The position numbers and the translations under genes are program-made. Shown here piece after piece: positions 1 to 14,415 of a stretch of DNA of 14,415 nt. How positions within the stretch are numbered: position 1 is the stretch's first letter; the number at the start of each line of letters is the position of its first letter. Below the pieces are notes generated by a model. That model was not told where the DNA came from and made no database searches. It worked only from the letters and a program-made list of their open reading frames with translations. Location of the stretch: IMG/VR virus record IMGVR_UViG_2711768057_000001; one strand, written 5' to 3'. This stretch comes from a virus. Lineage: Duplodnaviria; Heunggongvirae; Uroviricota; Caudoviricetes.

Positions 1-19
1 ATGGCGCTCATAAATCTGG

Positions 20-25
20 TATACT
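20..25 (+). promoter_or_regulatory. Candidate -10 hexamer (TATACT) of the ssrA promoter; the -35 would lie outside the window
   Basis: TATACT at 20-25 puts a start site about 7 nt upstream of the mature tmRNA 5' end at 40, consistent with a short precursor leader. Confidence 0.4.
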
Positions 26-39
26 TACCTTTACACATT

Positions 40-402
40 GGGGCTGATTCTGGATTCGACGGGATTTGCGAAACCCAAGGTGCATGCCGAGGGGCGGTTG
101 GCCTCGTAAAAAGCCGCAAAAAATAGTCGCAAACGACGAAAACTACGCTTTAGCAGCTTAATAACCTGCTTAGAGCCCTCTCTCCCTAGCCTCCGCTCTT
201 AGGACGGGGATCAAGAGAGGTCAAACCCAAAAGAGATCGCGTGGAAGCCCTGCCTGGGGTTGAAGCGTTAAAACTTAATCAGGCTAGTTTGTTAGTGGCG
301 TGTCCGTCCGCAGCTGGCAAGCGAATGTAAAGACTGACTAAGCATGTAGTACCGAGGATGTAGGAATTTCGGACGCGGGTTCAACTCCCGCCAGCTCCAC
401 CA
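40..402 (+). ncRNA. ssrA: tmRNA (transfer-messenger RNA, SsrA), 363 nt
   Basis: Begins GGGGCTGATTCTGGATTCGAC and ends GGTTCAACTCCCGCCAGCTCCACCA (tRNA-Ala-like acceptor/T-arm with CCA). Contains the internal tag reading frame at 129-161. Matches my recollection of E. coli ssrA. Confidence 0.96.
129..161 (+). other. tmRNA tag-peptide reading frame encoding ANDENYALAA followed by a stop
   Basis: GCA AAC GAC GAA AAC TAC GCT TTA GCA GCT TAA read directly from the sequence; this is the canonical SsrA degradation tag. Confidence 0.9.
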
Positions 403-412
403 AATCATGATC
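385..412. repeat. attL: ssrA 3'-terminal core sequence, left junction of the integrated island
   Basis: CTCCCGCCAGCTCCACCAAATCATGATC recurs in imperfect form at 9323-9348 (CTCCGCCAGCTCCACCAATCATGATT). Confidence 0.75.
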
Positions 413-438
413 CGGATACGTCCGGTGAAGTACAGAAA

Positions 439-470
439 GCCCGCACAGCACAAGCCCTGCGGGCTTTTTT
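439..470 (+). terminator. Rho-independent terminator downstream of ssrA
   Basis: Stem GCCCGCA (439-445) paired with TGCGGGC (458-464), followed by TTTTTT (465-470). Confidence 0.7.
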
Positions 471-514
471 GTGTCTGTCGTTGTCCGAGAACATCCGGCT
501 AAATCCAGAGAAAA

Positions 515-543
515 TTGGTACACGTTTAGGTACACGCTATACT
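515..543 (+). promoter_or_regulatory. Candidate sigma70 promoter for int (TTGGTA, 17 nt spacer, TATACT), overlapped by GGTACACG direct repeats
   Basis: TTGGTA at 515-520 and TATACT at 538-543 with a 17 nt spacer. GGTACACG occurs at 517-524 and 529-536, with an inverted GTACCA at 560-565. Confidence 0.45.
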
Positions 544-585
544 GTGGTCCATTAAACATGTACCAATTATGGAAGGGATCCAGAT

Positions 586-1776
586 ATGGCGCGTATCACA
601 CGCCCCCTCACTAACAATGAAATCCTTAAAGCCAAACCCCGTGAAAAAGACTTCACCCTTCATGATGGTGATGGCTTGTTCTTGCTCGTCAAAACCACTG
701 GTAAAAAACTCTGGCGCTTCCGTTATCAACGACCGGGAAGCAGCAGCCGCACAAATTTGAGTCTCGGCTCATACCCTGCCCTTACACTCGCAGCAGCACG
801 TCAGATACGCGACCAGCACTTAATCACGCTTGCGCAAGGCATGGATCCACAACAGCAACAGGAGCAGGCGTCAGAACAACGCCAGATTGAGTTAGACAGC
901 ATTTTCTCAACAGTAGCTGCTAAATGGTTCCAGATTAAAAGCAGAAGTGTCACAGAGGATTATGCAAAGGATATTTGGCGTTCTTTGGATAAAGACGTGT
1001 TCCCGGCAATCGGTGCGATACCAGTTCAGGAGATTAAGGCCAGAACGATTGTTGAAGCATTGGAGCCAATAAAAGCACGTGGCGCATTAGAGACGGTTCG
1101 TCGCCTAGTCCAGCGTATTAACGAGATAATGATTTACGCGGTTAATACCGGTCTGATTGATGCAAATCCGGCATCAGGTGTTGGAATGGCATTTGAGAAA
1201 CCCAAAAAACAAAACATGCCCACGCTACGACCAGAAGAATTACCCAAGCTGATGCGTTCTCTGGTCATGTCAAATCTATCTGTTTCGACTCGCTGTCTTA
1301 TTGAGTGGCAGCTTCTGACCCTAGTGCGTCCTTCTGAGGCTTCTGGTGCTCGCTGGGTAGAGATCGATCTCGATGCCAAACTCTGGACGATTCCCGCCGA
1401 ACGAATGAAGGCTAAGCGTGAACACATTGTTCCTTTATCACCACAAGCATTAGAAATTCTGGATGTGATGAAACCTATCAGTGCTCATCGTGAGCATATT
1501 TTCCCGAGCAGGAATGATCCAAAGCACGCCATGAATAGTCAGACAGCAAATGCAGCGCTGAAACGTATTGGCTATGGAGGAAAACTCGTAGCCCATGGAT
1601 TACGCTCTATTGCCAGTACGGCCATGAATGAAGCTGGATTTAATGCTGATGTGATAGAGGCTGCTTTAGCCCATTCTGATAAAAATGAAGTAAGAAAAGC
1701 TTATAACCGCTCTACATATTTAGAACAACGTAAAGAGCTTATGTCATGGTGGGGAAGTCGAGTAAATAAAATATGA
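586..1776 (+). CDS. int: Tyrosine recombinase, P4-type integrase (396 aa)
   Basis: Full ORF with a GGAAGGG Shine-Dalgarno upstream. N-terminus MARITRPLTNNEILKAKPREKDFTLHDGDGLFLLV is typical of P4/CP4-57-type integrases, and the C-terminal catalytic region has HGLRS...Y. Position directly 3' of tmRNA fits. Confidence 0.9.
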   Translation: MARITRPLTNNEILKAKPREKDFTLHDGDGLFLLVKTTGKKLWRFRYQRPGSSSRTNLSLGSYPALTLAAARQIRDQHLITLAQGMDPQQQQEQASEQRQIELDSIFSTVAAKWFQIKSRSVTEDYAKDIWRSLDKDVFPAIGAIPVQEIKARTIVEALEPIKARGALETVRRLVQRINEIMIYAVNTGLIDANPASGVGMAFEKPKKQNMPTLRPEELPKLMRSLVMSNLSVSTRCLIEWQLLTLVRPSEASGARWVEIDLDAKLWTIPAERMKAKREHIVPLSPQALEILDVMKPISAHREHIFPSRNDPKHAMNSQTANAALKRIGYGGKLVAHGLRSIASTAMNEAGFNADVIEAALAHSDKNEVRKAYNRSTYLEQRKELMSWWGSRVNKI

Positions 1777-1782
1777 AAAAAC

Positions 1783-1807
1783 AGCATCGCCTTTAATGAC
1801 GATGCTG
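1783..1807 (-). terminator. Hairpin between the convergent int and helicase genes; likely terminator of the minus-strand defence operon
   Basis: CAGCATCG (1783-1790) pairs with CGATGCTG (1800-1807); an A-run at 1777-1781 supplies the T-tract on the minus strand. Confidence 0.5.
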
Positions 1808-1813
1808 CGTGTC

Positions 1814-3712
1814 TTACTGCATATCGAGGAAGAATCTTGATGCAGGATGATATTTATAATCCCCCCAAGGCATCATTCTTTTTTCTGGATAAGTAACAAA
1901 AATCCAACGCCGAGATCGTGTTATAGCTACGAAAGCATTATTTCTTTCTTCATCTAGCTCGACTTTGCTCTTAGCTCGATAATCTGGAAAAACCCCCTCA
2001 CACATACCGATAAGGAAAACTATATCTTTTTCAAGTCCTTTCATTGTATGAACAGTACTTAACATAATCCCATTATTTAAGGTATCATCATTAAGCTGAC
2101 CCAAAGCAAGTGCATTCCTAAATGAGGATAGATTATCACCGAGGCCTTTACGTTTGAATCGTGTCCACATGGATTGAAGCTGCTCTATATCTTTAATCCC
2201 TGTGGCAATATCATCTTCTTTAGCAGAATCTTTGGTATTTGCTCCTAAATTCACCAGTTCTGATTTAATATCTAAACAGAACTTCAAAATATTAGGTGTG
2301 TCTACAGACATATGATCAATATGTGCTAAAACCAAGCTAATTAAATCTTTATCTAGGTTAGATGATTTTTTTATGTCAGCATAGACTTTGCTAATATCGT
2401 AGGTAACATCTGATTCTGGATTTAATTCTAAACCGATTAATTTATACAATCTCTTCCCATCAACCCAATCCTTTGGATTAACCTTAACCCTTATAGCAAG
2501 ATCGACTATTTTCCCAATAAGAGAAACAGGCGATTCATTTCTATCACTACGCTTTAGGAAATAAGGTATATTTCTTTTTTTAAGCTCACTTTCCATAGCT
2601 TTAAAAACAAATCTATTTCTACCTATAACAACAATTTTAGAGCAATCAATATCGCCCTCAATTTCTGGATGTCTTTTTAAATTCAGTATATGTTGAATGC
2701 TATCACAAACCCATATAGCTTCAGATTCTTCATCTGGTAAAGCATTAAAAGATTTATAGCCATCAAGAGCAGCATTAACACCAACTTGGCTATTTGGTTT
2801 TAATTTATTAGCTAATTCAATCACTGCTTTCGAAGATCTATAGTTCTCGTTTAAACAATAAATTTTAGGAGTAAAATCTTTCACGAATGATTTAATAAAA
2901 TAATCTGATGATGAACCATTAAAACCATAGATCATCTGGTCACTATCACCAACCATCATGACATCTTTTATTTTATCACCGCAGAGAACCTTTATAAATT
3001 CGTACTGAGCTCTGTTTAAGTCTTGAGCTTCATCAACAAATAAAGCAACGTATTTTTTTTGATATATTCTTGCTACTGAATCTTGATTTAATAGGATTTT
3101 ATGTGCATATAAAAGTATATCATCAAAATCCACACCACCACTTTCCAATAAAGCAGACTGATAATCTTGATAAATATTCCAAATACGCGGATTGGAACTG
3201 AATTTTATCTTTACTTCATCTTCAGTTAAAAGCTCTCTTTTAATAATAGAGAATACATTAAGATATTGACTTATAATTTTTTCACGATTGCGCTTTTCTC
3301 TAACGTCCTCAACATCTAAGTATTCATCAATATTAACCCCCTGTTCTCTTAAGGAATGTAGAAAAACCTCCATCCGATCTTGGTCACGTTCAAATATATG
3401 TAATTCTTTTGGTAACCCAATAGTATACCCATAACTTTCGAGTACCCTTTGTGCAACAGAATGAATCGTAGCAATCCAAATCCTATCACGATTTTCTGAG
3501 CCATCATCTAACCTTTCAAGCATTTCATCTGCTGCTTTATTTGTGAATGTTAAAGCAACCACACTTCCTCTAGCAGAGTTATTGAGAATGAACCTAACCC
3601 TCTCAGTAAGCACTCTTGTTTTACCAGACCCTGCAGATGCAAGAACTTGTATAGCCCCTCCCATAGGAGCTTTAACAACTTCAATTTGAGATTGTGATAA
3701 ATTATCAATCAT
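1814..3712 (-). CDS. gajB: UvrD/PcrA/Rep-like superfamily 1 helicase (632 aa), Gabija GajB-like
   Basis: SF1 helicase motifs read from the translation: I AGSGKT, Ia TFTNKAADEM, II VDEAQD, III VGDSDQMIYGF, IV NYRSS, V TVHTMKGLEKDIVF, VI VAITRSRR. Start ATG overlaps the upstream OLD-like stop (ATGA at 3709-3712). Confidence 0.8.
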   Translation of the reverse strand: MIDNLSQSQIEVVKAPMGGAIQVLASAGSGKTRVLTERVRFILNNSARGSVVALTFTNKAADEMLERLDDGSENRDRIWIATIHSVAQRVLESYGYTIGLPKELHIFERDQDRMEVFLHSLREQGVNIDEYLDVEDVREKRNREKIISQYLNVFSIIKRELLTEDEVKIKFSSNPRIWNIYQDYQSALLESGGVDFDDILLYAHKILLNQDSVARIYQKKYVALFVDEAQDLNRAQYEFIKVLCGDKIKDVMMVGDSDQMIYGFNGSSSDYFIKSFVKDFTPKIYCLNENYRSSKAVIELANKLKPNSQVGVNAALDGYKSFNALPDEESEAIWVCDSIQHILNLKRHPEIEGDIDCSKIVVIGRNRFVFKAMESELKKRNIPYFLKRSDRNESPVSLIGKIVDLAIRVKVNPKDWVDGKRLYKLIGLELNPESDVTYDISKVYADIKKSSNLDKDLISLVLAHIDHMSVDTPNILKFCLDIKSELVNLGANTKDSAKEDDIATGIKDIEQLQSMWTRFKRKGLGDNLSSFRNALALGQLNDDTLNNGIMLSTVHTMKGLEKDIVFLIGMCEGVFPDYRAKSKVELDEERNNAFVAITRSRRWIFVTYPEKRMMPWGDYKYHPASRFFLDMQ

Positions 3713-5484
3713 AGCTCAAGCCATCCCCTAACTTTATTAAATGCAATAATAACAGATTCCGGAAGTAATTCCTCAATTCTCTTTCCATTTGCATTCTGTG
3801 CTAGAATCACCCCTAAATACCCTGCATAACTAGCTTTTGAGTCACGCATTTTTTCAATTATAGCACTATCTTGTAAAGCCTCTATTTCTCTTTTCTTGGC
3901 ATCTCGATACCGTTCATTAGGACTAGCTTTGGTTTCACTTAACACTAATGATTCAATTATTTCCTCACGAATATTCAACTCGTTGTATAACTCAGCTTCA
4001 ATATCATTTGTTTCTTTGAGGAACTCTAAGGAGAAACAATCAGGATTCAATACGAGGCCATCTTCACGAACTAAACGTGCTACCTGACGGTTTATCTCAC
4101 CATGAGTATCACCATCATTATCACTAATAATACAGACAGGGATACCTAAATTACTTGCAAGTTTAATGAATGGTGGGTAATTTTTACCACTGACACTTAC
4201 ACAGTTAACTCCAACACTGAACATCGTCCTACCGAAATACAATTCAAACATGGATGGTATTAATTGTTCTTCTGTAACACCCTCACATAAAATTAAGGCT
4301 CGAGAGAAAAGCAACTCACCACGGGTTAACATTATCTCCCTTTTTAATGCATTTTTTTCATCATGTTCAATTCTTTTCTTCAGACAATTTACTGTTACTC
4401 CATCACCTTTCTTTATGAATGATCTTATATCTTCTATCTCAGCCATTGCGCTCAGGTATGGTGAATGAGTACTCAGTATAATTTGTCCCTGAGATGATGA
4501 TAACTGTTTAAACAAGGTTCTTTGTGCATTGGGATGTAGATGCGCTTCTGGCTCTTCAGCTCCAACAATTGGATGTAGCGCCTTATTTTCGAGCTCATGC
4601 CGCTCATGCATAAAGCTTAAAAACGATTGAACTGTAAGCATTGAAGCCCAACTTCTCGTCCCCGTGCCATGATATTCCATTGAAAATGAATGGTTTTCTT
4701 CATCTCCGAAATGTACTGTAAATTGCTTTGATAGATCTCGGATTTTTTTAGGGAAAGGAGTTATTTCTGTGTGGCTTGATCCTAGAAATGATTGGTTTAA
4801 CCCTTGAAGTGAATTTTTTAAGCTTTGAAGCGGCTCACTTCTACTCACTGCGGTTTCATTTATTGAACTTATCATTTCTTCAAGTGCAGTAACATCTTCA
4901 TCTTCATATTTAATATATGATAAGACCTTCCCTATATATGAGCTTTTATCTTTAAGCTCATGATGTATATCCCTCTGAGCCTCAATACAAATATAGGGGA
5001 TTGCATCAACTTTTGTTCTTACCTTTCTTCTCTCGTTGACAACAATGTCTTTCCATCCCTCAAACTCCCCCCATTCATTCAAATAATAACGTTGTGTATT
5101 AAACCCACCTTTTATCTCATCTGGCTGAACTTTTGTACGAATAGCCACAAACTCATGTCCATTTGCATCTACTGCAATATTATCACCGAAAACATCAATC
5201 CATTTTTCGTCAAACTCTTCTGTTTTATTACAATGTTCATCCGTAGGTATTATTTTTAAGTCAACGATAACTTCATTAACTTTTAATCCAGAACTATCTA
5301 TATGAAGATCTTCATCACTAAAGTAACGTTGGTAATCACCTAAAGCTAGTTGCAACGATTTTAGGAAAGATGTTTTCCCCGCATTGTTTGTACCTAACAA
5401 AACGGCAATACGTCCTAGCTCAACCTCAATTTCCTTTATACCTCTAAAACCTGAAATCCTAACAGAATTTATAAGAATTGACAT
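3709..5484 (-). CDS. gajA: OLD-family ATP-dependent nuclease (N-terminal ABC-type ATPase plus C-terminal TOPRIM; 591 aa), Gabija GajA-like
   Basis: Walker A GTNNAGKTS, Walker B-like IVGAEEPEAHLHP, H-loop STHSP, and TOPRIM motifs LILCEGVTEEQ and ISDNDGD. AGGAGG Shine-Dalgarno upstream. Paired in an operon with a UvrD-like helicase, the class 2 OLD/Gabija arrangement. Confidence 0.8.
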   Translation of the reverse strand: MSILINSVRISGFRGIKEIEVELGRIAVLLGTNNAGKTSFLKSLQLALGDYQRYFSDEDLHIDSSGLKVNEVIVDLKIIPTDEHCNKTEEFDEKWIDVFGDNIAVDANGHEFVAIRTKVQPDEIKGGFNTQRYYLNEWGEFEGWKDIVVNERRKVRTKVDAIPYICIEAQRDIHHELKDKSSYIGKVLSYIKYEDEDVTALEEMISSINETAVSRSEPLQSLKNSLQGLNQSFLGSSHTEITPFPKKIRDLSKQFTVHFGDEENHSFSMEYHGTGTRSWASMLTVQSFLSFMHERHELENKALHPIVGAEEPEAHLHPNAQRTLFKQLSSSQGQIILSTHSPYLSAMAEIEDIRSFIKKGDGVTVNCLKKRIEHDEKNALKREIMLTRGELLFSRALILCEGVTEEQLIPSMFELYFGRTMFSVGVNCVSVSGKNYPPFIKLASNLGIPVCIISDNDGDTHGEINRQVARLVREDGLVLNPDCFSLEFLKETNDIEAELYNELNIREEIIESLVLSETKASPNERYRDAKKREIEALQDSAIIEKMRDSKASYAGYLGVILAQNANGKRIEELLPESVIIAFNKVRGWLEL

Positions 5485-5601
5485 ATATTCATTCCCTCCT
5501 TGATTTTATGACATATACATTCCGAATAAATGTAATAATTCTGTTATCCAGATTATCATTTGCGGAAAATAAAATATAGTATATCCCAACCCTGCCGCGC
5601 A

Positions 5602-5620
5602 ATGCTCTCCCCGCCACGCC
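5602..5620 (-). other. cos-like 19-mer resembling the P2/P4 cohesive end
   Basis: Minus strand reads GGCGTGGCGGGGAGAGCAT, 16 of 19 matches to the P2/P4 cos sequence GGCGAGGCGGGGAAAGCAC as I recall it. It sits between psu and the cargo, as in P4-like elements. Confidence 0.5.
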
Positions 5621-5793
5621 TGCCCGCTTAAGGGGCCGCTTTTAATGCAGGTGCAAAGGTAGATTCAGGCCGCGCCGCGACTGGCGCTGGCAGGGAGTAC
5701 AGGGGTGGGAAAACGCATGCAAAACCATGCACCTTATGGATGCATGGCTTTTTTCGGGAAAAATAGCGGAATTTCCGGGGATGTTTTTGCGTG

Positions 5794-6360
5794 CTACCGT
5801 GCGGCCAGTTCTGCACGCCGGCGGGTATAAATCATGTTCTGTACAGGGGTGAATTTTTCACGATTATCATCCCGCGAAGGCGCGTCAGGCCTGTATCCGA
5901 TGGCCGTTAAAATGTCGTTATCCTGTGCAGAATAATTAATTTCATTTCCTGCGGCCAGCCAGACGGAAAGAGCTTCTCGCAGGTAATCTACTGAACGGTC
6001 AAGCGCACGGTTTTTTATCATCTCAGGCTGGTTCTTAATCCCCATCAGCTCCGGTGCCAGTGCGGCGGCCAGCTCTGCGCCGTCCTGCTGCATAAAATCA
6101 TGCAGCCGGTTACGAATGCTGATGCGCTGCACCTCTTCATGCGAGAAAATGTAGCGACCGGCGGCCTGATTAACTTCCCATTTTTTTATGTCAATCAGGT
6201 CGCGCTGCGACTGTAATCCGCGGGAACCTGATGCGTTGTCATCCAGCAATAATTCCTGATATTCCTGCACTGCGGCGGCCAGTTCGGCTTTACGGTTCAG
6301 CCACGCGGTTTTGTTCGTCTGACAGGCTTCATAGGCCTGCTGTAAGGTCAGGGTGGTCAC
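5794..6360 (-). CDS. psu: Psu-like polarity suppression / capsid decoration protein (188 aa)
   Basis: Translation MTTLTLQQAYEACQTNKTAWLNRKAELAAA...KWEVNQAAGRYI...FTPVQNMIY resembles P4 Psu as recalled. GTG start with AGGAGA Shine-Dalgarno 8 nt upstream. Confidence 0.8.
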   Translation of the reverse strand: MTTLTLQQAYEACQTNKTAWLNRKAELAAAVQEYQELLLDDNASGSRGLQSQRDLIDIKKWEVNQAAGRYIFSHEEVQRISIRNRLHDFMQQDGAELAAALAPELMGIKNQPEMIKNRALDRSVDYLREALSVWLAAGNEINYSAQDNDILTAIGYRPDAPSRDDNREKFTPVQNMIYTRRRAELAAR

Positions 6361-6376
6361 GGGTTGTCTCTCCTGA

Positions 6377-6622
6377 TTAGTGGCGGAACGGCGAGCTGTA
6401 GCAATCTTTTACCCGGCGAGGTGCTGCGGGTATTGTCGGCACCGGCGCGGGTTTCTCATCGATGACCGGAGAACGTATCACTTCAAAGATGGACTCATGC
6501 GTTTTGAATGTCGCCGAGCAGTGCACATTCTGGCACTGCAGGTAACTCTCTTTGACGCTCTCGGACATATAGCGGCTGGTGCGGACGTGAGCCGCCGTGC
6601 GGCAGAAAGGGCAGCGCATCAT
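6377..6622 (-). CDS. Ogr/Delta-family zinc-finger late transcription activator (81 aa, single domain)
   Basis: CPFC...C(x)nC zinc-finger pattern (MMRCPFCRTAAHVRTSRYMSESVKESYLQCQNVHCSATF), similar to P2 Ogr. Start overlaps the sid stop (ATGA at 6619-6622). Confidence 0.8.
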   Translation of the reverse strand: MMRCPFCRTAAHVRTSRYMSESVKESYLQCQNVHCSATFKTHESIFEVIRSPVIDEKPAPVPTIPAAPRRVKDCYSSPFRH

Positions 6623-7356
6623 GACAGTAGCCCCCGTGCTTTCAGGTCGGCTTCACGTTCCCGCATTTTTTCCTGCCAGACTTTCCGCTGAACGGGCGTG
6701 GCCGCAACGTCATGCTCCATATGCGGCAGCGTGGAGGCCGACAGCCCTGTTTTAAACAGCACCGGTTCATCGGTCAGACGGATATTGCAGCCCTTTACGG
6801 CCTGTTCAAGCCACGCTTTCACCTGCTGCATTACAACTTTTTCCGGTTCGGTATATCCCTGATGGCCTGTGGTATTGGCTAGCGGGTTATTCAGAACCAG
6901 TATGTTGAGTTTCATTGCCCTGACCAGCGCGCTACAGGTGTCACGCAGGGCAACATCAAGCTCATGCTCTGCATACTGGCTGAGGACGCTGTGATGTGCC
7001 TGACGATACGCTCTGGCCGTCCGGTCACACGCTCCTTTAAGGCTGTCCAGCTCAAAAGACAGAACCTCAGCCATATTGTCACATTCCTGCGCCAGTTCCC
7101 GCCGTGCCACGCGCGTCAGATGGCGTTGTTTCAGCTCGCCGGTAACGACAGCACCACCGGCACGAAAGGCGGCGCGCCATGCGCCGGAATCATTGTCATT
7201 TTCCTGCTCCAGTTCCTTTTTTTGTGCTTTCACCTGGCTGACGGCCGCCGTGGTTTCATCCATACGGCTGGCATTGGCGAGATGCGCCGAGCGGGCAGTC
7301 TCAAGGCGTTCCATTGCAGGTTTAAGGTAGTCGGGAATAACAGCGGTCTGAGTCAT
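6619..7356 (-). CDS. sid: Sid-like capsid size determination (external scaffold) protein, about 245 aa
   Basis: Translation MTQTAVIPDYLKPAMERLETARSAHLANASRMDETTAAV...ARGLLS resembles P4 Sid as recalled. I place the start at the internal ATG at 7356 (AGGAGA Shine-Dalgarno 6 nt upstream), not the ORF-track start at 7422. Confidence 0.8.
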   Translation of the reverse strand: MTQTAVIPDYLKPAMERLETARSAHLANASRMDETTAAVSQVKAQKKELEQENDNDSGAWRAAFRAGGAVVTGELKQRHLTRVARRELAQECDNMAEVLSFELDSLKGACDRTARAYRQAHHSVLSQYAEHELDVALRDTCSALVRAMKLNILVLNNPLANTTGHQGYTEPEKVVMQQVKAWLEQAVKGCNIRLTDEPVLFKTGLSASTLPHMEHDVAATPVQRKVWQEKMREREADLKARGLLS

Positions 7357-7428
7357 GTCAGGTCTCCTCTTCATTTCAATCTGAGGAGATTCTGCCGCGC
7401 CAGACACAACAACACGATTCATTGCCGT

Positions 7429-7446
7429 TGTGGCAAAAATGGCACA
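7429..7446. promoter_or_regulatory. TGT-N12-ACA dyad, candidate Ogr/Delta activator site of the late sid promoter
   Basis: TGTGGCAAAAATGGCACA lies about 75-90 bp upstream of the sid ATG on the minus strand; TGT-N12-ACA is the known recognition pattern of P2/P4 late promoters. Confidence 0.55.
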
Positions 7447-7533
7447 AACAGACCTTAAAACCCGGCTGGCCAGAGAAAGGTCTCAGGAAAACCTTACTCA
7501 CTGTTTGTTTTTTTACTAATAACTATTCACTAC

Positions 7534-7627
7534 TGTTCACCTTGAGAAAAAAGATAAGTAATACAGTTAATTAAAGGGTGAACAGTTGAAGGTCTGACTG
7601 TTCACCGTCTGTTCACCACTGTTCACC
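7534..7627. repeat. Iteron cluster: four direct copies of TGTTCACC (three at about 10 bp phasing) plus one inverted copy
   Basis: Direct copies at 7534-7541, 7599-7606, 7610-7617 and 7620-7627; inverted GGTGAACA at 7577-7584. The octamer is identical to the P4 type I iteron bound by alpha protein, as I recall it. Confidence 0.6.
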
Positions 7628-7709
7628 CTTCTGTTTTTCTCTGCCGATACCTTTTAGACTTTATTTCGATTAAAAATCGAAATATATAACTAAAGGAAAT
7701 AGAAATTGC

Positions 7710-7763
7710 TGCATTGTAATGCAGTGATTTGCATCTGTTTGCCAGCGTTTGCCTTTGTTTGCC
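7710..7763. promoter_or_regulatory. Palindrome TGCATT-GT-AATGCA followed by three helically phased GTTTGCC repeats; candidate operator upstream of vis
   Basis: Palindrome at 7710-7723; GTTTGCC at 7737-7743, 7747-7753 and 7757-7763, exactly 10 bp apart. Confidence 0.4.
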
Positions 7764-7892
7764 ATAGCGAAAAGTCAATGTTTGTTTCCATGAAAATCTC
7801 ACATGACCTGAGGAAAAATATAGACATAATAAGGAGCTACCCGAAGCCGGGCGGACACGACCGGCACAGTATGGACTTTATGAGGTAGCCCG

Positions 7893-8159
7893 ATGCACAC
7901 TGCTTTTTCTTCCCCGTCTTCTGCCCCTGCCGCGCCACTGATACCGGTCTCTGATGCCGTTCAGGAGCGATTTATCCGCCTGCCTGAAGTGATGCATCTG
8001 TGCGGCCTGTCACGGTCAACCATTTACGACCTCATCAGCCGGGAAGCCTTCCCGAAACAAATCTCCCTCGGTGGAAAAAACGTGGCGTGGGCGCACTCAG
8101 AAATCATGGCATGGATGACTGACCGCATTGCCGAACGTAACCGGGGTTATGACGCATGA
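7893..8159 (+). CDS. vis: AlpA/Vis-family helix-turn-helix regulator (88 aa)
   Basis: [48 protein letters not shown] matches the AlpA-family pattern (RLPEV...G.S..TIY......FP......V.W...EI..W). Position divergent from sid corresponds to P4 vis (orf88). Confidence 0.7.
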
Positions 8160-8194
8160 TGGTGACCATTCAGCAAACAGCCCCTTTTTCTGGC

Positions 8195-8224
8195 TTGCTT
8201 CCCTTCGCCGTTTCCAGGTATAGT
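8195..8224 (+). promoter_or_regulatory. Candidate sigma70 promoter (TTGCTT, 18 nt spacer, TATAGT), P4 PLE-like early promoter
   Basis: Hexamers at 8195-8200 and 8219-8224, immediately upstream of the seqA-like element. Confidence 0.35.
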
Positions 8225-8253
8225 TTTATCGCTGTCGCAAAATCGGCAGCCGG

Positions 8254-8279
8254 GCGTAGGAACCCGTGTAATTCACAGG
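8254..8279 (+). promoter_or_regulatory. seqA-like element (GCGTAGGAAC ... ATTCACAGG), upstream target of the immunity RNA
   Basis: Direct repeat of the element at 8461-8501 and complementary to 8416-8436. Confidence 0.5.
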
Positions 8280-8286
8280 CGACAAC

Positions 8287-8309
8287 AGACGCGCCATGCG
8301 TCTTTTTTT
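8287..8309 (+). terminator. Intrinsic terminator hairpin with a T7 tract inside the early leader
   Basis: AGACGC, loop GCCAT, GCGTCT, then TTTTTTT (8303-8309). Confidence 0.55.
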
Positions 8310-8384
8310 ACGTCGTTGCTCAGGCACACCCATTTTTCGGGCTGTGGTGCTTATCCCATAGCCCCTGTCAGATAATGGTGGTCC

Positions 8385-8440
8385 GGGCGGGGCAGCCTTC
8401 GGGCTGGCCGGTATTCTGTGAAGCCGGTATTCCTACCCCC
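8385..8440 (+). ncRNA. Candidate P4 CI-like immunity RNA core (seqB plus a UUCG-tetraloop hairpin); boundaries approximate
   Basis: Hairpin CAGCC-TTCG-GGCTG at 8393-8406. The 8416-8436 segment (CTGTGAAGCCGGTATTCCTAC) is the reverse complement, in bipartite form, of GTAGGAA and TTCACAG in the seqA and seqC repeats. Confidence 0.4.
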
Positions 8441-8460
8441 GTTCGGGTCACCACCCATGA

Positions 8461-8501
8461 GCGTAGGAACTCCGGTGGTGGCAATAACCGCTATTCACAG
8501 G
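8461..8501 (+). promoter_or_regulatory. seqC-like element overlapping the ribosome-binding site of the first early ORF
   Basis: GCGTAGGAAC at 8461-8470 and ATTCACAGG at 8493-8501; the Shine-Dalgarno AGGAGG at 8499-8504 overlaps it. Confidence 0.5.
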
Positions 8502-8512
8502 AGGTTGCCCTT

Positions 8513-8707
8513 ATGGCTACGACCCTCACCCCGTCACACCCGCAGTTTGTTTTTGTGTTTGCCGCCGTTCGTCGCGCCGACCGTAAACTCCGCATCTGTA
8601 TGCTTCGTACCGTTGCCGGTGATGAACACGCCGCACGTCTTTCCCTCGTTCGCGATTACGTCCTCTCGTTTGCTGGCCGTCTGCCGGTTGCGGAGGTGCG
8701 CGCATGA
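8513..8707 (+). CDS. Small early-operon protein (64 aa), hypothetical; positionally kil-like
   Basis: Internal ATG at 8513 with AGGAGG Shine-Dalgarno 9 nt upstream. The upstream 119 codons of the ORF-track call (8156..8707) cover the structured RNA region and are not credible coding. Stop overlaps the next start (ATGA). Confidence 0.55.
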
Positions 8708-8931
8708 GACACTCCACCATTACCGCCCGAGACCTCGAATGTCTGGAGCATATGCGCAACGTCGGCCAGCTCGTCGGCGACCTGATGCAGGTGCAGGACT
8801 GCGCGACCGTTAGGCGTGACCCTGCGCAGCAGTTACAGCTCACCTCCGTGATTTACCTCATGACCGCCCAGCTAGACAGCGTGGTCGAGCGCTGCAATCA
8901 GCACTGGCTGACCGGGGAGGGTAATGTATGA
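8704..8931 (+). CDS. Small early-operon protein (75 aa), hypothetical
   Basis: GGAGGT Shine-Dalgarno 6 nt upstream; ATGA overlaps at both ends indicate translational coupling. Confidence 0.5.
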
Positions 8932-9248
8932 AAAAGCCATTACCACCCGTATTACGTGCCGCGCTGTATCGTCGCGCCGTGGCCTGTGCATGGCTAACCC
9001 TGTGCGAACGTCAGCACCGCTATCCGCAACTCACCCTCGATGCACTCGAAAGCGCCATTGCCGCCGAGCTGGAGGGCTTCTACCTGCGCCAGCATGGCGA
9101 GGAAAAAGGCCGTCAGATTGCCTGTGCACTGCTGGAAGATTTAATGGAAGCTGGGCCACTCAAGGCCGCGCCCTCACTGTCCTTTCTCGGGCTCGCGGTG
9201 ATGGATGAACTTTGCGCCCGTCATATCACCGCACCGGTACTGCACTGA
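8928..9248 (+). CDS. Small early-operon protein (106 aa), hypothetical
   Basis: GGGGAGGG Shine-Dalgarno upstream; start overlaps the previous stop (ATGA). Last gene before attR. Confidence 0.55.
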
Positions 9249-9322
9249 GGGAGAAAATAACAATGAAAATGAATGTACGGAAAAATCCTTTATATTTAAT
9301 ACATTGAGAAATTTATTCAGAC

Positions 9323-9348
9323 TCCGCCAGCTCCACCAATCATGATTG
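9323..9348. repeat. attR: imperfect direct repeat of the ssrA 3' end, right junction of the island
   Basis: CTCCGCCAGCTCCACCAATCATGATT versus attL CTCCCGCCAGCTCCACCAAATCATGATC; the two copies differ by two single-base indels and one terminal substitution. Confidence 0.7.
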
Positions 9349-9468
9349 GACGGTATAAGGACAACACCAATAAAAACAGGAAGTTAGCAGTCTCAGCAGG
9401 ACACCGACCAGACGGTGAAGAGACATAAAAGGATACGCAAAGGAGCCGCGGCTCCTGGTGACATGAAA

Positions 9469-9489
9469 GCCCACAGATGTGGGCTTTTT
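9469..9489 (+). terminator. Rho-independent terminator-like hairpin downstream of attR
   Basis: GCCCAC, loop AGAT, GTGGGC, then TTTTT; resembles the hairpin after ssrA at attL. Confidence 0.5.
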
Positions 9490-9498
9490 CGTTGATGG

Positions 9499-12400
9499 TC
9501 AGAACGACCAGTTCACACCAGCTACCCCGTTCCACGGGGATTCCACACCGGCACCATGGCTATACCCCACCCCAAGATGCCCGCTTAACGTACTGCTGAA
9601 TGAGGCTTTAATACCTGCCTGGTATATTCCACGTCTGCCCGACAAATCATTGACGAAATTACCGTCACTATTCACTTTCACCCGGTTATCATCGACAAAT
9701 TCTTTGCGCACAGCCGCCTTCAGCCACGGCTCAACTTCCATACCGTTCCCCAGACGCATGTTGTAACTCAGCGTTGCACCCAGTTCACGATATAAACTGC
9801 GGGTATCGACTGATTTCGATTCCATGCCATTGGATAAATGATATTCAGGGTTATCAGCGGTGAACCCCCGTTAACGATGCATACGGCGTCAGGTTCCAGT
9901 TACCATCGGTAAATCGCATCCCGGTTTCAATGTGACCGCCCAGCCCGTTGCTGCGATAACTGCCGTTGGCGGCTCCACCGCTGCCAACCGTGGAGTCGCG
10001 AGCTTCGGTACCTGCTAATACCAATAAATTACCGCCATTTTCCAGCAACATATTGGTCGCTAAATTGCCGGAAATGGAAAAAGTGCCGTACTGGTGAGTA
10101 CCGCTGATTTCAATACCGTTAGCCGTGCTCGTCTGGAGAGCGGCACCGCTGTTCTGGACGATATCTGTCGCTTTGCCATTATCGTTAACTGTCAGCGTAC
10201 CGCCTTCATTGATCTTTGTTTTTATTGCCTCTCCGTTAGCTGAAACTGTTTGTATTCCGCCGTCGTTAATCGTTGTCTCATTCGCCACCCCCTCGACGAT
10301 TTGTTCGCCGCCGGTGAGCGTCGTGCCTGTCGCAGTGGCTTTTGTTTTGACGATCTCCCGTCCGCCCGTATTGACCTGTGTTTTGTCAGAAGAGGTGTCT
10401 GACTCCATGGTTAACACGCCGCCATTTGCCAGCAGGATATTGTTCGCCGCACCCTGCTCGATGCTGAACGCGACGCCATCCGCGCGTGTTCCTGTGACCC
10501 GCGTCGCCCTGGTGGTTGCAACCAAAGCGTCCTGGCTACTCTGCTGTATCCCCGTTGCGCTGCCTTTCTCCCGCACATCGAGTGTGCCGCCGTCATTAAG
10601 CACCGAGTTTTCAGCCAGACCGCCCTCATTAACTACCTGTGAACACCCATTAATAATGGAACCTTCCGCTGTCCCGTTTGCCATAATTTGTTGTAGGCCA
10701 GAGACGATATCGGTATTGATTGCCTTACCATAATTCTGAACGGTTTGCGTGCCACCATTGATGTGTGTTTTCTCTGTTGACCCACCATCAACAATTTGTT
10801 CACCACTTTCGATATTTGCCTCAGTGGCTAATCCATATACCGTTTGCTTGCCACCTTTGATATTTGCTTTATCAGAAGTGGCACTGGCATATATTGTTTG
10901 GGTGCCAGCACTATTGAGTACAGTGCCAACATCTTTTCCATAAACATCCATTTTGCCGTTGGCATTAATAATCGTATCAACTGCCCGGGAACCAGTGACG
11001 ACTGTTAATGAGCCAGCGTTTTCCAGCACTACATTTTTAGCTTCTGAATTCCTGATGTAGAAAGCATCACCATAACTGTTGGTTCCTTCGATAAGGGTTC
11101 CGGAAGTTGTGGAAGCAATTAATGCGCCGCCGGATTGTTGCTCAACATGCTTAGCCTCACCACCGTCCTGAACCTCCAGAACGCCACCATTATTAAGTCT
11201 GGTGGTATCTGTTTTAGCCTCCTTCTGGACAATCAGCTTACCGCCAGCATCAACGGTAGTATTTTTCGCCGAGGTTTTAGCCACTACCGTCAGTTCGCCG
11301 GTATTTTCCAGCACAACATAATTAGCCTCCCCTCCGGTAATAGTGAAGTGAGAGAGCTTGTTGTATCCTTCAATATCAGTCCCTGCGCCCGTGTTGGCAA
11401 CTAAAGCACTGCCCGTCTCCTGGTTAACCCCATGTGCAATACCACCGGTATAGACAATCAGCGAGCCTCCGGCGCTAATATTGCTGCCAGTTGCCGTACC
11501 ATCTTTCTCAACAACCTGCCGGCTCCCGGAGGATATAATTGTCGTGTCAGCTTTCCCGCCGCTCTTGATATTTTGCGTTCCGCCGTTGATATTGGTACCC
11601 GTGGCAATACCATGATTATTAATATTCTGTGTACCACCATTGATTATGGTATTGGTCGCGTTTCCGGTAACATCCATTACCCCGCCGTTATCTATTCGGG
11701 TCGCATCAGCTTTAGCATTCGTTAAAACTGACATTGTTCCTTTATCTTTAATAATCGTCTTGTTTGCCGAACCATATGCGTTTATGTCTAAATGACCACC
11801 GTTTTCCAGCAACACATTGTCTGCCACGTGATTGTGGATGGAGAATGCACCTTCACTATTCGTACCGCTCACCGTCGTACCGTTAGTGTTTGTTTTTAAA
11901 ATTGCACCATCGTGCTGGGTAACATTTGTTGCCGTACCACCACTAACATCAAGCACGCCACCGGAATAAACTTCAATAACATCCGAGGAGCTGGTGTAAT
12001 CAACAATTTGCGTACCACCAGAATAGATCTGAGTATTTTTGCCGTTGACTTATTATTCAGAGACTGAGTTCCACCTTCAATCATCGTGTCCAGCGCATGG
12101 CTTTCATATACTCTTTGCTCACCGCCATTTTTAATGGTGGTTGTTCCTACTGTGCTCTGTTCAACATACTGTCGTCCACCATTTATGATTGTGTTCGTTG
12201 CAATACTTCCTTGCGTGATGTCCTGATAACCGGACTTATTTATCGTTGTACCATCAACATGCCCCTGAGTTGTTACTTTCTGCCCTCCACCATCAATGAT
12301 GGTTCCATTCGCAGTCCCCCCACTTATGTGTGAATTACCACCCTTAATTGTCGTTCCATTGCTGATACCACCTGTATAAACGTCCTGATTGCCACTGTCG

Positions 12401-12768
12401 ATTATCGTACCGGTGGAAATGCCCCCGTCATGAATTGTCTGTCTTCCTCCGTTAATGGTTGTATTATTAGCCTGCCCCACAAAATTGTTATGACTTCCTA
12501 CATCTTGATATCCACCCGATTCAATAAGACTTCCATTAGATACCCCGCCATGAACATTCTGCTGGCCATGGTTGATAATATGAGTGTTATTTGTTGTACC
12601 TCGTTCATCTACTCTTTGGCTGCCATCTACAGTCTCATCGTTTACCACACCAATAACATCAGGAGTGAAGGCCGTCATCCCAGGCGGGGCATATATCAAG
12701 GCAGATATCAATAAGGAAAGTACTGAGCGGCGACAATAATGGGGACTGGTCCTGTTCATAAATTTCAT
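9499..12768 (-). pseudogene. ypjA: ypjA-like autotransporter adhesin split over three reading frames, with a short C-terminal beta-domain
   Basis: N-terminal fragment has a signal peptide (MKFMNRTSPHYCRRSVLSLLISALIYAPPGMTA); a 700 aa repetitive passenger region follows; the C-terminal fragment ends ...GVESPWNGVAGVNWSF, the autotransporter terminal signature. The three ORFs (11896..12888, 9854..11956, 9499..9825) are contiguous but in different frames. Confidence 0.7.
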
Positions 12769-13139
12769 CCTCTGAAAAGTGAATACTGAGTAGCGTTTAA
12801 GCGACCTTAGCTCTGCTGCAACATCAGCCCACAGGCACCAGACCAGGGGATTCATCCTGAAGAGACAGCGCAAGTGTATTGTGTTCACCGCTCATCAAAG
12901 ACATCATGATGAAATGATGATATTCCACATAAGAAAGAAGCATTTTTTAAACGCAGTGCGCTGAAGTATGGTTGGATAAAAAAGTCAATCTATTCAGGGA
13001 ATACGGGGGTATTCTTTTCTTTCGACAATCAGGCCGTCGGCAAAATAAAATGATTTACATAATCGTTTCTGATGAATATCTTCTGCTCACATAAAAATAA
13101 CACAATAACTTTGAGATCGCAGATTCTTTTACTTTTACA

Positions 13140-13290
13140 GCATTCGTCCCCCCATTGTTGGGCAAATATAGATTGGGCCAGAGCACGAAAGTTAATACCA
13201 CGTTTGCACAGCTCCTCCAACAGCACGACAAGATGCCACATACTGCGCCCCAGTCGGTTCGGTTTACAGACTACCCGTGCGTCCACCGCC
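13140..13290 (-). pseudogene. Serine recombinase (Pin/Hin/Gin-type invertase) remnant; approximate extent
   Basis: ORF 13029..13286 contains VVCKPNRLGRSMWHLVVLLEELCKRGINFRAL, matching the conserved invertase motif (VVWKLDRLGRS...L...EL...GI.FRSL). The catalytic N-terminus and the C-terminal HTH are absent. Confidence 0.4.
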
Positions 13291-13671
13291 GATAATGTCC
13301 TGAGCAGTTTTTTCAGTCCGGACCTCCTGCCACGGTTTTACGTTGAAGAGGTAACCCTGAGCACGCAGTTCATCAGTCAGGCGTGGTGTACCGTAACCCT
13401 ATTATTGATGGGTAAGATCAAAAAAACTTTCAGGCAGCTAAGGAAAGTTGAACCAGACATTAGAATAAATATTTCAACCAATTACAGCACCAATTCAGAC
13501 ACCGCCAGCTCAACAAATAAATCAAGGGGTTACGTGAAAGCGTAGCCCCTTTTTCTTTGGTAGTGGCAGCAAAATGGTTGTAGTGTAAAAAATAATCCCG
13601 TTTAATCAATCAATAATACATATTGTTTCAATCTACGTTATTATCTCTTTGTAAAAATAGCCATTTATTAA

Positions 13672-14415
13672 TCATTGAAAACTGCTTTTAGAACTTGATA
13701 CAACGGGACTAGTCACAACAGGACTATTCTCAACGGGATCATCCTCAGAGGAACTATCATCAAAGTCATCATCCATAAATAAAATATCATCGAATGGTGC
13801 CACGCCCGTGATGAGTTTTATTTTATTATTACGATCAGTCAAGACTCCACTTAAACCGTTTTCGCTCACAGGTTTTAATGATTTTTCATTACTCTTGTTG
13901 TAAGCAGGCGCATTAAAAATACACGGAGTATCAAGATCAAACAATGACGTTCCCCAGTTCACATATTGAATATCATAGTTACTGAAGTTCTGTCCAGAAA
14001 AGAAGCATCCCTTAAAATCCAATCCACCTAAATTATATAAACCATCCTCTTCTTTTTGGAGAGCAATGTTAATTTTGGCTATCTCCCGGACATCATCGCC
14101 ATTTTTATATTTGAATACCGTTTCAAGATTTTCCCCACACAGTTTGACTTCTGGAAATAATTTGAAATCAAAGCCTATATTATTATGTATCAACGTAGAT
14201 GAACAAAAGATGGAGAAAGCTTGCAGTGCTGAATTATAGCTTTCGATTTTATCCTGAGGCTGCGCTCTTGGTAAAAACTCATAGCAACATTCATAAAAAT
14301 TAAGTAGAAACTCTGAAGACCTTCCATTTTTATCAAATAATATCCCCTTGAACTCATTCACAAACGCATCTTTTTTTTCTTGAATATCTATGGGGTGTTC
14401 CTTTGACTCTGACAA
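13672..14415 (-). CDS. Hypothetical protein, 5' end truncated by the window edge (at least 247 aa), AT-rich, acidic Ser/Val/Pro-rich C-terminus
   Basis: Open frame from the window edge to the stop at 13672. No domain I can recognise; composition suggests horizontally acquired DNA. Confidence 0.5.
   Translation of the reverse strand: MSESKEHPIDIQEKKDAFVNEFKGILFDKNGRSSEFLLNFYECCYEFLPRAQPQDKIESYNSALQAFSIFCSSTLIHNNIGFDFKLFPEVKLCGENLETVFKYKNGDDVREIAKINIALQKEEDGLYNLGGLDFKGCFFSGQNFSNYDIQYVNWGTSLFDLDTPCIFNAPAYNKSNEKSLKPVSENGLSGVLTDRNNKIKLITGVAPFDDILFMDDDFDDSSSEDDPVENSPVVTSPVVSSSKSSFQ

Follow-up and report, generated by a model that had tools for sequence, protein, structure and literature searches.

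From P4 and lambda-type systems it is known that crr is needed in cis and alpha in trans, and that arm sites are needed on both sides. The P4 record (X51522) annotates crr as required in cis for replication. De Sousa and Rocha (2021, PMC8628076) recognize P4-like satellites by a set of markers comprising int, psu, delta, sid, alpA, epsilon/Ash and alpha; alpha-less "Type B" sets are known from that work, and many of them were argued to be possibly functional. Conserved defence genes have also been described in defective P4-like elements, the primase being the core gene most often lost (NAR 2026, PMC13586616), and a variable hotspot between psu and int, adjoining cos, has been reported for P4-like satellites (Rousset et al. 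2022, PMC9122126).

Here we document the anatomy, boundaries, deletion and distribution of an element found in a stretch of DNA of 14,415 nucleotides (the window), in which positions 403-9338 are, judged by sequence, a P4-like phage satellite integrated at the 3′ end of ssrA. A first-pass annotation had described a compact P4-like satellite at ssrA. Its P4-like nature, its location at the ssrA 3′ end and its attL and attR borders were upheld, but its compactness was not, as the short length is due to a 2,777-bp deletion. Instead of a compact satellite in working order, the element most likely represents an immobilised remnant.

Results

The ssrA gene (tmRNA) is intact at 40-402 on the plus strand and has the tag ANDENYALAA (ARAGORN; Rfam, 295.8 bits over the full model). 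Its last 15 nt plus one more form the attL core, an exact 16-nt repeat (CCGCCAGCTCCACCAA, 388-403, plus strand) that recurs as the attR core at 9324-9339 (plus strand), where the bacterial flank of empty sites starts at 9339/9340. The copies are direct repeats spaced by 8,936 bp, in agreement with the island of about 8.9 kb that had been proposed. Imperfect similarity around them reaches 385-412 on the left and 9323-9348 on the right, the very positions at which copies of the tmRNA 3′ end had been reported; these copies are real, with the exact 16-nt core inside them, and their description as degenerate repeats of 26-28 nt was accurate, two single-base gaps lying outside the exact part (left CTCC(C)GCC, right CCAA(A)TCATGAT). 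The 13-mer GCCAGCTCCACCA occurs only twice, both times at the att repeats, with 0.01 occurrences expected by chance.

Decay after integration was rejected as the origin of the single-base gaps, because empty sites have in their bacterial flank the very sequence that forms the right half of attR; for the same reason, imperfect flanks are what would be expected from an attP that only partly mimicked ssrA and recombined with attB. Since attP bore a partial copy of the ssrA 3′ end, the tmRNA remains intact. A search for a free circular form (attP) in a plasmid collection with the attL-int segment gave only three distant matches, so attP was deduced from attL and attR. The three matches lie in very large records filed as plasmids. 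The attR core in the window is better preserved than in alpha-bearing relatives, whose attR cores show small deletions. Just 3′ of ssrA lies a satellite-borne hairpin followed by a T-run (437-472, plus strand; stem 452-466), which resembles a terminator and may function as one.

A synthetic empty site, made by joining positions 102-402 to 9339-9640, matched in one piece (603/603) in many E. coli genomes, for example at the IAI1 locus, and was covered over at least 80% of its length in 1,389 of 5,426 complete E. coli genomes. The first-pass annotation had suggested looking for the unoccupied ssrA site in strains lacking the island, and it was recovered in one piece at 100% identity. A repeat of a gene 3′ end at both borders, together with an unoccupied site elsewhere, identifies this locus as a site-specific island. 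The copy at 9323-9348 could instead be an old, unrelated scar, with the true island running right through ypjA towards ileY. Several elements can be stacked at ssrA, as in the tandem arrangements of MARGA_3 and DETEC-E601, and the downstream ypjA, pinH-like fragment and ypjCB are pseudogenised; however, insert-free genomes have ssrA joined directly to the sequence from 9339/9340 and then ypjA, positions 9278-9323, left of the attR core, are satellite DNA that in relatives is contiguous with alpha and crr, and the empty site was recovered exactly at the predicted joint, making the old-scar explanation very improbable. As ypjA and the sequence beyond it are present in insert-free genomes, they are not part of the element.

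At one end of the element, a P4-type tyrosine integrase of 396 aa is encoded (586-1776, plus strand), with the domains Arm-DNA-bind_3, Phage_int_M and Phage_integrase (Pfam matches PF00589, PF22022 and PF13356) and 36% identity to P4 Int. Putative integrase arm-type repeats are found at 513-568 (plus strand), with the tandem TTGGTACACGTT/TAGGTACACGCT at 515-535 and an inverted copy at 553-568. They are arranged as the annotated arm repeats of P4 attP and would be bound by the integrase. A single occurrence of the motif was found in the window, and it is the one on the attL side.

The variable hotspot adjoining cos holds both genes of a complete Gabija system, which may protect against phages. 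The genes lie on the same strand and overlap by 4 nt (3709-3712), as in one operon. GajB, a full-length UvrD-like helicase, is at 1814-3712 (minus strand; PADLOC PDLC00132, 903 bits, 3-623/625), and GajA, a full-length OLD-family ATPase with a TOPRIM nuclease, is at 3709-5484 (minus strand; PADLOC PDLC00067, 814 bits, 1-601/604), its Pfam matches (PF13175 and PF20469) representing an ABC-type ATPase and an OLD-like TOPRIM nuclease. A P2-type cos site follows, with the cohesive-end sequence GGCGTGGCGGGGAGAGCAT at 5602-5620 (minus strand), which matches the P4 end at 16 of 19 positions (0 expected by chance). Sequence conserved with relatives starts again at 5592, beside cos. Other relatives at the ssrA site carry DRT3, retron St85, a kinase, ATPases or a STAS-like set in this slot, and Gabija was not found named for the int-psu slot in the literature text searched.

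The markers psu, delta, sid and alpA/vis are all present. On the minus strand are psu (188 aa, 5794-6360; PF07455, E = 9.8e-87; 62% identical to P4 Psu), delta (81 aa with a single Ogr/Delta zinc-finger domain, 6377-6622; PF04606, E = 5.7e-21) and sid (6619-7356; phrog_6165; 64% identical to P4 Sid over 240 aa, E = 2.5e-101). An ori-like cluster of P4 type-1 repeats (TGTTCACC, five times; 7523-7627, plus strand) lies between sid and vis, as does the P4 ori, and is followed on the plus strand by vis/alpA (88 aa, 7893-8159; PF05930, E = 1.5e-20; 69% identical to P4 ORF88). An Ash/"Icd-like" ORF at 8156-8707 (plus strand) encloses an isrK-family RNA with a terminator-like hairpin (8231-8308, plus strand; hairpin 8287-8303) and the C4/CI immunity RNA (8371-8458, plus strand; 81.3 bits, full model). 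This ORF, which schemes for finding satellites use as the "epsilon" marker, is matched by the Phage_ASH profile and corresponds to the P4 cI-ORF137 region; the P4 epsilon protein had no tblastn match in the window. Next come a 75-aa ORF (8704-8931, plus strand; phrog_10110), common in P4-like elements and absent from P4 (PMC8628076), and a cnr-like ORF106 (DUF5375; 8928-9248, plus strand) that is 92% identical to P4 ORF106. Exact complementarity to the CI RNA in the early transcript, comparable to P4 seqA/seqC, was limited to 9 nt at 8714-8722.

Across positions 5485-9348, DNA similarity to P4 was 74% over 77% of the length, and the sid, delta and psu genes of the late operon are intact, as are ori, vis, cnr and the CI immunity RNA. 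Every module that the first-pass annotation listed in the canonical P4 order was confirmed in that order, but the terminal alpha and crr are absent. With the Ash/"Icd-like" ORF standing for epsilon, six of the seven markers count as present, alpha being the missing one. Among P4-like satellites, it belongs to the alpha-less Type B and not to the complete Type A, as the published scheme tolerates one absent marker.

The element is short (8.9 kb) because a 2,777-bp deletion took out the gene for the alpha primase-helicase together with crr and the two integrase arm repeats on the attR side. In same-site relatives, alpha is a primase-helicase of 777 aa, followed by crr, a second arm-repeat pair and attR. 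MARGA_3, whose Gabija cargo is the same (96.7% identity), carries alpha at 11808-14141, then crr-type repeats, TTGGTACACGTTTAGGTACAC and attR, and this layout is also found in PSS-16, 19SZHZ713Rt, GF3-3, OZ197100 and DETEC-E601. What is left of alpha in the window is five codons (ATG AAA ATG AAT GTA; 9262-9277), located with the deletion junction at 9262-9278 (plus strand); alignment with PSS-16 runs to 9283 and resumes from 9260, skipping 2,777 bp, and microhomology at the breakpoint is only ~2 nt. PSS-16 and GF3-3 are better right parents of the junction, the right flank of MARGA_3 being different, and the breakpoint is located to a few bases only, because the left parent offered by any genome is at most 94% identical. 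Restoring the deleted 2,777 bp gives 11.7 kb, which is the size of P4. No alpha-like sequence was detected elsewhere in the window by tblastn (best E = 0.3), and no other replication gene was found within 403-9338.

Among the 5,426 complete E. coli genomes, four have the deletion junction, and all four came from pigs. Each of these (KSC9 [NZ_CP018323.1], ZH48, ZH49 and Res13) is 100% identical to the window across 14.4 kb; the junction is intact only in the first three, and in Res13 it is interrupted by an IS66-family insertion. That the absence of the alpha region is an assembly artefact is hardly credible, as the junction recurs in four complete assemblies that are independent of one another and come from three countries.

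Discussion

We put at roughly 85% the probability that this locus is a satellite at ssrA whose replication module was deleted, leaving an immobilised remnant that carries Gabija and is kept vertically. The element's own P4-type tyrosine integrase would have inserted it into the ssrA 3′ end, and after integration the 2,777-bp deletion of alpha, crr and the attR-side arm repeats left a remnant of 8.9 kb, well below the ~11.7 kb of the intact parent. As a vertically inherited island, this remnant would persist in a single E. coli lineage associated with pigs. Cell defence through Gabija is its plausible remaining role, and expression of Sid, Psu and Delta upon infection by a P2-like phage might add to this defence. 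Both the loss of replication and excision and the defence activity are what we infer from the anatomy of the element: with alpha, crr and the arm repeats deleted, the remnant is probably without P4-like replication and is probably excision-impaired. As its attR core is better preserved than in alpha-bearing relatives, excision may still occur.

A functional, naturally compact satellite that does without an alpha gene of its own, is replicated in trans by the alpha of a co-resident P4-like element or by the machinery of the helper, excises and is cos-packaged seems unlikely to us. It would fit with int, vis, cos, the ori repeats, sid, delta, psu and the CI RNA all being intact, with the perfect 16-nt attL/attR core, with two further places in KSC9 that are similar to parts of the window, and with the published view that functional elements may occur among Type B (PMC8628076). 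However, the five leftover alpha codons point to secondary deletion of a formerly 11.7-kb, P4-size element, and crr (annotated as cis-required in P4) and the attR-side arm repeats were lost together with alpha. The short form, limited to 4 of 5,426 genomes and identical across the locus, shows a pattern of vertical inheritance and not of spread, and an IS later landed in the remnant of one carrier (Res13). The first-pass annotation had implied a naturally compact yet complete satellite, a reading that finds no support given the deletion of alpha, crr and attR-side arm repeats that are present in same-locus relatives.

Within the reading of the locus as an immobilised remnant, we also considered whether the loss of alpha, crr and the arm site was a selected "anchoring" event and not mere decay, a tentative idea that we regard as rather unlikely. 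If it were true, a mobile satellite would have become a defence island fixed in the chromosome, with Gabija retained alongside a helper-inducible Sid/Psu/Delta module sabotaging incoming P2-like phages, and the small attR-core deletions of alpha-bearing relatives would represent an alternative route of immobilisation.

The finding has little weight beyond correct annotation, as alpha-less satellites with intact defence genes have been described before. It is a clean example of a pattern seen at scale, in which P4-like satellites lose replication with their defence cargo intact. When a satellite call is short, the replication module should be looked for before the element is named compact, and att repeats with an empty site prove insertion, not present-day mobility.

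Compared with integrated P4 (X51522), the element shares the order att, arm repeats, int, accessory genes, cos, psu, delta, sid, ori (type-1 repeats), vis, CI RNA region and cnr. In contrast, the integrase is only 36% identical and its target is ssrA instead of leuX, the arm repeats read T(T/A)GGTACACG.. where those of P4 read TTGGGGGCAT..., Gabija takes the place of gop/beta/cII as accessory cargo, and delta is a single-domain protein of 81 aa instead of 166 aa. The 75-aa ORF that P4 is without is present, alpha and crr are deleted, and tblastn gave no match in the window for P4 epsilon or orf151.

CP4-57, the cryptic prophage of E. coli K-12, has the same attachment gene, ssrA, along with a P4-family integrase and an AlpA-type regulator. 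It is larger and has an unrelated gene set that is not known to include psu, sid, delta or cos. In DETEC-E601, a second integrase remnant is stacked directly after the attR of the satellite, with a flank that presumably matches the CP4-57 junction of K-12.

As in the P4-like satellites with defence hotspots (PMC9122126), a variable cassette adjoins cos between conserved flanks, with no substantive difference, Gabija being one more type of cargo. The Type B sets and defective P4-like islands (PMC8628076, PMC13586616) show the same pattern of intact defence and lost replication, but here the loss was traced to a single deletion with its breakpoint placed within a few bases, and crr and the arm repeats on the attR side were lost with it.

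Results

An exact 16-nt repeat, CCGCCAGCTCCACCAA, lies at 388-403 and 9324-9339 (start-to-start spacing of 8,936 bp), confirming both att copies proposed in the first-pass annotation, and a 13-mer from this core occurs in the window only at the two cores (chance expectation of 0.01). The flanks are similar but out of register through two single-base gaps, one separating CTCCCGCC from CTCCGCC and the other CCAAATCATGATCC from CCAATCATGATTGG. These imperfect flanks are the residue expected of a putative, partly ssrA-like attP; decay was rejected as their cause, the right half of attR being identical to the bacterial flank of empty sites. We fused window positions 102-402 to 9339-9640 as the predicted unoccupied site and searched it against 5,426 complete E. 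coli genomes. The empty site that the earlier annotation had suggested looking for was recovered as a 603/603 single-piece match in many genomes, with at least 80% covered in 1,389 of the 5,426, and direct inspection of the IAI1 locus agreed, with the ypjA region straight after ssrA. As the site matched as predicted, the island spans 403-9338, with bacterial DNA to the right of the attR core. An unrelated scar together with a larger island is contradicted by the empty site.

The attR core varies among relatives having the same satellite-side flank (L002 14640-14665, L004 ~11205-11235, L005 10866-10896, L008/L009 ~4040-4069, and L010 ~4040-4061). It is fully ssrA-like in the window lineage (GCCAGCTCCACCAA, 9324-9339), lacks one T in GF3-3, OZ197100, and DETEC-E601 (GCCAGC-CCACCAA), lacks TCCA in PSS-16 and 19SZHZ713Rt (GCCAGC----CCAA), and lacks CTCCA, or equivalently TCCAC, in MARGA_3 (GCCAG-----CCAA). 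A fully ssrA-identical core beside this flank was found in only 6 of 5,426 genomes. The T-less form is also present where the satellite adjoins a different element (DETEC-E601), so it may represent the half-site native to attP, in which case exchange would fall inside CCACCAA. The shorter forms seem to have arisen by later losses. The variation points either to exchange within a 7-nt overlap, CCACCAA, or to recurrent small deletions, which would cripple excision.

The ssrA region of the porcine E. coli KSC9 is 100% identical to the window, and three further pig isolates (ZH48, ZH49, and Res13-Lact-PEB08-01) match it equally well. ssrA is complete (40-402), and the annotation of the genome record places smpB upstream and ypjA, a pinH-like fragment, ypjCB, and ileY downstream. 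The chromosomal genes 3′ of the island (9499-14415) are decayed: the ypjA autotransporter is frameshifted and split (9499-9825, and 9971-12759 in the annotation), a pinH-like recombinase fragment lies at about 13167-13334, and ypjCB is frameshifted from 13672 onward. A terminator-like hairpin with a T-run (437-472), 35 nt after ssrA, is contributed by the satellite, and the hairpin that trails ssrA at unoccupied sites has been displaced by 9 kb to a position downstream of attR (9467-9492). In MARGA_3, a second prophage encoding a CI repressor, an integrase, and an HNH endonuclease (L002 1-3000) lies between ssrA and the Gabija-carrying P4-like element, with a 45-nt copy of the ssrA 3′ end at the joint, forming a tandem array at ssrA.

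Just upstream of int are putative integrase arm repeats, 12-nt TTGGTACACGTT and TAGGTACACGCT in tandem and one further copy in inverse orientation, arranged like those annotated in the P4 attP. The integrase comprises arm-binding, central, and catalytic domains; its identity to P4 Int is 36%. Comparison with relatives delimits a variable hotspot at ~1733-5591 that takes in the final ~45 nt of int and ends directly at cos, a position already described for P4-like satellites by Rousset et al. (PMC9122126). In ssrA relatives, this slot holds DRT3, retron St85, a Ser/Thr kinase, single ATPases, or a STAS-like three-gene set; in the window it holds gajB and gajA, both full length against PADLOC profiles, with 31-38% G+C versus 49-60% in the satellite core. 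MARGA_3 bears the same Gabija cassette (96.7% identity over 6 kb). The cos site (5602-5620) shares 16/19 positions with the P4 end and is followed by psu, delta, and sid. The interval between sid and vis, the annotated location of the ori in P4, contains five ori repeats of the P4 type-1 kind.

To the right of the ori repeats lie vis/alpA, an isrK-family RNA (8231-8308), and the C4/CI RNA (8371-8458). Both Rfam matches fall inside an ORF with a Pfam Phage_ASH match (8156-8707, annotated "Icd-like"), so this protein family may partly model RNA-coding sequence, much like the historical cI ORF of P4. Next is a 75-amino-acid ORF (8704-8931), common in the P4-like family and absent from P4 (PMC8628076). 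Its position is variable, with a 41-amino-acid ORF there in MARGA_3 (L002 11351-11476), and DNA identity between the two is lost between window 8777 and 8865. The series ends with a cnr-like ORF (92% identity to P4 ORF106).

In P4 and all same-locus relatives examined (MARGA_3, PSS-16, 19SZHZ713Rt, GF3-3, OZ197100, and DETEC-E601), cnr is followed by alpha (777 amino acids), crr with type-1 repeats, a second arm-repeat pair, and the att core. In the window, alpha ends after ATG AAA ATG AAT GTA (9262-9277), and the sequence resumes with DNA found 2,777 bp further on in PSS-16, 14 nt beyond the arm repeats and 45 nt ahead of the att core. A search across the window found no alpha-like coding sequence left, and the arm motif is now on the attL side only. 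The two sides of the deletion have only TA in common, inside a loose TGAA..TA similarity, which points to illegitimate recombination as its probable origin rather than a site-specific event. Restoring the 2,777 bp gives 11,713 bp, close to the 11,624 bp of P4.

About 3,380 genomes match a 321-nt probe spanning the deletion junction. Among the matches listed, only KSC9, ZH48, and ZH49 cover it in full; in Res13-Lact-PEB08-01 it is split by the IS66-family ISCro1 at ~9287-9299 (L006 9800-12493), between the alpha remnant and attR, in an otherwise identical island. In all other listed genomes, the alignment stops at the alpha start, where a primase-helicase gene is annotated. This marks the short form as a derivative of recent origin, restricted to one lineage. 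An assembly artefact is contradicted by the four independent assemblies.

Discussion

The element is integrated at ssrA with exact boundaries and has lost its replication module and one arm of its recombination site. The compact satellite of the first-pass annotation is indeed P4-like and located at ssrA, but alpha, crr, and the attR-side arm repeats are gone through the 2,777-bp loss, and the remaining 8.9 kb amounts to roughly three-quarters of the parental length. From P4 biology (PMC8628076 and the P4 record), an excised circle without alpha and crr would be unable to replicate, and excision would likely be inefficient with the putative arm repeats for Int binding left on a single side. 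A working compact satellite with alpha supplied in trans is conceivable, although it fits poorly with the clonal distribution and with an element that retains only vestigial alpha codons and has lost crr and the attR-side arm repeats. That int, vis, the late operon, the CI RNA, and the Gabija genes are all intact suggests that the deletion is young, that the remaining parts are still useful, or both.

Alpha-less Type B sets were a recurring variant in an earlier census (PMC8628076). A 2026 survey found the primase to be the core gene lost most often in P4-like islands and described defective islands with conserved defence genes, the same pattern as in the window (PMC13586616). The element belongs to a well-described family, and its defective state, too, has been described before.

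Follow-up and report, generated by a model that had tools for sequence, protein, structure and literature searches.

The GGTACAC repeats at the predicted int promoter of a P4-like satellite prophage in ssrA are likely arm-type sites for its own integrase

We analysed a 14,415-nucleotide stretch of DNA (hereafter, the window), which is identical to the E. coli KSC9 chromosome from position 344920 onward. It carries the E. coli ssrA gene followed by a P4-like satellite prophage, in the gene order ssrA, int, GajB/GajA, psu, delta, sid, vis, Icd-like and DUF5375 (Table 1). The 3′ end of ssrA is the integration target, and the sequence CCGCCAGCTCCACCA is found exactly at 388-402, within the attL core, and again at 9324-9338. 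Judged from the sequence, the segment 385-585 is the int-proximal (P′) arm of attL of this P4-like satellite prophage in ssrA. Since the gene order of the satellite places the GGTACAC repeats between the core and int, they lie within this arm. Searching a phage collection with the DNA of the int region, we retrieved no close relative.

Between int and psu, at the P4 defence hotspot, the satellite harbors a complete Gabija pair on the minus strand (GajB 1814-3712, GajA 3709-5484), and in relatives a DRT3 or an AAA/HNH pair takes its place. Rfam matches to isrK and to the C4 antisense RNA (the P4 CI-type immunity RNA) were located at 8231-8308 and 8371-8458, inside the Icd/Ash-like ORF 8156-8707.

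Table 1. Features of the ssrA-int region and of the satellite prophage, in window coordinates
Feature	Coordinates	Strand	Basis or remark
ssrA (tmRNA)	40..402	+	ARAGORN; Rfam RF00023, 295.8 bits; annotated ssrA in E. coli KSC9
attL core (ssrA 3′ end, repeated at attR)	385..411	+	Exact repeat and relatives
Two RTCCR boxes, ATCCG 410 and GTCCG 420, in 10-bp phase beside the core	410..424	+	Candidate Vis/RDF sites; homologous boxes in P4 attP
Intrinsic terminator, hairpin and T-run, island-borne	436..473	+	Inverted repeat 436-445/458-467, 100% complementary; terminator scan
Three RTCCR boxes, GTCCG 483, ATCCG 493 and ATCCA 503, in exact 10-bp phase	483..507	+	Candidate Vis/RDF sites
P′1, proposed Int arm-type site TTGGTACACGTT, containing the -35 hexamer TTGGTA	515..526	+	Aligned with P4 arm repeat 3965-3954
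P′2, proposed Int arm-type site TAGGTACACGCT, in 12-bp tandem with P′1, filling the promoter spacer	527..538	+	Aligned with P4 repeat 3953-3942; pair also at attR of relatives
-10 hexamer TATACT of the predicted int promoter	538..543	+	Promoter scan; attL conservation
P′3, proposed inverted Int arm-type site (reverse complement TTGGTACATGTT)	555..566	-	Inverted repeat; equivalent to P4 3926-3915
Shine-Dalgarno-like GGAAGGG for int	571..577	+	Read from the sequence; kept in relatives
int, P4-family tyrosine integrase	586..1776	+	Pfam Arm-DNA-bind_3, Phage_int_M, Phage_integrase
vis, AlpA/Vis-family excisionase and regulator	7893..8159	+	Pfam Phage_AlpA
Remnant attR	9263..9346	+	blastn against the complete relative L004; core coordinates

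An earlier note on this DNA had pointed to a short sequence occurring twice across the -35 and the spacer of an int promoter, with an inverted GTACCA downstream of the -10. We find both copies of GGTACACG, at 517-524 and 529-536, with a period of 12 bp. The inverted element is also present and is larger than claimed, as a 16-nt arm at 513-528 (AATTGGTACACGTTTA) is complementary to 553-568 (TAAACATGTACCAATT) at 15 of 16 positions. The repeats occupy the interval 20-71 nt upstream of the int ATG. As a control, the segment 403-585 was dinucleotide-shuffled 2000 times. Of the shuffled sequences, 39 (2%) had an exact 8-nt direct repeat with its copies within 20 nt and one (0.05%) had an inverted repeat of at least 15/16, and none of the 2000 combined the direct repeat with an inverted repeat of at least 13/16. 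Elsewhere in the window there are ten GGTACACG-like matches against 6.1 expected, each with one mismatch and all in coding sequence; the sid-vis late-promoter region (7423-7892) contains no such match.

The set of relatives combined 80 IMG/VR loci, found by way of Vis, with 120 genome loci that matched the pair pattern. In the complete relative L004 (E. coli GF3-3), a further tandem pair (AATTGGTACACGTTTAGGTACAC) lies at attR, downstream of the alpha primase gene, and precedes a degenerate copy of the ssrA 3′ end. The same arrangement holds across the complete relatives. A tandem pair stands 82-83 nt before the core in 68 of 68 unique attR sequences, the attL-type core motif following this P-arm pair in all 68 relatives, and at attL the distance from the core to the pair is about 127 nt. 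Although they lack an inverted partner, the P-arm copies are equally conserved. Repeats on both att arms are expected of Int arm sites like those of P4 and not of sites for the recombination directionality factor (RDF).

In the ssrA-type elements the copies read either GGTACAC (W-a) or GGTATAC (W-b), and across the unique attL sequences (21 W-a, 12 W-b) they are invariant amid varying flanks. These data bear on the possibility that the repeats are a chance or hitch-hiking sequence without function. The promoter scan described below, which returned fewer matches than its shuffles, is in keeping with such a view. Against it stand the shuffles of 403-585, the invariance of the repeats at attL, the constant spacing at attR and the fact that all copies change in concert. 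The conservation data effectively refute a chance origin, and the probability that we still allow it is negligible.

The earlier note had also proposed a near-consensus sigma70 promoter, TTGGTA-17-TATACT, embedded in the repeats. The predicted hexamers do lie where they had been placed, TTGGTA at 515-520 and TATACT directly after the 17-nt spacer, and the transcription start of int is predicted at about 550-551. To call the promoter near-consensus was an overstatement, as the hexamers match the consensus at 9 of 12 positions and there is no extended -10. Performing a promoter scan, we find that this is the sole promoter-like match in 1-2000, and so the only one in the ssrA-int intergenic region, against 3.0 ± 2.0 in shuffles. 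With a 9/12 match and this shuffle count per 2 kb, the hexamer match alone is not above chance.

A -10-like hexamer follows the pair, 16-18 nt from the -35, in 24 of 25 unique attL sequences against 1 of 68 attR sequences, and the attL variants are TATACT, TATAAT, TAGGAT or TAAGAT; relatives have TATAAT at this position. The -35 is part of P′1 and hence is present at attR too. That the -10 is conserved specifically at attL supports a real promoter whose start would lie near 550, and upholds the idea of a sigma70-like int promoter set within the repeats. Relative to the predicted start, P′1 and P′2 would cover -35 to -13, and P′3, which is fully conserved in the W-a relatives, would occupy about +5 to +16 of the transcript. 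Control of int by a DNA-binding protein, another element of the earlier proposal, is implied by this predicted layout. An overlap of the pair with the best promoter-like match is seen in other Int types too, in slightly different registers. The best match in P4 is TTGAAA-18-CATAAT. As it is displaced about 16-20 bp upstream from the homologous register, the promoter position is not strictly conserved.

We also considered how transcription from ssrA might reach int. The native ssrA terminator was displaced beyond attR by the integration, and the island accordingly brings its own immediately past the end of ssrA, the 436-473 hairpin, which is conserved in all ssrA-type relatives. This terminator replaces the displaced one and insulates int from ssrA read-through. 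A different reading is that the sigma70 match is not a working promoter and that int is expressed by ssrA read-through attenuated at 436-473, as in ICEKp1; the segment 513-568 would then act as a 5′-UTR RNA hairpin affecting stability or translation, with the repeats still serving Int in recombination. ICEKp1 likewise has a P4-family integrase beside a highly expressed small RNA gene, with a stem-loop/terminator in between, and this element and others with P4-family integrases use the adjacent tRNA promoter and attenuating 5′-UTR stem-loops (PMC13023037). The position of the terminator between ssrA and int fits this reading, as does the folding of RNA 505-590 (-25.4 kcal/mol, z-score -2.9), and the hexamer match, as noted, does not by itself exceed chance.

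However, ICEKp1 has no attL promoter of its own and relies on read-through, whereas the hexamer conserved here at the right distance, at attL but in just one attR sequence and only as good -10 variants, points to a promoter of the element's own. Hairpin potential arises automatically wherever two protein sites stand inverted to each other, and the P-arm copies are conserved to the same degree without an inverted partner. Because the -10 is conserved, we rate expression by read-through as rather unlikely. The RNA hairpin as an explanation of 513-568 was set aside as well: the segment folds well, but this is inherent to inverted protein sites, and the attR copies would be left unexplained. No Rfam RNA family matched within 403-585.

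We also compared the arm with the attP of P4, using the P4 reference NC_001609 and its annotated "attP arm sequence repeat" features. These arm repeats were reportedly described by Pierson and Kahn in 1987. In int orientation, the P4 core is at 4097-4078, and TTGGGGGCATAA and TTGGGGGCATCT stand in 12-bp tandem about 113 nt beyond it. An inverted ATGTGCCCCCAA follows 15 nt past the pair at the start of int, and two further tandem copies are found on the opposite side of the core. When the window segment 380-600 is aligned with P4 attP, essentially no indels are needed, and the GGTACAC repeats coincide exactly with those of P4. The two sequences have the flanking blocks TCCGAG..TCCG..AAATCC in common but differ in the repeat cores, the P4 arm motif being GGGGGCAT instead of GGTACAC. 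The common layout is two 12-bp tandem copies and one inverted copy before int, and a tandem pair on the other arm, which is deleted in the window copy. A promoter-like element overlapping the pair and phased RTCCR boxes upstream of it are found in P4 as in the window, and the gene neighbourhood (psu, delta, sid, vis, DUF5375) is the same.

The two elements differ in several respects. The P4 Int is 36% and the P4 Vis 69% identical to those of the window, the target is leuX in P4 and ssrA here, the best promoter match of the window is shifted downstream by the distance given above, and the window copy is without the alpha primase and the P-arm sites. P4 attP has an IHF site in the region corresponding to the core-to-arm interval. 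In the window the terminator hairpin occupies this region; we found no IHF consensus with up to one mismatch between the core and the arm sites (400-520), and one weak match lies at 9309, in the P-arm remnant.

CP4-57 of E. coli K-12 occupies the same ssrA target, and its IntA is 60% identical to the Int of the window. Upstream of intA we find TTAGGCCCA, then TAGGCCCA 12 bp on, and an inverted TTGGGCCTAA, that is, the same layout, along with a terminator hairpin and GTCCxG boxes as in the window. It differs in its arm motif, in its AlpA, which is 39% identical to the window Vis, and in having none of the capsid and late-control genes of P4. The layout, with unrelated motifs, is shared by at least eight P4-family Int types, CP4-57 IntA among them: two direct copies with a 12-bp period, then one or two inverted copies, before int. 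The motifs by Int type are GGGGGCAT, GGTACAC, GGTATAC, TAGGCCCA, GGCACC, TGTGTATA, TGTATAG and GGGACCC. The GGTA(C/T)AC tandem and inverted layout was also seen with P4-family integrases of 33-46% identity (L091, L093, L125, L132, L174), whose hosts include a Helicobacter MAG, Ferrimonas and Aeromonas, and so this arm motif extends far wider than the ssrA satellites.

Int residues 8-94 correspond to the arm-DNA-binding domain (Pfam Arm-DNA-bind_3), the proposed reader of GGTACAC. The Int N-terminus matches PDB 3JU0 and 3JTZ/3RMP, which are solved arm-binding domains of P4-like integrases. DUF4102, now Pfam Arm-DNA-bind_3 and thus the family of the Int N-domain, is described in PMC8138268, which cites Szwagierczak 2009.

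The W-a/W-b split tracks a swap of the Int N-domain: between the two groups, identity is about 65% over residues 1-95 and about 90% over residues 96-390. The attR pairs comprise 31 CC, 38 TT and no mixed pairs. Among the unique attL sequences, the W-a Ints accompany 19 CC and 2 TT pairs, and the W-b Ints 11 TT, 1 TC and no CC. Three exceptions occur among about 50 cases (L046, L175 with a decayed int, and L094), and this co-variation of motif and Int is confounded by their physical linkage within attP.

The P4-like layout, the presence of the motif on both arms, its co-variation with the Int N-domain and its independence from Vis (below) together make Int itself the likely binder of GGTACAC, on the strength of sequence comparison. 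The best explanation, and in our assessment probably the correct one, is that the repeats are arm-type sites for the satellite's own Int with the int promoter built into them, which would result in negative autoregulation.

A few elements have mismatched ends. L040 (10803) and L023 (11608) carry a P4 (leuX)-type int on the left and a W-a P arm with an ssrA core on the right, while in L046 (11660) the Int is W-a and the P arm W-b. Hybrids, tandem arrays or misassemblies may account for such cases.

We also entertained the idea that GGTACAC/W-a and GGTATAC/W-b are naturally orthogonal pairs of site and arm domain, produced by N-domain swapping over the same ssrA core. If this were true, co-resident tandem elements would excise and regulate int independently, and there would be a one-base-pair specificity code for P4-family arm-binding domains. 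L046, L175 and L094, and also the W-b/W-b tandem L029, indicate that the separation of W-a from W-b is leaky at best, and we regard orthogonality as a doubtful, low-probability proposal.

The earlier note had assigned the repeats to a different protein, namely the Vis/AlpA-family product encoded at 7893, which would bind them as operators and repress or activate int in the manner of AlpA and intA. This assignment has a reasonable background. Vis is a helix-turn-helix protein of the AlpA family, and in CP4-57 AlpA reportedly raises intA expression, as is said to have been described by Kirby and Trempy in 1994; this activation is opposite in sign to the reported action of P4 Vis. Vis of P4 binds attP DNA and lowers Int expression (PMC2603039, PMC7286903).

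The assignment did not hold, however, when the relatives were compared. Vis proteins that are 93-97% identical to the window Vis, with residues 26-66 identical, are paired with five unrelated repeat motifs, and Vis therefore cannot specify the motif, which instead follows the Int N-domain. The motif is found on both att arms, like the Int arm sites of P4. RDF sites are direct repeats one helical turn apart (PMC7498355), unlike the 12-bp spacing and inverted copy of the GGTACAC repeats. Moreover, separate boxes in 10-bp phase, which are conserved along with Vis, adjoin the repeats. The CP4So/AlpA paper (PMC5148205) contains no AlpA-DNA binding data relevant here. We thus consider it very improbable that the GGTACAC repeats are Vis operators.

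The separate boxes have the form RTCCR, of which there are five within 120 nt against 0.39 expected. The group of three at 483-507 ends 8 nt before the -35, and its members are direct repeats about one helical turn apart, which the GGTACAC repeats are not. P4, CP4-57 and every Int type sharing Vis retain RTCCR boxes, so that the boxes follow Vis identity while the GGTACAC repeats do not. A Helicobacter relative has four ATTTCA boxes in the same place and phase. From this pattern we infer that Vis probably binds the RTCCR boxes at 483-507 and 410-424. It may act on the int region through these boxes, or at the level of the int mRNA, a mode of action proposed for P4.

Taking Int as the reader of the repeats, we propose the following scheme. 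The primary role of P′1, P′2 and P′3 would be intasome assembly for integration and excision. The -35 would lie inside P′1, the spacer would consist of P′2, the -10 would come directly after it and P′3 would sit just past the predicted start. With the promoter built into Int sites in this way, Int occupancy should occlude RNA polymerase. Int bound to the P′ sites would keep int expression low and self-limited, a negative autoregulation like that of P4 Pint and KplE1 PintS, and Vis, as the RDF at the RTCCR boxes, would direct excision and add to the repression.

The regulation of Pint by P4 Int and Vis was reportedly addressed by Piazzolla et al. in 2006. P4 Int binds DNA close to the Pint start and so represses this promoter, and Int is lowered by Vis as well (PMC2951348, PMC7286903). 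The P4 precedent for int control is repression rather than AlpA-style activation (PMC2951348, PMC7286903). In KplE1, IntS and TorI repress PintS via attL sites overlapping the promoter (Panis et al. 2010, PMC2951348). The KplE1 (CPS-53) arrangement resembles the window in that the int promoter lies inside attL, the P′ sites overlap it and the sites of the RDF (TorI) abut the -35. It differs in integrase lineage, in its RDF and in the sequences of the sites. The likeness to KplE1 is one of mechanism, the scheme having been experimentally tested for KplE1 only. Int binding and the repressive sign of the regulation should apply here by homology with P4 and by analogy with KplE1.

The copy in the window is not complete. 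A deletion, whose junction lies at about 9263-9283, has brought the core-proximal P arm up against the first ~20 nt of the alpha primase gene. Lost with it are the tandem Int sites of the P arm, the primase gene and crr (the cis replication region), while the attR core at 9321-9346 was kept. No second tandem pair was found in the window or in the 21 kb downstream of it in KSC9. With its P-arm sites gone, the satellite is probably immobile, in that it is probably unable to excise. For the same reason, the P′ sites of this copy can only regulate int or are relics.

P4 ori-type repeats are kept at 7586-7630 and 7728-7766 though the primase that binds them is deleted; they comprise several TGTTCACC copies, with GTTTGCC four times at 10-bp phase. 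Tandem arrays of different integrative elements are common at ssrA (L065, L188, L029, L038, L052, L063, L078), the attL arm of the next element lying within about 130 nt of the preceding attR.

In summary, the GGTACAC repeats on the int promoter are most likely an ordinary P4-type feature that follows the autoregulation scheme known from P4 and KplE1, and they reveal no new mechanism. The comparison corrects the assignment of these probable Int sites to the Vis/AlpA regulator, plausible as it was, and gives a functional attL map for the ssrA-targeting P4-like satellites and CP4-57. As such satellites carry defence systems (Gabija here), the assignment of each site to its reader matters for predicting their mobility. 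The relatives also provide a natural panel of arm motif/N-domain pairs, together with a candidate Vis box (RTCCR in 10-bp phase).

Follow-up and report, generated by a model that had tools for sequence, protein, structure and literature searches.

A probable Gabija-type operon as sole cargo in the cos-proximal slot of a defective P4-like satellite at the Escherichia coli tmRNA gene

What is encoded by two overlapping, AT-rich genes placed between the integrase and the packaging site of a P4-like element? The question arises in a viral record of 14,415 nt (IMGVR_UViG_2711768057_000001; this whole stretch is referred to as the window), in which a sequence-only reading had proposed a Gabija-like pair of an OLD-family nuclease and a UvrD-like helicase. 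Few defence systems are commoner than Gabija, and the paper that described the P4 hotspot in 2022 names it among the systems carried there (Rousset et al. 2022, PMC9122126). According to the results presented here, the locus is very probably a two-gene Gabija-type anti-phage operon, the sole cargo in the cos-proximal slot of a P4-like satellite residing at the E. coli tmRNA gene. Features of the element are listed in Table 1.

Table 1. Features of the P4-like element and its cargo (positions in the window)
Feature	Position	Strand	Basis
tmRNA (ssrA)	40..402		
attL, ssrA 3' end	380..411	+	31-32 nt imperfect direct repeat, partner 9316-9346
Tyrosine integrase (int) of P4-like element, left hotspot border	586..1776	+	Pfam Phage_integrase, Phage_int_M, Arm-DNA-bind_3
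Intrinsic terminator hairpin after gajB, between convergent int and gajB	1781..1808	-	scan, folding
gajB-like gene, 632 aa SF1A UvrD/PcrA/Rep-like helicase	1814..3712	-	PADLOC, Pfam, AF2 model
gajA-like gene, 591 aa class 2 OLD nuclease	3709..5484	-	PADLOC, Pfam, structure model
AT-rich operon leader (28% GC), cos-proximal end of variable cargo	5485..5591	-	sequence read, GC computed
cos-like 19-mer GGCGTGGCGGGGAGAGCAT, P2/P4 packaging site bordering hotspot	5602..5620	-	match to P2/P4 cos
psu, late operon of P4-like core (right hotspot border, psu-delta-sid, 5794..7422)	5794..6360	-	Pfam Psu, E 1e-86
delta (Ogr/Delta), late operon	6377..6622	-	Pfam Ogr_Delta
sid, late operon	6619..7422	-	93% identical homologue in another genome annotated Sid
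75 aa ORF at the position expected for epsilon	8704..8931		
attR, ssrA 3' end copy	9316..9346	+	local alignment; also flanks intact element in L003

On the minus strand, gajA (5484 to 3709) lies directly upstream of gajB (3712 to 1814), and the two overlap by 4 bp (ATGA on that strand), in agreement with the arrangement first read from the open reading frames. The 591 aa product of the upstream gene matches the PADLOC GajA profile PDLC00067 over residues 1-590 of 591 (E 1.4e-245); the PADLOC Old profile also matches it (E 2e-42), with 144 bits versus 814 bits for the GajA profile. Pfam assigns AAA_15/AAA_21/DUF2813 to residues 5-376 and OLD-like_TOPRIM to residues 392-457, so that an N-terminal ABC-type ATPase is followed by a C-terminal OLD-type TOPRIM domain with a complete active site (Glu, DxD). 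Diagnostic motifs are GTNNAGKTS at residue 31, EEPEAHLHP at 310, STHSP at 338, LILCEGVTEE at 397 and ISDNDGD at 453. Residues K37, E310/E311, H315/H317, H340, E401, E405, D455, D457, E496, E498 and K550 are invariant in 20 homologues. The highest-ranking PDB matches of its AF2 model are B. cereus GajA chains (8u7i_A, 8x5i, 8sm3_A; E 1e-23 to 1e-20), with class 1 TsOLD behind them. In this single-chain monomer prediction, residues 170-279 are of low confidence.

The 632 aa product of the downstream gene matches the PADLOC GajB profile PDLC00132 (profile length 625) over residues 4-631 of 632 (E 2.8e-272), and Pfam identifies UvrD-helicase (E 1e-59) and UvrD_C. This protein belongs to the UvrD-like helicases of SF1A, its Walker A motif and DEXQD box (D227-E228-A229-Q230-D231) both being present. 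Its SF1 motifs comprise ASAGSGKT at residue 25, VDEAQD at 226, GDSDQMIYGFNGS at 255, NYRSS at 290, VHTMKGLEKD at 554 and VAITRSR at 595; invariant in 30 homologues are K31, D227/E228/Q230/D231 of the DEXQD box, Q259, R292, H555, R599 and R602. All ATPase and TOPRIM motifs quoted in the sequence-only reading, and the SF1 set that it named, were thus located in the translations, and the end-to-end profile matches and Pfam domains bear out its class 2 OLD/Gabija assignment, with the nuclease inside the OLD/GajA family and the helicase inside the UvrD-like/GajB family.

Comparisons of the helicase point to UvrD more than to the GajB of the studied system. It is colinear with E. coli UvrD (residues 1-629 against 6-634, 201 bits), while its phmmer alignment to B. 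cereus GajB is limited to residues 11-72 (~41 bits). The AF2 model (pLDDT 82.5) superposes along its entire length on DNA-bound E. coli UvrD (2is1), with a TM score of 0.70. Structure search also returned full-length matches to UvrD, PcrA and Rep, AddA, AdnB and RecB score too, and B. cereus GajB was not found among the top 50 structural matches. The helicase had been suspected to be longer than expected for Gabija, under which PADLOC classes it; a length of about 630 aa is the norm in its clade. The model indicates a full-size UvrD-like architecture, and the extra residues do not form an added domain, as had been considered.

Base composition sets the pair apart from its surroundings. GC content is 0.336 in the helicase gene, 0.362 in the nuclease gene and 0.348 in the segment 1777-5591, compared with 0.519 elsewhere in the P4-like element and 0.553 in cos-psu-delta-sid, and the visual impression of AT-rich cargo is in this way confirmed by computation. 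Comparison with related elements delimits a variable segment at ~1733/1777-5591, with homology to P4-like backbones resuming at 5592-5596; the cargo had been located properly at 1783-5505, although its extent is slightly wider. The segment adjoins the cos-like site, and its contents differ among otherwise similar elements. No other credible ORF was found between int and cos, hence gajA-gajB is the sole cargo, as proposed.

The view that the pair had been swapped in is upheld by its distribution. Two elements at the ssrA site with backbones 92-93% identical to this one (L002 and L003) hold unrelated cargo between int and cos, the place of the pair being taken by a 747 aa protein or a three-gene cassette. 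Conversely, gajA-gajB cargo of 99.2% identity is present in a different P4 backbone, with psu at only 81% identity, and a copy of 77.5% identity is in an ICE. Five out of 5426 complete E. coli genomes contain the cassette, 100% identical in four and 99.2% in the fifth, where the satellite is intact. The cassette is compositionally foreign and has been exchanged as a unit between mobile elements.

Pairs of a 591 aa and a 631-638 aa protein with the same 4 bp overlap were detected in Aeromonas, Klebsiella and the archaeon Methanolobus, the copy in the latter adjoining a Wadjet JetABCD cluster. The clade as a whole has OLD nucleases of 588-592 aa paired with helicases of 629-640 aa, is about 55% identical from Enterobacteria to the archaeon, and has its own PADLOC profiles, matched in full length by both proteins. 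An OLD nuclease in tandem with a UvrD/PcrA/Rep-like helicase is also what defines class 2 OLD nucleases (PMC10781630). Both proteins are intact, full-length members of a widespread and tightly conserved GajA/GajB clade, with all ATPase, TOPRIM and helicase catalytic residues kept. With only about 15% identity to the studied B. cereus proteins, the pair represents a distinct Gabija clade. The literature searched yielded no biochemistry or experiment on this clade with UvrD-sized helicases. The locus is real but ordinary as a discovery, and is not new, since it is already catalogued as P4-hotspot cargo of E. coli KSC9 in a published supplementary table (WP_053286431 and WP_053286430; Rousset et al. 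2022, PMC9122126, Table S1A).

The att repeats bound a P4-like element of ~8.9 kb at the tmRNA gene. Integrase, the psu-delta-sid operon and alpA (Pfam Phage_AlpA) follow in conserved order, and the pair lies between int and cos/psu as stated at the outset. The region of psu, delta and sid is colinear with P4 (73.9% nucleotide identity over 80% of 5592-9283), and alignment with the P4 reference, at its right end, extends to position 5622. The cos-like 19-mer differs at 3 positions from the P2/P4 cos 19-mer, and its match was reached in 0 of 200 shuffles. The core of P4-like satellites has seven components, int, psu, delta, sid, alpA, epsilon and alpha (PMC10085698). Of the alpha primase-helicase gene, approximately the first 7 codons are left (9263-9283), and 2.75-3.6 kb present in intact relatives (L003 12694-16299, L004 12602-15353) are absent. 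Because of this deletion the satellite is defective, and in the SatelliteFinder scheme it would rank no higher than Type B. Loss of alpha implies that in this strain the cassette now acts as a fixed chromosomal defence gene pair, not as mobile cargo. In Klebsiella, the cassette is intact while a different set of satellite genes has decayed around it. Together, the two cases illustrate cleanly how, in nature, a defence cassette can outlast the satellite around it.

Given the decay of the element, the operon might itself be a relic, silent or in decay, unexpressed and of no benefit; we consider this improbable. A Shine-Dalgarno sequence AGGAGG is positioned at 5500-5495, with the gajA ATG 10 nt downstream, and the terminator behind gajB has an 11-pair stem and a run of six U (-18.3 kcal/mol, z -6.0). 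A simple scan of the leader (5485-5591) gave no minus-strand sigma-70 match of at least 9/12, and a strong hairpin after psu speaks against late-operon read-through into the pair; these two observations weaken the case for expression. The loss of alpha and the rarity of the cassette among E. coli genomes also favour a relic. Against it, both reading frames are intact in AT-rich DNA that is prone to stop codons and every catalytic residue is kept, while the near-identity of the five E. coli copies, one in an intact satellite, and the integrity of the Klebsiella cassette amid decay speak for maintenance. A 2026 preprint likewise describes defective P4 elements as generally retaining near-identical defence genes. 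A role in DNA repair or replication, whether for the mobile element or for the host, as originally suggested for class 2 OLD and UvrD pairs, is very improbable. The nearest relatives of the helicase are indeed the repair helicases UvrD, PcrA and Rep, and most OLD nucleases had no known function before Gabija was described (PMC10781630). However, the slot otherwise holds defence systems, the cassette has been swapped between unrelated mobile elements and lies beside Wadjet in the archaeon, it is present in intact satellites with their own alpha replicase, and the host already has UvrD and Rep.

If the operon is a Gabija-type defence, as preferred here, then by homology the nuclease and helicase would attack phage DNA, with nucleotide binding holding the attack in check. 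Only the systems of B. cereus, an E. coli plasmid and PA14 have been shown to give phage protection that requires both genes and their active sites, and the two published mechanisms (B. cereus and PA14) contradict each other (PMC8136825, PMC10781630, PMC12407980). Following the B. cereus and P. aeruginosa work, the OLD nuclease would oligomerise and dock the helicase into one complex, in which the nucleotide-bound ABC ATPase domain would hold the TOPRIM nuclease off in healthy cells. Upon infection, the complex would nick or cleave phage DNA, and the helicase would engage DNA ends or nicks and burn (d)NTPs. The outcome could be abortion of the infected cell through nucleotide depletion, according to the B. 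cereus model, or blocked circularisation of incoming linear phage DNA unprotected by RecBCD, according to the PA14 model.

Within Gabija, this clade might differ mechanistically from the B. cereus system, which we hold to be rather unlikely. Its helicase, UvrD-like in full size and with the 2B subdomain complete, would then translocate on DNA or unwind it and pass it to the OLD nuclease, making the pair a processive end-sensing nuclease-helicase nearer to AddAB/RecBCD or PA14 logic than to an abortive switch based on nucleotide depletion, and the 4:4 architecture might differ. Colinearity with UvrD set against the short GajB alignment, the overlay on DNA-bound UvrD and the scores of AddA, AdnB and RecB are in favour, as are the low identity to the commoner P4-hotspot Gabija (see below) and the end-directed mode reported for PA14. 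On the other hand, the best match of the nuclease model remains B. cereus GajA, PADLOC classes both proteins as Gabija, and the catalytic motifs are the same. It is a tentative suggestion that the clade, unlike textbook Gabija, loads at DNA ends as a processive helicase-nuclease with a different complex architecture, and that, on a P4 satellite, it might spare the P2 helper. A Gabija clade with UvrD-sized helicases could help to settle the dispute between the abortive nucleotide-depletion and end-targeting models.

Among known systems, Gabija of B. cereus VD045 (GajA 578 aa, GajB 494 aa; PDB 8SM3, 8U7I, 8J4T, 8JQB) shares the gajA-then-gajB order, a GajA with ABC-type ATPase and OLD TOPRIM including the invariant Glu and DxD, and a GajB that is an SF1A helicase with Walker A motif and DEXQD box. 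The alignment suggested earlier gives 14-16% identity for GajA (structural alignment) and ~41 bits for each protein (phmmer), and the 494 aa of GajB contrast with the 632 aa helicase described here, closer to full-size UvrD. Since the helicase is so little similar to GajB and so much more to UvrD, it may be that neither the 4:4 complex nor the GajA-GajB interface carries over. The commoner E. coli P4-hotspot Gabija (system #6, 153 loci, in Table S1B of Rousset et al. 2022) occupies the same slot with the same two-gene architecture and Gabija label. It belongs to another clade, with published partial sequences 19% (GajA) and 24% (GajB) identical to the present pair and different Pfam strings (UvrD_C/AAA_19, AAA_15). 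The architecture studied here is absent among the 40 most frequent systems in that table.

BpOLD and XccOLD (PDB 6NK8, 6NJV; Schiltz et al. 2019, as relayed in PMC10781630) share the tandem UvrD/PcrA/Rep-like helicase. Comparison of TOPRIM regions aligns nuclease residues 378-468 with residues 4-97 of the Xcc CTR (E 3.5e-10), the catalytic Glu and DxD being kept. As relayed there, both are solved for C-terminal regions only, and the portion of the literature searched attaches no phage phenotype to them. Gabija of P. aeruginosa PA14 (Hong et al. 2025 preprint, PMC12407980) likewise consists of gajA and gajB, carried by a gammaproteobacterium on a mobile island, and needs ATPase, TOPRIM and helicase active sites; its own feature is that it is reportedly non-abortive and aimed at linear DNA ends without RecBCD. 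P2 Old, a class 1 OLD nuclease that excludes lambda, is also an ATPase-TOPRIM nuclease, cos-adjacent in the equivalent hotspot of the helper phage, but acts as a single protein without a helicase partner. Both in sequence and in structure, the helicase matches E. coli UvrD (PDB 2IS1, 3LFU) best; the two are equal in size, all SF1A motifs are there, identity is 26-27%, and UvrD has an extra C-terminal tail that the helicase does not have. Unlike UvrD, the helicase is encoded on a mobile element, in translational coupling with an OLD nuclease, and is distinct from the host repair helicase.

The window covers the ssrA (tmRNA) region of an E. coli chromosome and matches that of strain KSC9 (NZ_CP018323) exactly. 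The ssrA 3' end recurs as a 31-32 nt repeat (380-411 and 9316-9346) that delimits an element of about 8.9 kb. Its genes include those for Psu, Ogr/Delta, Sid, AlpA, an Ash/Icd-like ORF and DUF5375, and segment 5592-9283 runs colinear with the P4 reference, 80% of its length aligning at 73.9% identity. The minus-strand 19-mer at 5602-5620 reads GGCGTGGCGGGGAGAGCAT and differs at three positions from GGCGAGGCGGGGAAAGCAC, which we take to be the canonical P2/P4 cohesive end. Two Rfam matches, to isrK and to C4 antisense RNA, lie in the region equivalent to the one that encodes the P4 immunity RNA. Adjoining the element, the ypjA/ehaD autotransporter adhesin gene (9499-12888, minus strand) is a pseudogene. 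What remains of it is two ORFs with AIDA repeats, 700 aa and 330 aa long, and, apart from these, a beta-barrel fragment of 108 aa (9499-9825); RefSeq describes the gene as frameshifted, with the C-terminus missing.

Features of the element and genomic contexts of the gene pair
Feature	Position	Strand	Details
tmRNA	40-402		
Tyrosine integrase	586-1776		
Terminator hairpin	1781-1808	-	3' of gajB; -18.3 kcal/mol, then six-U run
gajB-like ORF	1814-3712	-	632 aa
gajA-like ORF	3709-5484	-	591 aa
Shine-Dalgarno AGGAGG	10 nt upstream of gajA ATG	-	sequence reading
cos-like 19-mer	5602-5620	-	3 mismatches to P2/P4 cos; 0/200 shuffles match
psu-side hairpin	5718-5751	-	between psu and cos; 13 bp, -18.2 kcal/mol, z -3.3, then UUUU
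isrK Rfam match	8231-8308	+	74.6 bits; inside Ash/Icd-like ORF 8156-8707
C4 antisense RNA Rfam match	8371-8458	+	81.3 bits; inside Ash/Icd-like ORF 8156-8707
Pair context, Methanolobus vulcani	locus L005, 1-9689		adjoins Wadjet JetABCD cluster; 54% identical copy, 4-bp overlap
Pair context, Aeromonas			three different neighbourhoods
Pair context, Klebsiella			at ssrA

The gajA- and gajB-like genes together occupy 1814-5484, share 4 bp (ATGA) and are translationally coupled. The sequence-only reading had described them as two overlapping minus-strand genes, and every motif it quoted was found at the expected place. It had also called them the sole cargo, more AT-rich than the P4 core. Both statements hold: no other credible ORF was found between integrase and cos, and GC content is 34.8% in the cargo (1777-5591) versus 51.9% in the remaining mobile element and 55.3% in the cos-psu-delta-sid block. 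A third gene or small ORF was considered and rejected, as 5485-5793 holds just chance-sized ORFs of 20-62 aa and RefSeq annotates none. The consensus scan of the leader (5485-5591, 28% GC) gave no minus-strand promoter site of at least 9/12 for the operon, and inspection by eye showed only poor hexamer pairs at wrong spacing. Because of the psu-side hairpin with its U-run (about -18 kcal/mol), transcription into the operon from psu seems unlikely. This hairpin, which probably terminates transcription of the sid-delta-psu operon, was not picked up by the terminator scan.

Profile searches place the 591 aa protein in the OLD family, as had been proposed. It matches PADLOC GajA (PDLC00067) along its full length with E 1.4e-245 and 814 bits, and in addition Pfam AAA_15, AAA_21, DUF2813 and, at residues 392-457, OLD-like_TOPRIM. 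Among 20 homologues, invariant residues comprise Walker A K37, E310/E311, H315/H317, H-loop H340, TOPRIM E401/E405, the DxD residues D455/D457, E496/E498 and K550. The best PDB matches of its AlphaFold2 model (pLDDT 79.8) are B. cereus GajA chains 8u7i_A, 8x5i and 8sm3_A (E 1e-23 to 1e-20, TM about 0.6), with class 1 TsOLD and the retron Eco8 OLD protein ranking below them. Residues 170-279 (nt about 4648-4977), part of the ATPase domain and mostly helical, are of low confidence in the monomer model (pLDDT 35-52), yet include many clade-invariant residues (e.g. P243-K246, R249-K253, S266-V285). This segment could mediate oligomerisation or the binding of a partner.

The 632 aa protein likewise proved to be the UvrD-like helicase it had been taken for, with a full-length match to PADLOC GajB (PDLC00132; E 2.8e-272) and, in Pfam, matches to UvrD-helicase (E 1e-59) and UvrD_C. 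Residues K31, the DEXQD box D227-D231, Q259, R292, H555, R599 and R602 are invariant in 30 homologues. B. cereus GajB has roughly 494 aa, whereas helicases of this clade have about 630 aa; the best 120 homologues span 629-660 aa, nearly all of them 629-640 aa. At the sequence level the protein lies far nearer to the housekeeping SF1A helicases than to B. cereus GajB. E. coli UvrD reaches 201 bits in a colinear match (residues 1-629 against 6-634) and PcrA and Rep come just behind, whereas the match to B. cereus GajB is limited to residues 11-72, at 41 bits. The AlphaFold2 model (pLDDT 82.5) overlays along its whole chain on DNA-bound UvrD, PcrA, Rep and D. radiodurans UvrD (TM 0.68-0.72), and B. 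cereus GajB is absent from its top 50 structural matches. A helical block at about 385-545 takes the position of 2B in UvrD. Clade length, similarity to UvrD and the model overlay thus identify the surplus residues as ordinary full-size UvrD-like subdomains. The pair represents a Gabija clade of its own, and its architecture is not new. An added domain is ruled out by the clade-norm length, the 625 positions of the PADLOC profile and the end-to-end overlay on UvrD.

Comparison of related elements bears out the proposal that the pair is swapped-in cargo of a P4 hotspot. Two P4-like elements at the same ssrA site in other E. coli genomes (L002 and L003) have backbones 92-93% identical to the window from 5592 onward. 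Between int and cos, L003 carries a single 747 aa protein and L002 a three-gene cassette including a STAS-like protein. Conversely, the element of E. coli MARGA_3 (L004) has a Gabija pair 99.2% identical to that of the window, a psu region 81% identical and a delta gene from a different family. Since the same backbone is found with other cargo and the same cargo on another backbone, the two have separate histories. In MARGA_3, a P2/186-like prophage (Fil, CII, CI repressor, integrase and HNH endonuclease; L004 1-5191) ends directly upstream of the intact P4-like element, and another copy of the 3' end of ssrA separates the two. They are possibly helper and satellite in tandem at ssrA.

The pair is a self-contained two-gene module moving between unrelated mobile elements. 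More than 2,100 nuclease homologues passed E 1e-20. The best 120 listed are nearly all 587-595 aa long, and identity stands at 52-57% over a range that takes in many Gammaproteobacteria, Mariprofundus, Electrothrix and the archaeon Methanolobus. A UvrD-like helicase of 631-638 aa comes after the nuclease in all contexts examined, with the 4-bp overlap kept. The Methanolobus copy, located beside Wadjet, indicates that the cassette has passed between domains of life as part of defence islands. The window allele is present in 5 of 5,426 complete E. coli genomes; a copy with 77.5% identity resides in an integrative conjugative element, and a more distant one in an island of strain E24377A. Phage-borne relatives were sought by tblastn against 50,697 phage records, where the only matches have 20-26% identity, so the pair does not correspond to any known phage gene.

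Judged from its gene content, the P4-like satellite in the window is defective. The gene for the alpha primase-helicase, one of seven P4-like core components (PMC10085698), is deleted (region 9249-9346). About 7 codons are left 3' of DUF5375 (9263-9283), and sequence resumes about 35 bp from attR (9316-9346). Relative to the intact L004 and L003 elements, 2.75 to 3.6 kb is missing, and with alpha deleted the element presumably lacks satellite replication. In Klebsiella ssrA loci (L010-L015), compared with window 8-6194 and also with 9106-9273, the int-gajBA-cos block is 94.8% identical at the nucleotide level over window 8-6194. This remnant has lost the stretch from mid-psu to DUF5375, retains only fragments of alpha and has a shortened int, with the Gabija pair intact and the nuclease 98% identical. 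With alpha lost in the window and psu-DUF5375 in Klebsiella, the defence cassette has outlived the satellite along two independent decay paths, a pattern already reported as general (2026 preprint).

Assignment of the pair to the Gabija family is made with high confidence. Both enzymes are intact, their active sites are conserved, and the module occupies a site typical of defence systems; a nucleotide-restrained OLD nuclease and a UvrD-like helicase would act together on phage DNA. In B. cereus, GajA acts as an endonuclease that nicks DNA, and binding of NTP/dNTP at its ATPase-like domain turns off the TOPRIM activity (PMC8136825). GajB docks onto GajA tetramers there, and the resulting 4:4 complex is required for defence (PMC10781630). 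Nucleotide hydrolysis by GajB is the proposed driver of abortive infection. By analogy, nicking, NTP shut-off, 4:4 docking and GajB hydrolysis may also apply to the window pair. Because its helicase is so strongly UvrD-like, we also considered that the clade acts more as an end-loading helicase-nuclease than the B. cereus model describes, which we regard as rather improbable. The abortive B. cereus model itself competes with another view, in which Gabija of PA14 is non-abortive and prevents linear phage DNA that lacks RecBCD from forming circles (PMC12407980).

The psu-int, cos-adjacent hotspot was defined by Rousset et al. 2022 (PMC9122126), and the tmRNA locus is a defence hotspot used by P4-like satellites (Hochhauser et al. 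2023). The Gabija locus of the window is already catalogued and is not new. Table S1A of the former survey lists three KSC9 hotspot loci (the window pair; a helicase with DUF2290; an RT, RVT_1, with a hypothetical protein), so this strain holds several P4-like elements with different defence cargo. Individual loci with the Pfam architecture of the pair appear in that table, and the architecture is absent from the 40 most frequent systems listed in Table S1B. In the literature searched, we found no experiments on this clade. Gabija ranks in Table S1B as the sixth most frequent P4-hotspot system (153 loci), but the commoner hotspot Gabija of that survey belongs to a different clade, 19% (GajA) and 24% (GajB) identical to the window pair, and the Gabija proteins with solved structures likewise share low identity with it.

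Follow-up and report, generated by a model that had tools for sequence, protein, structure and literature searches.

Does a defence operon that lies beside a putative packaging site travel with its satellite in the capsids of a helper phage? The preliminary description of this locus had placed a cos-like sequence between a Gabija-like operon and psu, and had proposed that the operon would be packaged into hijacked helper capsids if the site were the packaging cut site. We analyzed the whole stretch of 14,415 nt (hereafter the window), which is identical to positions 344920-359334 of the E. coli KSC9 chromosome (NZ_CP018323.1). We consider it very probable that window positions 5595-5649 are the cos of a P4-like satellite integrated at ssrA in the E. 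coli chromosome; we infer its cleavage and packaging from homology.

The satellite and its integration site

The gene order in the window was that of the P4 prophage, and int, psu, delta, sid, alpA and Ash were all present (Table 1). The element is delimited by two identical att cores. We did not find attR in the sister elements by exact-match search; alignment revealed that their attR cores carry small deletions. The isrK and C4 RNA matches, which fall inside the Ash/Icd reading frame region, correspond to the CI immunity RNA locus of P4 and appear intact.

Downstream of the satellite, positions 9340-14415 form an older decayed ssrA island. We observed there a frameshifted ypjA/EhaD autotransporter gene (9854-12888), a fragment of a recombinase, a pseudogene of ypjCB and, at 13502-13517, the degenerate third copy of the att core (CCGCCAGCTCAACAAA).

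Table 1. Features of the satellite and of its integration site, in window coordinates.
Feature	Position	Strand	Remarks
ssrA (tmRNA gene)	40-402		
attL core CCGCCAGCTCCACCAA	388..403	+	3' end of ssrA (last 16 nt)
int, P4-type tyrosine integrase	586..1776	+	Pfam; NCBIfam 586 bits
gajB, UvrD-type helicase	1814..3712	-	PADLOC GajB 903 bits; Pfam UvrD-helicase
gajA, OLD-family ATPase/TOPRIM nuclease	3709..5484	-	first cargo gene; PADLOC GajA 814 bits; Pfam AAA_15 and OLD-like TOPRIM
55-bp cos core, TGCATTAAAA..AAGCGGGCA + 19-mer + TGCGCG(G)	5595..5649	-	common to P2-family helpers and P4-family satellites
19-nt cohesive-end sequence GGCGTGGCGGGGAGAGCAT	5602..5620	-	16/19 to P2/P4, 18/19 to 186
Inverted repeat GCGCC-N6-GGCGC	5664..5683	-	psu side of the core; conserved in satellites and P2-like helpers (consensus)
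Hairpin followed by U run	5726..5755	-	downstream of psu; 13-bp stem in RNA fold
psu, polarity suppression/capsid decoration protein	5794..6360	-	Pfam Psu 289.6 bits
delta, Ogr/Delta zinc-finger activator of late genes	6377..6622	-	Pfam Ogr_Delta
sid, capsid size-determination scaffold	6619..7356	-	64% identical to P4 Sid, full length
P4-type ori iterons TGTTCACC x5	7534..7627		between sid and alpA, retained; P4 iteron sequences per record annotation
alpA	7893-8159	+	
Ash/Icd	8156-8707	+	
isrK RNA	8231-8308	+	Rfam 74.6 bits
C4 antisense/CI-like RNA	8371-8458	+	Rfam 81.3 bits
DUF5375 gene	8928-9248	+	
attR core	9324..9339	+	identical to attL core; copies 8,936 bp apart

Sequence and position of the cos site

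The minus strand reads GGCGTGGCGGGGAGAGCAT from 5620 to 5602 (plus strand ATGCTCTCCCCGCCACGCC), inside the region 5588-5623 that had been reported earlier. The records of P2 and P4 both start with GGCGAGGCGGGGAAAGCAC, which is annotated as cosL in P2, and the P2 cohesive end is quoted identically in PMC3931495. The cohesive-end sequence on which the preliminary description had relied was thus right, and so was its count of 16 identical positions of 19. The record of phage 186 starts with GGCGTGGCGGGGAAAGCAT, annotated as cos, and this is the closer relative, with a single difference in the 19-mer. With the 186 19-mer as a query and up to 3 mismatches allowed, we detected one match in the window, while 0.01 were expected; 1 of 200 shuffled sequences contained a match.

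Further, we joined the ends of the P4, P2 and 186 genomes into circles and aligned these junctions with the window. All four shared the block TGCATTAAAA(S)CG.CCC...AAG(Y)GGGC(R) + 19-mer + (Y)(Y)GCGCG(C). Judged by its sequence, this block is the 55-bp cos core of the literature, credited to Ziermann & Calendar 1990 as quoted in PMC9594776, PMC2231350 and PMC5694545. Comparison with the P2 and P4 cos regions, which had been named as the way to check the site, therefore revealed the flanks as well as the 19-mer: TGCATTAAAA...AAGCGGGC is present to the left, and GCGCG(C) to the right is matched save for its last base. The window core agrees with the family consensus at all positions but this one. 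Its identity was 44/55 with P4, 46/55 with P2 and 48/55 with 186, and the cores of P4, P2 and 186 share 47-52 of 55 positions among themselves. A 54-nt degenerate pattern covering both flanks, built from an alignment that itself included the window, had a single match without mismatches at 5596-5649(-) and none in 200 shuffles.

The site lies between the start codon of gajA (5484) and the stop codon of psu (5794), that is, between the defence cargo and psu as had been described, about 175 bp downstream of the latter. A blastn search against phage records aligned window 5622-6347 with P4 10901-11623, which reaches the end of the linear P4 record. Since P4 position 11623 aligns with window 5622, and the end of the P4 record thus corresponds to 5621-5622, the 19-mer sits exactly at the place of the P4 cohesive end.

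In P4 (NC_001609, record ends 11624/1) cos is likewise found about 175 bp downstream of psu, beside a non-essential cargo slot (gop-beta-cII) that is followed by int, and the genes run in the same order of psu-delta-sid, ori, alpA and immunity RNA. The window differs from P4 in three substitutions within the 19-mer (A5T, A14G, C19T), which bring it nearer to 186, and in the last core base, which is G and not C. It also differs in its cargo, which is Gabija and not gop-beta-cII, in the 81-aa single-domain form of delta, in the integration at ssrA and in the deletion of alpha and crr. In the helper phages 186 (NC_001317) and P2 (NC_001895), to which the identities given above apply, cos lies between the portal gene and a cargo hotspot of their own (old/tin in P2), whereas the cos in the window lies between psu and the satellite cargo.

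A GC-rich region could yield such a match by chance. The position downstream of psu, together with a left flank that is able to form a short hairpin, could also point to a hairpin that only terminates or regulates the psu operon. We give this explanation next to no probability. The expected number of 19-mer matches and the shuffle results for the 54-nt pattern speak against it, as does the presence of the same block where the P2, P4 and 186 genomes physically end. At the site itself the terminator scan detected nothing, there was no match to an Rfam family, and the RNA fold did not surpass those of shuffles (z = -1.0). We rejected the explanation on the basis of the cohesive-end identity, the shuffle tests and the matches to phage records.

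Two elements were observed between the cos core and psu (Table 1). The inverted repeat may serve as an accessory binding site for terminase or as a terminator; in the sibling MARGA_3 both of its arms are changed, to CACC..GGTG. The hairpin followed by a U run is probably the terminator of the sid-delta-psu late operon; the simple terminator scan made no call at this hairpin.

Conservation of the site and the cargo beside it

We observed the identical 19-mer in 5 sister satellites. Among IMG/VR viral contigs the exact 19-mer was present in 109, in 88 of them beside a psu homologue. In 13 of the 109 it was placed up to about 200 bp from a homologue of the P2 gpQ portal gene, as it is in P2, and in 6 more within 3 kb. 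Because the exact 19-mer lies beside P2-type portal genes, helpers whose cohesive end is identical to that of the satellite exist. The six P2-like contigs of the second group (L039, L040, L072, L085, L087 and L102) carry the 19-mer 1.8-2.9 kb from the portal gene and not at about 200 bp, and additional genes may separate cos from the portal gene in them. Contigs that start or end exactly at the satellite cos were absent from the IMG/VR satellite contigs with the 19-mer; only helper phage records do so.

The occurrence of the identical 19-mer beside portal genes of P2-like phages could mean that the cos in the window belongs to a P2-like helper prophage and not to the satellite. The gene content refutes this: psu, delta and sid lie on one side, cargo and int on the other, and no portal or terminase gene is found between the att sites 8.9 kb apart. 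We therefore regard a helper origin as extremely improbable and assign the site to the satellite.

Conservation extended beyond the 19-mer. The flanks of 79 unique sequences from satellites and 16 from helpers had a consensus of at least 90% from about -32 to +7, with divergence right after it. The 86-nt cos region matched 71 phage records, whose hosts are all enterobacterial or Aeromonas. Those that could be recognised are P2/186-family phages (P2, pro483, fiAA91-ss, L-413C, ENT90), and several of the 71 begin or end at the site or annotate cosR there. We also performed a search that was independent of the core, and found 11 loci in other genera through the Psu protein alone (60-91% amino-acid identity; Shimwellia, Scandinavium, Kluyvera, Enterobacter, Siccibacter, Silvania and Pluralibacter). 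The cos was located 167-182 bp after psu in 10/11 of these loci, and 7/11 had the identical 19-mer. Cos-like sequences were present in 2,086 of 5,426 complete E. coli genomes.

The window cos looks intact apart from its last core base. This base (+7, window 5595) is G, while a near-invariant C is found elsewhere, namely in 106/109 viral loci and in 11/11 loci from other genera. We observed G only in elements that carry Gabija: the window, MARGA_3 (L003) and one IMG/VR contig (L057). The restriction to Gabija carriers implies that the cargo recombination junction extends into the last core base. This C-to-G change, which is confined to the Gabija junction, might affect which helpers are used or how efficiently the DNA is packaged.

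The cargo beside cos is, by its sequence, a full Gabija pair, for which protection against phages is predicted. GajA and GajB are both full length, and their genes overlap by 4 bp (3709-3712). The earlier suggestion that a Gabija-like operon adjoins the genome end was borne out by this complete pair and by the synteny of the site with the ends of the P4 record. Four sister satellites occupy the same ssrA site with other cargo: DRT3, a kinase/phosphatase pair, a single ATPase, or a three-gene STAS-like set. Their homology with the window ends at about 1719-1756, in the 3' end of int, and resumes at 5592-5596, only 6-10 bp beyond the 19-mer. Therefore cos forms the fixed edge of the int-psu defence hotspot. 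The same break in homology was seen across the 5,426 complete E. coli genomes, of which only 5 had the Gabija-cos junction. The cargo had a GC content of 30-40%, against 50-60% for the backbone, with the jump at the cargo boundary 5592-5596.

In P4-like elements the variable int-psu hotspot directly adjoins cos (Rousset et al. 2022, PMC9122126), and the supplementary hotspot table of that study labels pairs of AAA_15/DUF2813 and UvrD proteins as Gabija. The architecture with Gabija beside cos is thus correct, but it has already been published and is not new. As in the published P4-like hotspots (PMC9122126, PMC8628076, PMC13586616), cargo at the int-psu locus by cos is swapped wholesale among related elements. 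There is no difference in kind between the window and these hotspots; the window copy adds the deletion of alpha and crr. Defence-type cargo beside a P2-family cos is also known from the retrons Ec67/Ec86, which lie next to the cos of 186-related prophages (Dodd & Egan 1996, as cited in PMC5694545); these are helper prophages with other cargo, whereas the window is a satellite with Gabija.

The backbone of the element is mosaic in comparison with MARGA_3. The segment int-Gabija-cos-psu-delta was 95.6% identical, and 99% within Gabija. There was no blastn alignment for the sid region (6624-7375), and the alpA-Ash region was only 88.6% identical.

Predicted packaging and the deletion of alpha and crr

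On the model of P4, packaging would begin with the derepression of a P2-family helper or with infection by one, and the satellite would excise through int and att as a closed circle. In P4 covalently closed circles are the preferred packaging substrate and are cleaved at the 55-bp cos (PMC2231350). The helper terminase would recognise the 55-bp core and place its two nicks 19 nt from each other, one at each border of 5602-5620. The geometry of the cut is given by the 186 record, with the top strand cut at the 5' end and the bottom strand at the 3' end. For the minus strand the nick is predicted at 5621/5620 and for the plus strand at 5602/5601, a stagger that would leave 19-nt 5' overhangs. 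A linear genome with 5' GGCGTGGCGGGGAGAGCAT overhangs would then enter helper capsids that are shrunk by Sid and decorated by Psu.

In its mature form the genome would start at 5620, descend to attL, pass through the att junction and descend again from attR to 5621. A cut at cos would place the start of gajA 137 nt from the left end, with Gabija at roughly positions 137-3807, about 41% of the genome. In the KSC9 chromosome a 76-nt cos query detected 3 cos-like places, two of them beyond the window, and a chimeric query of Gabija and a P2-type portal detected one extra place. This suggests that KSC9 may carry a resident P2-like prophage and a second satellite.

The window copy has a 2.77-kb deletion with its junction at 9276..9283 (+), between short microhomologies, and attR directly downstream is intact. 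We recognised the deletion by comparison with five relatives, in which alpha (2.33 kb) sits after the DUF5375 gene and is followed by TGTTCACC-type iterons. The deletion has left only the first few codons of alpha in the window, and it also removed the iteron cluster that corresponds to P4 crr. The core set of P4-like elements given by de Sousa & Rocha 2021 (PMC8628076) consists of int, psu, delta, sid, alpA, epsilon/Ash and alpha; variants without alpha are listed among their 'Type B' elements, and the window element corresponds to such a variant. The window thus lacks the alpha and crr that autonomous replication takes.

From att to att the window element measures 8,936 bp. This is shorter than its intact relatives (10.0-11.6 kb), namely the MARGA_3 sibling with Gabija and intact alpha (11,615 bp) and the sisters with DRT3 (11,173 bp), the STAS-like set (10,328 bp) and the ATPase (9,989 bp); the whole genome of P4 with gop-beta-cII has 11,624 bp. 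The deleted allele was 100% identical in four complete genomes, all of them from pigs.

Crr is labelled 'cis required region for replication' in the P4 record. Without alpha and crr the element cannot be amplified in the usual way ahead of packaging, and the window copy is probably a replication-defective satellite. Its cos is probably still cleavable. The loss of alpha and crr makes an efficient spread of Gabija by this copy doubtful. Its transfer would be rare at best, by way of a single unreplicated excised circle. The earlier proposal that the defence system travels with the satellite is consequently upheld for the lineage, for example for the intact 11,615-bp MARGA_3, and is doubtful for the copy in the window.

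It is quite possible, if far from established, that the window copy retains only a relic cos in a domesticated, vertically inherited defence island, with no packaging function left. The deletion of alpha and crr, the changed last core base and the position of the element in front of an older decayed ssrA island would agree with this, and the complete identity of the deleted version in the four pig genomes fits vertical inheritance. However, intact sisters have the very same 19-mer and the same bases at 54/55 core positions, and the window copy has kept undamaged forms of int, sid, delta, psu and Ash, of both att cores and of the immunity RNA. The G at +7 occurs also in the intact MARGA_3 sibling, so this substitution is older than the alpha/crr deletion. 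In addition, the P2-type terminase works on monomeric circles, and P4 capsids took up cos plasmids of 4.7 and 8.7 kb (PMC2231350), so that some residual transfer is physically possible.

A satellite dead for replication could still be mobilised solely through its intact int/att and cos, with the single 8.9-kb circle being cut and packaged like a cosmid by the helper terminase. We consider this unlikely for the window copy. If it were true, decayed P4-like islands would go on spreading defence cargo such as Gabija.

In summary, the findings specific to the window are the deletion of alpha and crr and the substitution at +7, and they leave the current understanding of P4-like satellites unchanged. 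For annotation, cos fixes the ends of the would-be packaged genome as well as the edge of the cargo slot, at about 5592-5596. It places Gabija in the published cos-adjacent defence hotspot, which is the published route for the movement of such systems among enterobacteria in hijacked P2-family capsids. Homology of the packaging site and its surroundings suggests that the lineage moves Gabija in such capsids.

Follow-up and report, generated by a model that had tools for sequence, protein, structure and literature searches.

A single-finger Delta late activator in the remnant of a P4-like satellite at ssrA of Escherichia coli

The DNA analysed here, a stretch of 14,415 nucleotides filed as IMG/VR virus record IMGVR_UViG_2711768057_000001 and called the window below, is 100% identical at the delta locus to the chromosome of Escherichia coli KSC9 (NZ_CP018323.1). 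It begins at ssrA, beside which a P4-like element is integrated. The features used in this study are as follows, with the strand given in brackets where it matters.

40-402: tmRNA (ssrA)
586-1776: integrase, the first gene after ssrA
1814-3712 (-): GajB (PADLOC, E 2.8e-272)
3709-5484 (-): GajA (PADLOC, E 1.4e-245)
5602-5620 (-): cos-like site GGCGTGGCGGGGAGAGCAT, a 16/19 match to the P4 cohesive end
5794-6360 (-): psu, for polarity suppression and decoration of the capsid (PF07455, E 9.8e-87 over the full profile)
6377-6622 (-): delta, an 81-aa single-finger late activator of the Ogr/Delta type, stop codon included (translation, PF04606, RefSeq WP_072135301.1)
6380-6412 (-): conserved C-terminal motif of Delta, residues 71-81, VKDCYSSPFRH (family consensus VKGCYSSPFRH)
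6413-6472 (-): Pro/Ala-rich linker of Delta, residues 51-70, variable in sequence and almost fixed in length
6476-6616 (-): C4 zinc-finger domain of Delta, residues 3-49, with C4, C7, C30 and C35 in the pattern CX2CX22CX4C (Pfam match)
6619-7356 (-): sid, capsid size determination (longest ORF to 7422, start of the RefSeq model at 7356)
7391-7408 (-): second Psid site TGTGTCTGGCGCGGCAGA, with one mismatch, 38 bp downstream of the first and aligned with P4 TGTCCGGTGTACGTCACA
7429-7446 (-): Psid activator dyad TGTGCCATTTTTGCCACA (TGT-N12-ACA), a perfect match to the consensus, aligned with P4 Psid TGTGTCAGGGCTGGCACA
7893-8159 (+): alpA/vis-like regulator of the leftward operon, which is divergent (PF05930, E 1.5e-20)
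8928-9248 (+): DUF5375 gene, homologue of P4 orf106 and last satellite gene (PF17345, E 4.4e-65)

The two Gaj genes form a Gabija defence pair in a hotspot between the integrase and cos/psu (1814-5484, minus strand). Related ssrA elements carry other cargo in this hotspot; for instance, strain AF14 has a gene with a STAS-like domain and two hypothetical genes. Beyond the Gabija pair, the order is cos-like site, psu, delta, sid and the P4-type ori/promoter region, followed by alpA. An Icd-like/cI-region ORF and a 75-aa ORF lie between alpA and the DUF5375 gene.

Conceptual translation of 6377-6622 on the minus strand yields 81 amino acids, MMRCPFCRTAAHVRTSRYMSESVKESYLQCQNVHCSATFKTHESIFEVIRSPVIDEKPAPVPTIPAAPRRVKDCYSSPFRH, followed by a stop. 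RefSeq holds the identical gene model (WP_072135301.1), named 'ogr/Delta-like zinc finger family protein'. The start ATG of delta shares bases with the stop codon of sid (ATGA overlap), and a gap of 16 bp separates the delta stop codon from the GTG start of psu. The Sid ORF matches PHROG 6165, which contains P4 Sid (E 1.1e-107, residues 25-265), and its counterpart in the related strain AF14 is annotated 'Sid'. The Psu protein of the window has 61% identity to P4 Psu. Both the gene order sid-delta-psu and the ATGA overlap are the same as in P4, and the three ORFs as well as the Psid dyad are all intact in the window.

Our Pfam search placed the window Delta in the Ogr_Delta family (PF04606) by one stretch covering residues 3-49 and profile positions 1-47 of 47, with 74.6 bits (E 5.7e-21) against a curated gathering cut-off of 26.3 bits. 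Pfam found nothing notable in the protein besides this single domain. The cysteine pattern CX2CX22CX4C is the spacing given for the zinc finger of Ogr (PMC3931495), and alignments show that the Cys columns of the finger are invariant or nearly so across relatives. Homology to P2 Ogr and to the satellite Deltas predicts that zinc is bound via Cys4, 7, 30 and 35. Its best NCBIfam match is the Ogr equivalog NF007241, with a score of 79.8 bits that falls under the equivalog cut-off of 116. A sequence search of solved structures returned no PDB match at E <= 1, and an AlphaFold2 model built from a 46-sequence alignment (mean pLDDT 57.6, pTM 0.31) was too poor for a structural reading.

The initial annotation had described an 81-aa protein with one CxxC...CxxxxC finger that is not a P4-type tandem, and our results agree with this description. 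P4 Delta is annotated at 166 aa, and its translation contains two CxxC...CxxxxC units in one chain. In contrast to this tandem arrangement of two fingers in ~166 aa, the window Delta shows a single Pfam stretch. We also looked for a second finger fused in frame, which the initial annotation had put forward as the observation that would speak against it. A tblastn search of the whole window with each half of P4 Delta revealed no second finger in any frame, and 6380-6622 was the sole region of homology, which rules out a hidden second finger or a frameshift. Moreover, the delta stop lies only 16 bp from psu, which leaves too little space for another repeat to be fused. With its one finger and its place between sid and psu in a P4-like element, the protein is a single-domain satellite Delta. 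The gene is an intact one-finger Delta activator of a P4-like satellite, in a common and already annotated form.

The window Delta occupies the same genomic slot as P4 Delta: in both, delta and sid overlap by ATGA, and the operon and its promoter are laid out alike. However, its identity to the two halves of P4 Delta is only 34% and 36%, and P4 Delta has no GCYSSPFRH tail. The similarity to P2 Ogr is higher, with the same C4 finger and 52% identity over residues 1-63, and the target TGT-N12-ACA is presumably shared. Yet, P2 Ogr (72 aa), like B of phage 186 and Pag of PSP3, is encoded by the helper, and it ends in ...SGQQIMWM without the C-terminal motif of the satellite proteins. The initial annotation likened the late module to the phiR73/Ogr state rather than to P4. 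This was right as regards architecture, and the identity to Ogr exceeds that to either half of P4 Delta, although the single-domain state that it singled out is the ordinary one for the family.

E. coli ATCC 8739 carries at tRNA-Sec a satellite that is complete, with alpha besides integrase, psu, sid, alpA and a delta of 81 aa. Its Delta (WP_000984201.1) is 75% identical to the window Delta, and both are proteins of 81 aa with a single PF04606 finger. The 81-aa Deltas of complete P4-like satellites, of which it is one, lie in the sid-delta-psu slot and end in ...KGCYSSPF(R/N)H after a linker rich in Pro and Ala, much as the window Delta does. The window allele nevertheless forms a separate lineage, with an ssrA integrase, Asp73 instead of Gly, and an element without alpha. 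The likeness of the window protein to phiR73 Delta is to be read through a proxy, namely the Delta of the selC-integrated ATCC 8739 satellite. The location of this satellite, tRNA-Sec (selC), is also the attachment site used by phiR73, the Delta of which is reportedly single-domain.

Alignment of 46 relatives, together with 19 orthologues, divides the protein into three parts, a conserved finger (residues 1-50), a variable linker (51-70) and a conserved C-terminus. The C-terminal Pro/Ala-rich extension of the initial annotation is indeed present, with PAPVPTIPAAPRR at residues 58-70, but the region is more than an extension, since a conserved motif follows the variable linker. Among the 19 orthologous genes, each exactly 246 nt long, many linker positions have 3-5 different residues per column, and in the linker as a whole nearly all positions vary. 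The motif at the C-terminus reads (K/Q)GCYSSP(F/Y)RH among the relatives and (Q/L)DC(S/A)RSSLRH in a sister group. Its codons vary synonymously across the 19 orthologues (C as TGC/TGT, S as TCG/TCA/TCC, P as CCG/CCA/CCC, H as CAC/CAT). The amino acids of the motif are thus kept while the third codon positions vary, and therefore the constraint acts on the protein; the C-terminal motif is under purifying selection at the protein level. Residue 73 of the window Delta is Asp, where 17 of the 19 orthologues have Gly (one substitution, G73D, from the consensus). Asp is usual at this position in the QDC(S/A)RSSLRH subgroup.

No counterpart of the C-terminal tail was found among 50,697 phage records, P2 and P4 included. 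To our knowledge, no function has been described for the C-terminal peptide of satellite Deltas. The use of linker plus C-terminal motif as a feature of the class, which the window Delta displays, originates from this analysis and not from the literature. It is conceivable, although we are inclined to doubt it, that the peptide, held at a fixed distance from the finger, is a satellite-specific module (e.g., for dimerisation, for contact with RNA polymerase, or as a signal for control or turnover) that helper Ogr lacks and that P4 lost when two diverged Deltas fused.

The single-finger form proved to be widespread. The exact window protein was found on 129 contigs in a public collection, and at 90% it falls in a cluster of 418 members, drawn from E. 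coli, Salmonella, Enterobacter, Citrobacter and Cronobacter. A psu-anchored scan using one genome per species yielded 30 psu loci, and in 22 of these an intact single-finger Delta of 79-81 aa with the same tail lies directly upstream of psu. The other loci comprise a 67-aa version (1/30), degraded remnants of the same type (4/30), a locus cut by a contig end (1/30), a P4-type 166-aa tandem (1/30) and a locus with no Delta (1/30). Among 1.84 billion representative proteins, 194 matched the window Delta at E <= 0.001, and only one (194 aa) of the best 150 of these 194 relatives has two matched finger stretches. Across species, having a single domain is thus the norm in this family and not a departure from it.

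In E. coli, this picture is reversed, and the tandem is the commoner form. DNA of the second P4 Delta repeat is present in at least 924 of the 5426 complete E. coli genomes, compared to at least about 200-230 for the 81-aa Delta types. The window allele (>= 90% identity) occurs in at least 45 and the ATCC 8739 allele (>= 95% identity) in at least 154 of the same genomes. All these genome counts come from DNA searches and are lower bounds.

Free-standing relatives exist for both halves of P4 Delta, and therefore a fusion of two diverged Deltas fits better than a recent internal duplication. The tandem of P4 may have arisen through the joining of two single-domain Deltas that had already diverged. 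One such relative is a free-standing protein of 90 aa (P0238; L036, 971-1243) that adjoins psu, an AIPR-domain gene and an integrase. In this protein, the finger resembles the second P4 Delta repeat (48% identity, E 4e-20) more than the first (29%), and the tail is that of the satellite proteins, ...GCYSSPFRN, with a terminal Asn for His. Another is an 81-aa protein of E. coli (P0044), in which the first 39 residues are identical to the N-terminal finger of P4 Delta (L001, 10314-10430) and the rest is the tail of an ATCC 8739-type Delta. This protein has the appearance of a recent recombinant whose junction lies at the conserved CSATF.

The element that harbours the window delta is incomplete. 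In P4, the alpha primase-helicase gene comes next after orf106. The window contains no alpha primase gene; its DUF5375 gene is followed by fragments of the ypjA autotransporter gene (9249-9860; KSC9 annotation). In AF14, alpha is still present in the same ssrA element but truncated by IS1 (L034, 11963-15073). The loss in the window and the IS1-cut copy in AF14 therefore point to a stepwise decay of the ssrA lineage. Without alpha, the window element is a remnant and not an autonomous satellite. Its late module is intact inside this decayed P4-like satellite, and because alpha is absent, the selection on this module may be relaxed.

Repeats of the P4-type ori (GGTGAACAG units; 7540-7640, minus strand) are near-perfect compared to P4, even though alpha, which P4 replication requires, is no longer encoded. 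Further along, the long autotransporter ORFs of 700 and 330 aa (9854-12888, minus strand) are annotated in KSC9 as a ypjA/ehaD pseudogene that is partial and frameshifted. A distant DNA search with the window delta matched two places in the KSC9 chromosome. Hence, a second Ogr/Delta-like gene lies elsewhere in this genome, in a helper prophage or in a second satellite.

The region upstream of the window sid aligns well with P4, and the two Psid sites of the window lie 38 bp apart, just like those of P4 at 9493 and 9531. The stretch that aligns with the PLL dyad of P4 is an imperfect TGT-N12-ACA, with two mismatches by eye. In the whole window, TGT-N12-ACA was found 5 times versus 4.1 times expected. 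This count is at the level of chance, and therefore the Psid site draws its weight only from the alignment with P4, which identifies 7429-7446 as a conserved candidate operator of Delta. By analogy with known activators, the window Delta would act as a dimer on a TGT-N12-ACA dyad ~55 bp upstream of late promoters, and once bound to this dyad it would activate sigma-70 RNA polymerase. It would thereby switch on the late operons of a P2-like helper and, via the dyad at 7429-7446, its own sid-delta-psu operon.

We consider it very likely that this ORF represents delta of a P4-like satellite, in the common single-domain form in which a Pro/Ala-rich spacer joins a C4 finger to a short conserved peptide at the C-terminus. 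The gene model, the domain count, the family, the synteny, the operator aligned with P4 and the purifying selection on the C-terminal motif support this directly. Zinc binding, dimerisation, DNA binding and activation are predicted from membership of the family, and any role of the tail is hypothetical. Against this explanation, we count Asp73, the mismatch in the second Psid site, the two mismatches in the stretch aligned with PLL, and the loss of alpha.

Some of the same observations bear on the present role of the gene. Possibly, though we think it rather unlikely, the intact ORF no longer serves a satellite life cycle. In an element unable to replicate, the sid-delta-psu module could be drifting neutrally, or it could be kept for interference with infecting P2-like phages, where Sid expression driven by Ogr or Delta would lead to capsids too small for the P2 genome. 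This suggestion concerns the present role of the gene and not its identity, and is compatible with a single-domain satellite Delta. It would agree with the absence of alpha here and its interruption by IS1 in the related strain, with three late ORFs and a Psid dyad that are still intact, and with a Gabija defence pair in the neighbouring hotspot. However, relaxed selection would account just as well for G73D and for the degenerate secondary operators.

An alternative explanation for the single finger might be a P4-type tandem Delta that was truncated by deletion of its second finger and is now a decaying pseudogene. The element has indeed decayed and lost alpha, and the tandem is the commoner form in E. 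coli (at least 924 of the 5426 genomes). Yet, the length of 81 aa and the C-terminal motif are kept across many genera with synonymous variation, and the same 81-aa form occurs in complete satellites. Furthermore, the finger is only 34-36% identical to the P4 halves versus 52% to Ogr, and the window holds no remnant of a second finger anywhere. The conserved length and motif, the identities and the complete satellites contradict a truncated P4 Delta, and we reject it as highly improbable. Still less credible is an ogr gene in a remnant of a P2-like helper prophage. The nearest phage matches are indeed Ogr-type activators of P2-like phages (50-58% identity) and the Ogr equivalog model is the best NCBIfam match, but this match (79.8) is below the cut-off of 116, the C-terminal tail is in no phage record, and the synteny contradicts it, with delta between sid and psu and near a P4-type ori/alpA region and a cos-like site.

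The single-domain satellite Delta has also been taken, in the initial annotation, to bear on which helper phages the satellite can exploit. Our results lend no support to this idea, because the Psid dyads of the ATCC 8739 satellite, the Delta of which has 81 aa, do not differ in sequence from those of P4. Furthermore, the PF promoter of P2 is reported to be activated by each of the three proteins phiR73 delta, PSP3 Pag and P2 Ogr (10.1101/2022.11.09.515794). We think that dependence on a helper is governed more by other functions; the window element lacks alpha anyway. Hence, the single-domain state says nothing specific on helper range.

The architecture of the window Delta was already known; this form is widespread and correctly annotated in a family of activators that has been studied well, and the gene itself matters little. 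The C-terminal peptide common to the single-domain satellite Deltas is a modest by-product of this analysis. P4, the textbook satellite, carries an atypical Delta, which is the exception across species though frequent in E. coli. Therefore, the architecture of P4 Delta is unsuitable as a reference for judging other satellites.

Follow-up and report, generated by a model that had tools for sequence, protein, structure and literature searches.

Octamer repeats in an alpha-less P4-like satellite at ssrA correspond to the iteron core of the P4 replication origin

The closest described system is the replication origin of satellite P4 ('oriI'). In the P4 record (GenBank X51522), rep_origin is annotated at 9086-9809, between ORF88/vis and sid. 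It includes six 'ori type 1 repeats' at 9310-9413, every one of which reads TGTTCACC, and three 10-bp 'type 2 repeats' at 9176-9205. The cis replication region, crr, is a separate feature of that record (4291-4590), located downstream of alpha and adjoining attP, and the same repeat is annotated in it. P4 also carries tandem arm repeats on both sides of the attP core. Work by Ziegelin et al. in 1993 is said to have established that alpha recognises TGTTCACC specifically. According to PMC4234260 (citing Ziegelin & Lanka 1995 and Yeo et al. 2002), alpha binds the P4 origin repeats via its C-terminal winged-helix domain, unwinds the DNA and primes, and crr has been described as required in cis for P4 replication (GenBank note of X51522; 2026 preprint). 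Alpha-less P4-like variants have already been catalogued (PMC8628076).

The window, that is the whole stretch of 14,415 nucleotides analysed here, is 100% identical to Escherichia coli KSC9, a pig isolate. It contains a P4-like satellite of ~8.95 kb at ssrA, with 16 bp of the 3′ end of ssrA directly repeated at its two boundaries. The parts of the element and its attachment site are as follows.

40-402: ssrA (tmRNA)
388..403, plus strand: attL core, ssrA 3′ end (CCGCCAGCTCCACCAA)
586-1776: tyrosine integrase gene (Pfam Phage_integrase)
1814-3712: GajB, and 3709-5484: GajA, the Gabija pair (PADLOC, E=1e-272 and 1e-245)
5596..5645, minus strand: cos-like site, 40/50 bases matching the P4 cos junction
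5794-7356, minus strand: psu, delta and sid (Pfam Psu and Ogr_Delta; Sid by comparison with P4)
6619..7356, minus strand: sid (capsid-size determination), left flank of the origin region, 64% identity to P4 Sid
7893..8159, plus strand: vis/alpA-type gene, right flank of the origin region (Pfam Phage_AlpA), 69% identity to P4 ORF88
8156-8707: Ash/Icd-like gene (Pfam Phage_ASH match)
8231-8308: isrK (Rfam, 74.6 bits), inside the Ash/Icd-like ORF
8371-8458: C4 antisense RNA family (Rfam, 81.3 bits), inside the Ash/Icd-like ORF
8928-9248: ORF106/DUF5375 gene
9263..9277, plus strand: alpha remnant ATGAAAATGAATGTA (codons 1-5, first 15 nt), from comparison with P4 and MSB1_9D
9324..9339, plus strand: attR core, at the right end of the satellite; repeats attL exactly over 16 bp

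The int, psu, delta, sid and alpA genes are all present and in P4 order; of the seven core components of P4-like satellites (int, psu, delta, sid, alpA, epsilon/ash and alpha), alpha is missing. The complete Gabija pair (1814-5484) sits between int and cos/psu, the cargo position of P4-like satellites. This position is reportedly a recognised defence hotspot, as described by Rousset et al. in 2022, and the window element resembles other P4-like satellites with defence cargo in having GajA/GajB there. A second satellite of KSC9, located at selC and described below, carries a Helicase+DUF2290 pair at the same position. The area 8231-8458 is taken here to be the region of the P4 CI immunity RNA, and the immunity region appears intact. 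Where P4 has epsilon and ORF151, a 75-aa ORF (8704-8931) without a Pfam match separates the Ash-like gene from ORF106. As this arrangement is the same in MSB1_9D, a sibling element introduced below, it is typical of the lineage rather than a sign of decay. The 95-aa epsilon of P4 found no homologue in the window (E=3.6); Ash has been equated with epsilon (PMC8628076). Right of attR lie a fragmented and frameshifted ypjA/EhaD AIDA-type autotransporter gene (9499-12888) and a short pinH-like recombinase remnant (13029-13286). These ypjA, pinH and ypjCB remnants belong to the resident island of the CP4-57 site, and ypjA is intact in MSB1_9D.

The octamer TGTTCACC occurs exactly at 7534-7541(+), 7577-7584(-), 7599-7606(+), 7610-7617(+) and 7620-7627(+). 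Over the whole window, seven copies were counted, compared to 0.37 +/- 0.53 expected, and none of 200 dinucleotide shuffles reached seven, which rules out a chance origin of the cluster. The remaining copies, at 10797 and 12882, are perfect but solitary and lie within the ypjA autotransporter remnants. They were rejected as members of the cluster because they are isolated there and because ypjA of MSB1_9D also has scattered copies. The features of the sid-vis intergenic region are listed below.

7429..7446, no strand assigned: TGT-N12-ACA dyad (TGTGGCAAAAATGGCACA), on the sid side; aligns with P4 9493-9510, 0.81 identity across the family
7500..7628, plus strand: ori core, a T-run and, after it, the six iteron positions; colinear with P4 9309-9440 (pairwise and 14-element alignments)
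7524..7531, plus strand: degenerate iteron TATTCACT, at the position of the sixth P4 type 1 repeat (P4 9406-9413)
7534..7541, plus strand: type 1 iteron TGTTCACC (motif count and P4 alignment)
7542..7576, no strand assigned: spacer separating iterons 2 and 3, AT-rich (80% AT), sequence conserved with P4
7577..7584, minus strand: type 1 iteron TGTTCACC, inverted copy (motif count and P4 alignment)
7599..7627, plus strand: three phased type 1 iterons (starting at 7599, 7610 and 7620, 11 and 10 bp apart; P4 alignment)
7736..7770, plus strand: GTTTGCC in three direct repeats phased at 10 bp, which occupy the position of the P4 'ori type 2 repeats' and differ from these in sequence

A preliminary description of this DNA had reported four direct copies and one inverted copy of the octamer, three of them phased at about 10 bp. 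This layout was confirmed, the last three copies being 11 and 10 bp apart, and its tally of five perfect copies stands. The sixth, degenerate copy TATTCACT at 7524-7531 had been overlooked. This variant is also found in the alpha-positive MSB1_9D and in the aligned elements L006, L007, L010, L014, L016 and L015.

Comparison with P4 identifies the cluster. Window positions 7423-7892 are colinear with the P4 ori region: the six iterons fall at corresponding positions, both sequences have the third copy inverted, and the iteron spacings of 10, 43, 22, 11 and 10 bp are identical. The 34 bp spanning the three phased iterons (TGACTGTTCACCGTCTGTTCACCACTGTTCACCC) are the same in both sequences, and the spacers between iterons are 76-80% AT. 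Flanked by sid (to 7356) and vis (from 7893), the iterons (7524-7627) are located between the divergent late operons. The window therefore shares with the P4 rep_origin the repeated TGTTCACC, the number, orientation and spacing of the sites, the AT-rich segment and the location between sid and ORF88/vis. In contrast to P4, one of the six copies is degenerate (TATTCACT) and both a cognate alpha in the same element and a crr in cis are absent. The two also differ in that P4 has three type 2 repeats (TTAAAG-containing, Cox-box-like), whereas the window has three GTTTGCC repeats. Judged from its sequence, the cluster of octamers constitutes the iteron core of a P4-type ori at its usual sid/vis place in an ssrA-integrated P4-like satellite. 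It is thus an already known feature, the textbook P4 origin at its known location. The octamer had been taken for the P4 type I iteron of ori and crr, and X51522, where it is annotated 'ori type 1 repeat' in both, bears this out. The sid/vis region had also been presented as an unusual home for iterons. This view does not hold, since the P4 rep_origin is annotated exactly there and the iterons of every relative examined lie between sid and vis: the divergent region is their canonical place. A literature search with the bare octamer matched only unrelated primer sequences.

To place the cluster among relatives, we used a Sid-anchored retrieval. About ten genera were represented among the 17 loci obtained; of these, 16 include sequence upstream of sid and 12 have enough flank for alpha. 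TGTTCACC was found 185-290 bp upstream of sid in all 16 loci with upstream sequence. The 12 loci with sufficient flank all encode alpha (74-84% identical to P4 alpha), as a rule with another iteron cluster behind it. When the sid-vis intergenic regions of 14 elements were aligned, each of the six iteron positions was occupied in 14/14. Mean pairwise identity among these elements is 0.82 in the ori block and 0.93 in the six octamers, compared to about 0.5 in the adjacent downstream region. The ori core (window about 7462-7628) is present in 1,014 of 5,426 complete E. coli genomes. In this cross-genus alignment, no other non-coding part of these satellites is as well conserved as the origin core with its six iterons, so that the core is a handy search marker.

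The element had previously been described as lacking alpha, and this was verified: the best tblastn match of P4 alpha in the window has E=1.0. No second iteron cluster was found within the element (388-9339). Homology to P4 DNA ends at 9277; all that is left of alpha is the ribosome-binding site and the initial 15 nt of the gene. The origin of this arrangement is apparent from the sibling element of strain MSB1_9D (L005), which occupies the same ssrA site; its ori region is 98% identical to that of the window and shares its six sites. Downstream of ORF106, the sibling carries, in this order, an alpha of 777 aa, a crr of 2x5 iterons (L005 14221-14480), a tandem GGTACAC pair and attR. In the window, a deletion junction lies between 9277 and 9278, and the sequence from 9278 onward is that of MSB1_9D from 14625 (50/50 bases). 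A single deletion of 2,775 bp, corresponding to L005 11850-14624, accounts for the difference; its breakpoints share GAAYGTA/GAATA microhomology. With the deletion, the element lost alpha from codon 6 together with its terminator, all of crr and the tandem GGTACAC pair on the attR side, and nt 15 of alpha was fused to a point ~145 bp past the position of the sibling crr. The attL-side GGTACAC pair is retained at 517 and 529. As P4 arm repeats flank the attP core on both sides, the GGTACAC repeats are, by analogy, probable integrase arm sites, and the window element is probably excision-defective as well as replication-defective. While the lack of alpha had been recognised, its cause, one discrete deletion which also took crr, had escaped notice.

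The window element resembles the alpha-less 'Type B' P4-like satellites of Moura de Sousa & Rocha (PMC8628076) in having int, psu, delta, sid, alpA/vis and an Ash-family gene and no alpha. It differs from them in that its alpha loss can be traced to one 2,775-bp deletion that included crr and the attR arm repeats. Loss by such a specific event suggests a decaying element and not a functional alpha-independent variant.

The deletion junction is present in 3 of 5,426 complete genomes (KSC9, ZH48 and ZH49). A further strain, Res13-Lact-PEB08-01, has the same deletion plus an ISCro1 insertion. All four carriers are pig E. coli and are 99.98-100% identical over the window. Confinement of the junction to four near-identical pig strains indicates that the deletion is recent and arose in one lineage. 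The ISCro1 copy of Res13 (IS66-family; L004 13878-16571) is inserted at ~window 9287-9299, just right of the alpha junction, and is flanked by duplicated CTTTATAT. An IS-mediated deletion was considered and rejected: ISCro1 lies inside already deleted sequence between the duplicated CTTTATAT copies, and is therefore a later arrival. The iterons themselves are undecayed, with five perfect copies and one degenerate copy identical to those of the alpha-positive sibling MSB1_9D. This could hint at continued selection. At a divergence of ~2%, zero changes in the 48 bp of octamers are expected by chance in ~40-45% of cases by our estimate. Given the ~2% divergence of the ori region from that of the sibling, perfect preservation of the iterons needs no special explanation.

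These observations can be placed in the following scheme. In intact relatives, alpha, a primase-helicase with a C-terminal winged-helix origin-binding domain, would bind the TGTTCACC repeats at ori as well as those of the second cluster, crr, downstream of alpha. It would then open the AT-rich spacer and prime replication; here, the region that unwinds is probably the spacer at 7542-7576. In the window element, the single microhomology-flanked 2,775-bp deletion would have left an ori with neither initiator nor crr in cis. With alpha and crr both deleted, the origin should be inert, and it is probably kept by the recency of the deletion, not by a new job. The roles of alpha binding and of crr are carried over, by analogy, from established P4 knowledge. 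On the best reading of the sequence, the orphan ori would be an intact-looking, recently orphaned and inactive relic, its inactivity and neutral persistence being deduced from the losses in cis and from the young age of the junction. Taken as a whole, a P4-type ori which lost its initiator and crr by a recent deletion and is now an inactive relic is very probably the correct explanation. A relic origin was one of three options raised in the preliminary description, and the P4 ori layout together with the removal of alpha and crr by deletion speaks for it.

Two other identities of the cluster were weighed. As crr is likewise built of TGTTCACC-type repeats, and thus has its iteron family in common with the window cluster, the octamers might represent a crr and not an ori. 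P4 crr, however, is a pair of direct repeats of ~120-170 bp with five iterons each, downstream of alpha and beside att, and this duplicated 2x5-iteron unit is absent from the window element. The cluster of the window is not duplicated; it is situated between sid and vis, and its alignment with P4 ori is base for base. This alignment, and the GenBank placement of crr next to attP, refute a crr identity, to which we give practically no credence. The octamers might also be operators for Vis/AlpA or another late-gene regulator acting at Psid and PLL independently of replication, a reuse which had been put forward as another of the three options. They do lie between two divergent late operons, and the late promoters of P4 are regulated by Vis, a DNA-binding protein (Polo et al. 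1996, cited by PMC2603039). In addition, the recombination directionality factors (RDFs) of P2-like phages and P4 typically bind direct repeats phased at 10-11 bp which resemble those of their att sites (PMC7498355), and three of the iterons are so phased. The same source states that RDFs use similar sequences at att and at promoters, yet no TGTTCACC-like motif (up to one mismatch) and no GTTTGCC-like motif was found near attL or attR. All intact relatives checked have a further cluster of the octamer, 2x5, downstream of alpha, which fits an initiator and not Vis. The octamer is also near-invariant across elements in which identity to the P4 protein is only ~64-79% for Vis, as against 74-84% for alpha. 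Finally, the GTTTGCC array at 7736-7770 is a better candidate for such a regulator. A Vis/AlpA operator function of the octamers consequently finds no support and is highly improbable.

The third option was a landing pad for alpha supplied in trans. A search of the host genome for alpha homologues had been suggested, and one was found in KSC9. This strain carries a second, complete P4-like satellite at selC (L024 = NZ_CP018323.1 1,471,385-1,483,000), with a Helicase+DUF2290 cargo (PADLOC PDLC03002, PDLC02999), six perfect ori iterons and a 2x5 crr. The alpha of this satellite shares 98.8% identity with P4 alpha and contains, at residues 671-770, a match to the solved structure of the P4 origin-binding domain, 1KA8 (E=1e-63). 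Alpha from such a co-resident satellite might bind the orphan iterons, with the result that the ssrA element replicates, by hitch-hiking or with amplification of its Gabija locus in situ, or that alpha is titrated and the other satellite hindered. In favour of this, the ori and crr of the selC satellite use the same TGTTCACC as the window, the C-terminal region of the selC alpha is ~92% identical to that of the alpha of the window lineage, which uses the same octamer, and the orphan array is fully intact. Against it, crr, annotated as cis-required for P4 replication, is deleted, and loss of the attR-side arm repeats makes excision into a circle doubtful. Moreover, ZH48, ZH49 and Res13 each show only one ori-like place, so that the trans partner is not constant in the lineage, and iteron intactness is accounted for by the recent deletion. 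We regard such an effect in trans as unlikely. Binding to the landing pad is plausible in the carrier KSC9, where a compatible alpha in trans means that the orphan sites may be occupied, but replication from it is not expected with crr gone. There is a slim chance that, in KSC9-type strains, the selC alpha occupies the orphan ssrA ori, which then acts as an alpha sink dampening the rival satellite or fires in situ without crr. If true, an alpha sink would amount to incompatibility-like interference between satellites, and firing in situ would amplify Gabija and the late-gene region upon helper phage infection. KSC9 constitutes a natural test of interference between an orphan origin and a co-resident satellite.

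The inactive relic origin remains our preferred reading, and the case shows how a P4-like satellite can decay, one deletion having taken the initiator gene together with crr and a set of probable integrase arm sites. Left intact were cos, the late genes and the Gabija cargo, a pattern that fits domestication as a fixed defence island. Beyond correct annotation, the finding is of little import and brings no new regulatory or replication principle.

Several other motifs are found in the sid-vis region. On the plus strand, the P4 type 2 repeats read TTAAAGTCA, TTAAAGCCA and TTAAAGCAA, the former two fitting the P2 Cox-box consensus TTAAA(G/C)NC(A/C) (consensus from PMC3936717). In the window, the GTTTGCC repeats found at this spot were rejected as P2 Cox boxes, a Cox-box scan of the sid-vis region being without match. 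Among the 14 relatives, the spot is hypervariable in sequence (GTTTGCC, TGGCCAA, TGGCAAAC or TTAAAG) and almost always holds repeats phased at 10-11 bp; no such motif lies close to attL or attR. The spot may be an exchangeable sensor site for a helper-phage Cox/Apl-type protein, or a Vis operator. A sigma-70 promoter scan of 7300-7950 gave one weak match, no more than in shuffled sequences, and is uninformative, as expected for activator-dependent late promoters. The dyad at 7429-7446 has the form of an Ogr/Delta activator site and, from what is generally known of P2/P4 late promoters, presumably serves the late promoter Psid. Between the iterons and the GTTTGCC repeats lie two strong palindromes, ATTTCGATTAAAAATCGAAAT (7663-7683) and a 12-pair hairpin, AAATTGCTGCATTGTAATGCAGTGATTT (7703-7730). 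The latter was flagged by the terminator scan; it is common to MSB1_9D and the aligned element L007 and is not shared with P4.

Follow-up and report, generated by a model that had tools for sequence, protein, structure and literature searches.

Three direct GTTTGCC(A) repeats, which may extend to four, lie upstream of the PLL promoter of a P4-like satellite and probably form a binding array for the Apl protein of a helper phage, through which the satellite would sense a 186-like helper (Peduoviridae, Eganvirus and relatives). The array was analysed in a 14,415-nucleotide stretch of DNA, referred to here as the window. Supporting this reading are the phasing of the repeats, their synteny with the Cox boxes of P4, their identity with footprinted Apl operators, their single location and the absence of covariation with Vis, all of which were observed in the sequences compared.

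The genes of the window follow the order found in satellite phage P4, and we therefore read it as a P4-like satellite, in this case a truncated prophage inserted at ssrA. Its main components are as follows.

40-402: ssrA (tmRNA).
586-1776: tyrosine integrase gene int.
1814-5484, minus strand, between int and psu: two genes with a 4-bp overlap, one for a 632-aa UvrD-like helicase, the other for a 591-aa ATPase of the OLD family that carries a TOPRIM domain.
After this pair, minus strand: psu, an 81-aa Ogr/Delta zinc-finger gene (delta) and a sid-like gene.
Between sid and vis: an intergenic region of 470 bp that aligns with the P4 ori/PLL region.
7893-8159, plus strand: vis, encoding an AlpA-family excisionase/regulator (88 aa; Pfam Phage_AlpA, 1.5e-20) that aligns with P4 ORF88/Vis; the operon that follows the boxes starts with vis.
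Downstream of vis: an Ash-family gene (ash/epsilon-like), then a 75-aa ORF, then a DUF5375 (cnr-like) gene.

The UvrD-like/OLD pair looks like a Gabija-type defence system, and it occupies the known defence hotspot of P4-like satellites. The window is identical to a region of E. coli KSC9 over the 737-bp segment compared. The KSC9 element ends after the cnr-like gene, and fragments of the ypjA autotransporter pseudogene come next. In the window, positions 9249-14415 hold ypjA/AIDA-type autotransporter pseudogene fragments, a resolvase fragment and ypjC in place of alpha, and the same was seen in locus L172. The alpha primase-helicase gene is thus absent from the window element. It is found, with about 774 aa, in all 39 sampled relatives whose contigs extend far enough, being truncated in two of them, and the copy in the window is on this ground a truncated satellite. 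Lacking alpha, this copy could at most drive the expression of vis and ash and excision, not replication, and given this loss its array may be a relic.

Exact match searches located GTTTGCC on the plus strand at 7737-7743, 7747-7753 and 7757-7763, with starts spaced 10 bp apart, and the palindrome core TGCATTGTAATGCA at 7710-7723, so that both elements described in the earlier note were recovered where it had placed them. Tandem Repeats Finder reported a period of 10 and 3.6 copies at 7728-7763. A fourth, degenerate unit, ATTTGCATCT, was detected at 7727-7736 in phase with the GTTTGCC triple, which makes the array longer than first described. The four units, three exact and one degenerate, are all direct and on one strand with spacings of 10, 10 and 10 bp, and the trinucleotide TGC recurs every 10 bp at 7710, 7720, 7730, 7740, 7750 and 7760. 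These 10-bp direct repeats support the helically phased, cooperative-operator architecture that the earlier note had proposed. The GTTTGCC 7-mer itself was not enriched in the window (6 copies where 2.35 would be expected, with at least 6 in 4 of 200 shuffles); unlike this count, the phased triple exceeds chance. The intergenic region contains the following elements.

7429-7446: TGT-N12-ACA, TGTGGCAAAAATGGCACA, predicted Delta/Ogr-type activator site of the divergent sid promoter, the only one in 7423-7892.
7532-7541, 7577-7586 (in inverted orientation) and 7597-7627 (with three copies): replication iterons TGTTCACC of the alpha-binding P4 'type 1', separate from the boxes.
7703-7730, no strand: imperfect palindrome AAATTGCTGCATT-GT-AATGCAGTGATTT, from an inverted-repeat search.
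7727-7736, plus strand: weaker fourth box ATTTGCATCT, with core TTGCAT.
7737-7766, plus strand: three strong Apl-type boxes GTTTGCCAGC, GTTTGCCTTT and GTTTGCCATA, exact matches, with 6-bp cores TTGCCA (7739-7744), TTGCCT (7749-7754) and TTGCCA (7759-7764).
7803-7830, plus strand: putative PLL promoter from a promoter scan, with -35-like ATGACC (7803-7808) and -10 CATAAT (7825-7830).

The GTTTGCC set is distinct from the TGTTCACC iterons, as had been claimed, since the two differ in sequence and the iterons occupy 7532-7627. The iterons carry the label 'ori type 1 repeat' in the P4 annotation, and this part of the window is the homologue of the P4 ori. Conservation with P4 covers the iterons and the 80 bp before vis, but not the middle of the intergenic region. 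The ATGACC/CATAAT pair is the only sigma-70-like match on the plus strand in 7423-7900 and lies within a block, directly preceding orf88/vis, over which the window and P4 can be aligned. PLL would start near 7837, and the strong boxes would then occupy about -100 to -71. The earlier note had assigned to the repeats the control of vis or of the late leftward promoter; the position agrees with this assignment, with the boxes upstream of the putative PLL that would drive vis, and the control itself is a prediction.

The palindrome was analysed in the same way. Its core TGCATTGTAATGCA sits inside the longer imperfect inverted repeat at 7703-7730, which has 13-nt arms with 85% complementarity, and the corresponding DNA hairpin (-7.1 kcal/mol, z = -2.2) was moderately better than those of shuffled sequences. 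The two TGCA of the palindrome, at 7710 and 7720, carry on the 10-bp phase of the boxes. The palindrome is kept in close relatives; in two satellites (L006 and L016) the arms are altered and the phased TGCA are retained. The palindrome of the earlier note is thus present, but a role as a separate operator found no support: its TGCA are in the phase of the repeats and persist where the arms change. It may instead provide weak spreading sites for the protein that binds the boxes. A transcription terminator was considered for the palindrome and rejected on three grounds: only three G-C pairs, the lack of a proper T run and a modest z-score. Likewise, a minus-strand sigma-54 promoter (TGGCAA...TGCA), judged by eye, was discarded because its GG and GC stand one base too close together and the motif is accounted for by the Apl match. 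A perfect 10-nt palindrome, TATTTCGATT-AAA-AATCGAAATA, was also seen at 7662-7684 in the AT-rich stretch between iterons and boxes; its right arm is not kept in most close relatives, which makes it probably incidental.

Pairwise alignment and the P4 annotation showed that P4 has, at this very spot, three 'ori type 2 repeats' of 10 bp in tandem, equal to the window array in place, period and copy number but different in sequence. The P4 repeats, on the opposite strand, read TTAAAGCCA, TTAAAGTCA and TTAAAGCAA and match the Cox-box consensus TTAAA(G/C)NC(A/C) (PMC3936717, PMC5009727) at 9/9, 9/9 and 8/9 positions. P2 Cox binds such boxes upstream of the PLL promoter of P4 with a protected stretch of at least 70 nt, activates PLL and is needed for derepression of the P4 prophage, and W-phi Cox, which has another specificity, does not activate P4 (PMC3936717, PMC5009727). 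In view of these data, the spot is in P4 a helper-sensing operator, and what databases label 'ori type 2 repeats' should be regarded as Cox boxes with a regulatory function and not as proven parts of an origin. Knowledge of the helper Cox boxes of P4 goes back decades, to the work of Saha et al. as it is cited in PMC3936717.

The array of the window occupies the position of the P4 Cox boxes, upstream of PLL and between the type 1 iterons and vis, as indicated by the alignment and in agreement with the promoter scan. The two arrays share the 10-bp period, the three strong copies and a location roughly 70-120 bp upstream of the promoter; in both, a satellite would carry the operator of a recombination-directionality factor encoded by its helper, which for the window is a prediction. 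They differ in sequence (GTTTGCCA in the window, TTAAAGNCA in P4), in strand, with the strong boxes on the vis strand in the window and on the opposite one in P4, and in the protein that reads them, which is P2 Cox in P4 and would be the Apl of 186-like phages in the window. In 7641-7892, a search of the window for Cox boxes yielded one 8/9 match, at 7873, and no cluster.

The sequence of the boxes points to Apl, the 186 counterpart of P2 Cox, which acts both as an excisionase and as the repressor of the lytic switch (PMC7498355). The RefSeq record of coliphage 186 annotates five Apl excisionase sites at attP and 7 between pR and pL. These are TTGCCA-type direct repeats 10-11 bp apart, and they include GTTTGCCAAT, GTTTGCCAAC and GTTTGCAATT. 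The decamers of the window recur in the Apl sites of the 186 attP and switch (GTTTGCCAAT, GTTTGCCAAC) and in the attP of Yersinia phage GCS667, and the TTGCAA site of 186, GTTTGCAATT, may be compared with the weak window core TTGCAT. The same stretches of 186 were the oligonucleotides of the Apl binding assays (PMC7498355 supplement), and in foreign DNA a set of three neighbouring operators is enough for Apl to bind and spread (PMC7498355). A 10-column weight matrix was built from the 12 annotated 186 Apl sites only and run over both strands for three sites 10-11 bp apart. The strong boxes scored 9.4, 11.2 and 11.7 bits and the fourth box 7.0 bits. The best three-site score of the window was 32.3 bits, at 7737-7766, compared with 16.5 bits elsewhere in the window; in 300 shuffles of the window the mean was 14.5 (sd 2.1) and the maximum 22.6 bits, so that 0 of 300 reached the observed value. 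With the same matrix, GCS667 gave 35.1 bits and Klebsiella phage Kp4882-2 30.3 bits; the P4 sid-vis region gave 7.8 bits and the switch and att region of P2 10.2 bits.

A BLAST search with window 7700-7775 against 50,697 phage records led to the same group of phages. The best match (E = 0.01) was GCS667, a 186-like Eganvirus, in which GTTTGCCAAT GTTTGCCAGC ATTTGCCAAT GTTTGCCATT stand right beside int; its cI-apl intergenic region contains six to seven TTGGCAA, the reverse complement, at 10-11 bp spacing. The other matches were to six Klebsiella Peduoviridae (E about 2) and to eleven unrelated phages (E = 2-8). In Kp4882-2, the one Klebsiella phage examined, the motif lies between apl and cI.

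With the Apl operators of 186 the window array shares the TTGCCA core, the flanking GTT, the direct spacing of 10-11 bp and the tolerated variants TTGCAA and TTACCT. It differs from them in belonging to a satellite and having 3-4 copies, against five at attP and seven between pR and pL in 186, and in standing upstream of a promoter instead of between two convergent promoters or at att. The outcome expected in the window, by analogy, would be activation, which is not described for Apl. The window is a P4-like satellite and not an Apl-encoding 186-like phage with a pR-pL switch or attP, and its array is on that account a heterologous operator copy and not a strict member of the class. In copy number (at least three direct repeats) and helical-turn spacing it fits an operator array of the Xis/Cox/Apl type. 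Direct repeats one helical turn apart are also found in the lambda Xis, Gifsy-1 Xis and HP1 Cox arrays, on which the proteins bind cooperatively, head to tail, and bend the DNA (PMC7498355); for the window such binding is a prediction. Unlike those arrays, which act in recombination at the att site of the protein's own element, the window array is located at a promoter and the presumed protein would come from another element.

To see how the array behaves in related elements, genome contigs were scanned with the Vis protein, which gave 45 loci across Enterobacteriaceae. Nearly all of them have three to six direct repeats at a 10-bp phase about 100-200 bp upstream of vis. The commonest class at this spot is (G)TTTGCCA, which also occurs inverted as TTGGCAAAC; the others are GGCCAAT, TGCA(C), GTGCGAGGAT, CCCTTA and, in P4 and one close relative, Cox boxes. 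When the 186 matrix was applied to 43 satellite loci (about 480 kb), 19 had exactly one array of at least 24 bits. All 19 arrays, whichever strand they are on, lie at -199 to -127 relative to the start codon of vis, and none was found elsewhere in the approximately 480 kb. An exact-pattern scan of IMG/VR for TTTGCC-N4-TTTGCC-N4-TTTGCC, with counts taken from the first 120 stretches, returned among the 120 matches listed at least 25 P4-like satellites, in which the pattern precedes vis by about 150-185 bp, and at least 10 186-like phages, in which it lies about 30-60 bp beyond the 3′ end of int; the remainder of the 120 were unrelated. The Apl of these ten phages, where it is on the fragment, is 78-100% identical to GCS667 Apl. 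As for the check proposed earlier, conservation in related elements, the array and palindrome are almost invariant in the window clade, even where Sid is only 25-27% identical, but other satellites carry other repeat classes.

Helper phages were examined from the other side. All of 80 186-like int loci from IMG/VR carry phased direct repeats between apl and cI, in the classes TTGCCA, GGGCAAT, CGCCAATATCCAC, ATGTCA and TATGTGTA. Satellite arrays and 186-like switch regions shared 1.47 8-mers per pair, about 3 times the 0.3-0.8 of control combinations. By eye, some satellites of non-TTGCCA classes resemble particular helpers: L022 and L033 resemble helper L331, and L044 resembles helper L353. 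BLAST of the L022 (GGCCAAT) and L045 (TGCAC) arrays against phage genomes yielded chance matches only, the strict GGCCAAT pattern in IMG/VR detected satellites (10 of 15 matches) and no helper, and an IMG/VR scan for four TGCA at 10-bp spacing found no relevant element. Pattern and BLAST searches identified no helper operator matching the GTGCGAGGAT, CCCTTA or TGCAC classes. Satellites with nearly the same Vis and other decamers were noted, having GTGCGAGGAT, CCCTTAnnnn or nTGCAnnnnn (L018 and L035, at -200 to -150 from vis; L031, L045 and L039). The array class showed no evident covariation with the type of Ash/epsilon, Sid, Delta or Psu.

The earlier note had implied a reader encoded by the element itself, either Vis-like or Delta-like. 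According to the first of these possibilities, the repeats are the satellite's own Vis operator, to which Vis binds cooperatively to autoregulate PLL. Recombination-directionality factors do bind direct repeats one helical turn apart (PMC7498355), vis lies immediately downstream of the repeats, and P4 Vis is described as a regulator of the P4 late promoters and PLL and as an attP binder. However, the DNA-binding segment of Vis (helix-turn-helix and wing) is nearly invariant across satellites with GTTTGCCA, GTGCGAGGAT, CCCTTA, GGCCAAT, TGCAC and Cox boxes; between L017 (TTTGCCA) and L018 (GTGCGAGGAT) it differs by one residue. Because this region is constant while the repeats vary, Vis is improbable as their reader, and the repeats at the corresponding spot of P4 are P2 Cox boxes. 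Sequence comparison of Vis with Apl also gave no significant similarity. In addition, the att-int spacer, where P4 Vis is reported to act between the att core and int (PMC7498355), holds another phased motif and no TTGCCA array. In the window, between the ssrA att core and int (405-510), (A/G)TCC is phased at 10 bp at 409/419 and 483/493/503, and the attP-int spacer of P4 (L003 3975-4075, minus strand) has the same phased (A/G)TCC although its att core and arm-type Int sites differ. The (A/G)TCC arrays are better candidate Vis sites than the boxes. A Vis site at PLL that overlaps the boxes is possible, since P4 Vis is reported to regulate PLL.

Delta was discounted because the sole TGT-N12-ACA of the intergenic region lies at 7429-7446, before sid. 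P4 likewise has a TGT-N12-ACA in its sid-proximal stretch (TGTgccagccctgacACA). An Apl homologue encoded by the satellite was also rejected. In some loci, the C-terminus of the 75-aa ORF, whose function is unknown and which is not in P4, resembles the Apl helix-turn-helix over 18 residues (E = 0.005-0.05), but the window copy (8704-8931) had no match, and a satellite whose repeats are unrelated has this ORF at 98% identity. The likeness consists of AQLDGVVERCNHRWFTGE against AELEGVSERTAYRWTTGD, at L007 6980-7063 and L014 2983-3036. A tblastn search with Apl itself gave no match in the window and only matches of 15-28 residues in the 42 other satellite loci. A 186-like cI-int pair that stands beside the satellite on contig L061 has a different switch sequence. 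With Vis, Delta and an Apl homologue of the satellite all discounted, the Apl of a helper is the most economical reader.

We infer that Apl binds at the boxes of the window and that its binding would activate, not repress. When a 186-like helper infects or its prophage is induced, Apl, the product of the first gene of the early lytic operon, would become available. Its monomers would attach cooperatively to the direct repeats in head-to-tail order, with one monomer for each turn of the helix, bending the DNA, and would polymerise on the boxes at about -100 to -71 and over weaker sites as far as about -130. In analogy to the action of P2 Cox on P4, the Apl array would then turn on PLL, leading to transcription of vis for excision, of the ash/epsilon-like gene and, in intact relatives, also of the alpha replication gene. 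The satellite would in this way wake only once a suitable helper has entered lytic growth. Apl is known as a repressor and an excisionase, and activation of PLL by Apl is an analogy with P2 Cox; this counts against the model, as does the number of good boxes, 3-4 compared with 5-7 in 186 and at least six Cox boxes in P2 and P4. Further points against it are the loss of alpha, a PLL with no canonical TGT-N12-ACA, and the failure of the searches to turn up an exact helper counterpart for the other repeat classes.

The same sequence evidence for Apl binding would serve another explanation, in which the repeats are a decoy: a multicopy satellite would titrate helper Apl and disturb the excision or the lysis-lysogeny balance of the helper, with little effect on PLL. 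P4-like satellites interfere with their helpers (PMC8628076), and extra arrays could compete for Apl, whose affinity for each site is low and whose binding is cooperative (PMC7498355). We regard this as quite unlikely, because in every satellite having an array it is fixed just upstream of PLL and nowhere else in about 480 kb, which argues for a role linked to the promoter, because the precedent at the same P4 position is activation, and because 3-4 sites make a weak sink. Least probable of all is a structural part of the replication origin, with phased T-tracts that bend the DNA or sites for a replication protein in alpha-dependent initiation: the P4 GenBank records do put the homologous repeats inside the 'origin of DNA replication', T-tracts at a 10-bp phase would be expected to give intrinsic curvature and the type 1 iterons are about 110 bp away, but alpha (72-85% identical to P4 across the family) and the type 1 iterons are conserved while the type 2 spot changes class and orientation, a variability not expected if a conserved replication protein were the reader, the match of the sequences is to operators of helper regulators instead, and the window element has no alpha.

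If the repeats are helper Apl operators, the spot upstream of PLL might be, at even chances in our judgement, an exchangeable 'helper address', at which each satellite copies the Cox/Apl-type operator of the helper lineage it exploits. Examples would be the Cox boxes of P4, the TTGCCA Apl boxes of the window and about 40% of the relatives sampled, and the related boxes GGCCA and GGGCAAT of other relatives, with GTGCGAGGAT, CCCTTA and TGCAC as yet unmatched. A Citrobacter satellite (L016, 5830-5900) is a mosaic in which the window-type TGCA/TTGCC array runs directly into the other common kind of PLL (…AAAAATCGCTCTGTTGTGTG…), an arrangement suggestive of recombination at the boxes and of modular exchange. 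Helper Cox boxes in P4 were already known; what appears to be new is the presence of Apl-type boxes at the same place in P4 relatives, where they are common while the class of P4 is rare. The papers searched made no mention of them, although an earlier description may exist in the older work on P4 and 186, and a family-wide comparative study of P4-like satellites does not mention Cox or its boxes (PMC8628076).

The pairs of helper and satellite in mobilisation are largely unknown for thousands of P4-like elements in Enterobacterales. If the spot is such a helper address, P4 with its P2-specific boxes would be the exception, and many enterobacterial satellites would be wired to 186-like helpers. 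The sequence of the array would then predict from DNA which helper wakes which satellite, and exchanging the 30-bp array should make a satellite, or a delivery vector based on P4, respond to a different helper. 186-like helpers are reported to be SOS-inducible. Induction of the satellites and of their defence systems, here the Gabija-like pair, would then be tied to the induction of 186-like prophages.

Some further features of the promoter region were noted. TGT-N12-ACA is the activator site of P2/P4 late promoters and is bound by Delta/Ogr proteins. No such site centred near -55 was found at the putative PLL of the window, the only intergenic copy being the one before sid. The nearest candidate at the PLL of the window clade is TGT-N12-AAA at 7779-7796, centred near -50, where P4 has a perfect site; judged by these sequences, PLL of the window clade may be less dependent on Delta/Ogr. 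The 5′ leader of vis contains a GC-rich inverted repeat, GCCGG-N10-CCGGC (7838-7857), in a block that is kept in the aligned window-type satellites and in P4, and this repeat may form a hairpin in the RNA or serve as a site for a protein. Across the promoter and leader (7806-7871), TCC occurs on the minus strand every 20-21 bp.

Follow-up and report, generated by a model that had tools for sequence, protein, structure and literature searches.

Evidence for a P4-type antisense RNA immunity locus in a satellite prophage integrated at ssrA

Results

The stretch of DNA analysed here, which we refer to as the window, is a 14,415-nucleotide segment of the E. coli chromosome. Its proteins were identified using profile libraries, and the coordinates of the features discussed below are collected in Table 1. 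Reading away from ssrA, the genes are arranged in the order integrase, GajB/GajA, psu, delta, sid, vis/alpA, the immunity region, an Icd-like gene, a 75-aa ORF and DUF5375. The Gabija pair, GajB and GajA, occupies the position of a known P4 defence hotspot, the 75-aa ORF is phrog_10110, a protein without an assigned function, and DUF5375 is a homologue of P4 orf106. The core gene set of P4-like satellites is represented by int, psu, delta, sid and vis, and it is incomplete in that alpha is missing. The gene for the alpha primase-helicase is absent from the window, where homology to P4 stops approximately 15 nt into alpha, at about position 9277, and attR lies at 9324-9339. Based on the att repeats and on the end of the homology near 9277, we consider the element to be a satellite of approximately 8.9 kb that lacks a primase and is therefore a defective member of its kind. 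Given the loss of alpha, the operon under control at this locus is a stump consisting of kil, the 75-aa ORF and DUF5375.

Table 1. Features of the immunity locus and of the surrounding satellite element, in window positions.
Feature	Position	Strand	Basis and remarks
tmRNA (ssrA)	40-402		Rfam
att repeats	388-403 and 9324-9339 (attR)		exact 16-bp repeats
vis/alpA-type regulator and excisionase gene, 88 aa	7893-8159	+	Pfam Phage_AlpA, 1.5e-20; homologue of P4 ORF88 at the aligned position
eta-like ORF of 183 codons, in frame with kil	8156-8707	+	ORF list; reads through both RNA genes
PLE-like constitutive promoter (inferred)	8195-8224	+	TTGCTT 8195-8200, 18-nt spacer, TATAGT 8219-8224
Leader/seqA RNA (Rfam isrK)	8231-8308	+	RF01394, 74.6 bits (gathering 50), E = 9e-15, full-length
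seqA target	8254-8279	+	box a GTAGGAA 8256-8262; box b TTCACAGG 8272-8279; exact seqC repeat
Intrinsic terminator	8287-8309	+	terminator scan; AGACGCG-CCA-CGCGTCT, 7-bp stem, TTTTTTT tail
Conserved hairpin in the terminator-CI interval	8339-8365	+	RNAalifold helix, columns 123-131/175-183, many compensatory changes
CI RNA gene (C4 antisense RNA)	8371-8458	+	RF01695, 81.3 bits (gathering 45), E = 5e-15, model 1-87 of 87
seqB	8415-8436	+	CI RNA recognition boxes TCTGTGAA and TTCCTAC; complementary to seqA and seqC
Alternative helix	8447-8482	+	CI 3' stem strand GTCACCACC 8447-8455 with GGTGGTGGC 8474-8482 in the seqC spacer
seqC target	8461-8501	+	box a GTAGGAA 8463-8469; 24-nt spacer; box b TTCACAGG 8494-8501
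Shine-Dalgarno AGGAGG of the kil-like gene	8499-8504	+	sequence; seqC box b covers its first 3 nt
kil/icd-like first early gene, 64 aa, ATG 8513	8513-8707	+	NCBIfam phage_ICD_like NF033153, 7e-22

The immunity region lies between vis (the ORF88 homologue) and the first early gene, as it does in P4. Positions 7880-8720 of the window align with positions 8180-9041 of P4 (X51522) at 73.3% nucleotide identity over 97% of the query length (820 nt), and every element is in register, with the same order and spacing. The -10 box, the terminator, the CI core, box b (TTCACAG/CTGTGAA) and the context between Shine-Dalgarno and ATG are identical in the two elements. The first gene has 64 codons in the window and 65 in P4 (kil), with ATTCACAGGAGG...ATG ahead of both, and the likeness extends outward to vis/ORF88 upstream and to sid-delta-psu beyond it. 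The differences from P4 are a spacer between t1 and CI that is 45 nt shorter in the window, the presence of the 75-aa ORF in place of the P4 epsilon/orf151 region, the deletion of alpha, and the sequence of box a, to which we return below. An Rfam scan of the window returned three matches above the curated thresholds, namely tmRNA, C4 antisense RNA and isrK, and P4 itself is matched by the C4 and isrK families at the aligned positions. These two families act as detectors of the P4 CI RNA and of seqA, respectively (PMC3632133, PMC10111431), and IsrK has been equated with P4 seqA (PMC3632133). Judged from its sequence, the locus is homologous to the P4 immunity region itself rather than an independent look-alike.

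The initial annotation of this DNA had described two direct repeats, at 8254-8279 and 8461-8501, and both are present with identical halves: GCGTAGGAAC at 8254-8263 recurs at 8461-8470 (10/10 positions) and ATTCACAGG at 8271-8279 recurs at 8493-8501 (9/9 positions). Each of these halves is short, only 9-10 nt, which is what could be said for regarding the repeats as chance matches without function. Against this, there are exactly 2 occurrences of the bipartite pattern GCGTAGGAAC-N(7-30)-ATTCACAGG in the 14.4-kb window compared with 0.00 expected (200 shuffles), and the repeats take part in a three-way covariation across 62 loci that is described below, making a chance origin extremely improbable. 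The heptamer GTAGGAA is present in 6 copies, counting either strand, where 1.2 are expected, and three of these copies are those of seqA, seqB and seqC. The segment at 8416-8436, which had been proposed to be complementary to both halves of the repeat, is indeed so in both repeats: CTGTGAA (8416-8422) complements TTCACAG, and TTCCTAC (8430-8436) complements GTAGGAA.

Cofolding of the candidate RNA with the two target regions had been suggested as a check on this pairing, and its outcome was divided. Duplex energies are low for both targets, at -29.7 kcal/mol for the seqB region with seqA (0/500 target shuffles as low) and -28.2 kcal/mol for the seqB region with seqC (4/500 target shuffles as low). 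When the full CI RNA and the seqC region were submitted to RNAcofold, the result was two monomer folds with no intermolecular pairs, and so the minimum free energy cofold of CI with seqC provides no intermolecular helices. This null result carries little weight as evidence, because loop-loop contacts are outside the scope of the method and are not modelled by MFE cofolding; the pairing was judged from the duplex energies with their shuffles and from covariation.

We placed the promoter of the locus with the help of P4, whose record X02534 annotates a '-10 consensus'. The TATAGT hexamer at 8219-8224 aligns with it and has the same sequence. A generic sigma-70 promoter scan did not call this PLE-like promoter, since its -35 matches at 3/6 positions only. 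We infer a transcription start at approximately 8231, which is also the position at which the isrK model begins. The leader that follows folds into a hairpin at 8231-8250, a second hairpin at 8251-8266 that carries box a in its loop, a single-stranded box b and a terminator. The T-rich terminator that had been noticed just after the first repeat is located at 8287-8309, and we take it to be the equivalent of P4 t1 as reportedly described by Briani et al. in 2000. Its stem is kept with compensatory changes across the 62 loci.

Further downstream, the RNA that matches the C4 family is predicted to fold with an MFE of -46 kcal/mol into a 17-bp stem (8376-8392/8437-8453) enclosing a CUUCGG hairpin and a second hairpin. 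Box b' (8415-8422) lies in the loop of the second hairpin and box a' (8430-8436) in the junction. In 61 distinct sequences the stems show 100% pairing. In the window the RNA has a 3' ACCC tail, and across the alignment the stem is followed by an R-C-C-(A/C) tail, which is tRNA-like. The UUCG-tetraloop hairpin that had been seen upstream of the complementary segment was found at 8393-8406; it reads GCAGCC-UUCG-GGCUG(G) and corresponds to hairpin 1 in the Rfam C4 model. The span of 8330-8450 originally put forward for the small RNA has to be corrected, as the structured RNA recognised by Rfam C4 runs from approximately 8371 to 8458.

To ask how these elements vary, we fetched 65 related Enterobacterales loci, taking one genome per species, and aligned 62 immunity regions, with P4 and the window included. 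Across the 62 loci the scaffold is nearly invariant, while both boxes vary together in seqA, seqB and seqC. For seqA:seqB, 99.7% of the cells are paired, double-sided changes occur in 12/15 pairs, and the covariation score is 0.85, falling to 0.07-0.15 on sliding the partner by 1-3 columns. The corresponding values for seqB:seqC are 95.1% of cells paired, double-sided changes in 12/15 pairs and a score of 0.76, against 0.08-0.17 with the partner slid by 1-3 columns; the shortfall in paired cells is due to a one-column alignment shift in nine sequences. For both interactions, the observed covariation score was reached by 0/500 shuffles. With the alignment alone as its input, RNAalifold placed the seqA:seqB helices in the consensus structure. 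Thus, the P4-style arrangement of seqA, seqB and seqC with a small CI-like RNA, as first proposed from the sequence, is upheld by nucleotide homology, by the Rfam C4 and isrK matches, by a P4-type gene context and by three-way covariation across 62 loci.

The boxes themselves are drawn from 8 box-a and 16 box-b alleles, which are found in 31 combinations and form 24 four-gamete quartets. The two boxes assort independently of one another although each swap must change three separate sites. In one of the loci (L042), the seqA type differs from the type shared by its seqB and seqC. The immunity types differ in 8/8 genomes that carry two or three loci, which is what would be expected by chance given 31 combinations among 62 loci. 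Relative to P4, box a of the window is GTAGGAA rather than GTGAGAA, two bases having changed coordinately in seqA, seqB and seqC (TGAG/CTCA/TGAG in P4, TAGG/CCTA/TAGG in the window). The predicted pairing energy at box a, -9.3 kcal/mol, weakens to -2.4 kcal/mol when the window is cross-paired with P4; box b is common to both. Since the difference in box a weakens the predicted cross-pairing, the immunity specificity of this element may be partly different from that of P4. The box a allele of the window, GTAGGAA/TTCCTAC, is also present in the N15-like phage phiKO2.

The alignment also contains an alternative helix, in which the 3' strand of the CI stem pairs with the seqC spacer and box a of seqC is displayed in the loop. 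Pairing holds in 99.3% of the cells of this helix, Watson-Crick double changes affect 3 of its pairs (in 12-16 sequences), and phiKO2 has the helix too. At the same positions, compensation in the alternative helix is of the Watson-Crick type, and the CI stem absorbs the changes only by G.U wobble. Conceivably, the helix acts as a switch controlling RNase P processing of CI, or else it forms the atypical P4 't4' terminator.

We next considered the start of the first early gene. The downstream repeat had been said to overlap the Shine-Dalgarno sequence of the 64 aa ORF, and this overlap is real; the arrangement does not represent a departure from P4, in which ATTCACAGGAGG(N8)ATG is identical. 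Sequestration of the Shine-Dalgarno sequence by a local CTCC/GGAG helix was considered separately as a conserved feature and found no support, as the variation is one-sided (G.U) only. The Rho-dependent terminator timm of P4 has been placed at X51522 8365-8209 (PMC3177188). By alignment it maps exactly to 8513-8669, the initial 157 nt of the kil-like ORF, and this stretch is 36% C and 22% G. Because timm of P4 maps onto these first 157 nt, a block of translation coupled to termination would be a known mechanism.

An open reading frame extends across the whole region, from an ATGA overlap with vis to the end of the kil-like gene. In 52/62 loci the frame stays open through leader and CI, and among these the distance between the leader and the kil ATG differs by multiples of 3 nt only. 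It is conceivable that this ORF, the historical P4 'cI/ash' protein, encodes a protein repressor and that the repeats are its DNA operators, an idea in keeping with the open frame and with the Pfam Phage_ASH and PHROG 'transcriptional repressor' labels that the ORF carries (its aa 22-131 match Phage_ASH). DNA operators, however, would not need to covary with a reverse-complementary element inside a structured RNA, as these repeats do, and the immunity factor of P4 has been identified as an RNA (PMC4825925). We therefore regard a protein immunity factor as very improbable, and eta-type read-through translation accounts better for the ORF.

The same family of RNAs occurs in other elements. In P1/P7, a target at the RBS is the classical site of c4 RNA action on icd. 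The immI region of these phages comprises the c4 antisense RNA with its a'/b' loops, the targets a1b1 and a2b2, icd and ant; together with N15/phiKO2 it belongs to the same RNA family (Rfam C4, clan CL00128), and it resembles the window in its two-box recognition and in having one upstream and one downstream target, the latter at the RBS of an Icd-like gene. As in the P1/P7 c4-icd context (PMC8198154), the window has a c4-family RNA followed by an icd-like gene (NF033153, 7e-22). The genome of phiKO2 gives both isrK and C4 matches, with the same box a allele as the window. The host elements differ, being a satellite here and plasmid prophages in the case of P1/P7 and N15/phiKO2. We found no antirepressor gene (ant/antA-B; Ant/KilA/Bro domain) after the icd-like gene among the downstream ORFs in the window, nor any match to Rfam c4-a1b1 (RF03163) at the gathering threshold in the window, whereas phiKO2 reaches 49.1 bits with this model.

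The IsrK-orf45-anrP system of Gifsy-1 shares with the window a full-length isrK leader that ends at an intrinsic terminator, a downstream RNA on the read-through transcript, which in the window would likewise be processed, and a small first ORF. This likeness raises the possibility of positive control, in which the leader RNA would act in trans as a decoy for seqB, in the form of free CI or of the unprocessed transcript, and thereby free seqC and the RBS for translation of kil. The locus would then be mainly an induction switch rather than a repressor, although such an activity can coexist with a P4-type immunity function. Consistent with a decoy, the leader matches isrK over its full length, and in Gifsy-1 the short IsrK activates translation of orf45-anrP by acting in trans on the read-through mRNA of its own locus (PMC4825925). 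In addition, seqA necessarily competes with seqC for seqB because the two have the same sequence, and when the seqC region folds on itself, part of the Shine-Dalgarno sequence is paired. On the other hand, P4 genetics define the role of CI and seqA as repression with autoregulated termination (PMC4825925, PMC3632133). Gifsy-1 activates the antirepressor AnrP by translational coupling, whereas the window, which has the isrK leader, has no anrP homologue, and no antirepressor gene (anrP/ant) follows the first ORF. The sequence offers nothing that would separate the action of a decoy from that of a target. On balance we find control of the IsrK type somewhat unlikely.

Finally, we looked at how widespread the locus is. 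The 841-bp region has a match in 1368/5426 complete E. coli genomes, and in 737/5426 of them at least 80% of it is covered by a match. Four E. coli genomes have 100% identity to the region, and strain KSC9 is 100% identical over the query. These numbers bear on whether the RNA elements might be decaying leftovers of a satellite made defective by the absence of the alpha primase, a non-functional relic for which one could cite the loss of alpha and of whatever lay between alpha and attR, as well as the replacement of the P4 orf151/epsilon region by the 75-aa ORF. Besides this conservation among E. coli genomes, all pairing boxes in the window are perfect, its Rfam scores are at least as high as those of P4, and the promoter -10, the terminator, the Shine-Dalgarno sequence and the kil ORF are intact, all of which argue against decay. 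We consider a relic improbable.

Discussion

We have observed homology to P4, membership of the C4 and isrK RNA families, pairing with covariation and a P4-like gene context at this locus. Taken together, these lead us to conclude with high confidence that the region at 8254-8504 serves a P4-like satellite prophage, integrated at ssrA, as its immunity locus. The RNA immunity switch of satellite P4 has already been described, and the present locus is an ordinary copy of it.

In P4, the CI RNA arises by processing of a primary transcript that is not translated; its pairing partners are seqA on the upstream side and seqC on the downstream side, and the pairing leads to premature termination (PMC4825925). 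The following account applies published work on P4, P1 and Gifsy-1 to RNA processing, RNA stability and the effects on termination and translation in the window. Transcription would start near 8231 from the PLE-type constitutive promoter (approximately 8195-8224), and the leader would present seqA (8256-8262 and 8272-8279) ahead of the intrinsic terminator at 8287-8309. From transcripts that read through, the tRNA-like structured RNA at approximately 8376-8456 would be cut out to give a stable CI RNA. Pairing of its loop (8415-8422) and junction (8430-8436) with seqA would increase termination at the leader terminator, so that CI would autoregulate its own production. The same boxes would pair with seqC (8463-8469 and 8494-8501), and the duplex would cover the start of the Shine-Dalgarno sequence of the kil/icd-like ORF. 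Left untranslated, this ORF would be subject to Rho termination within the C-rich stretch at 8513-8669, the putative timm equivalent. The early operon would thus be kept off in the lysogen, and likewise in superinfecting satellites with matching specificity. Transcripts that begin at the vis promoter would be translated without a break, first through vis and next through the eta-like ORF (8156-8707), and should escape this control. Parts of this scheme, namely RNase P release, seqA autoregulation, silencing through seqC, kil and timm, and escape from the vis promoter, reportedly have their basis in work by Forti from 1999, Briani from 2000 and Biere from 1992.

As a finding in itself the identification adds little: the antisense-RNA immunity of satellite P4 is textbook material, and E. 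coli has many P4-like prophages, of which this is one. What may be undescribed is the alternative helix, formed by the CI 3' strand including its RCC tail and the seqC spacer, along with the combinatorial two-box specificity code across the 62 loci; we put this forward with more doubt than confidence.

The practical value lies in annotation. Across the two RNA genes, the RefSeq annotation consists of a protein only ('Icd-like', 183 aa), the Pfam Phage_ASH family is largely a translation of these RNA genes, and the CI RNA goes unmentioned in those recent large surveys of P4-like satellites that were consulted. Given these gaps, the covariation data could seed a classification of satellites by immunity type. 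The box alleles common to satellites and N15-like phages would allow cross-talk between satellites and unrelated prophages. The element in the window may have no biological role left beyond immunity to satellites that enter the cell.

Modularity of the specificity boxes

We compared the two recognition boxes of the CI RNA (seqB) and their targets, the upstream seqA and the downstream seqC, across alignment A2, which comprises 62 immunity regions including those of P4 and the window. We observed 8 alleles of box a and 16 of box b in 31 combinations, and in 24 quartets of two box a and two box b alleles all four combinations are present. The specificity boxes are modular. Each box swap needs changes at three separate sites (seqA, seqB and seqC), yet this modularity is seen. 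In the 8 genomes with co-resident satellites, all of the satellites differ in at least one box, a result that is not statistically significant. The box a target sequence GTAGGAA also occurs on the sense strand at 360-366 of the window, towards the 3' terminus of the tmRNA gene; being only 7 nt long, this occurrence is probably due to chance.

The locus L042 is of mixed type. Its seqB is TTTCCAC / CGTTAG and its seqC is GTGGAAA / TCTAACGG, whereas its seqA boxes, GTAGGAA / CTCAATGG, are of a type unlike either. This mixture gives L042 the appearance of a recombinant, or of a locus caught partway through a change of specificity.

Coordinates of the features discussed (window positions unless a locus is named)
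Feature	Coordinates	Strand	Remarks
ssrA 3' end CCGCCAGCTCCACCAA	388-403		tmRNA gene
Gabija defence pair GajB + GajA	1814-5484	-	PADLOC
183-codon ORF	8156-8707		RefSeq label 'Icd-like protein'; spans both RNA genes
Conserved hairpin	8339-8365		between leader terminator and CI RNA; arms GGGCUGUGG ... CCAUAGCCC
Specificity boxes	8415-8422 and 8430-8436
Alternative helix	8447-8455 with 8474-8482		A2 columns 268-276 / 298-306; predicted
attR	9324-9339		exact repeat of CCGCCAGCTCCACCAA
Imperfect repeat of CCGCCAGCTCCACCAA	13502-13517
L042 immunity region	L042:35-330		Mangrovibacter yixingensis
phiKO2 locus	L069:1502-1760		Klebsiella phage phiKO2; isrK, c4-a1b1 and C4 matches

Conserved RNA structures and the overlapping reading frame

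In the A2 alignment, GGTGGTGGC in the seqC spacer can serve as an alternative pairing partner for the CI RNA stem's 3' strand together with the RCC tail of that strand, and the loop of this alternative helix would hold seqC box a. Among 61 distinct sequences, 99.3% of cells in the helix are paired, and three pairs show Watson-Crick double changes in 12-16 sequences; the CI stem takes up those same changes by G.U wobble only. The alternative helix may act as a processing or termination switch. It is also present in phiKO2, and we know of no published description of it. The conserved hairpin upstream of the CI RNA likewise carries many compensatory changes across the A2 loci. The P4 subgroup differs in having a terminator-to-CI RNA spacer that is approximately 45 nt longer.

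Residues 22-131 of the 183-codon ORF match Pfam Phage_ASH (PF10554), and the matched stretch is essentially the translated isrK and C4 RNA region; the RefSeq record of the locus annotates neither RNA. The frame is open in 52 of the 62 loci, in which the distance from the leader to kil varies by multiples of 3 nt only, consistent with read-through translation of the P4 eta type.

Structure of the element and relation to phiKO2

The int-psu interval, the known P4 defence hotspot, is filled by GajB (632 aa; PADLOC, 2.8e-272) and GajA (591 aa; PADLOC, 1.4e-245). Within the examined 9250-9340 region, P4 homology ends approximately 15 nt inside the alpha gene, and the primase has therefore been deleted. 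The sequence after attR is similar to the att/tmRNA-pseudogene regions found in other phages that integrate at ssrA; remnants of the ypjA autotransporter lie further downstream. The arrangement has the look of several degraded elements lying in tandem.

In phiKO2, an N15-like linear plasmid prophage, the RNA matches precede icd-antA-antB. Its box a is exactly the allele of the window (GTAGGAA / TTCCTAC), whereas its box b differs. Since the box a allele is shared, satellites and unrelated prophages could conceivably engage in cross-talk at the RNA level.

Follow-up and report, generated by a model that had tools for sequence, protein, structure and literature searches.

Genetic organization of the island

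The window, i.e., the whole stretch of 14,415 nt analyzed here, is 100% identical to the chromosome of the porcine isolate E. coli KSC9. It harbors a P4-type satellite island of approximately 9 kb inserted at the tmRNA gene ssrA. An exact 15-nt repeat of positions 388 to 402, the 3′ end of ssrA, marks the right border of the island, and chromosomal sequence of the ypjA flank extends from approximately position 9316. Next to the integrase gene, a complete Gabija pair occupies the usual defense hotspot of the island. To the right of psu, delta, and sid lies a rightward operon containing vis-eta/kil-orf75-orf106. The genes and borders are as follows.

40-402: ssrA tmRNA (Rfam tmRNA match)
586-1776: P4-type integrase gene, the leftmost gene of the island
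1814-3712, minus strand: GajB (PADLOC, 2.8e-272)
3709-5484, minus strand: GajA (PADLOC, 1.4e-245)
psu, delta, and sid, minus strand (Pfam Psu, 9.8e-87; Ogr_Delta, 5.7e-21)
7893-8159, plus strand: vis/alpA-type excisionase-regulator, 88 aa (Pfam Phage_AlpA, 1.5e-20; 69% identity to P4 ORF88)
8156-8707, plus strand: eta-type long frame, 183 aa, spanning both RNA genes and ending as Kil, colinear with its Kil-terminated counterpart in P4
8513-8707, plus strand: kil, 64 aa, pI 11.2 (85.5% identity to P4 Kil; NF033153, 7.2e-22)
8704-8931, plus strand: orf75, 75 aa, pI 5.4 (phrog_10110, 1.9e-45, positions 1-75 of 75)
8928-9248, plus strand: orf106, 106 aa, 11.7 kDa (91.5% identity to P4 ORF106)
9265-9279, plus strand: remnant of the alpha primase-helicase gene, codons 1 to 5 (MKMNV; ATGAAAATGAATGTA, as in P4), identified by alignment with the start of P4 alpha
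9324-9338, plus strand: attR, the right island border

The order of the operon is vis, eta/kil, orf75, orf106 (cnr), and alpha, the last of which is deleted here. The first gene of the late-promoter transcript is vis. Its dN/dS value is 0.12 (Nei-Gojobori), and its stop codon overlaps the start codon of eta in an ATGA sequence (gcATGAtgg). No PADLOC family was found at E ≤ 0.01 for ORF64, ORF75, or ORF106; the GajA and GajB proteins of the same island match strongly.

Coding constraint on the three ORFs

ORFs of 64, 75, and 106 aa, linked by ATGA overlaps and each preceded by a Shine-Dalgarno motif, had been noted by the initial annotation, and the ORF listing of the window indeed places them on the plus strand at positions 8513-8707 (ORF64), 8704-8931 (ORF75), and 8928-9248 (ORF106). 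ORF64 starts at an inner ATG of the longer frame 8156-8707. The kil/orf75 (gcgcATGAgac) and orf75/orf106 (gtATGAaaa) junctions are both 4-nt stop/start overlaps. The Shine-Dalgarno motifs of ORF64, ORF75, and ORF106 are cAGGAGGttgcccttATG, gcGGAGGtgcgcgcATG, and gGGGAGGGtaatgtATG, and each start codon thus has a good motif (AGGAGG, GGAGG, and GGGGAGGG, respectively) at the usual distance.

Two sets of relatives were compared. The first comprises 57 related loci collected with an ORF106 probe among contigs representing one genome per species, from many Enterobacterales genera plus P4; the second comprises 80 IMG/VR loci collected with an ORF75 alignment. Among the 57 genome loci, the 4-nt overlap between kil and orf75 was present in 41 of the 43 in which these genes are adjacent, and that between orf75 and orf106 in 51 of 53. 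The same overlap geometry was found in all 80 IMG/VR loci. This conservation of the 4-nt overlaps is far beyond chance. Pairwise Nei-Gojobori comparisons of about 50 related loci, with a median dS of 0.57 to 0.78, gave dN/dS values of 0.17 for kil, 0.26 for orf75, and 0.095 for orf106, i.e., substitutions in all three frames are biased toward synonymous changes, the pattern whose absence had been proposed as an argument against coding. Competing ORFs at positions 8418-8813 (plus strand), 8526-8843 (minus strand), and 8924-9208 (plus strand) were open in only 2/31, 18/31, and 17/31 colinear relatives, respectively. Given the conserved overlaps, the low dN/dS values, and the failure of the alternative frames to be kept, we conclude that ORF64, ORF75, and ORF106 are genes, as had been supposed. 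Their geometry is also that expected for translational coupling, another element of the initial annotation.

The notion that the ORFs are not protein genes and owe their conservation to RNA structure or to genes that overlap them on the opposite strand could draw on the GC-rich nature of the region, on the long alternative ORFs on both strands, and on the upstream eta frame being conserved mainly as RNA (dN/dS of 0.87), but it is already contradicted by the substitution pattern at a dS of 0.6 to 0.8, and the poorly kept alternative frames, the lack of any Rfam family within positions 8513 to 9248, and the confident AlphaFold2 (AF2) folds (pLDDT of 82.8 and 87.5) leave it virtually no credence.

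ORF64, a P4-type Kil nested in the eta frame

The first ORF had been likened to P4 kil by its position. Homology adds to this: ORF64 shares 85.5% identity with the 65 terminal codons of a P4 reading frame formerly designated "cI/ash 137 aa," and its residues 12 to 59 match the NCBIfam model NF033153 (host cell division inhibitor Icd-like) with 77.2 bits for a cutoff of 25. P4 Kil and P1 Icd also hit this model, with 76.1 and 52.6 bits, respectively. In tblastn searches, ORF64 further matched the Icd genes of N15, PY54, and phiKO2 at 41 to 47% identity. BLASTP yielded no alignment between ORF64 and P1 Icd, which are 28% identical in a MAFFT alignment; their kinship appears through the NF033153 profile only. 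By position and homology, ORF64 is thus identified as a P4-type Kil.

In P4, Kil corresponds to a shortened Eta and acts in cell killing (Forti 1999, as cited in PMC10111431), and the curated P1 record annotates Icd as killing cells or blocking their division. Because of the homology with P4 Kil, a toxic function of ORF64 may fairly be supposed. Its product would be a small basic protein of the Icd family that kills or blocks division when overproduced.

The frame in which kil is nested was overlooked in the initial annotation, as was the absence of P4 epsilon, orf151, and alpha from the island. Residues 22 to 131 of the eta frame match Pfam Phage_ASH (3.9e-30). The frame is free of stop codons in 43 of 46 distinct relatives, versus none of the 46 for the other two forward frames. 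At the same time, the N-terminal part of Eta has a dN/dS value of 0.87, indicating near-neutral evolution of its amino acids. Family-wide, what is conserved in the N-terminal part of Eta is the open frame and the RNA genes that it crosses, not the protein sequence. The retention of an open frame with drifting amino acids agrees with the view that the act of translation is what counts. The Pfam Ash family can be understood as a translated region of RNA genes.

ORF106, a homologue of P4 ORF106

ORF106 matches Pfam PF17345 (DUF5375) over its entire length (positions 1 to 106 of 106; 216.7 bits for a cutoff of 30; 4.4e-65), and its AF2 model is a four-helix bundle with a pLDDT of 87.5. On the strength of these matches, we identify it as the homologue of P4 ORF106, a protein that public databases name "Uncharacterized protein ORF106" or DUF5375. 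We take P4 orf106 to be cnr, the copy-number regulator gene of the P4 map. Cnr reportedly regulates alpha-dependent replication negatively, is required for maintaining the P4 copy number in the plasmid state, and binds alpha. The product of orf106 would be Cnr, restraining alpha-dependent replication as in P4. The cnr gene controls plasmid copy number, and the family containing it is found in 90% of P4-like elements (PMC8628076).

Two formerly "unknown" ORFs can thus be named, i.e., kil nested in eta and the cnr homologue orf106. All three ORFs had been described as devoid of recognizable domains, which holds in Pfam, NCBIfam, and PADLOC for ORF75 and not for ORF64 (NF033153) or ORF106 (DUF5375). 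Likewise, they had been considered the only uncharacterized proteins of the island; as ORF64 and ORF106 differ little from P4 genes that already have names, this description must be restricted to ORF75.

An immunity RNA and its target sites upstream of kil

The region between the start of eta and kil contains the following RNA and promoter features.

8195-8224, plus strand: candidate PLE-like constitutive promoter (TTGCTT, 18 nt, TATAGT), inside eta
8231-8308, plus strand: isrK-type element of the leader, the counterpart of seqA in P4 (Rfam RF01394, 74.6 bits; gathering score, 50)
8371-8458, plus strand: C4/CI-type immunity RNA (Rfam RF01695, 81.3 bits; gathering score, 45)
8463-8504, plus strand: downstream target, equivalent to P4 seqC and P1 a2/b2 (a2, 8463-8469; b2, 8494-8500)

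The Rfam isrK and C4 models detect relatives of seqA and CI (PMC10111431). Inside the isrK element is a terminator-like hairpin (positions 8287 to 8303) followed by a T-run. The loops of the C4 RNA carry two modules, b′ (CTGTGAA, 8416-8422) and a′ (TTCCTAC, 8430-8436). Exact 7-nt complements of these modules are found upstream, within the isrK element (a1, 8256-8262; b1, 8272-8278), and again downstream, where a2 and b2 are exact 7-nt complements of a′ and b′. The b2 site merges into the Shine-Dalgarno sequence of kil, AGGAGG (8499-8504; ttCACAGGAGG), 13 nt before the ATG at position 8513.

Among 46 distinct leaders, a′ occurred in 5 variants and b′ in 8, giving 18 combinations. In all 46, both a′ and b′ matched both target sites, counting 4 G-U wobbles and 6 alignment shifts of 1 nt; modules and sites paired across loci matched in only 4.2% of cases. 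The initial annotation had placed the three ORFs directly under the control of the immunity RNA. Their location downstream of a C4/CI-type RNA, and the covariation of its modules with both sites in 46/46 leaders, argue for such control, and they support occlusion of the kil ribosome-binding site as its probable point of entry.

The putative promoter within eta, TTGCTT-18-TATAGT, is a candidate for the constitutive PLE promoter, on whose transcript kil would be the first gene to be translated. Its hexamers are conserved in relatives, and its predicted start site is near position 8231, where the isrK match begins; the candidate scored below the threshold of a consensus promoter scan. The coding DNA of kil is rich in C and poor in G, with C/G ratios of 1.3 to 1.8 in 60-nt windows. 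This composition is consistent with, but no proof of, a Rho-dependent terminator as in P4.

Proposed control of the operon

A control mechanism of this type was demonstrated in P4 and P1, and its operation in the island can be inferred from homology and covariation. In the immune state, the constitutive promoter inside eta would produce a leader RNA, and the C4/CI RNA would be excised from it. The two loop modules of that RNA would then pair with the site immediately 5′ of kil, half of which runs into the Shine-Dalgarno sequence, and this pairing would block the translation of kil. Because Rho would act on the untranslated, C-rich kil RNA and terminate transcription there, orf75 and orf106 would remain silent.

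Firing of the late promoter upstream of vis would reverse this situation. vis would be translated and then, by ATGA coupling, the whole eta frame through kil. Translation of eta across the RNA genes would keep Rho off the transcript, which is why orf75 and orf106 could be expressed, through restarts at their ATGA overlaps. For P4, translation of Eta was described to prevent termination and thus to allow read-through from the late promoter (Forti et al. 1999, as cited in PMC10111431).

We are confident that ORF64, ORF75, and ORF106 are the protein genes closest to the promoter in the "left" (early/replication) operon of a P4-type satellite integrated at ssrA, a judgment that covers the whole explanation, including the RNA/Rho mechanism and the gene products. 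Most of this is known biology and ordinary for a P4-like island; the interest that is left lies in orf75.

Comparison with characterized C4-type modules

The left operon of P4 has the same order and orientation, with vis, an eta frame that contains seqA-like and CI RNAs and ends in kil, and orf106. Protein identities are 85% for Kil, 91.5% for ORF106, and 69% for Vis, and the DNA is 76% identical over 82% of positions 7800 to 9300. In contrast, epsilon, orf151, alpha, and crr of P4 are all missing from the island, alpha and crr by deletion, and the island has orf75, which P4 lacks. The delta protein is 81 aa long in the island versus 166 aa in P4.

The immI region of P1 shares with the island an RNA of the Rfam C4 family, two antisense modules, and two pairs of target sites, arranged in a common order and at almost equal distances. 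The curated P1 record gives the order a1, b1, c4, a2, b2, icd, and ant, the last with a 4-nt icd overlap. In both systems, the downstream site thus directly precedes an ORF of the Icd family whose stop codon overlaps the next start codon by 4 nt. They differ in that the gene coupled to icd in P1 codes for the anti-repressor Ant (ant1/2) whereas orf75 is found in the island, in that Kil and P1 Icd are related at the profile level only, and in that the leader of the island lies inside the long eta frame.

A third comparison is provided by isrK-orf45-anrP of the Salmonella prophage Gifsy-1 (PMC4825925). Common to both are an Rfam match to isrK that includes a terminator-like hairpin and a downstream ORF that overlaps a processed C4-like RNA and in which the nucleotides are conserved while the amino acids drift; this ORF is linked to the gene after it by AUGA coupling. 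In Gifsy-1, however, the protein finally made is the anti-repressor AnrP, and IsrK, a short RNA, acts in trans as an activator of translation (PMC4825925), which RNAs of P4-type elements are not known to do.

Loss of alpha and state of the island

In all 57 related loci, alpha lies 8 to 20 nt 3′ of orf106. In the island, alpha is reduced to the five-codon remnant, with no other match to alpha in the whole window. AT-rich sequence of approximately 45 nt separates the remnant from attR, so that only 75 nt lie between orf106 and the end of the island. The kil-orf75-orf106 block was found in 83 of 5,426 complete E. coli genomes. The junction without alpha is limited to KSC9, ZH48, ZH49, and Res13-Lact-PEB08-01, all pig isolates with 99.9 to 100% identity, the last of which has ISCro1 inserted alongside; the approximately 79 others keep alpha behind the block. 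The restriction of this junction to four near-identical pig isolates indicates that the deletion of alpha is recent. Its loss leaves the element unable to replicate and makes orphans of orf75 and orf106, whose presumed target in cis is gone.

Such a deletion raises the question of whether the block is decaying and serves no function at present, kil, orf75, and orf106 having stayed intact solely owing to the short time since the loss of alpha. The truncation of alpha to 5 codons, the island end only 75 nt after orf106, and the confinement of the junction to four porcine isolates, as opposed to approximately 79 genomes with alpha, are in line with this scenario, and the purifying selection described above was measured family-wide, not inside the KSC9 lineage. 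Nevertheless, the ORFs, their Shine-Dalgarno motifs, and the RNA modules with their targets are all intact, as are int, vis, psu, delta, sid, and the complete Gabija pair. The CI-kil part must moreover stay functional because the toxicity of Kil still needs to be repressed. We therefore regard decay of the block as a minority possibility, though one to be reckoned with. The island shows that satellites that carry defense systems, here Gabija, can persist after the loss of replication.

The ORF75 family

ORF75 belongs to phrog_10110, as judged from its full-length match, its length within the 72 to 86 aa of this family, and the location of its gene directly 5′ of cnr. Its homologues form 305 clusters at 90% identity, all named "hypothetical," and occur in Salmonella, Klebsiella, Enterobacter, Citrobacter, Hafnia, Tatumella, and others. 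A search of 1.84 billion representative sequences with the ORF75 profile returned just 26 proteins, all of them small members of this family (27 to 119 aa), with no informative fusion among them. The gene for the most distant relative (E = 3.6e-5) is located between Ash/Kil and DUF5375 genes with 4-nt overlaps, followed by alpha.

A family of 75-aa proteins that is prevalent in P4-like satellites, being present in 61% of P4-like elements, has been described as having no assigned function and as absent from P4 (PMC8628076). ORF75 has the same length and the same site, between the Ash/eta gene and alpha and adjoining cnr, and we thus identify it as a member of this family already described in print. 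The absence of the gene from the model satellite P4 is the reason why the family has remained without an assigned function. The family is among the most widespread satellite genes of Enterobacterales (61% of P4-like elements, PMC8628076) and is under clear purifying selection.

The AF2 model of ORF75 is a helical hairpin made of helices 8-31 and 40-70, with a pLDDT of 82.8. No match was found in Pfam, NCBIfam, or PADLOC, the PDB sequence search returned nothing below an E value of 0.5, and Foldseek searches of BFVD and PDB with the model retrieved only generic helical hairpins (best E value, 0.45). By this model, Orf75 is a small acidic helical hairpin; most likely, it is a protein-binding accessory.

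Several candidate relationships were discarded. ORF75 is not a diverged epsilon: it does not match PF25738, on which P4 epsilon itself scores 9e-51, BLASTP gave no alignment between the two, and their hhalign probability is 0.5%. For orf151, kil, cnr, and vis, hhalign probabilities were at most 0.6%. A metal site formed by Cys and His residues (C13, H16, C33, and C64) was rejected, as a distant homologue (L062) lacks C13 and C33. P4 does not contain a remnant of orf75 either; approximately 80 nt following its orf151 match the orf151-orf75 spacer found elsewhere, after which orf75 is cleanly absent, and the 21-codon mini-ORF that follows P4 orf151 is not common to L058, the other lineage devoid of orf75.

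Genomic context and possible roles of Orf75

The commonest architecture among the 57 genome loci is that of the window, kil, orf75, and cnr. The order vis-eta-kil-orf75-cnr-alpha was found in 35 + 7 loci, the 7 also carrying epsilon and orf151 inserted between kil and orf75, and the same order was present in 80/80 IMG/VR loci. Epsilon and orf151 without orf75 were found in L058 and in P4, the latter along with three MAG contigs identical to it. The island has neither epsilon nor orf151, like most of its relatives, and no sampled locus with an intact kil-to-cnr interval lacks both epsilon and orf75. This layout indicates that orf75 does not take the place of epsilon and is instead an additional gene linked to cnr.

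The orf75-cnr ATGA junction behaves as an invariant unit, and for this reason our preferred guess, a tentative one, is that Orf75 works with Cnr on alpha. The conservation of orf75, which is similar to that of cnr and alpha, counts in favor of such a partnership, but P4 replicates and controls its copy number without orf75.

Alternatively, Orf75 might be a helper-directed derepression factor, i.e., an anti-repressor that does the job of epsilon in the epsilon-less majority of P4-like elements. Every characterized C4-type module has an anti-repressor gene coupled to its icd-like ORF: icd and ant overlap by 4 nt in P1, kil and epsilon by 8 nt in P4, and orf45 and anrP are coupled by AUGA in Gifsy-1 (PMC4825925). 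In most P4-like elements, it is orf75 that holds this icd-coupled position. All epsilon-less loci have orf75 (45/45 genome loci and 80/80 viral loci), the only elements lacking orf75, the P4 lineage and L058, carry epsilon, and the small size, acidity, and helical nature of Orf75 would suit this role. However, this pattern of presence and absence rests on two independent orf75-less lineages, Orf75 has no similarity to epsilon in any of the three comparisons described above, and 7 or 8 elements carry both genes, with orf75 adjoining cnr and not kil. Furthermore, Orf75 is better conserved (57 to 99% identity) than the homologues of epsilon (54 to 70%), a difference that one would not expect if Orf75 had to keep pace with varied helper repressors. 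Both readings fit; we give a helper-directed role a low probability, only slightly below that of the partnership with Cnr. The probability left by these two readings lies, roughly, with some other role of Orf75.

A broader proposal, which we make with low confidence, is that Orf75 represents the helper-manipulating factor that seems to be missing from the epsilon-less majority of P4-like satellites, i.e., a new, structurally minimal anti-repressor or takeover protein, freed, in the manner of P1 Ant and P4 epsilon, through translational coupling with the Icd-like gene under a C4-type RNA; in a variant of it, Orf75 would be a partner of Cnr that tunes the alpha primase.

Combinatorial variation of the immunity RNA modules

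The specificity modules of the C4/CI immunity RNA and their target sites were compared between the window and the leaders of related loci L004-L061.

8256-8278, 8416-8436 and 8463-8500, immunity RNA modules and targets
8231-8310, isrK-like element

Across 46 leaders, the two 7-nt modules vary independently (5 × 8 variants, 18 combinations), and both covary perfectly three ways, i.e., module, upstream target and downstream target. Such variation is in effect a combinatorial code for immunity within the P4-like satellites. The isrK-like element ends in a highly conserved hairpin of the intrinsic-terminator type and a T7 stretch (8287-8303 plus tail). [quoted passage not shown]

The eta frame and the Phage_ASH model

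What the Pfam model PF10554 (Phage_ASH) represents is the eta reading frame, which overlies the RNA genes of the isrK-like and C4 types (window 8156-8512). This frame is open in 43/46, with drifting amino acids (dN/dS 0.87). As PF10554 was the marker for "epsilon" in a published survey (PMC8628076) and P4 epsilon itself corresponds to PF25738, the "epsilon" counts of that survey probably refer to eta/ash rather than to P4 epsilon.

orf106 and the P4 region lacking orf75

8928-9248, orf106, compared with P4 ORF106
P4 (L001) 7305-7439, minus strand, spacer at the orf75 position

We take P4 orf106 to be cnr. In P4, a 135-nt spacer occupies the place of orf75 in other elements and closes with a mini-ORF of 21 codons (MPYQLMQPARNAVICHREKSK), whose end forms an ATGA with the orf106 start; the mini-ORF may thereby preserve translational restart for cnr. 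It is absent from L058, the other orf75-less element. P4 ORF106 is still labelled "Uncharacterized protein ORF106" or DUF5375 in UniProt, RefSeq and Pfam, and one source names a homologue "DNA replication protein."

Deletion of alpha and crr

9249-9338 and L063 4750-7450, alpha-less junction

By deletion, the island in the window has lost crr and all of the alpha primase-helicase gene except codons 1 to 5, with attR ~45 nt downstream of this remnant. Among 5,426 complete E. coli genomes, the junction is common to four porcine isolates only, in one of which ISCro1 (IS66 family) is inserted directly beside the breakpoint.

Other features of the island

6377-6622, minus strand, delta gene
1814-5484, minus strand, Gabija pair GajB and GajA (PADLOC)

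Delta in the window has 81 aa and a single Ogr/Delta zinc finger, whereas P4 delta has 166 aa. Genome contigs L028-L031, 98 to 100% identical to P4 at the protein level, are binned in metagenome-assembled genomes labelled Dysgonomonas, Clostridiales and Ferruginibacter, which probably reflects contamination or mis-binning. The integrase-psu hotspot of the satellite is occupied by a complete Gabija defence pair, GajB (632 aa; PADLOC, 2.8e-272) and GajA (591 aa; 1.4e-245), whose genes overlap by 4 nt.

Follow-up and report, generated by a model that had tools for sequence, protein, structure and literature searches.

The window (the whole stretch of DNA analysed, 14,415 nt) contains a P4-like satellite inserted where the tmRNA gene ssrA ends (3′ side), with the gene order of an integrated P4. 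A single recent illegitimate deletion of ~2.78 kb next to attR has very probably turned this satellite into a chromosomally locked remnant. The deletion took the alpha primase-helicase gene from about codon 6, the terminator, crr and the tandem arm sites on the attR side, leaving 40 bp and the attR core. Int, Gabija, cos, psu-delta-sid, the ori iterons, alpA, the immunity RNAs (CI-type RNA included) and cnr are all intact, and icd and ORF75 are retained as well. The window is 99.993% identical to the sequence of KSC9, a porcine isolate of E. coli (NZ_CP018323). The features are as follows.

40..402, + strand: ssrA (tmRNA), found with ARAGORN and Rfam (RF00023, 295.8 bits); its last 15 nt are part of the attL core
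388-403: attL core, at the end of ssrA, CCGCCAGCTCCACCAA
516..535, + strand: tandem arm-type integrase sites on the attL side, TGGTACACGTTTAGGTACAC, at 12-bp spacing and 113 bp from the core
586..1776, + strand: intact P4-type tyrosine integrase of 396 aa (NF007246, 3e-176; Pfam Arm-DNA-bind_3, Phage_int_M and Phage_integrase)
1814..5484, - strand: Gabija cargo in the int-to-cos hotspot (GajB 1814-3712, GajA 3709-5484)
5596..5781, - strand: cos region, 78% identical over 188 nt to the P4 cos region
5794..7422, - strand: late operon psu-delta-sid (psu 5794-6360, delta 6377-6622, sid 6619-7356, from the RefSeq annotation)
7534..7627, no strand assigned: ori-type iteron cluster between sid and alpA, five exact copies of TGTTCACC (P4 type 1)
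7893..8159, + strand: alpA/vis-type regulator-excisionase of the family of P4 ORF88 (Pfam Phage_AlpA, 1.5e-20)
8231..8458, + strand: immunity RNA region, with isrK at 8231-8308 (RF01394, 74.6 bits) and a C4/CI-type antisense RNA at 8371-8458 (RF01695, 81.3 bits)
8516..8707, + strand: Icd-like small protein (NF033153, 5e-21, aa 131-178), the C-terminal part of the annotated ORF 8156-8707
8704..8931, + strand: 75-aa ORF (ORF75) annotated without a function (phrog_10110, 2e-45)
8928..9248, + strand: cnr homologue (DUF5375, the P4 ORF106), Pfam DUF5375 4e-65 and 91% aa identity to P4 ORF106
9249..9277, + strand: alpha remnant with a GGGAG Shine-Dalgarno, an ATG at 9263 and the codons for MKMNV, aligned to the alpha starts of P4, PSS-16, DETEC-E601 and MARGA_3
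9274..9283, no strand assigned: deletion junction, placed from blastn coordinates and junction sequences; ~2,774-2,777 bp of the relatives are missing here
9284..9323, no strand assigned: last 40 bp of the satellite right end (core-proximal attR arm), a 100% match in PSS-16, DETEC-E601 and others
9324..9339, + strand: attR core, an exact 16-nt repeat of 388-403

The original prediction was that the element had kept its late genes and defence cargo while losing its replication module, and the first part was borne out, with psu-delta-sid and Gabija both intact. PADLOC recovered GajB at 2.8e-272 and GajA at 1.4e-245; GajA, an ATPase with an OLD-type TOPRIM nuclease, adjoins GajB, a UvrD-like helicase, and the two minus-strand genes overlap in a segment of low G+C (0.30-0.38). 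The late operon is in P4 order (Pfam Psu, 1e-86; Ogr_Delta, 6e-21; sid phrog_6165, 1e-107), and the counterpart of the 19-nt cohesive end lies at ~5602-5620 in the cos region. Five P4-like satellite markers, as used by SatelliteFinder (PMC8628076), were found (P4-type integrase, psu, delta, sid and alpA), and the alpha primase-helicase was not.

As to alpha, the last early ORF had been said to stop at 9248 and attR to begin at 9323, with no large ORF between them. The cnr/DUF5375 ORF does end at 9248, and the predicted attR start was right to a few bases, since the exact 16-nt core occupies 9324-9339 and similarity with a 1-nt gap begins at ~9320. Apart from CCGCCAGCTCCACCAA, which occurs at 388-403 and 9324-9339, no long stretch of the ssrA 3′ end is exactly repeated. 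Within the 74 nt from 9249 to 9322 the only ORF is a 14-codon stub (9263-9307, reading MKMNVRKNPLYLIH and then a stop), and tblastn of P4 alpha and one relative's alpha against the window gave no match at E<1.

Two origins had been offered for this gap, a lineage that never carried alpha or a deletion reaching the attachment site. The island was aligned to full-length P4-like elements at ssrA to map any endpoints, as had been proposed, and the alignment breaks at 9283/9284, where the relatives have ~2.78 kb more. Relatives were collected from 5,426 complete E. coli genomes, with 7850-9420 as the megablast query. Three gave full-length identical matches (KSC9, ZH48 and ZH49) and a fourth, Res13-Lact-PEB08-01, matched to 9299; among the other 36 matches listed, 34 end at window position 9283 and 2 at 9281, and all continue into an annotated primase or primase-helicase gene. 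Close relatives align to the window no further than 9283, beyond which they continue into the gene for a 777-aa primase-helicase. The 50-mer 9281-9330 matches 30 genomes, 12 of them at 98-100% and 16 at only 86%, and in 9 of those 12 it lies ~2.6-3.6 kb past the cnr stop; among the megablast matches listed, a primase gene beside cnr is given for 7 of the 9. In a pairwise blastn with PSS-16 (L004) the left block reaches window 9283 (L004 10433), and the right block is placed so that 9283 corresponds to L004 13210. The extra length in full-length ssrA elements is 2,777 bp in PSS-16, 2,774 bp in DETEC-E601 and 2,776 bp in MARGA_3.

The junction itself preserves the beginning of alpha. The window reads GGGAGAAAATAACA ATG AAA ATG AAT GTA CGG AAA AAT CC... 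where the relatives' alpha start reads GGGAGAAAATAACA ATG AAA ATG AAC GTA ACG GAA AC..., and the relatives read ...GTTGAATACGGAAAAATCC... ~60 bp before attR. At the protein level the alpha N-termini are MKMNVTATV in P4 and MKMNVTETV in PSS-16, and the window stub (9263-9277) is MKMNV. These comparisons show that alpha is missing through deletion: the retained Shine-Dalgarno, ATG and five codons, together with the mapped endpoints, refute the reading of an alpha-less lineage. Of the two origins, then, the deletion stood, with its reach corrected, as it stops ~40 bp short of the core. The junction can be placed only within ~10 bp because the true parent is not in the collections and the best full-length relatives are 89-97% identical. 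Sequence shared at the junction amounts to ACGGAAA (7 bp) at most and is no stronger than chance. A recombination-grade repeat, suggested by a BLAST extension of the right end back to 9260, was rejected: in a control by local alignment within the deleted interval, 1-22% of background windows score as high, and this weaker resemblance of 25 nt is not above chance. We call the event an illegitimate, microhomology-level deletion. MARGA_3 carries a full-length element with the same Gabija cargo at 99%, and the cargo is therefore older than the loss of alpha. GF3-3, whose alpha carries another product name, was considered as a second alpha lesion and discarded, its alpha being an intact protein of 780 aa.

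What the deletion removed can be read from the full-length relatives. The missing interval in PSS-16 holds an alpha of 777 aa with Zn-ribbon, Toprim, D5_N and Pox_D5 domains, a terminator at 12754-12773 and a crr homologue at 12798-13085. The latter consists of two 120-bp repeats that are 75% alike (missed by an ungapped repeat search and detected by gapped alignment), is identical to P4 crr at 228 of 302 positions and contains ten type-1 iterons at ≤1 mismatch. In the P4 record, ORF106 is directly upstream of alpha, while crr, two arm repeats and the att core lie beyond it and ori lies between sid and ORF88/vis. The original prediction had placed both crr and ori after alpha; this is right for crr and wrong for ori, which in P4 sits between sid and vis/alpA and whose iterons are kept here. 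The role of crr as a region required in cis for replication is taken from the X51522 feature note.

Still closer to attR, PSS-16 has a tandem TTGGTACACGTTTAGGTACAC at 13169-13188, 63 bp from the core, with GGTACAC repeats at 13170 and 13182. The tandem motif upstream of int, at 516-535 in the window and also present in the relatives, is 113 bp from the core, the int-side distance of P4. Each full-length element has the motif at both ends, as GGTACAC in PSS-16, DETEC-E601 and MARGA_3 and as GGTATAC in F95, whose integrase is diverged and whose motif differs accordingly at both ends. From the repeats at both ends, the P4 geometry and the covariation with integrase type, we conclude that these are arm-type Int sites. 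The window has the attL-side pair only; the attR-side pair is deleted, and 40 bp are left between junction and core.

The deletion is carried by four genomes, all of them pig isolates (KSC9, ZH48, ZH49 and Res13-Lact-PEB08-01), which are 99.98-100% identical across the window and share an identical junction in complete assemblies. Loss of alpha by collapse or misassembly is a generic possibility for any such gap, and here its probability is close to negligible: four complete assemblies show this junction unchanged, KSC9 being recorded from the USA and Res13 from Canada, and one of the four has an insertion sequence beside it. This insertion, in Res13-Lact-PEB08-01 (L002, 10447-13152), is ISCro1 of the IS66 family, flanked by an 8-bp duplication, CTTTATAT, that corresponds to window 9292-9299. 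It sits within the 40-bp right-end remnant, 9-16 bp from the junction, and is the only structural difference between Res13 and the window within the satellite. Such closeness could suggest that an IS66-family element made an adjacent deletion and was later lost from KSC9, ZH48 and ZH49. We consider this highly unlikely, as an adjacent deletion would end at the IS terminus without a duplication, whereas the clean 8-bp target duplication and the post-deletion sequence on both flanks are those of a simple later insertion, and the three IS-free genomes have a single CTTTATAT. Precise excision of IS66 elements is also rare. An IS-mediated deletion was rejected on account of the target duplication around ISCro1 in Res13, and since both ISCro1 flanks are post-deletion sequence, the IS arrived later and the deletion is real and earlier. 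A natural alpha-less P4-like variant that uses another replication system would draw on the frequency of alpha-less 'Type B' sets among P4-like elements, some of which may be functional variants (Moura de Sousa & Rocha, PMC8628076). For this island that explanation is extremely improbable: the ribosome-binding site, start codon and first five codons of alpha are still there, the right-end 40 bp are the same as in alpha-bearing elements, a relative with the same cargo has alpha and the island holds no substitute replication gene.

Under the favoured explanation, one deletion at the alpha/attR end, the consequences follow from what each lost part does in P4 and lambda-type systems. In P4 replication, alpha acts on ori and, in cis, on crr. 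The ori cluster is present in the window (7534-7627) and alpha and crr are deleted; because both are needed, the element most likely cannot replicate in the P4 manner. This is consistent with the original prediction, in which an element keeping its late genes and cargo would be unable to replicate on its own, and all findings agree with it. Excision is probably lost or crippled as well, because this class of integrase works through arm sites on both att partners and one set is gone; the direct-repeat cores are intact at 16/16 positions and the attL arm pair is present, with the attR arm pair deleted. As alpha, crr and the right-arm Int sites lie side by side, one small deletion at this end can take out replication and excision functions together. 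The remnant would still provide Gabija defence; when a P2-type helper infects, it may also make Delta, Sid and Psu, with the element itself not productively packaged. The early operon is now without its own terminator; for the stretch from the cnr stop to 9600 a terminator scan lists nothing on the plus strand, and a hairpin followed by a T-run was seen by eye near 9458-9490.

That the element is still mobile, with a co-resident alpha acting on the retained ori and with Int and AlpA excising it by the cores and left arm only, deserves weighing because nothing is missing from the ori iterons, cos, int, alpA or either core and because alpha and the P4 core each match two more loci in KSC9. A chimeric blastn query of Gabija plus the central 1.6 kb of alpha found three places in KSC9 compared with one for Gabija alone, and a P4 core query (cos to cnr) also found three; by these matches KSC9 probably contains two further, more diverged P4-like loci with alpha-like similarity. 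These loci might provide alpha in trans for the retained ori. With the alpA-cnr region as query, megablast found one place only in KSC9, which marks the other alpha-like loci as more diverged, and even with alpha in trans the missing crr, which the P4 record marks as a cis requirement for replication, and the missing right arm would be limiting. Arm sites kept at both ends and covarying with integrase type argue that both sets are used. Continued mobility is thus unlikely. A further possibility is that losing alpha, crr and the right arm was a selected domestication step, which locked in place an island for Gabija defence and for Sid/Psu/Delta interference and whose retained ori iterons answer a co-resident or incoming alpha. 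We regard this as improbable; if it were true, in-situ amplification of the defence genes, or titration of a rival's alpha, would be possible.

The epsilon gene had been counted with alpha as part of the lost replication module. This does not hold, as epsilon is a helper-derepression gene and the intact relatives are without it too. Neither the window nor any of the four full-length relatives (PSS-16, DETEC-E601, MARGA_3 and F95), which have the same alpA/icd/ORF75/cnr order, contains true P4 epsilon (PF25738) or ORF151; the missing epsilon is therefore a lineage trait outside this deletion. ORF75 (8704-8931) was considered as a diverged epsilon and rejected, having no similarity to P4 epsilon and no Pfam hit. 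Its 75-aa family occurs in 61% of P4-like elements and is absent from P4 (PMC8628076).

The 183-aa ORF at 8156-8707, the RefSeq 'Icd-like protein', spans two Rfam RNA genes, isrK and the C4/CI-type RNA. It matches Phage_ASH (PF10554) at 4e-30 over a stretch that overlaps both; within the ORF the Ash match (aa 22-131) lies over the RNA genes, the Icd-like match being limited to aa 131-178. The old 'cI gene product' ORF of P4 also matches Phage_ASH, and the real epsilon is PF25738. The Ash 'protein family', a survey marker for epsilon, may largely be translated immunity-RNA region.

Compared with P4 itself (X51522/NC_001609), the window has the same order of int, accessory hotspot, cos, psu-delta-sid, ori iterons (TGTTCACC), vis/alpA, CI-RNA region, cnr and attR, and is alike in cnr (91% aa identity) and in the int-side tandem 12-bp arm repeats 113 bp from the core. 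Unlike P4, it is without alpha, the alpha terminator, crr and the alpha-side arm repeats, and also without epsilon (PF25738) and ORF151, in whose place stands the 75-aa ORF. Its cargo is Gabija where P4 has gop/beta/cII, and its delta is 81 aa with a single Ogr/Delta zinc-finger domain, compared with 166 aa in P4. The site also differs: P4 integrates at a leucine tRNA gene, and the window element lies at ssrA. The elements of PSS-16, DETEC-E601, MARGA_3 and F95 share with the window the ssrA site, core genes at 89-97% nucleotide identity and the same right-end 40 bp, but carry the 2.78-kb segment of alpha, terminator, crr and arm sites. Their cargo differs from that of the window in PSS-16, DETEC-E601 (retron St85) and F95, while MARGA_3 has the same Gabija.

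The decay of a P4-like element by loss of alpha, with its anti-phage cargo kept, is ordinary and has been described; this is not a new kind of element. With 6/7 marker components and alpha missing, the window falls in the published alpha-less class of 'Type B' sets (PMC8628076). Defective P4 islands in which the primase is a pseudogene and the defence genes are conserved have been reported (PMC13586616), and the window resembles them in its intact defence genes beside an inactivated replication function. In large surveys of defective P4-like elements, inactivation strikes the primase more often than any other core gene, and the defence cargo remains intact. Unlike here, where endpoints, co-deleted cis sites and clonal spread are mapped, these surveys (PMC8628076, PMC13586616) left the route of alpha loss in each element unresolved, so the island is one cleanly mapped case of what they show statistically. 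For annotation, it is best described as a defective, probably immobile P4-like satellite and neither as an active hijacker nor as a new alpha-independent type. Another element at ssrA is CP4-57, a cryptic prophage of E. coli K-12 with a P4-type integrase, alpA and a ypjA/pinH region downstream; unlike the window element it is a much larger, unrelated mosaic that is not known to carry psu, delta or sid.

Several minor observations concern the neighbourhood of the island and its relatives. A third, degenerate att-like copy, ATTCAGACACCGCCAGCTCAACAAAT, lies at 13493-13518 and has the element-side bases ATTCAGAC in common with attR (9315-9340); given these shared bases, the ypjA/pinH segment (9340-13518) appears to be what is left of an older island with this type of integrase, in tandem at ssrA. 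The ypjA autotransporter gene within it (9499-12888) is broken, with a separate 108-aa beta-barrel ORF at 9499-9825 and a frameshift, and in comparison with PSS-16, where the gene is intact at 4,581 bp, it has lost ~1.3 kb internally, the alignment blocks overlapping at 9972-9984 in passenger-domain repeats. In two relatives a P2-like prophage lies directly upstream of the P4-like integrase (MARGA_3, L007, 1-6732; F95, L001, 1-2826), placing helper and satellite in tandem; both have its CI repressor and integrase genes and MARGA_3 has its replication endonuclease gene as well. In the MARGA_3 and F95 loci alike, sequence similar to the ssrA 3′ end reappears ~230 bp upstream of the satellite integrase. 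The gene at the delta position (window 6377-6622) is annotated as an 'STY4826 family' regulator in MARGA_3 and GF3-3, and the alignment of the window to MARGA_3 breaks between 6403 and 7375; from this annotation and alignment break, the late-operon region appears mosaic among close relatives.

Follow-up and report, generated by a model that had tools for sequence, protein, structure and literature searches.

The sequence analysed here (the window) is a stretch of 14,415 nt that is 100% identical to Escherichia coli KSC9 (NZ_CP018323.1, 344920-359334) and to three further pig isolates. In the RefSeq annotation of KSC9, the window begins directly after smpB and runs from ssrA to ypjCB, in the order ssrA, integrase, helicase and nuclease, psu, delta, one hypothetical gene, a rightward operon of small genes, a fragmented ypjA, a recombinase fragment, and ypjCB. 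The following features were assigned (window coordinates, strand, and basis of the assignment).

40-402, plus strand: ssrA (tmRNA gene), intact (ARAGORN; Rfam RF00023, 295.8 bits; RefSeq KSC9)
388-411, plus strand: attL identity block CCGCCAGCTCCACCAA, then ATCATGAT (repeat comparison)
436-470, plus strand: T1, the island-supplied ssrA terminator, AAAGCCCGCA...TGCGGGC T6 (terminator scan, folding)
586-1776, plus strand: tyrosine integrase with Arm-DNA-bind_3, Phage_int_M and Phage_integrase (Pfam; RefSeq)
1814-5484, minus strand: Gabija defence cargo in the int-psu hotspot, GajB 1814-3712 and GajA 3709-5484
5794-7422, minus strand: P4-type late genes psu, delta (Ogr_Delta), and the ORF at the sid position (Pfam; RefSeq)
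7893-9248, plus strand: rightward operon (HTH, Icd-like, DUF5375) (RefSeq)
8231-8308, plus strand: isrK RNA (Rfam)
8371-8458, plus strand: C4 RNA (Rfam)
9262-9311, plus strand: deletion joint (comparison with the S103EC satellite)
9315-9346, plus strand: attR, consisting of island-side ATTCAGACT, the displaced ssrA 3' end CCGCCAGCTCCACCA(A), and TCATGAT (repeat comparison)
9324-9339, plus strand: displaced ssrA 3' end within attR (CCA at 9336-9338), equivalent of K-12 psaA
9339-9489, plus strand: T2, the pre-insertion ssrA trailer, 151 nt (empty-site matches, folding, allele comparison)
9390-9424 and 9442-9455, plus strand: internal hairpins of T2
9466-9489, plus strand: terminator of T2, stem 9466-9474 / 9479-9487, T5 at 9485-9489 (folding)
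9499-12888, minus strand: fragmented ypjA/ehaD autotransporter pseudogene (ORFs, RefSeq, Pfam)
13167-13334, minus strand: pinH-like serine invertase fragment (RefSeq; comparison with the LLS invertase)
13493-13518, plus strand: third, decayed ssrA 3' fragment with the IntA-type island-side flank ATTCAGAC (23 of 26 nt against 9315-9340)
13502-13577, plus strand: T3, a Fels-2-family attP/attL arm including a terminator at 13524-13554 (sequence identity, terminator scan)

The P4-like satellite

Both Rfam and ARAGORN recovered the full length of ssrA, so that an intact target gene stands at one end of the island; the last approximately 15 nt of the gene are now island-supplied. The integrase beside attL has 60% amino acid identity to IntA of K-12 (CP4-57). 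Just upstream of its start lies a 16-nt inverted repeat, AATTGGTACACGTTTA / TAAACATGTACCAATT (513-528 / 553-568, 15 of 16 positions complementary), which could be a regulatory or arm-type site. The hallmarks of a P4-like satellite were present, namely int, psu, delta, the C4 RNA, and an ORF in the sid position. This last ORF matched no Pfam family and was assigned by position only. isrK and C4 RNAs are typical of P4-type satellites. The Gabija genes scored 902 bits (GajB) and 814 bits (GajA).

The right part of the satellite is incomplete in comparison with its complete relative in S103EC, homology to which stops at 9277, 15 nt into the primase ORF, and resumes at 9311, left of the att core. 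Approximately 2.8 kb, comprising the alpha primase-helicase and the ori repeats, is missing, and both alpha and ori are absent from the satellite; what is left is approximately 15 nt of the alpha ORF and, beside the att core at attR, approximately 13 nt of island DNA. The satellite is, on this comparison, a deletion derivative of a P4-like satellite, probably non-replicative and with a truncated excision arm; the loss of most of the island-side arm at attR may prevent excision altogether.

The attR junction and the empty site

The block CCGCCAGCTCCACCAA occurs exactly (16 of 16 nt, same orientation) at the end of ssrA (388-403) and at 9324-9339, 8.9 kb downstream of the gene. Beyond it there is a 1-nt indel, after which the similarity resumes through ATCATGAT to about 9346. 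A third copy, with 2 mismatches, was found at 13502-13517. The number of matches expected by chance was 0.12, and three copies were seen in none of 200 shuffles. The initial annotation had placed a copy of the ssrA terminus at 9323-9348, which was correct to within one base.

To represent the empty site, ssrA (150-402) was joined directly to 9339-9640, and this synthetic sequence was searched against all complete E. coli genomes. Over its full 555 nt it matched unbroken at 100% in many E. coli chromosomes, that of IAI1 among them, and 1389 genomes reached at least 80% coverage. In IAI1, the T2 trailer, its hairpin, and the 3' end of ypjA come directly behind the tmRNA gene. No excision scars were seen in the empty-site genomes, the identity being 100%. 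Since the empty site is exact in island-free E. coli, the window differs from them by a clean 8.9-kb insertion between two ssrA termini.

We are thus highly confident that 9315-9489 is the attR of an 8.9-kb P4-like satellite that entered the 3' end of E. coli ssrA via an IntA-family integrase, and that T2 is "ancestral" by one step only. In the proposed event, the attP of the satellite would have carried its own copy of the last approximately 15 nt of ssrA together with the trailer and terminator T1 (403-470), by which ssrA would have been left intact at attL, and the previous ssrA tip (9324-9338) and T2 (9339-9489) would have been displaced to attR. The initial annotation had proposed just this, a true integration in which the element supplies a new 3' end and pushes the old one with its terminator to the far junction, and had suggested alignment of the attR region with the DNA behind ssrA in island-free relatives; the single-piece match in IAI1 and many others, the repeat, and the integrase beside attL bear the proposal out. 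Its description of the displaced end as "ancestral" and as the host side of the junction holds relative to the satellite insertion only. The T2 module is also carried at attP by phages LLS and phiNP (see below). That the 16-nt match and the hairpin arose by chance, with no integration, has nothing more than the short length of the repeat in its favour; in view of the shuffling result, the exact empty site in hundreds of genomes, and the adjoining integrase, its probability is practically negligible.

The corresponding junction of K-12 is the attR of CP4-57, a region approximately 96% identical to the window through the T-run, in which the ssrA fragment, 14 nt long, bears the pseudogene name psaA (b4645). 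The two loci agree in position, in trailer and terminator, in integrase family, and in the island-side flank TTCAGACTCCGCCAGC, whereas the junctions enclose the 22-kb CP4-57 in K-12 and the 8.9-kb P4-like satellite with Gabija in the window. The K-12 fragment is without one T (GC-CCACCA). The attR copies of psaA, S103EC and E10 all lack this T of GCTCCACCA, which is retained in the window copy. In Shewanella oneidensis, the prophage CP4So, which has a P4 integrase, lies in ssrA, and its attR copy sets the post-excision ssrA sequence; this attR is without a T, and excision deletes a U and so mutates ssrA (PMC5148205). The window differs from CP4So in that its attR copy is intact, so that excision from KSC9 would restore a wild-type, IAI1-type ssrA. 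By analogy with CP4So, excision in K-12, S103EC and E10 could leave ssrA one U short, depending on the crossover.

A tDNA with a displaced fragment is reportedly the signature of integrative islands treated by Williams in "Traffic at the tmRNA gene". The Islander approach is based on the principle that an island restores the split tDNA and that the displaced fragment marks the end of the island (PMC4383910). The window shares this signature (an intact tmRNA gene, a 3' fragment in the same orientation, and an integrase-bearing island between them), and nothing essential differs; a strict Islander "tandem" call, however, would fail for the older members of the array, the integrases of which are lost. 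Thus, the phenomenon and the very site are already known from psaA, from the Islander principle, and from the tmRNA gene as an integration hotspot. The attR junction fixes the right boundary of the satellite to the base, which is useful for island-boundary calling and leaves the current understanding unchanged. What the present analysis adds is small, namely the reading of three layers and the pairing of T1, T2 and T3 with separate families of elements.

The hairpin at 9466-9489 and the T2 trailer

The hairpin consists of GCCCAC (9469-9474), the loop AGAT (9475-9478), GTGGGC (9479-9484), and T5 (9485-9489), and starts approximately 121-127 nt past the ssrA repeat. Its stem extends to 9-10 bp, AAAGCCCAC/GTGGGCTTT, from 9466. 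The folding energy is -16.8 kcal/mol (z = -3.7; equalled by 1 of 200 shuffles), and the hairpin has the form of an intrinsic (Rho-independent) terminator, with a GC-rich stem, a 4-nt loop, and T5 on the plus strand. The hairpin was thus present as initially described, approximately 120 bp past the ssrA copy. It was absent from the list produced by the consensus terminator scan of the window, presumably because greedy stem extension consumes three of the T's; after folding, this miss was treated as a scanner artefact. The resemblance to the terminator behind ssrA at attL (436-470), also part of the initial annotation, is real, the two having AAAGCCC.C...GGGCTTTTT in common, and is insufficient to tell homology from convergence.

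Comparison of alleles indicates that the hairpin is the end of a conserved, structured ssrA trailer of 151 nt (T2). The terminal hairpin is kept in A42, S103EC, E10, H1 and LLS, an A-T pair of the stem being replaced by G-C in a compensatory manner across alleles, and an upstream 14-nt palindrome changes from GGAGCCGCGGCTCC to GGAGTCGCGACTCC; double changes were found in 5 of the 33 predicted T2 pairs (seven sequences compared). In phiNP, another hairpin with a T-run stands where the terminal hairpin would be. In every context compared, the similarity ends at the T-run, and T2 is, on these alignments, a discrete module ending exactly there. Searches of T2 and T3 against Rfam at a permissive threshold gave only sub-threshold matches. 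The T2 module also contains five RGACR motifs, all on one strand, and three internal hairpins that compensatory changes have preserved.

What follows the T-run varies. In most strains it is ypjA-pinH-ypjCB-ileY-ygaQ; in H1 it is a restriction-modification pair, in E10 nucleases, and in A42 (B2-type; extracted segment 6999-7680) the order is ssrA, trailer, 333 nt, glaH. The spot directly behind the T-run thus behaves, in the strains compared, as a variable hotspot. For the 333-nt segment of A42, neither the KSC9 nor the K-12 locus contained a significant match. The ypjA-bearing and B2-type arrangements differ by the replacement of 9.3 kb by 333 nt, which is no simple indel. In KSC9, where ypjA/ehaD is annotated as a pseudogene with a frameshift, the gene falls into three ORFs of 108, 700 and 330 aa. 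The pinH fragment was considered as a tie of the ypjA region to an LLS-like prophage and was rejected, the similarity to the LLS invertase (55% aa over 53 residues) being that of invertases in general.

Whether the hairpin serves mainly to terminate the convergent ypjA, and stands near the att repeat by coincidence, was also considered. The stop codon of the C-terminal ypjA fragment (9499) is 10 nt from the stem, which folds on the minus strand as well (-14.9 kcal/mol). On that strand, however, only UUU follows the stem, against T5-T6 on the plus strand, and in A42, H1, E10 and LLS, where ypjA is missing, the hairpin is retained with its spacing to the ssrA CCA unchanged. Moreover, homology between ypjA-bearing and ypjA-free loci breaks exactly past the T-run, and the hairpin therefore belongs to the trailer module. 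We regard a primary role in ypjA termination as very unlikely.

As the end of the ssrA trailer, the hairpin would act differently in strains with and without the satellite. In island-free strains, T2 lies directly 3' of ssrA and, we infer, terminates the tmRNA precursor there. In KSC9, transcription of ssrA should stop at T1, with T2 cut off from the gene. The T1 module is also found behind ssrA in K-12, where CP4-57 is inserted, and in numerous further Enterobacterales that bear islands of the IntA type. The trailer is thus strain-dependent (T1 in K-12 and KSC9, T2 in IAI1), which makes it relevant to studies of pre-tmRNA 3' processing. The rightward operon of the satellite ends at 9248; no terminator was found between it and the hairpin in the terminator scan, and the hairpin is the first terminator-like structure past it. 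By its position, T2 in KSC9 would stop only read-through from this operon and, weakly, the convergent ypjA fragment, and it probably shields the ypjA-side DNA from satellite read-through.

Origin of the trailers and layering at the locus

T2 with the preceding ssrA tip is 87% identical over 166 nt to a segment of phage LLS (extracted segment 3477-3667), which is annotated there as "tmRNA pseudogene", adjoins the annotated attP, and lies approximately 0.9 kb from the integrase. A further match to T2 is formed by the initial 142 nt of Citrobacter phage phiNP (start of the record, 1-160). The attP regions of both phages, which are temperate and ssrA-linked, carry the last approximately 39 nt of ssrA followed by a trailer of approximately 150 nt with the same internal hairpins and a terminator, at 85-87% identity to T2; they differ from the window in that the annotated core of LLS is in the T-arm, 5' of the IntA-type site, and in that the window retains nothing else of such a phage. 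Phage Ayreon has a T2-like trailer body with no ssrA core (extracted segment 3501-3607). We also considered T2 as the arm of one integrase family; this is not supported in so simple a form, as the integrases of LLS and Ayreon share nothing beyond the catalytic motif.

When other species were scanned with the 3' 32-mer of ssrA, at least 120 loci were obtained; among the loci listed, none was from Salmonella, Klebsiella or E. fergusonii, and those from Atlantibacter, Pseudocitrobacter and Enterobacter soli had T2-like trailers behind ssrA that were nearly alike by eye. In E. albertii NBRC 107761, the small palindrome of T2 is kept; in the approximately 120 nt behind ssrA the terminal hairpin is missing, and an ORF of an AIDA-type autotransporter comes next.

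From these data, we lean towards T2 having been left by an earlier element of the LLS/phiNP type. The competing account is that T2 is the native ssrA trailer and terminator of Escherichia, "ancestral" in the deep sense, of which LLS and phiNP took a host-like copy. T2 is indeed widespread, standing behind ssrA or at the far end of an ssrA island in approximately 77% of E. coli genomes (it was undetected in approximately 23%); its first 87 nt are 96% identical in the E. albertii strain; and in B2-type strains, where it follows ssrA, no more than 333 nt of other DNA separate it from the core gene glaH. However, T2 alleles are only 88-100% identical within E. coli, and the strains examined pair different alleles with different downstream DNA. 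The body of T2 occurs in Ayreon without any ssrA core, and the look-alike trailers of Atlantibacter, Pseudocitrobacter and Enterobacter soli adjoin genes for phage tail fibres in the arrangement seen in phiNP. Older states of the locus are further implied by the more distal ssrA fragment described below, which is also more decayed. We consider a native T2 a tenable minority view. As T1, T2 and T3 each match a module of a mobile-element family, one may also speculate, with considerable doubt, that E. coli has no native ssrA terminator left and that T2 has roles besides termination, such as providing recombination-arm sites, signalling pre-tmRNA processing, or acting as a small RNA. If no native terminator were left, phages and satellites would routinely set the 3' processing context of tmRNA.

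The third ssrA fragment (13493-13518, ATTCAGACACCGCCAGCTCAACAAAT; chance expectation 0.00), approximately 4 kb past T2, has an island-side flank that is also present at the CP4-57 attR of K-12. The fragment itself is found in K-12 and IAI1 as well, and the K-12 copy is decayed at other positions. Five nucleotides past it stands the T3 terminator (-19.8 kcal/mol). Identity of 93-96% was found between 13502-13577 and the attP/attL annotated in Fels-2, and likewise with SopEPhi, RE2010, 500465-1 and Cartapus; against the Fels-2 attP (NC_010463, positions 7-83) the identity is 93.5%, with the arm directly behind an ssrA 3' end. In Fels-2, the same arm including the terminator faces the ogr-D late genes. 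Compared with Fels-2 and SopEPhi, the ssrA part in the window is decayed (2 mismatches in 16 nt and an indel), the left flank is of the IntA type, and no Fels-2 genes follow. The region 13493-13577 is, on these alignments, a hybrid junction in which a decayed ssrA tip joins a flank of the IntA type to an arm of the Fels-2 type, as expected if an IntA-type island once entered an ssrA bearing the trailer of a Fels-2-like prophage.

Read in this way, the 14 kb of the window hold three generations of element-associated ssrA trailers, and the history of the locus may have been as follows. A Fels-2-like phage would have supplied T3, which the insertion of an IntA-type island would then have displaced. 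An LLS/phiNP-like element would next have supplied T2, and later deletions would have removed the older bodies and integrases, leaving ypjA and the pinH fragment. Finally, in the KSC9 lineage, the P4-like satellite would have supplied T1 and pushed T2 to 9339-9489. New elements always enter beside the intact gene, and more distal fragments should therefore be older and more decayed, as observed. The locus is a clean example of a tmRNA gene that accumulates layered, element-derived 3' trailers through repeated insertion while older elements erode. When ssrA was joined synthetically to T3 (13519 onward), no E. coli genome was found to have the two directly joined. In other genera, T3 sequence stands immediately behind the ssrA CCA in Franconibacter, Enterobacter, Raoultella, Xenorhabdus and Photorhabdus, and P2-type gpD lies near the T3-like sequence in two of these five (both among the loci listed).

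Follow-up and report, generated by a model that had tools for sequence, protein, structure and literature searches.

Stepwise inherited mutations have very probably turned a ypjA/ehaD autotransporter allele of Escherichia coli into a non-functional remnant

The ypjA/ehaD gene in the window (the whole 14,415-nt stretch of DNA that was analysed) is very probably a non-functional remnant of a classical (type Va) AIDA-I-type autotransporter, produced by stepwise inherited mutations. It carries an in-frame deletion and two single-base indels, each of the latter in a short homopolymer tract (Table 1). The preliminary description of this locus, made from the sequence alone, had left three options open for the frameshifts, namely pseudogenisation, phase variation and sequencing error. 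A survey of 5,426 complete E. coli genomes favours the first of these, and the allele appears to have lost its function and to have decayed neutrally afterwards.

Table 1 Features of the window, with positions counted from its first nucleotide
Feature	Position	Strand	Remarks
attL	388-403		ssrA 3' end
P4-like satellite prophage	403-9339		integrated at ssrA 3' end
Integrase	586-1776
GajB	1814-3712	-	PADLOC E = 2.8e-272
GajA	3709-5484	-	PADLOC E = 1.4e-245
psu	5794-6360
ogr/delta	6377-6622
Icd-like gene	8156-8707
isrK	8231-8308		Rfam
C4 antisense RNA	8371-8458		Rfam
DUF5375 gene	8928-9248
attR	9324..9339	+	16-bp exact direct repeat CCGCCAGCTCCACCAA; boundary between mobile element and ypjA locus
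ypjA/ehaD pseudogene	9499..12759	-	3,261 bp, versus 4,581 bp in K-12 (1,526 aa)
Piece 3	9499..9825	-	108-codon ATG-started ORF; RefSeq WP_000444409.1
Piece 2	9854..12049 (open 12049-9857)	-	731-codon open stretch, second frame
G4 to G5	9865..9869	-	+1 frameshift within remaining beta-domain; C5 on + strand
Deletion junction	9982..9984	-	1,320 bp, in frame; 3-bp GCA microhomology
Piece 1	11896..12759 (open 12759-11899)	-	287 codons; stop codon 11898-11896
A6 to A5	12036..12040	-	-1 frameshift after native residue 241; T5 on + strand
Hypothetical protein WP_000927517.1	12824-12943	-	39 codons; directly upstream of ypjA
pinH-like recombinase remnant	13167-13334		both ends missing
ypjCB	13672-14415		frameshifted; O145:H28 RM12761 has intact 449-aa ORF

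The whole 14.4-kb window comes from an E. coli chromosome, and it differs from strain KSC9 (NZ_CP018323.1) by one mismatch overall, at position 12083. Its order is ssrA (tmRNA, 40-402), a P4-like satellite prophage, ypjA, a pinH remnant and ypjCB. K-12 has the same neighbourhood, but its ssrA site holds the cryptic prophage CP4-57, and homology of the window to K-12 and to strain W2-5 restarts at 9315/9316. The flanks of ypjA are collinear with K-12 on either side at 95-98% identity, and the ypjA DNA, which lies after the ssrA island and before pinH/ypjCB, is about 96-98% identical to K-12 ypjA. The window gene and K-12 YpjA (b2647) occupy the same orthologous locus, which extends from the ssrA-integrated island to pinH/ypjCB/ileY. 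K-12 YpjA is the EhaD of EHEC O157:H7, and its AIDA repeats are shared by the window gene. YpjA/EhaD is an AIDA-I-type, biofilm-promoting autotransporter (PMC9289746, PMC12547504), placed in Group 4 in the classification of PMC9289746. The earlier identification of the gene as ypjA-like is thus borne out by its orthologous position, its AIDA repeats and an identity of ~95-98% to K-12 ypjA. The interval first assigned to it, 9499-12768, is correct at the stop end (the stop codon lies at 9501-9499 on the minus strand), but 12768 belongs to an alternative in-frame ATG, three codons upstream of the K-12-equivalent ATG at 12759.

To locate the lesions, the gene was compared nucleotide by nucleotide with K-12 ypjA, and the O145:H28 RM12761 gene served as a second intact allele. 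Unlike K-12 YpjA, the window gene contains two frameshifts and no single ORF: no uninterrupted reading frame covers the signal peptide, passenger and barrel, and the first stop occurs after 287 codons. The gene was initially described as split into three frames. There are indeed three pieces, but they occupy only two frames, because the +1 shift undoes the -1 shift and the 1,320 missing bases make up whole codons, so that pieces 1 and 3 share a common frame. Piece 1 aligns with K-12 from residue 1 and includes an N-terminal signal-like sequence; the sole product predicted from the native start would comprise 241 native residues followed by 46 out-of-frame residues, 287 aa in all. Piece 2 carries native residues 242-926, the AIDA-repeat passenger, together with the first 39 residues past the deletion junction, and it ends three codons beyond the G5 tract. 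Piece 3, named 'autotransporter outer membrane beta-barrel domain-containing protein' in RefSeq, lies in a frame that is open over 123 codons (9870-9502). It represents only the final part of the barrel, covering profile positions 164-254 of 255 in PF03797, or about one third. When both single-base indels are repaired (one A inserted, one G removed), a single 1,086-codon ORF without an internal stop is obtained, indicating that there are exactly three lesions. The repaired protein is ~95% identical in amino acid sequence to K-12 YpjA at residues 1-930 and 96% identical at residues 1367-1526. Close to the divergent 5' end the alignment has two further paired gaps (+1/-1), which were rejected as noise since they cancel within a few bases.

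Both frameshifts are located in homopolymer tracts. The first break had been placed at the T5 run at 12036-12040, which is exact: K-12 (gene nt 720-725) and O145:H28 RM12761 have A6 here on the coding strand. For the second break, the C5 run was the right tract, as the intact alleles have G4, but the position proposed for it, 9866-9870, is one base too high. Alignments to K-12 and RM12761 also agree with the earlier view that each break is a single-base indel. Runs are scarce in this gene. In K-12 ypjA, the A6 tract and one other are the only runs that reach 6 bases, and runs of at least 4 make up just 6.1% of the sequence. That both indels nevertheless fall in runs is what replication slippage would be expected to produce, and this origin fits both of them.

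The third lesion, an internal deletion, had been suspected from the short C-terminal region. Alignment to K-12 ypjA confirms it and sizes it at 1,320 bp, corresponding to the 440 residues K927-S1366 of K-12. The protein junction reads ...DSTVG926 / S1367GGAANGSY..., and the GCA crossover sits in an imperfect match of 11/13 nt (GCAAGGGTGGGGC vs GCAGCGGTGGAGC). These features fit a deletion by microhomology-mediated illegitimate recombination in a repetitive gene. Exactly 160 native residues remain past the junction, in agreement with the preliminary estimate of about 160, which had been judged too few for a 12-strand barrel. Indeed, this 160-residue tail covers only positions 107-254 of 255 in the Pfam beta-domain PF03797 and only residues 126-284 of 284 in the BrkA translocator structure 3QQ2. 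A complete translocator, that is, a linker helix and a full 12-strand barrel with PF03797 matched end to end, is absent from the window gene. K-12 YpjA contains two C-terminal Pfam domains, Pertactin at residues 1057-1179 and Autotransporter beta-domain at 1265-1504. In the repaired window protein the AIDA repeats are kept (PF16168, E = 1.4e-141, 10 matched stretches), and no match to the Pertactin-like domain PF03212 was found; that domain falls inside the deleted residues 927-1366. The deletion thus takes the final repeats of the passenger, the pertactin-like domain (assumed here to be the autochaperone region of YpjA), the Pro-rich linker and about 40-42% of the barrel model from its start; the 440 residues present in K-12 and absent from the window include the first ~100 of the beta-domain.

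Among the 5,426 complete genomes, the deletion junction was matched in one piece by a 201-nt probe in 323 (about 6%), and the G5 tract was found in 319 with an exact 85-mer. The junction combined with G4 was found in none of the 5,426 genomes using a 190-nt probe, all best matches having G5; in this genome collection the deletion and G5 are in complete linkage. The A tract occurs in two states, A5 in 142 genomes (exact 85-mer) and A6 with identical flanks in 117; roughly half of the deleted-allele carriers are in the A6 state. No genome of the 5,426 has A7 on the same flanks. Nine carriers were examined singly; all nine have the junction and G5, with A5 in four and A6 in five. Across the 10.2-kb right flank the four A5 strains differ from one another by 0-1 mismatches. 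Two A6 strains aligned over the full 10.2 kb show 90-91 mismatches to the A5 flank, two more show 60-61 over about 3.1 kb, and the right flank of the fifth, W2-5, aligned across 1.8 kb only, too little to be informative. In this sample of four A5 and five A6 genomes, A5 occurs on a single flanking haplotype, so that it behaves like a mutation inherited from one event, and it postdates the deletion/G5 allele. The same deleted allele has suffered other damage as well: the IAI1 reference genome has ISSen4 inserted in it, strain 47-1826 has an internal stop, and IS66 and IS3 have inserted in further strains. The recurrence of the lesions, the lack of scatter in tract length, the A5 haplotype and the incompleteness of the repaired protein together point to true pseudogenisation.

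These observations suggest a decay in two steps. In the first, the in-frame 1,320-bp deletion, probably microhomology-mediated, would have removed residues 927-1366, and a +1 slip from G4 to G5 would have broken the residual barrel; we treat these two events as one step with no order assigned within it. In the second and later step, a -1 slip in the A6 tract would have put the sequence past residue 241 out of frame in a sub-lineage. Translation from the native start would then stop at 287 residues, making a surface-exposed adhesin impossible. In other sub-lineages, IS insertions or a nonsense mutation may have acted as secondary damage, and the finding of differing secondary damage in carriers of one allele is what would be expected of neutral decay after a first inactivation. 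We know of no type Va passenger that reaches the surface without its own translocator. Since the 287-aa product and the A6-state product both lack a translocator, neither passenger should be able to reach the surface.

It might be argued that a fragment has kept or gained a function, either the N-terminal passenger (287 aa, or 968 aa in A6 strains) or the 108-aa remnant. The start codon and promoter-proximal part are intact, and the A6 carriers keep a 968-codon ORF (965 native and 3 aberrant residues). Moreover, the pseudogene sequence is 99.8-100% identical among sampled carriers whose flanks differ by ~1%. However, such identity would be just as likely in an allele that spread recently, whether by descent or by recombination, and the long ORF has been disrupted repeatedly and independently, by the A5 frameshift, by IS elements and by a stop codon. 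A type Va passenger without a translocator cannot get to the surface, and the 108-aa piece represents no more than about a third of the barrel model. We therefore regard a retained or new function as very improbable. There is a similarly slight chance that the 968-aa passenger, with its signal-like sequence and no translocator, might be expressed and active in A6 strains. If so, the product could be a periplasmic protein or a passenger exported via the paralogous YcgV barrel, and the A6/A5 polymorphism would reflect selected inactivation instead of neutral decay.

Alternatively, the tracts might switch the adhesin ON and OFF through slipped-strand phase variation, as the indels both fall in homopolymer runs and the A tract exists in two population states on otherwise identical flanks. 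Homopolymer tracts of contingency loci are usually about 7 nt or more, whereas both tracts measure 5 nt in the window, and the intact alleles have 6 nt (A) and 4 nt (G). Nor is there scatter in length: A7 is missing from the 5,426 genomes, G5 is invariant on the deleted allele, and A5 goes with a single flanking haplotype in the sampled genomes (four A5, five A6). Restoring both tracts would still leave the protein without 440 residues, the pertactin-like domain and 42% of the barrel model, so that no tract state corresponds to ON. IS insertions and a nonsense mutation have, in addition, piled up on the same allele. The shortness of the tracts, the lack of length scatter and the lack of any state restoring a complete translocator effectively exclude phase variation, which we consider extremely unlikely.

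Homopolymer sequencing or assembly errors in an otherwise intact gene are likewise effectively excluded, with a probability that is practically negligible: such miscalls are frequent on some long-read platforms, but A5 recurs in 142 and G5 in 319 independent complete genomes, produced by many laboratories over many years and including IAI1; the 1,320-bp deletion, which 323 genomes share, is no homopolymer artefact and alone leaves the gene defective; and the 108-aa remnant has a common RefSeq accession across strains.

Stepwise pseudogenisation agrees with existing annotation. The allele is already known at that level, from RefSeq/PGAP: NCBI PGAP/RefSeq flags it as a pseudogene ('frameshifted; incomplete; missing C-terminus' in KSC9), and WP_000444409.1 is listed separately in many genomes, including IAI1. 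In IAI1, W2-5, O121 RM8352, strain 165 and KSC9, the junction, the G5 tract and the 108-aa WP_000444409.1 are identical to those of the window. A6 is kept in IAI1, W2-5 and about 117 other genomes, in contrast to A5 in the window, and IAI1, unlike the window, has the extra ISSen4 insertion. A literature search for a ypjA pseudogene or truncation returned only general adhesin surveys and reviews, among which we found no description of the allele. Judging from the sequence, the strain would be unable to make the YpjA/EhaD adhesin, and 'adhesiome' presence/absence screens that score partial ypjA matches would accordingly overcall it. Beyond annotation the allele is of little significance; it offers a worked example of stepwise pseudogene decay and implies no new biology.

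We note that short probes cross-match ypjA and ycgV. YcgV is a paralogous autotransporter at a separate chromosomal locus, beside minCDE, and its beta-domain DNA in strain LHM10-1 matches an 84-nt probe around the G tract exactly. LHM10-1 was considered as a close intact allele and rejected, because the gene matched there is the ycgV/minCDE paralogue, which is frameshifted too. PGAP names this paralogue, at the ycgV locus (minCDE-ymgJ), 'ypjA'. An origin of the 3' remnant by gene conversion from ycgV was also considered and rejected, given that the downstream flank runs collinear to its K-12 ypjA counterpart; what remains is ypjA and no copy of ycgV.

Several other features of the locus are worth recording. 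Position 12083 is A in the window and G in KSC9, W2-5 and K-12, making it a private SNP of the window; the coding-strand codon becomes ATG in place of ACG (Thr226Met), within the already dead ypjA. Antisense ORFs on the plus strand within ypjA, such as 10125-10733 (202 codons), face a repetitive gene, and there are no apparent grounds for regarding them as genes. Upstream of ypjA, the position of WP_000927517.1 is kept across strains, and this protein has no match in Pfam. Further to the right, ygaQ is likewise a pseudogene in related genomes, and the entire ssrA-ileY interval looks like a degrading island.

In the satellite prophage, the primase/helicase (alpha) gene has been nearly all deleted (window ~9262-9280); its first ~5 codons (ATGAAAATGAATGTA) are left and are fused to the final ~60 bp of the element. 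A related element in MSB1_9D has a 2,334-bp primase gene at the corresponding place. Owing to this loss, the satellite is probably replication-defective. It also carries a complete Gabija anti-phage system (1814-5484), placed between the integrase and psu, an interval that we take to be a known defence hotspot of P4-like satellites.

Follow-up and report, generated by a model that had tools for sequence, protein, structure and literature searches.

At the end of the analysed window, by which we mean the whole 14,415-nt stretch of DNA, the minus strand carries a reading frame without stops that runs from position 14415 to a TGA at 13672-13674. It comprises 247 sense codons and has the C-terminus ...DDDFDDSSSEDDPVENSPVVTSPVVSSSKSSFQ. 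The GC content of the ORF is 0.356, lower than that of the window as a whole (0.45) and of the P4 core (0.49-0.60). This agrees with the initial annotation of the sequence, which had described an AT-rich ORF of at least 247 aa with an acidic Ser/Val/Pro tail. The accompanying statement that no domain could be recognised did not survive database searches. The ORF matches Pfam DUF5508 over model positions 17-263 of 263 (552.5 bits, cutoff 27, E 1.6e-166) and the NCBIfam model NF050179 (Ecoli_YpjCB, 'YpjCB family protein') over model positions 227-465 of 465 (542.9 bits, E 6.5e-163). The latter score stays under the cutoff of 650 set for full-length proteins solely because the frame of the ORF lacks half of the protein. 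With intact members of the YpjCB family, the fragment shares 97% identity and the chromosomal site ileY - ypjCB - pinH' - ypjA. Based on the family matches, the PGAP call and the geometry of the reading frames, we assign 13672..14415 (-) to the 3' portion of a frameshifted ypjCB gene (codons 211-457 and the TGA stop). The label 'orphan', which had been given to the ORF, is apt in the taxonomic sense but not in the sense of an uncatalogued gene, since the family is on record (DUF5507 plus DUF5508, or YpjCB).

In KSC9-type genomes and in K-12, the order of genes is ssrA - (integrated element) - ypjA - pinH remnant - ypjCB - tRNA ileY - ygaQ - glaH. The ileY and pinH'-ypjA flanks of ypjCB are conserved in K-12, KSC9, strain 165 and strains with divergent intact alleles. 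The remnant of a pinH-type serine invertase, known from PGAP and K-12 annotation, lies downstream of ypjCB in the same conserved islet (13167..13334, -). It keeps its place in strains with intact ypjCB alleles, with a Resolvase Pfam match in two such regions (L011/L012). A 12-bp G+C-rich hairpin followed by a T-run is found 120 nt past the ypjCB stop (13524..13551, +). It is terminator-like on the plus strand and, placed between ypjCB and the pinH remnant, may terminate transcription in both directions.

The entire ypjCB gene has a GC content of 34%, and in the repaired gene ATA accounts for 10 of 26 Ile codons, a rare-codon use of foreign look. Together with the location beside ileY and an invertase remnant, reported binding of H-NS/Hha at the K-12 locus (PMC3946193, PMC2408971) and the restriction of homologues to E. 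coli and Shigella, this AT- and ATA-richness supports the foreign or accessory origin suggested initially. The neighbouring ileY (L002 15794-15869), 750 bp from ypjCB, is a tRNA-Ile(CAU) that reads ATA; the tRNA demanded by the codon usage of ypjCB is the islet's own neighbour.

The sequence on the far side of the window edge can be followed in near-identical genomes. KSC9 differs from the window by a single mismatch (at 12083) in 14,415 nt, and three other pig isolates are equally 100.0% identical. PGAP annotates KSC9 13672-15044 as 'ypjCB, frameshifted' ('YpjCB family protein') and does likewise in strain 165, Res13-Lact-PEB08-01 and ZH48. In every near-identical genome, a TGA at 14442-14440 closes the frame of the 3' ORF just 8 sense codons before the TTG (14415-14413), and the interval between these two codons contains neither a canonical start codon nor a Shine-Dalgarno sequence. 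The N-terminal half is an ORF of 204 codons in the +1 frame relative to the 3' ORF. It starts with an ATG at 15044 after GAGG and ends with ...TAT GAA AAA AAA TAG at 14430. The frameshift site consists of an A8 run at 14433-14440 and the TAG at 14430-14432 (KSC9 coordinates), 18 nt past the end of the window. In the alignment with K-12, GAA AAC AAA ATA GAT faces a KSC9 sequence from which a single C is missing. The in-frame state is AAAACAAAA, and loss of one C creates both the A8 run and the TAG. This means that the A8 run is the product of the deletion and not an ancestral homopolymer. Just past the window end, the junction letters GAAAAAAAATAG mark the deletion allele and GAAAACAAAATAG the in-frame allele. 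When the C is put back, an ORF of 457 codons results, and the protein reads ...NSYEKKIDEISS... across the junction.

We propose, with a probability of about 90%, that the 3' ORF is the out-of-frame back half of ypjCB, a horizontally acquired chromosomal gene of E. coli and Shigella that was broken by a 1-nt deletion. Here, an ancestral ...TAT GAA AAC AAA ATA GAT... would have lost one C to become ...GAA AAA AAA TAG. Translation would then stop after 204 codons, and the last 247 codons would be left in the -1 frame, without a start codon or ribosome-binding site. As the -1 frame lacks both of these signals, the fragment in the window is most likely untranslated and, judged by its sequence, most likely non-functional. 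The deletion in the window's own genome we infer from the near-identical genomes, all of which agree.

The initial annotation had pictured an intact gene, cut by the window edge, whose N-terminus would be found by following the same frame outwards. The edge indeed cuts the ypjCB gene but not the 247-codon ORF itself. In KSC9 and the other full-length matches this frame ends at the TGA at 14442-14440, and what lies upstream is an interruption, with no translation signal belonging to the 3' ORF. Because of this frame break and the missing signal, the ORF is a pseudogene fragment in the present strain, and an ordinary one, from a known and already annotated orphan family. A functional member would be a single frame of ~450-475 codons; the deletion leaves ORFs of 204 and 247 codons in different frames, and the window copy is a pseudogene member of the YpjCB family. 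For the window itself this is of little consequence, as RefSeq already annotates the pseudogene fragment.

The lesion is one of several in the species. Of 5,426 complete E. coli genomes, 3,163 contain the final 1,016 nt of the window, nearly always as a single, chromosomal copy annotated 'YpjCB family protein'. Of the two versions of a 68-nt probe, the one with the deletion (A8 allele) has exact matches in 283 complete E. coli genomes and the in-frame one in 1,511. On the strength of these sequences, the deletion is the derived and minority state. In K-12, a different lesion, CAG->TAG at codon 161, divides the gene into 'ypjC' (b2650, 160 aa) and 'ypjB' (b2649, 263 aa), whereas the 1-nt deletion of the window allele lies at codon 203. 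The K-12 lesion is exactly matched in 1,230 genomes and arose independently of the deletion in the window lineage. The Shigella flexneri representative carries the K-12-type nonsense codon and one more break. DUF5507 and DUF5508 coincide exactly with the two K-12 pieces (K-12 L003 7639-9012), and full-length proteins match both models end to end. Both belong to the same protein, which the nonsense codon of K-12 cuts in two. A by-product of modest use is therefore that DUF5507 and DUF5508 are no separate families.

Unbroken YpjCB proteins, with lengths of 449, 457 and 474 aa (in some cases 484-492), are abundant, and two variants alone occur on 547 and 510 contigs. The intact alleles occupy the same locus, beside intact ygaQ and ypjA. 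Taken across E. coli, ypjCB is thus polymorphic between intact and broken states, with at least two independent common lesions. The inter-domain linker differs between alleles by indels (L010 6001-7425; P0012, P0080, P0121). The 474-aa allele contains a 25-aa tandem duplication (PPNVCME[SP]RNSY...), alleles of 484-492 aa have a 35-aa insertion (PVTKNSQQVKGHYGDKLKEMQMFLNQM...), and all linker indels are in frame. A second A8 run (GAA AAA AAA GAT; window 14348-14355, -) lies in frame within the 3' ORF and is shared by K-12; it is a further potential frameshift hotspot in ypjCB.

The A8 run at the junction poses the question whether the allele might still give rise to protein. In E. coli, transcription tends to slip on long A/T runs, and ribosomes shift readily on heptamers of the lysine codons AAA/AAG, as in dnaX and IS elements. 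If the A8 allele were a recoding site, the 457-aa protein would be regained in useful amounts, either by ribosomes shifting to -1 on A_AAA_AAA or by RNA polymerase slipping and inserting an extra A. The gene would then yield a 204-aa YpjC-like protein as well as full-length YpjCB, or be expressed stochastically. The geometry is in line with this idea: 0-frame GAA AAA AAA TAG presents a canonical X_XXY_YYZ heptamer directly before the stop, and the downstream ORF lies at -1, the required shift, as in the dnaX A_AAA_AAG site and the A-runs of IS elements. Nor is the allele a singleton, given its 283 exact occurrences. However, unlike the dnaX and IS sites, this one is a recent deletion derivative that is unconserved and lacks a downstream stimulatory structure. 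The run derives from the in-frame AAAACAAAA, exact matches to the in-frame allele outnumber those to the A8 allele by 1,511 to 283, and the divergent intact alleles are in frame too. The 88 nt downstream fold with -10.3 kcal/mol (z = +1.08), 172 of 200 shuffles fold as well, and an internal Shine-Dalgarno-like stimulator is not evident upstream. Eight As also fall short of the run length for efficient slippage (about 9-10 or more), and A_AAA_AAA is less shifty than A_AAA_AAG in E. coli. The inactivation of ypjCB by unrelated lesions in other lineages fits plain decay. Given that the A8 site is a derived minority form without downstream structure, we reject programmed frameshifting or slippage as the main reading and consider functional recoding very unlikely; a small amount of full-length protein may still arise by frameshifting or slippage at the A8 run. 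Equally, the 3' ORF might be translated on its own as a YpjB-like protein that retains the function of the C-terminal domain. K-12 ypjB is annotated as its own CDS (263 aa), whose internal start ATG precedes the TTG of the window by 16 codons. Of the two halves of the protein, the C-terminal domain is the more conserved, and it folds alone in AF2 with medium confidence. Yet in the A8 allele the ypjB ATG sits in the other frame, where it opens a 10-codon ORF (ATG GAA TCA CGT AAT TCA TAT GAA AAA AAA TAG). The sole canonical start in the 3' frame is the TTG, which has no Shine-Dalgarno sequence, and PGAP treats the whole as a single frameshifted pseudogene. We regard such independent translation as highly improbable.

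A broader alternative is that ypjCB is functional nowhere. On this view it would drift neutrally as the leftover of an ancient insertion, and an intact ORF would be one that has so far escaped disruption. The gene evolves fast: among three divergent intact alleles, dN/dS is 0.65-0.80 (Nei-Gojobori), whereas the same strains give 0.01-0.04 for glaH, 0.14-0.25 for ygaQ and 0.20-0.38 for ypjA. In line with a relic, dN about equals dS over residues 1-230, giving a ratio close to 1. At least about half of the carriers among complete genomes have one of the two common disruptions, homologues elsewhere are lacking, and the phenotypes in K-12 are weak (PMC3646849). The state of the reading frame speaks against a relic. 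About 5% of the possible substitutions in the AT-rich ypjCB create stops, and simulated random substitution leaves the ORF open in 4.3% (62 differences) to 0.09% (136 differences) of cases, the range of nucleotide differences seen between intact alleles. Every indel between these alleles is in frame. The C-terminal core (231-425) shows a dN/dS of roughly 0.2-0.7, and residues 336-378 are 88% invariant, compared with 15-21% at the termini. From the simulations and the in-frame indels we conclude that the integrity of the ORF is under selection in the intact lineages, which makes the relic scenario unlikely. The gene is dispensable enough for repeated loss, and fast-evolving. This unusual pattern, with dN/dS near 1 N-terminally and an almost invariant pentad block C-terminally, makes the intact allele a sensible y-gene target in work on orphan genes or H-NS-silenced islets.

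YpjCB is truly taxon-restricted. An exhaustive phmmer search against 1.84 billion representative proteins returned 45 matches, and no relative outside the family was detectable. All but one of these matches are full-length or fragmentary proteins of the E. coli type; the sole exception, P0164, is an unrelated repeat protein and was dismissed as spurious. In species-representative genomes, ypjCB occurs in E. coli and Shigella only, apart from a 2.8-kb contig in a 'Planococcaceae' MAG. This contig (L005; DEQI01000374.1, 'Planococcaceae bacterium UBA3370') carries a ypjCB that is 98% identical to that of E. coli, and is almost certainly an E. coli contamination of the bin. Relatives beyond the family were absent from Pfam (E <= 10), from the PDB by phmmer and by profile search, and from PADLOC. 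In PHROGs, phrog_30093 (unknown function) was the only match. Carriage of ypjCB on mobile elements was considered and discarded, with 0 matches in 50,697 phage records; 'plasmid' matches were records of 4.8-4.9 Mb, which must be chromosomes, and one short fragment.

Intact YpjCB (449-474 aa) is a soluble protein with 11 Cys and a pI of 5.1. It has neither a signal peptide nor a hydrophobic segment (max KD19 0.87), and its N-terminal 30 residues are Ser/Asn-rich without a hydrophobic core, a composition that is at most suggestive of a type III secretion signal. In one table, ypjB appears as a membrane-protein gene (PMC7414163), an assignment that we set aside in view of the missing hydrophobic segment. 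For the secretion signal or effector features that the initial annotation had suggested looking for, no support was obtained: Pfam, PDB, PADLOC and fold searches came back blank. No effector family was matched in the Pfam, PDB and PADLOC/PHROGs searches, and the ypjCB neighbourhood contains no T3SS genes.

An AF2 prediction of full-length YpjCB was unusable (pLDDT 36). For the 247-aa window fragment, an alignment of 30 sequences gave a model with a pLDDT of 58.9 and a pTM of 0.58, in which residues ~40-170 reach 70-89. The model shows helices at 11-78, a three-strand meander at 86-118 and short strands about every five residues at 121-160. From residue 169 the pLDDT is below 50, and residues 169-247, including the tail, are predicted to be disordered. 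Foldseek searches of the fragment model against PDB and BFVD gave nothing credible (no match better than E 0.014 and a TM of ~0.2). Matches to actin-fold ATPases and RT fragments aligned only the ~40-residue beta-meander and were taken as meaningless. Based on these predictions, intact YpjCB would begin with an alpha/beta domain, joined to a C-terminal domain by a variable linker that is prone to indels, and end in a disordered acidic tail. The C-terminal domain is modelled as a helical bundle and a beta-meander, followed by a highly conserved block of seven pentads.

Conservation is unevenly distributed along the fragment. A helical segment with nearly invariant columns, FYECCY.FLPRAQPQDKI.SYNSALQAFSIF, covers fragment residues 40-70 (14206..14298, -), with predicted helices H35-50 and H53-78 and a pLDDT of 71-79 over residues 41-70. 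The predicted disordered tail opens with a conserved acidic-hydrophobic motif, GVAPFDDILFMDDDFDD (13756..13806, -; residues 413-430, 72% invariant columns). A likeness of its FMDDDFDD to the SSB C-terminal tail was dropped, as the motif is internal and not C-terminal. The variable Ser/Val/Pro-rich acidic end SSSEDDPVENSPVVTSPVVSSSKSSFQ (13675..13755, -), which the initial annotation had highlighted, is the least conserved segment (15% invariant). The 449- and 474-aa alleles have a shorter ending in its place, and dN exceeds dS in most pairs that differ here.

The most conserved part of the protein is the pentad block YNLGG/LDFKG/CFFSG/QNFSN/YDIQY/VNWGT/SLFDL (13933..14037, -; full-length residues 337-371). 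All seven pentads have a hydrophobic centre and five of the seven a D/N at i-1, a score that 0 of 5000 shuffles reached in this post hoc statistic. Invariant columns make up 88% of residues 336-378, compared with 15-21% at the termini, and AF2 places short strands about every 5 residues in the block, with a pLDDT of 71-82. The hydrophobic centres and the mostly D/N residues at i-1 are A(D/N)LXX-like and recall the pentapeptide-repeat proteins (PF00805 clan; Qnr, MfpA), which also include the T3SS effectors PipB2/EspX. With seven repeats, the block would make up ~1.75 helical turns, whereas known members are far longer. The Pfam pentapeptide models (PF00805/PF13599/PF13576) did not match at E <= 10, either with full-length proteins or with an isolated 70-aa block. 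In the PDB, the sole pentapeptide protein found was Qnr (3pss), with a non-significant E of 0.92, and there was no beta-helix protein among the best 50 Foldseek matches listed (best E 0.02, TM <= 0.17). The likeness to pentapeptide repeats is an unconfirmed, candidate lead that neither HMM nor fold comparison supported.

In our literature search, no paper mentioned DUF5507, DUF5508 or YpjCB, and ypjC/ypjB appear as list entries or with weak phenotypes. Between ileY and ypjC, K-12 has a sigma-70 promoter that bears an H-NS mark (PMC3946193). Hha binds the ypjC region, and ypjC was induced 9-fold (PMC2408971). Expression of ypjC rises about 2-fold in mixed biofilm, and its deletion has a modest colonisation-resistance phenotype (PMC3646849). 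All of these expression and phenotype data concern the truncated K-12 gene. Combining the conservation pattern, the medium-confidence AF2 model (pLDDT 58.9) and the genomic context, we infer that intact YpjCB may be a dispensable accessory protein silenced by H-NS/Hha, in which the C-terminal pentad block and the acidic motif would form a putative protein-binding module. More speculatively, it could be an E. coli-specific, fast-evolving 'conflict' protein, with an invariant mini beta-helix built from pentapeptide-like repeats and a disordered, acidic F/D-rich tail acting as a nucleic-acid or protein mimic. Pentapeptide proteins of the Qnr/MfpA type and acidic anti-restriction proteins would be the models for this. 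If this were true, recurrent pseudogenisation, as in the window, would reflect fluctuating selection. The evidence consists of periodicity, conservation and acidity, and we consider this a long shot.

The remainder of the window is occupied by other elements. A P4-like satellite (586-9248) is integrated at ssrA (tmRNA 40-402), where K-12 has CP4-57. It encodes a P4-like integrase (586-1776), psu (5794-6360), a delta/ogr-like gene (6377-6622), an Ash/Icd-like gene (8156-8707) and a DUF5375 gene (8928-9248). Neither a primase/alpha gene nor sid is annotated within 586-9248, and the element abuts a ypjA beta-barrel fragment (9499-9825), so it looks truncated. Between the integrase and psu, an AT-rich (31-38% GC) cargo slot holds a complete Gabija pair (1814-5484, -). 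It is formed by GajA (3709-5484, -; PADLOC PDLC00067, E 1.4e-245), with an OLD-type ATPase and a TOPRIM domain, and by the UvrD helicase GajB (1814-3712, -; PADLOC PDLC00132, E 2.8e-272). The slot coincides with a known defence hotspot of P4-like satellites. The ypjA/EhaD autotransporter adhesin (9854-12888, -) is a pseudogene as well; it is frameshifted and lacks its C-terminus, and its AIDA repeats are spread across two ORFs. In strains with intact ypjCB alleles, ypjA encodes a protein of ~1,526 aa.
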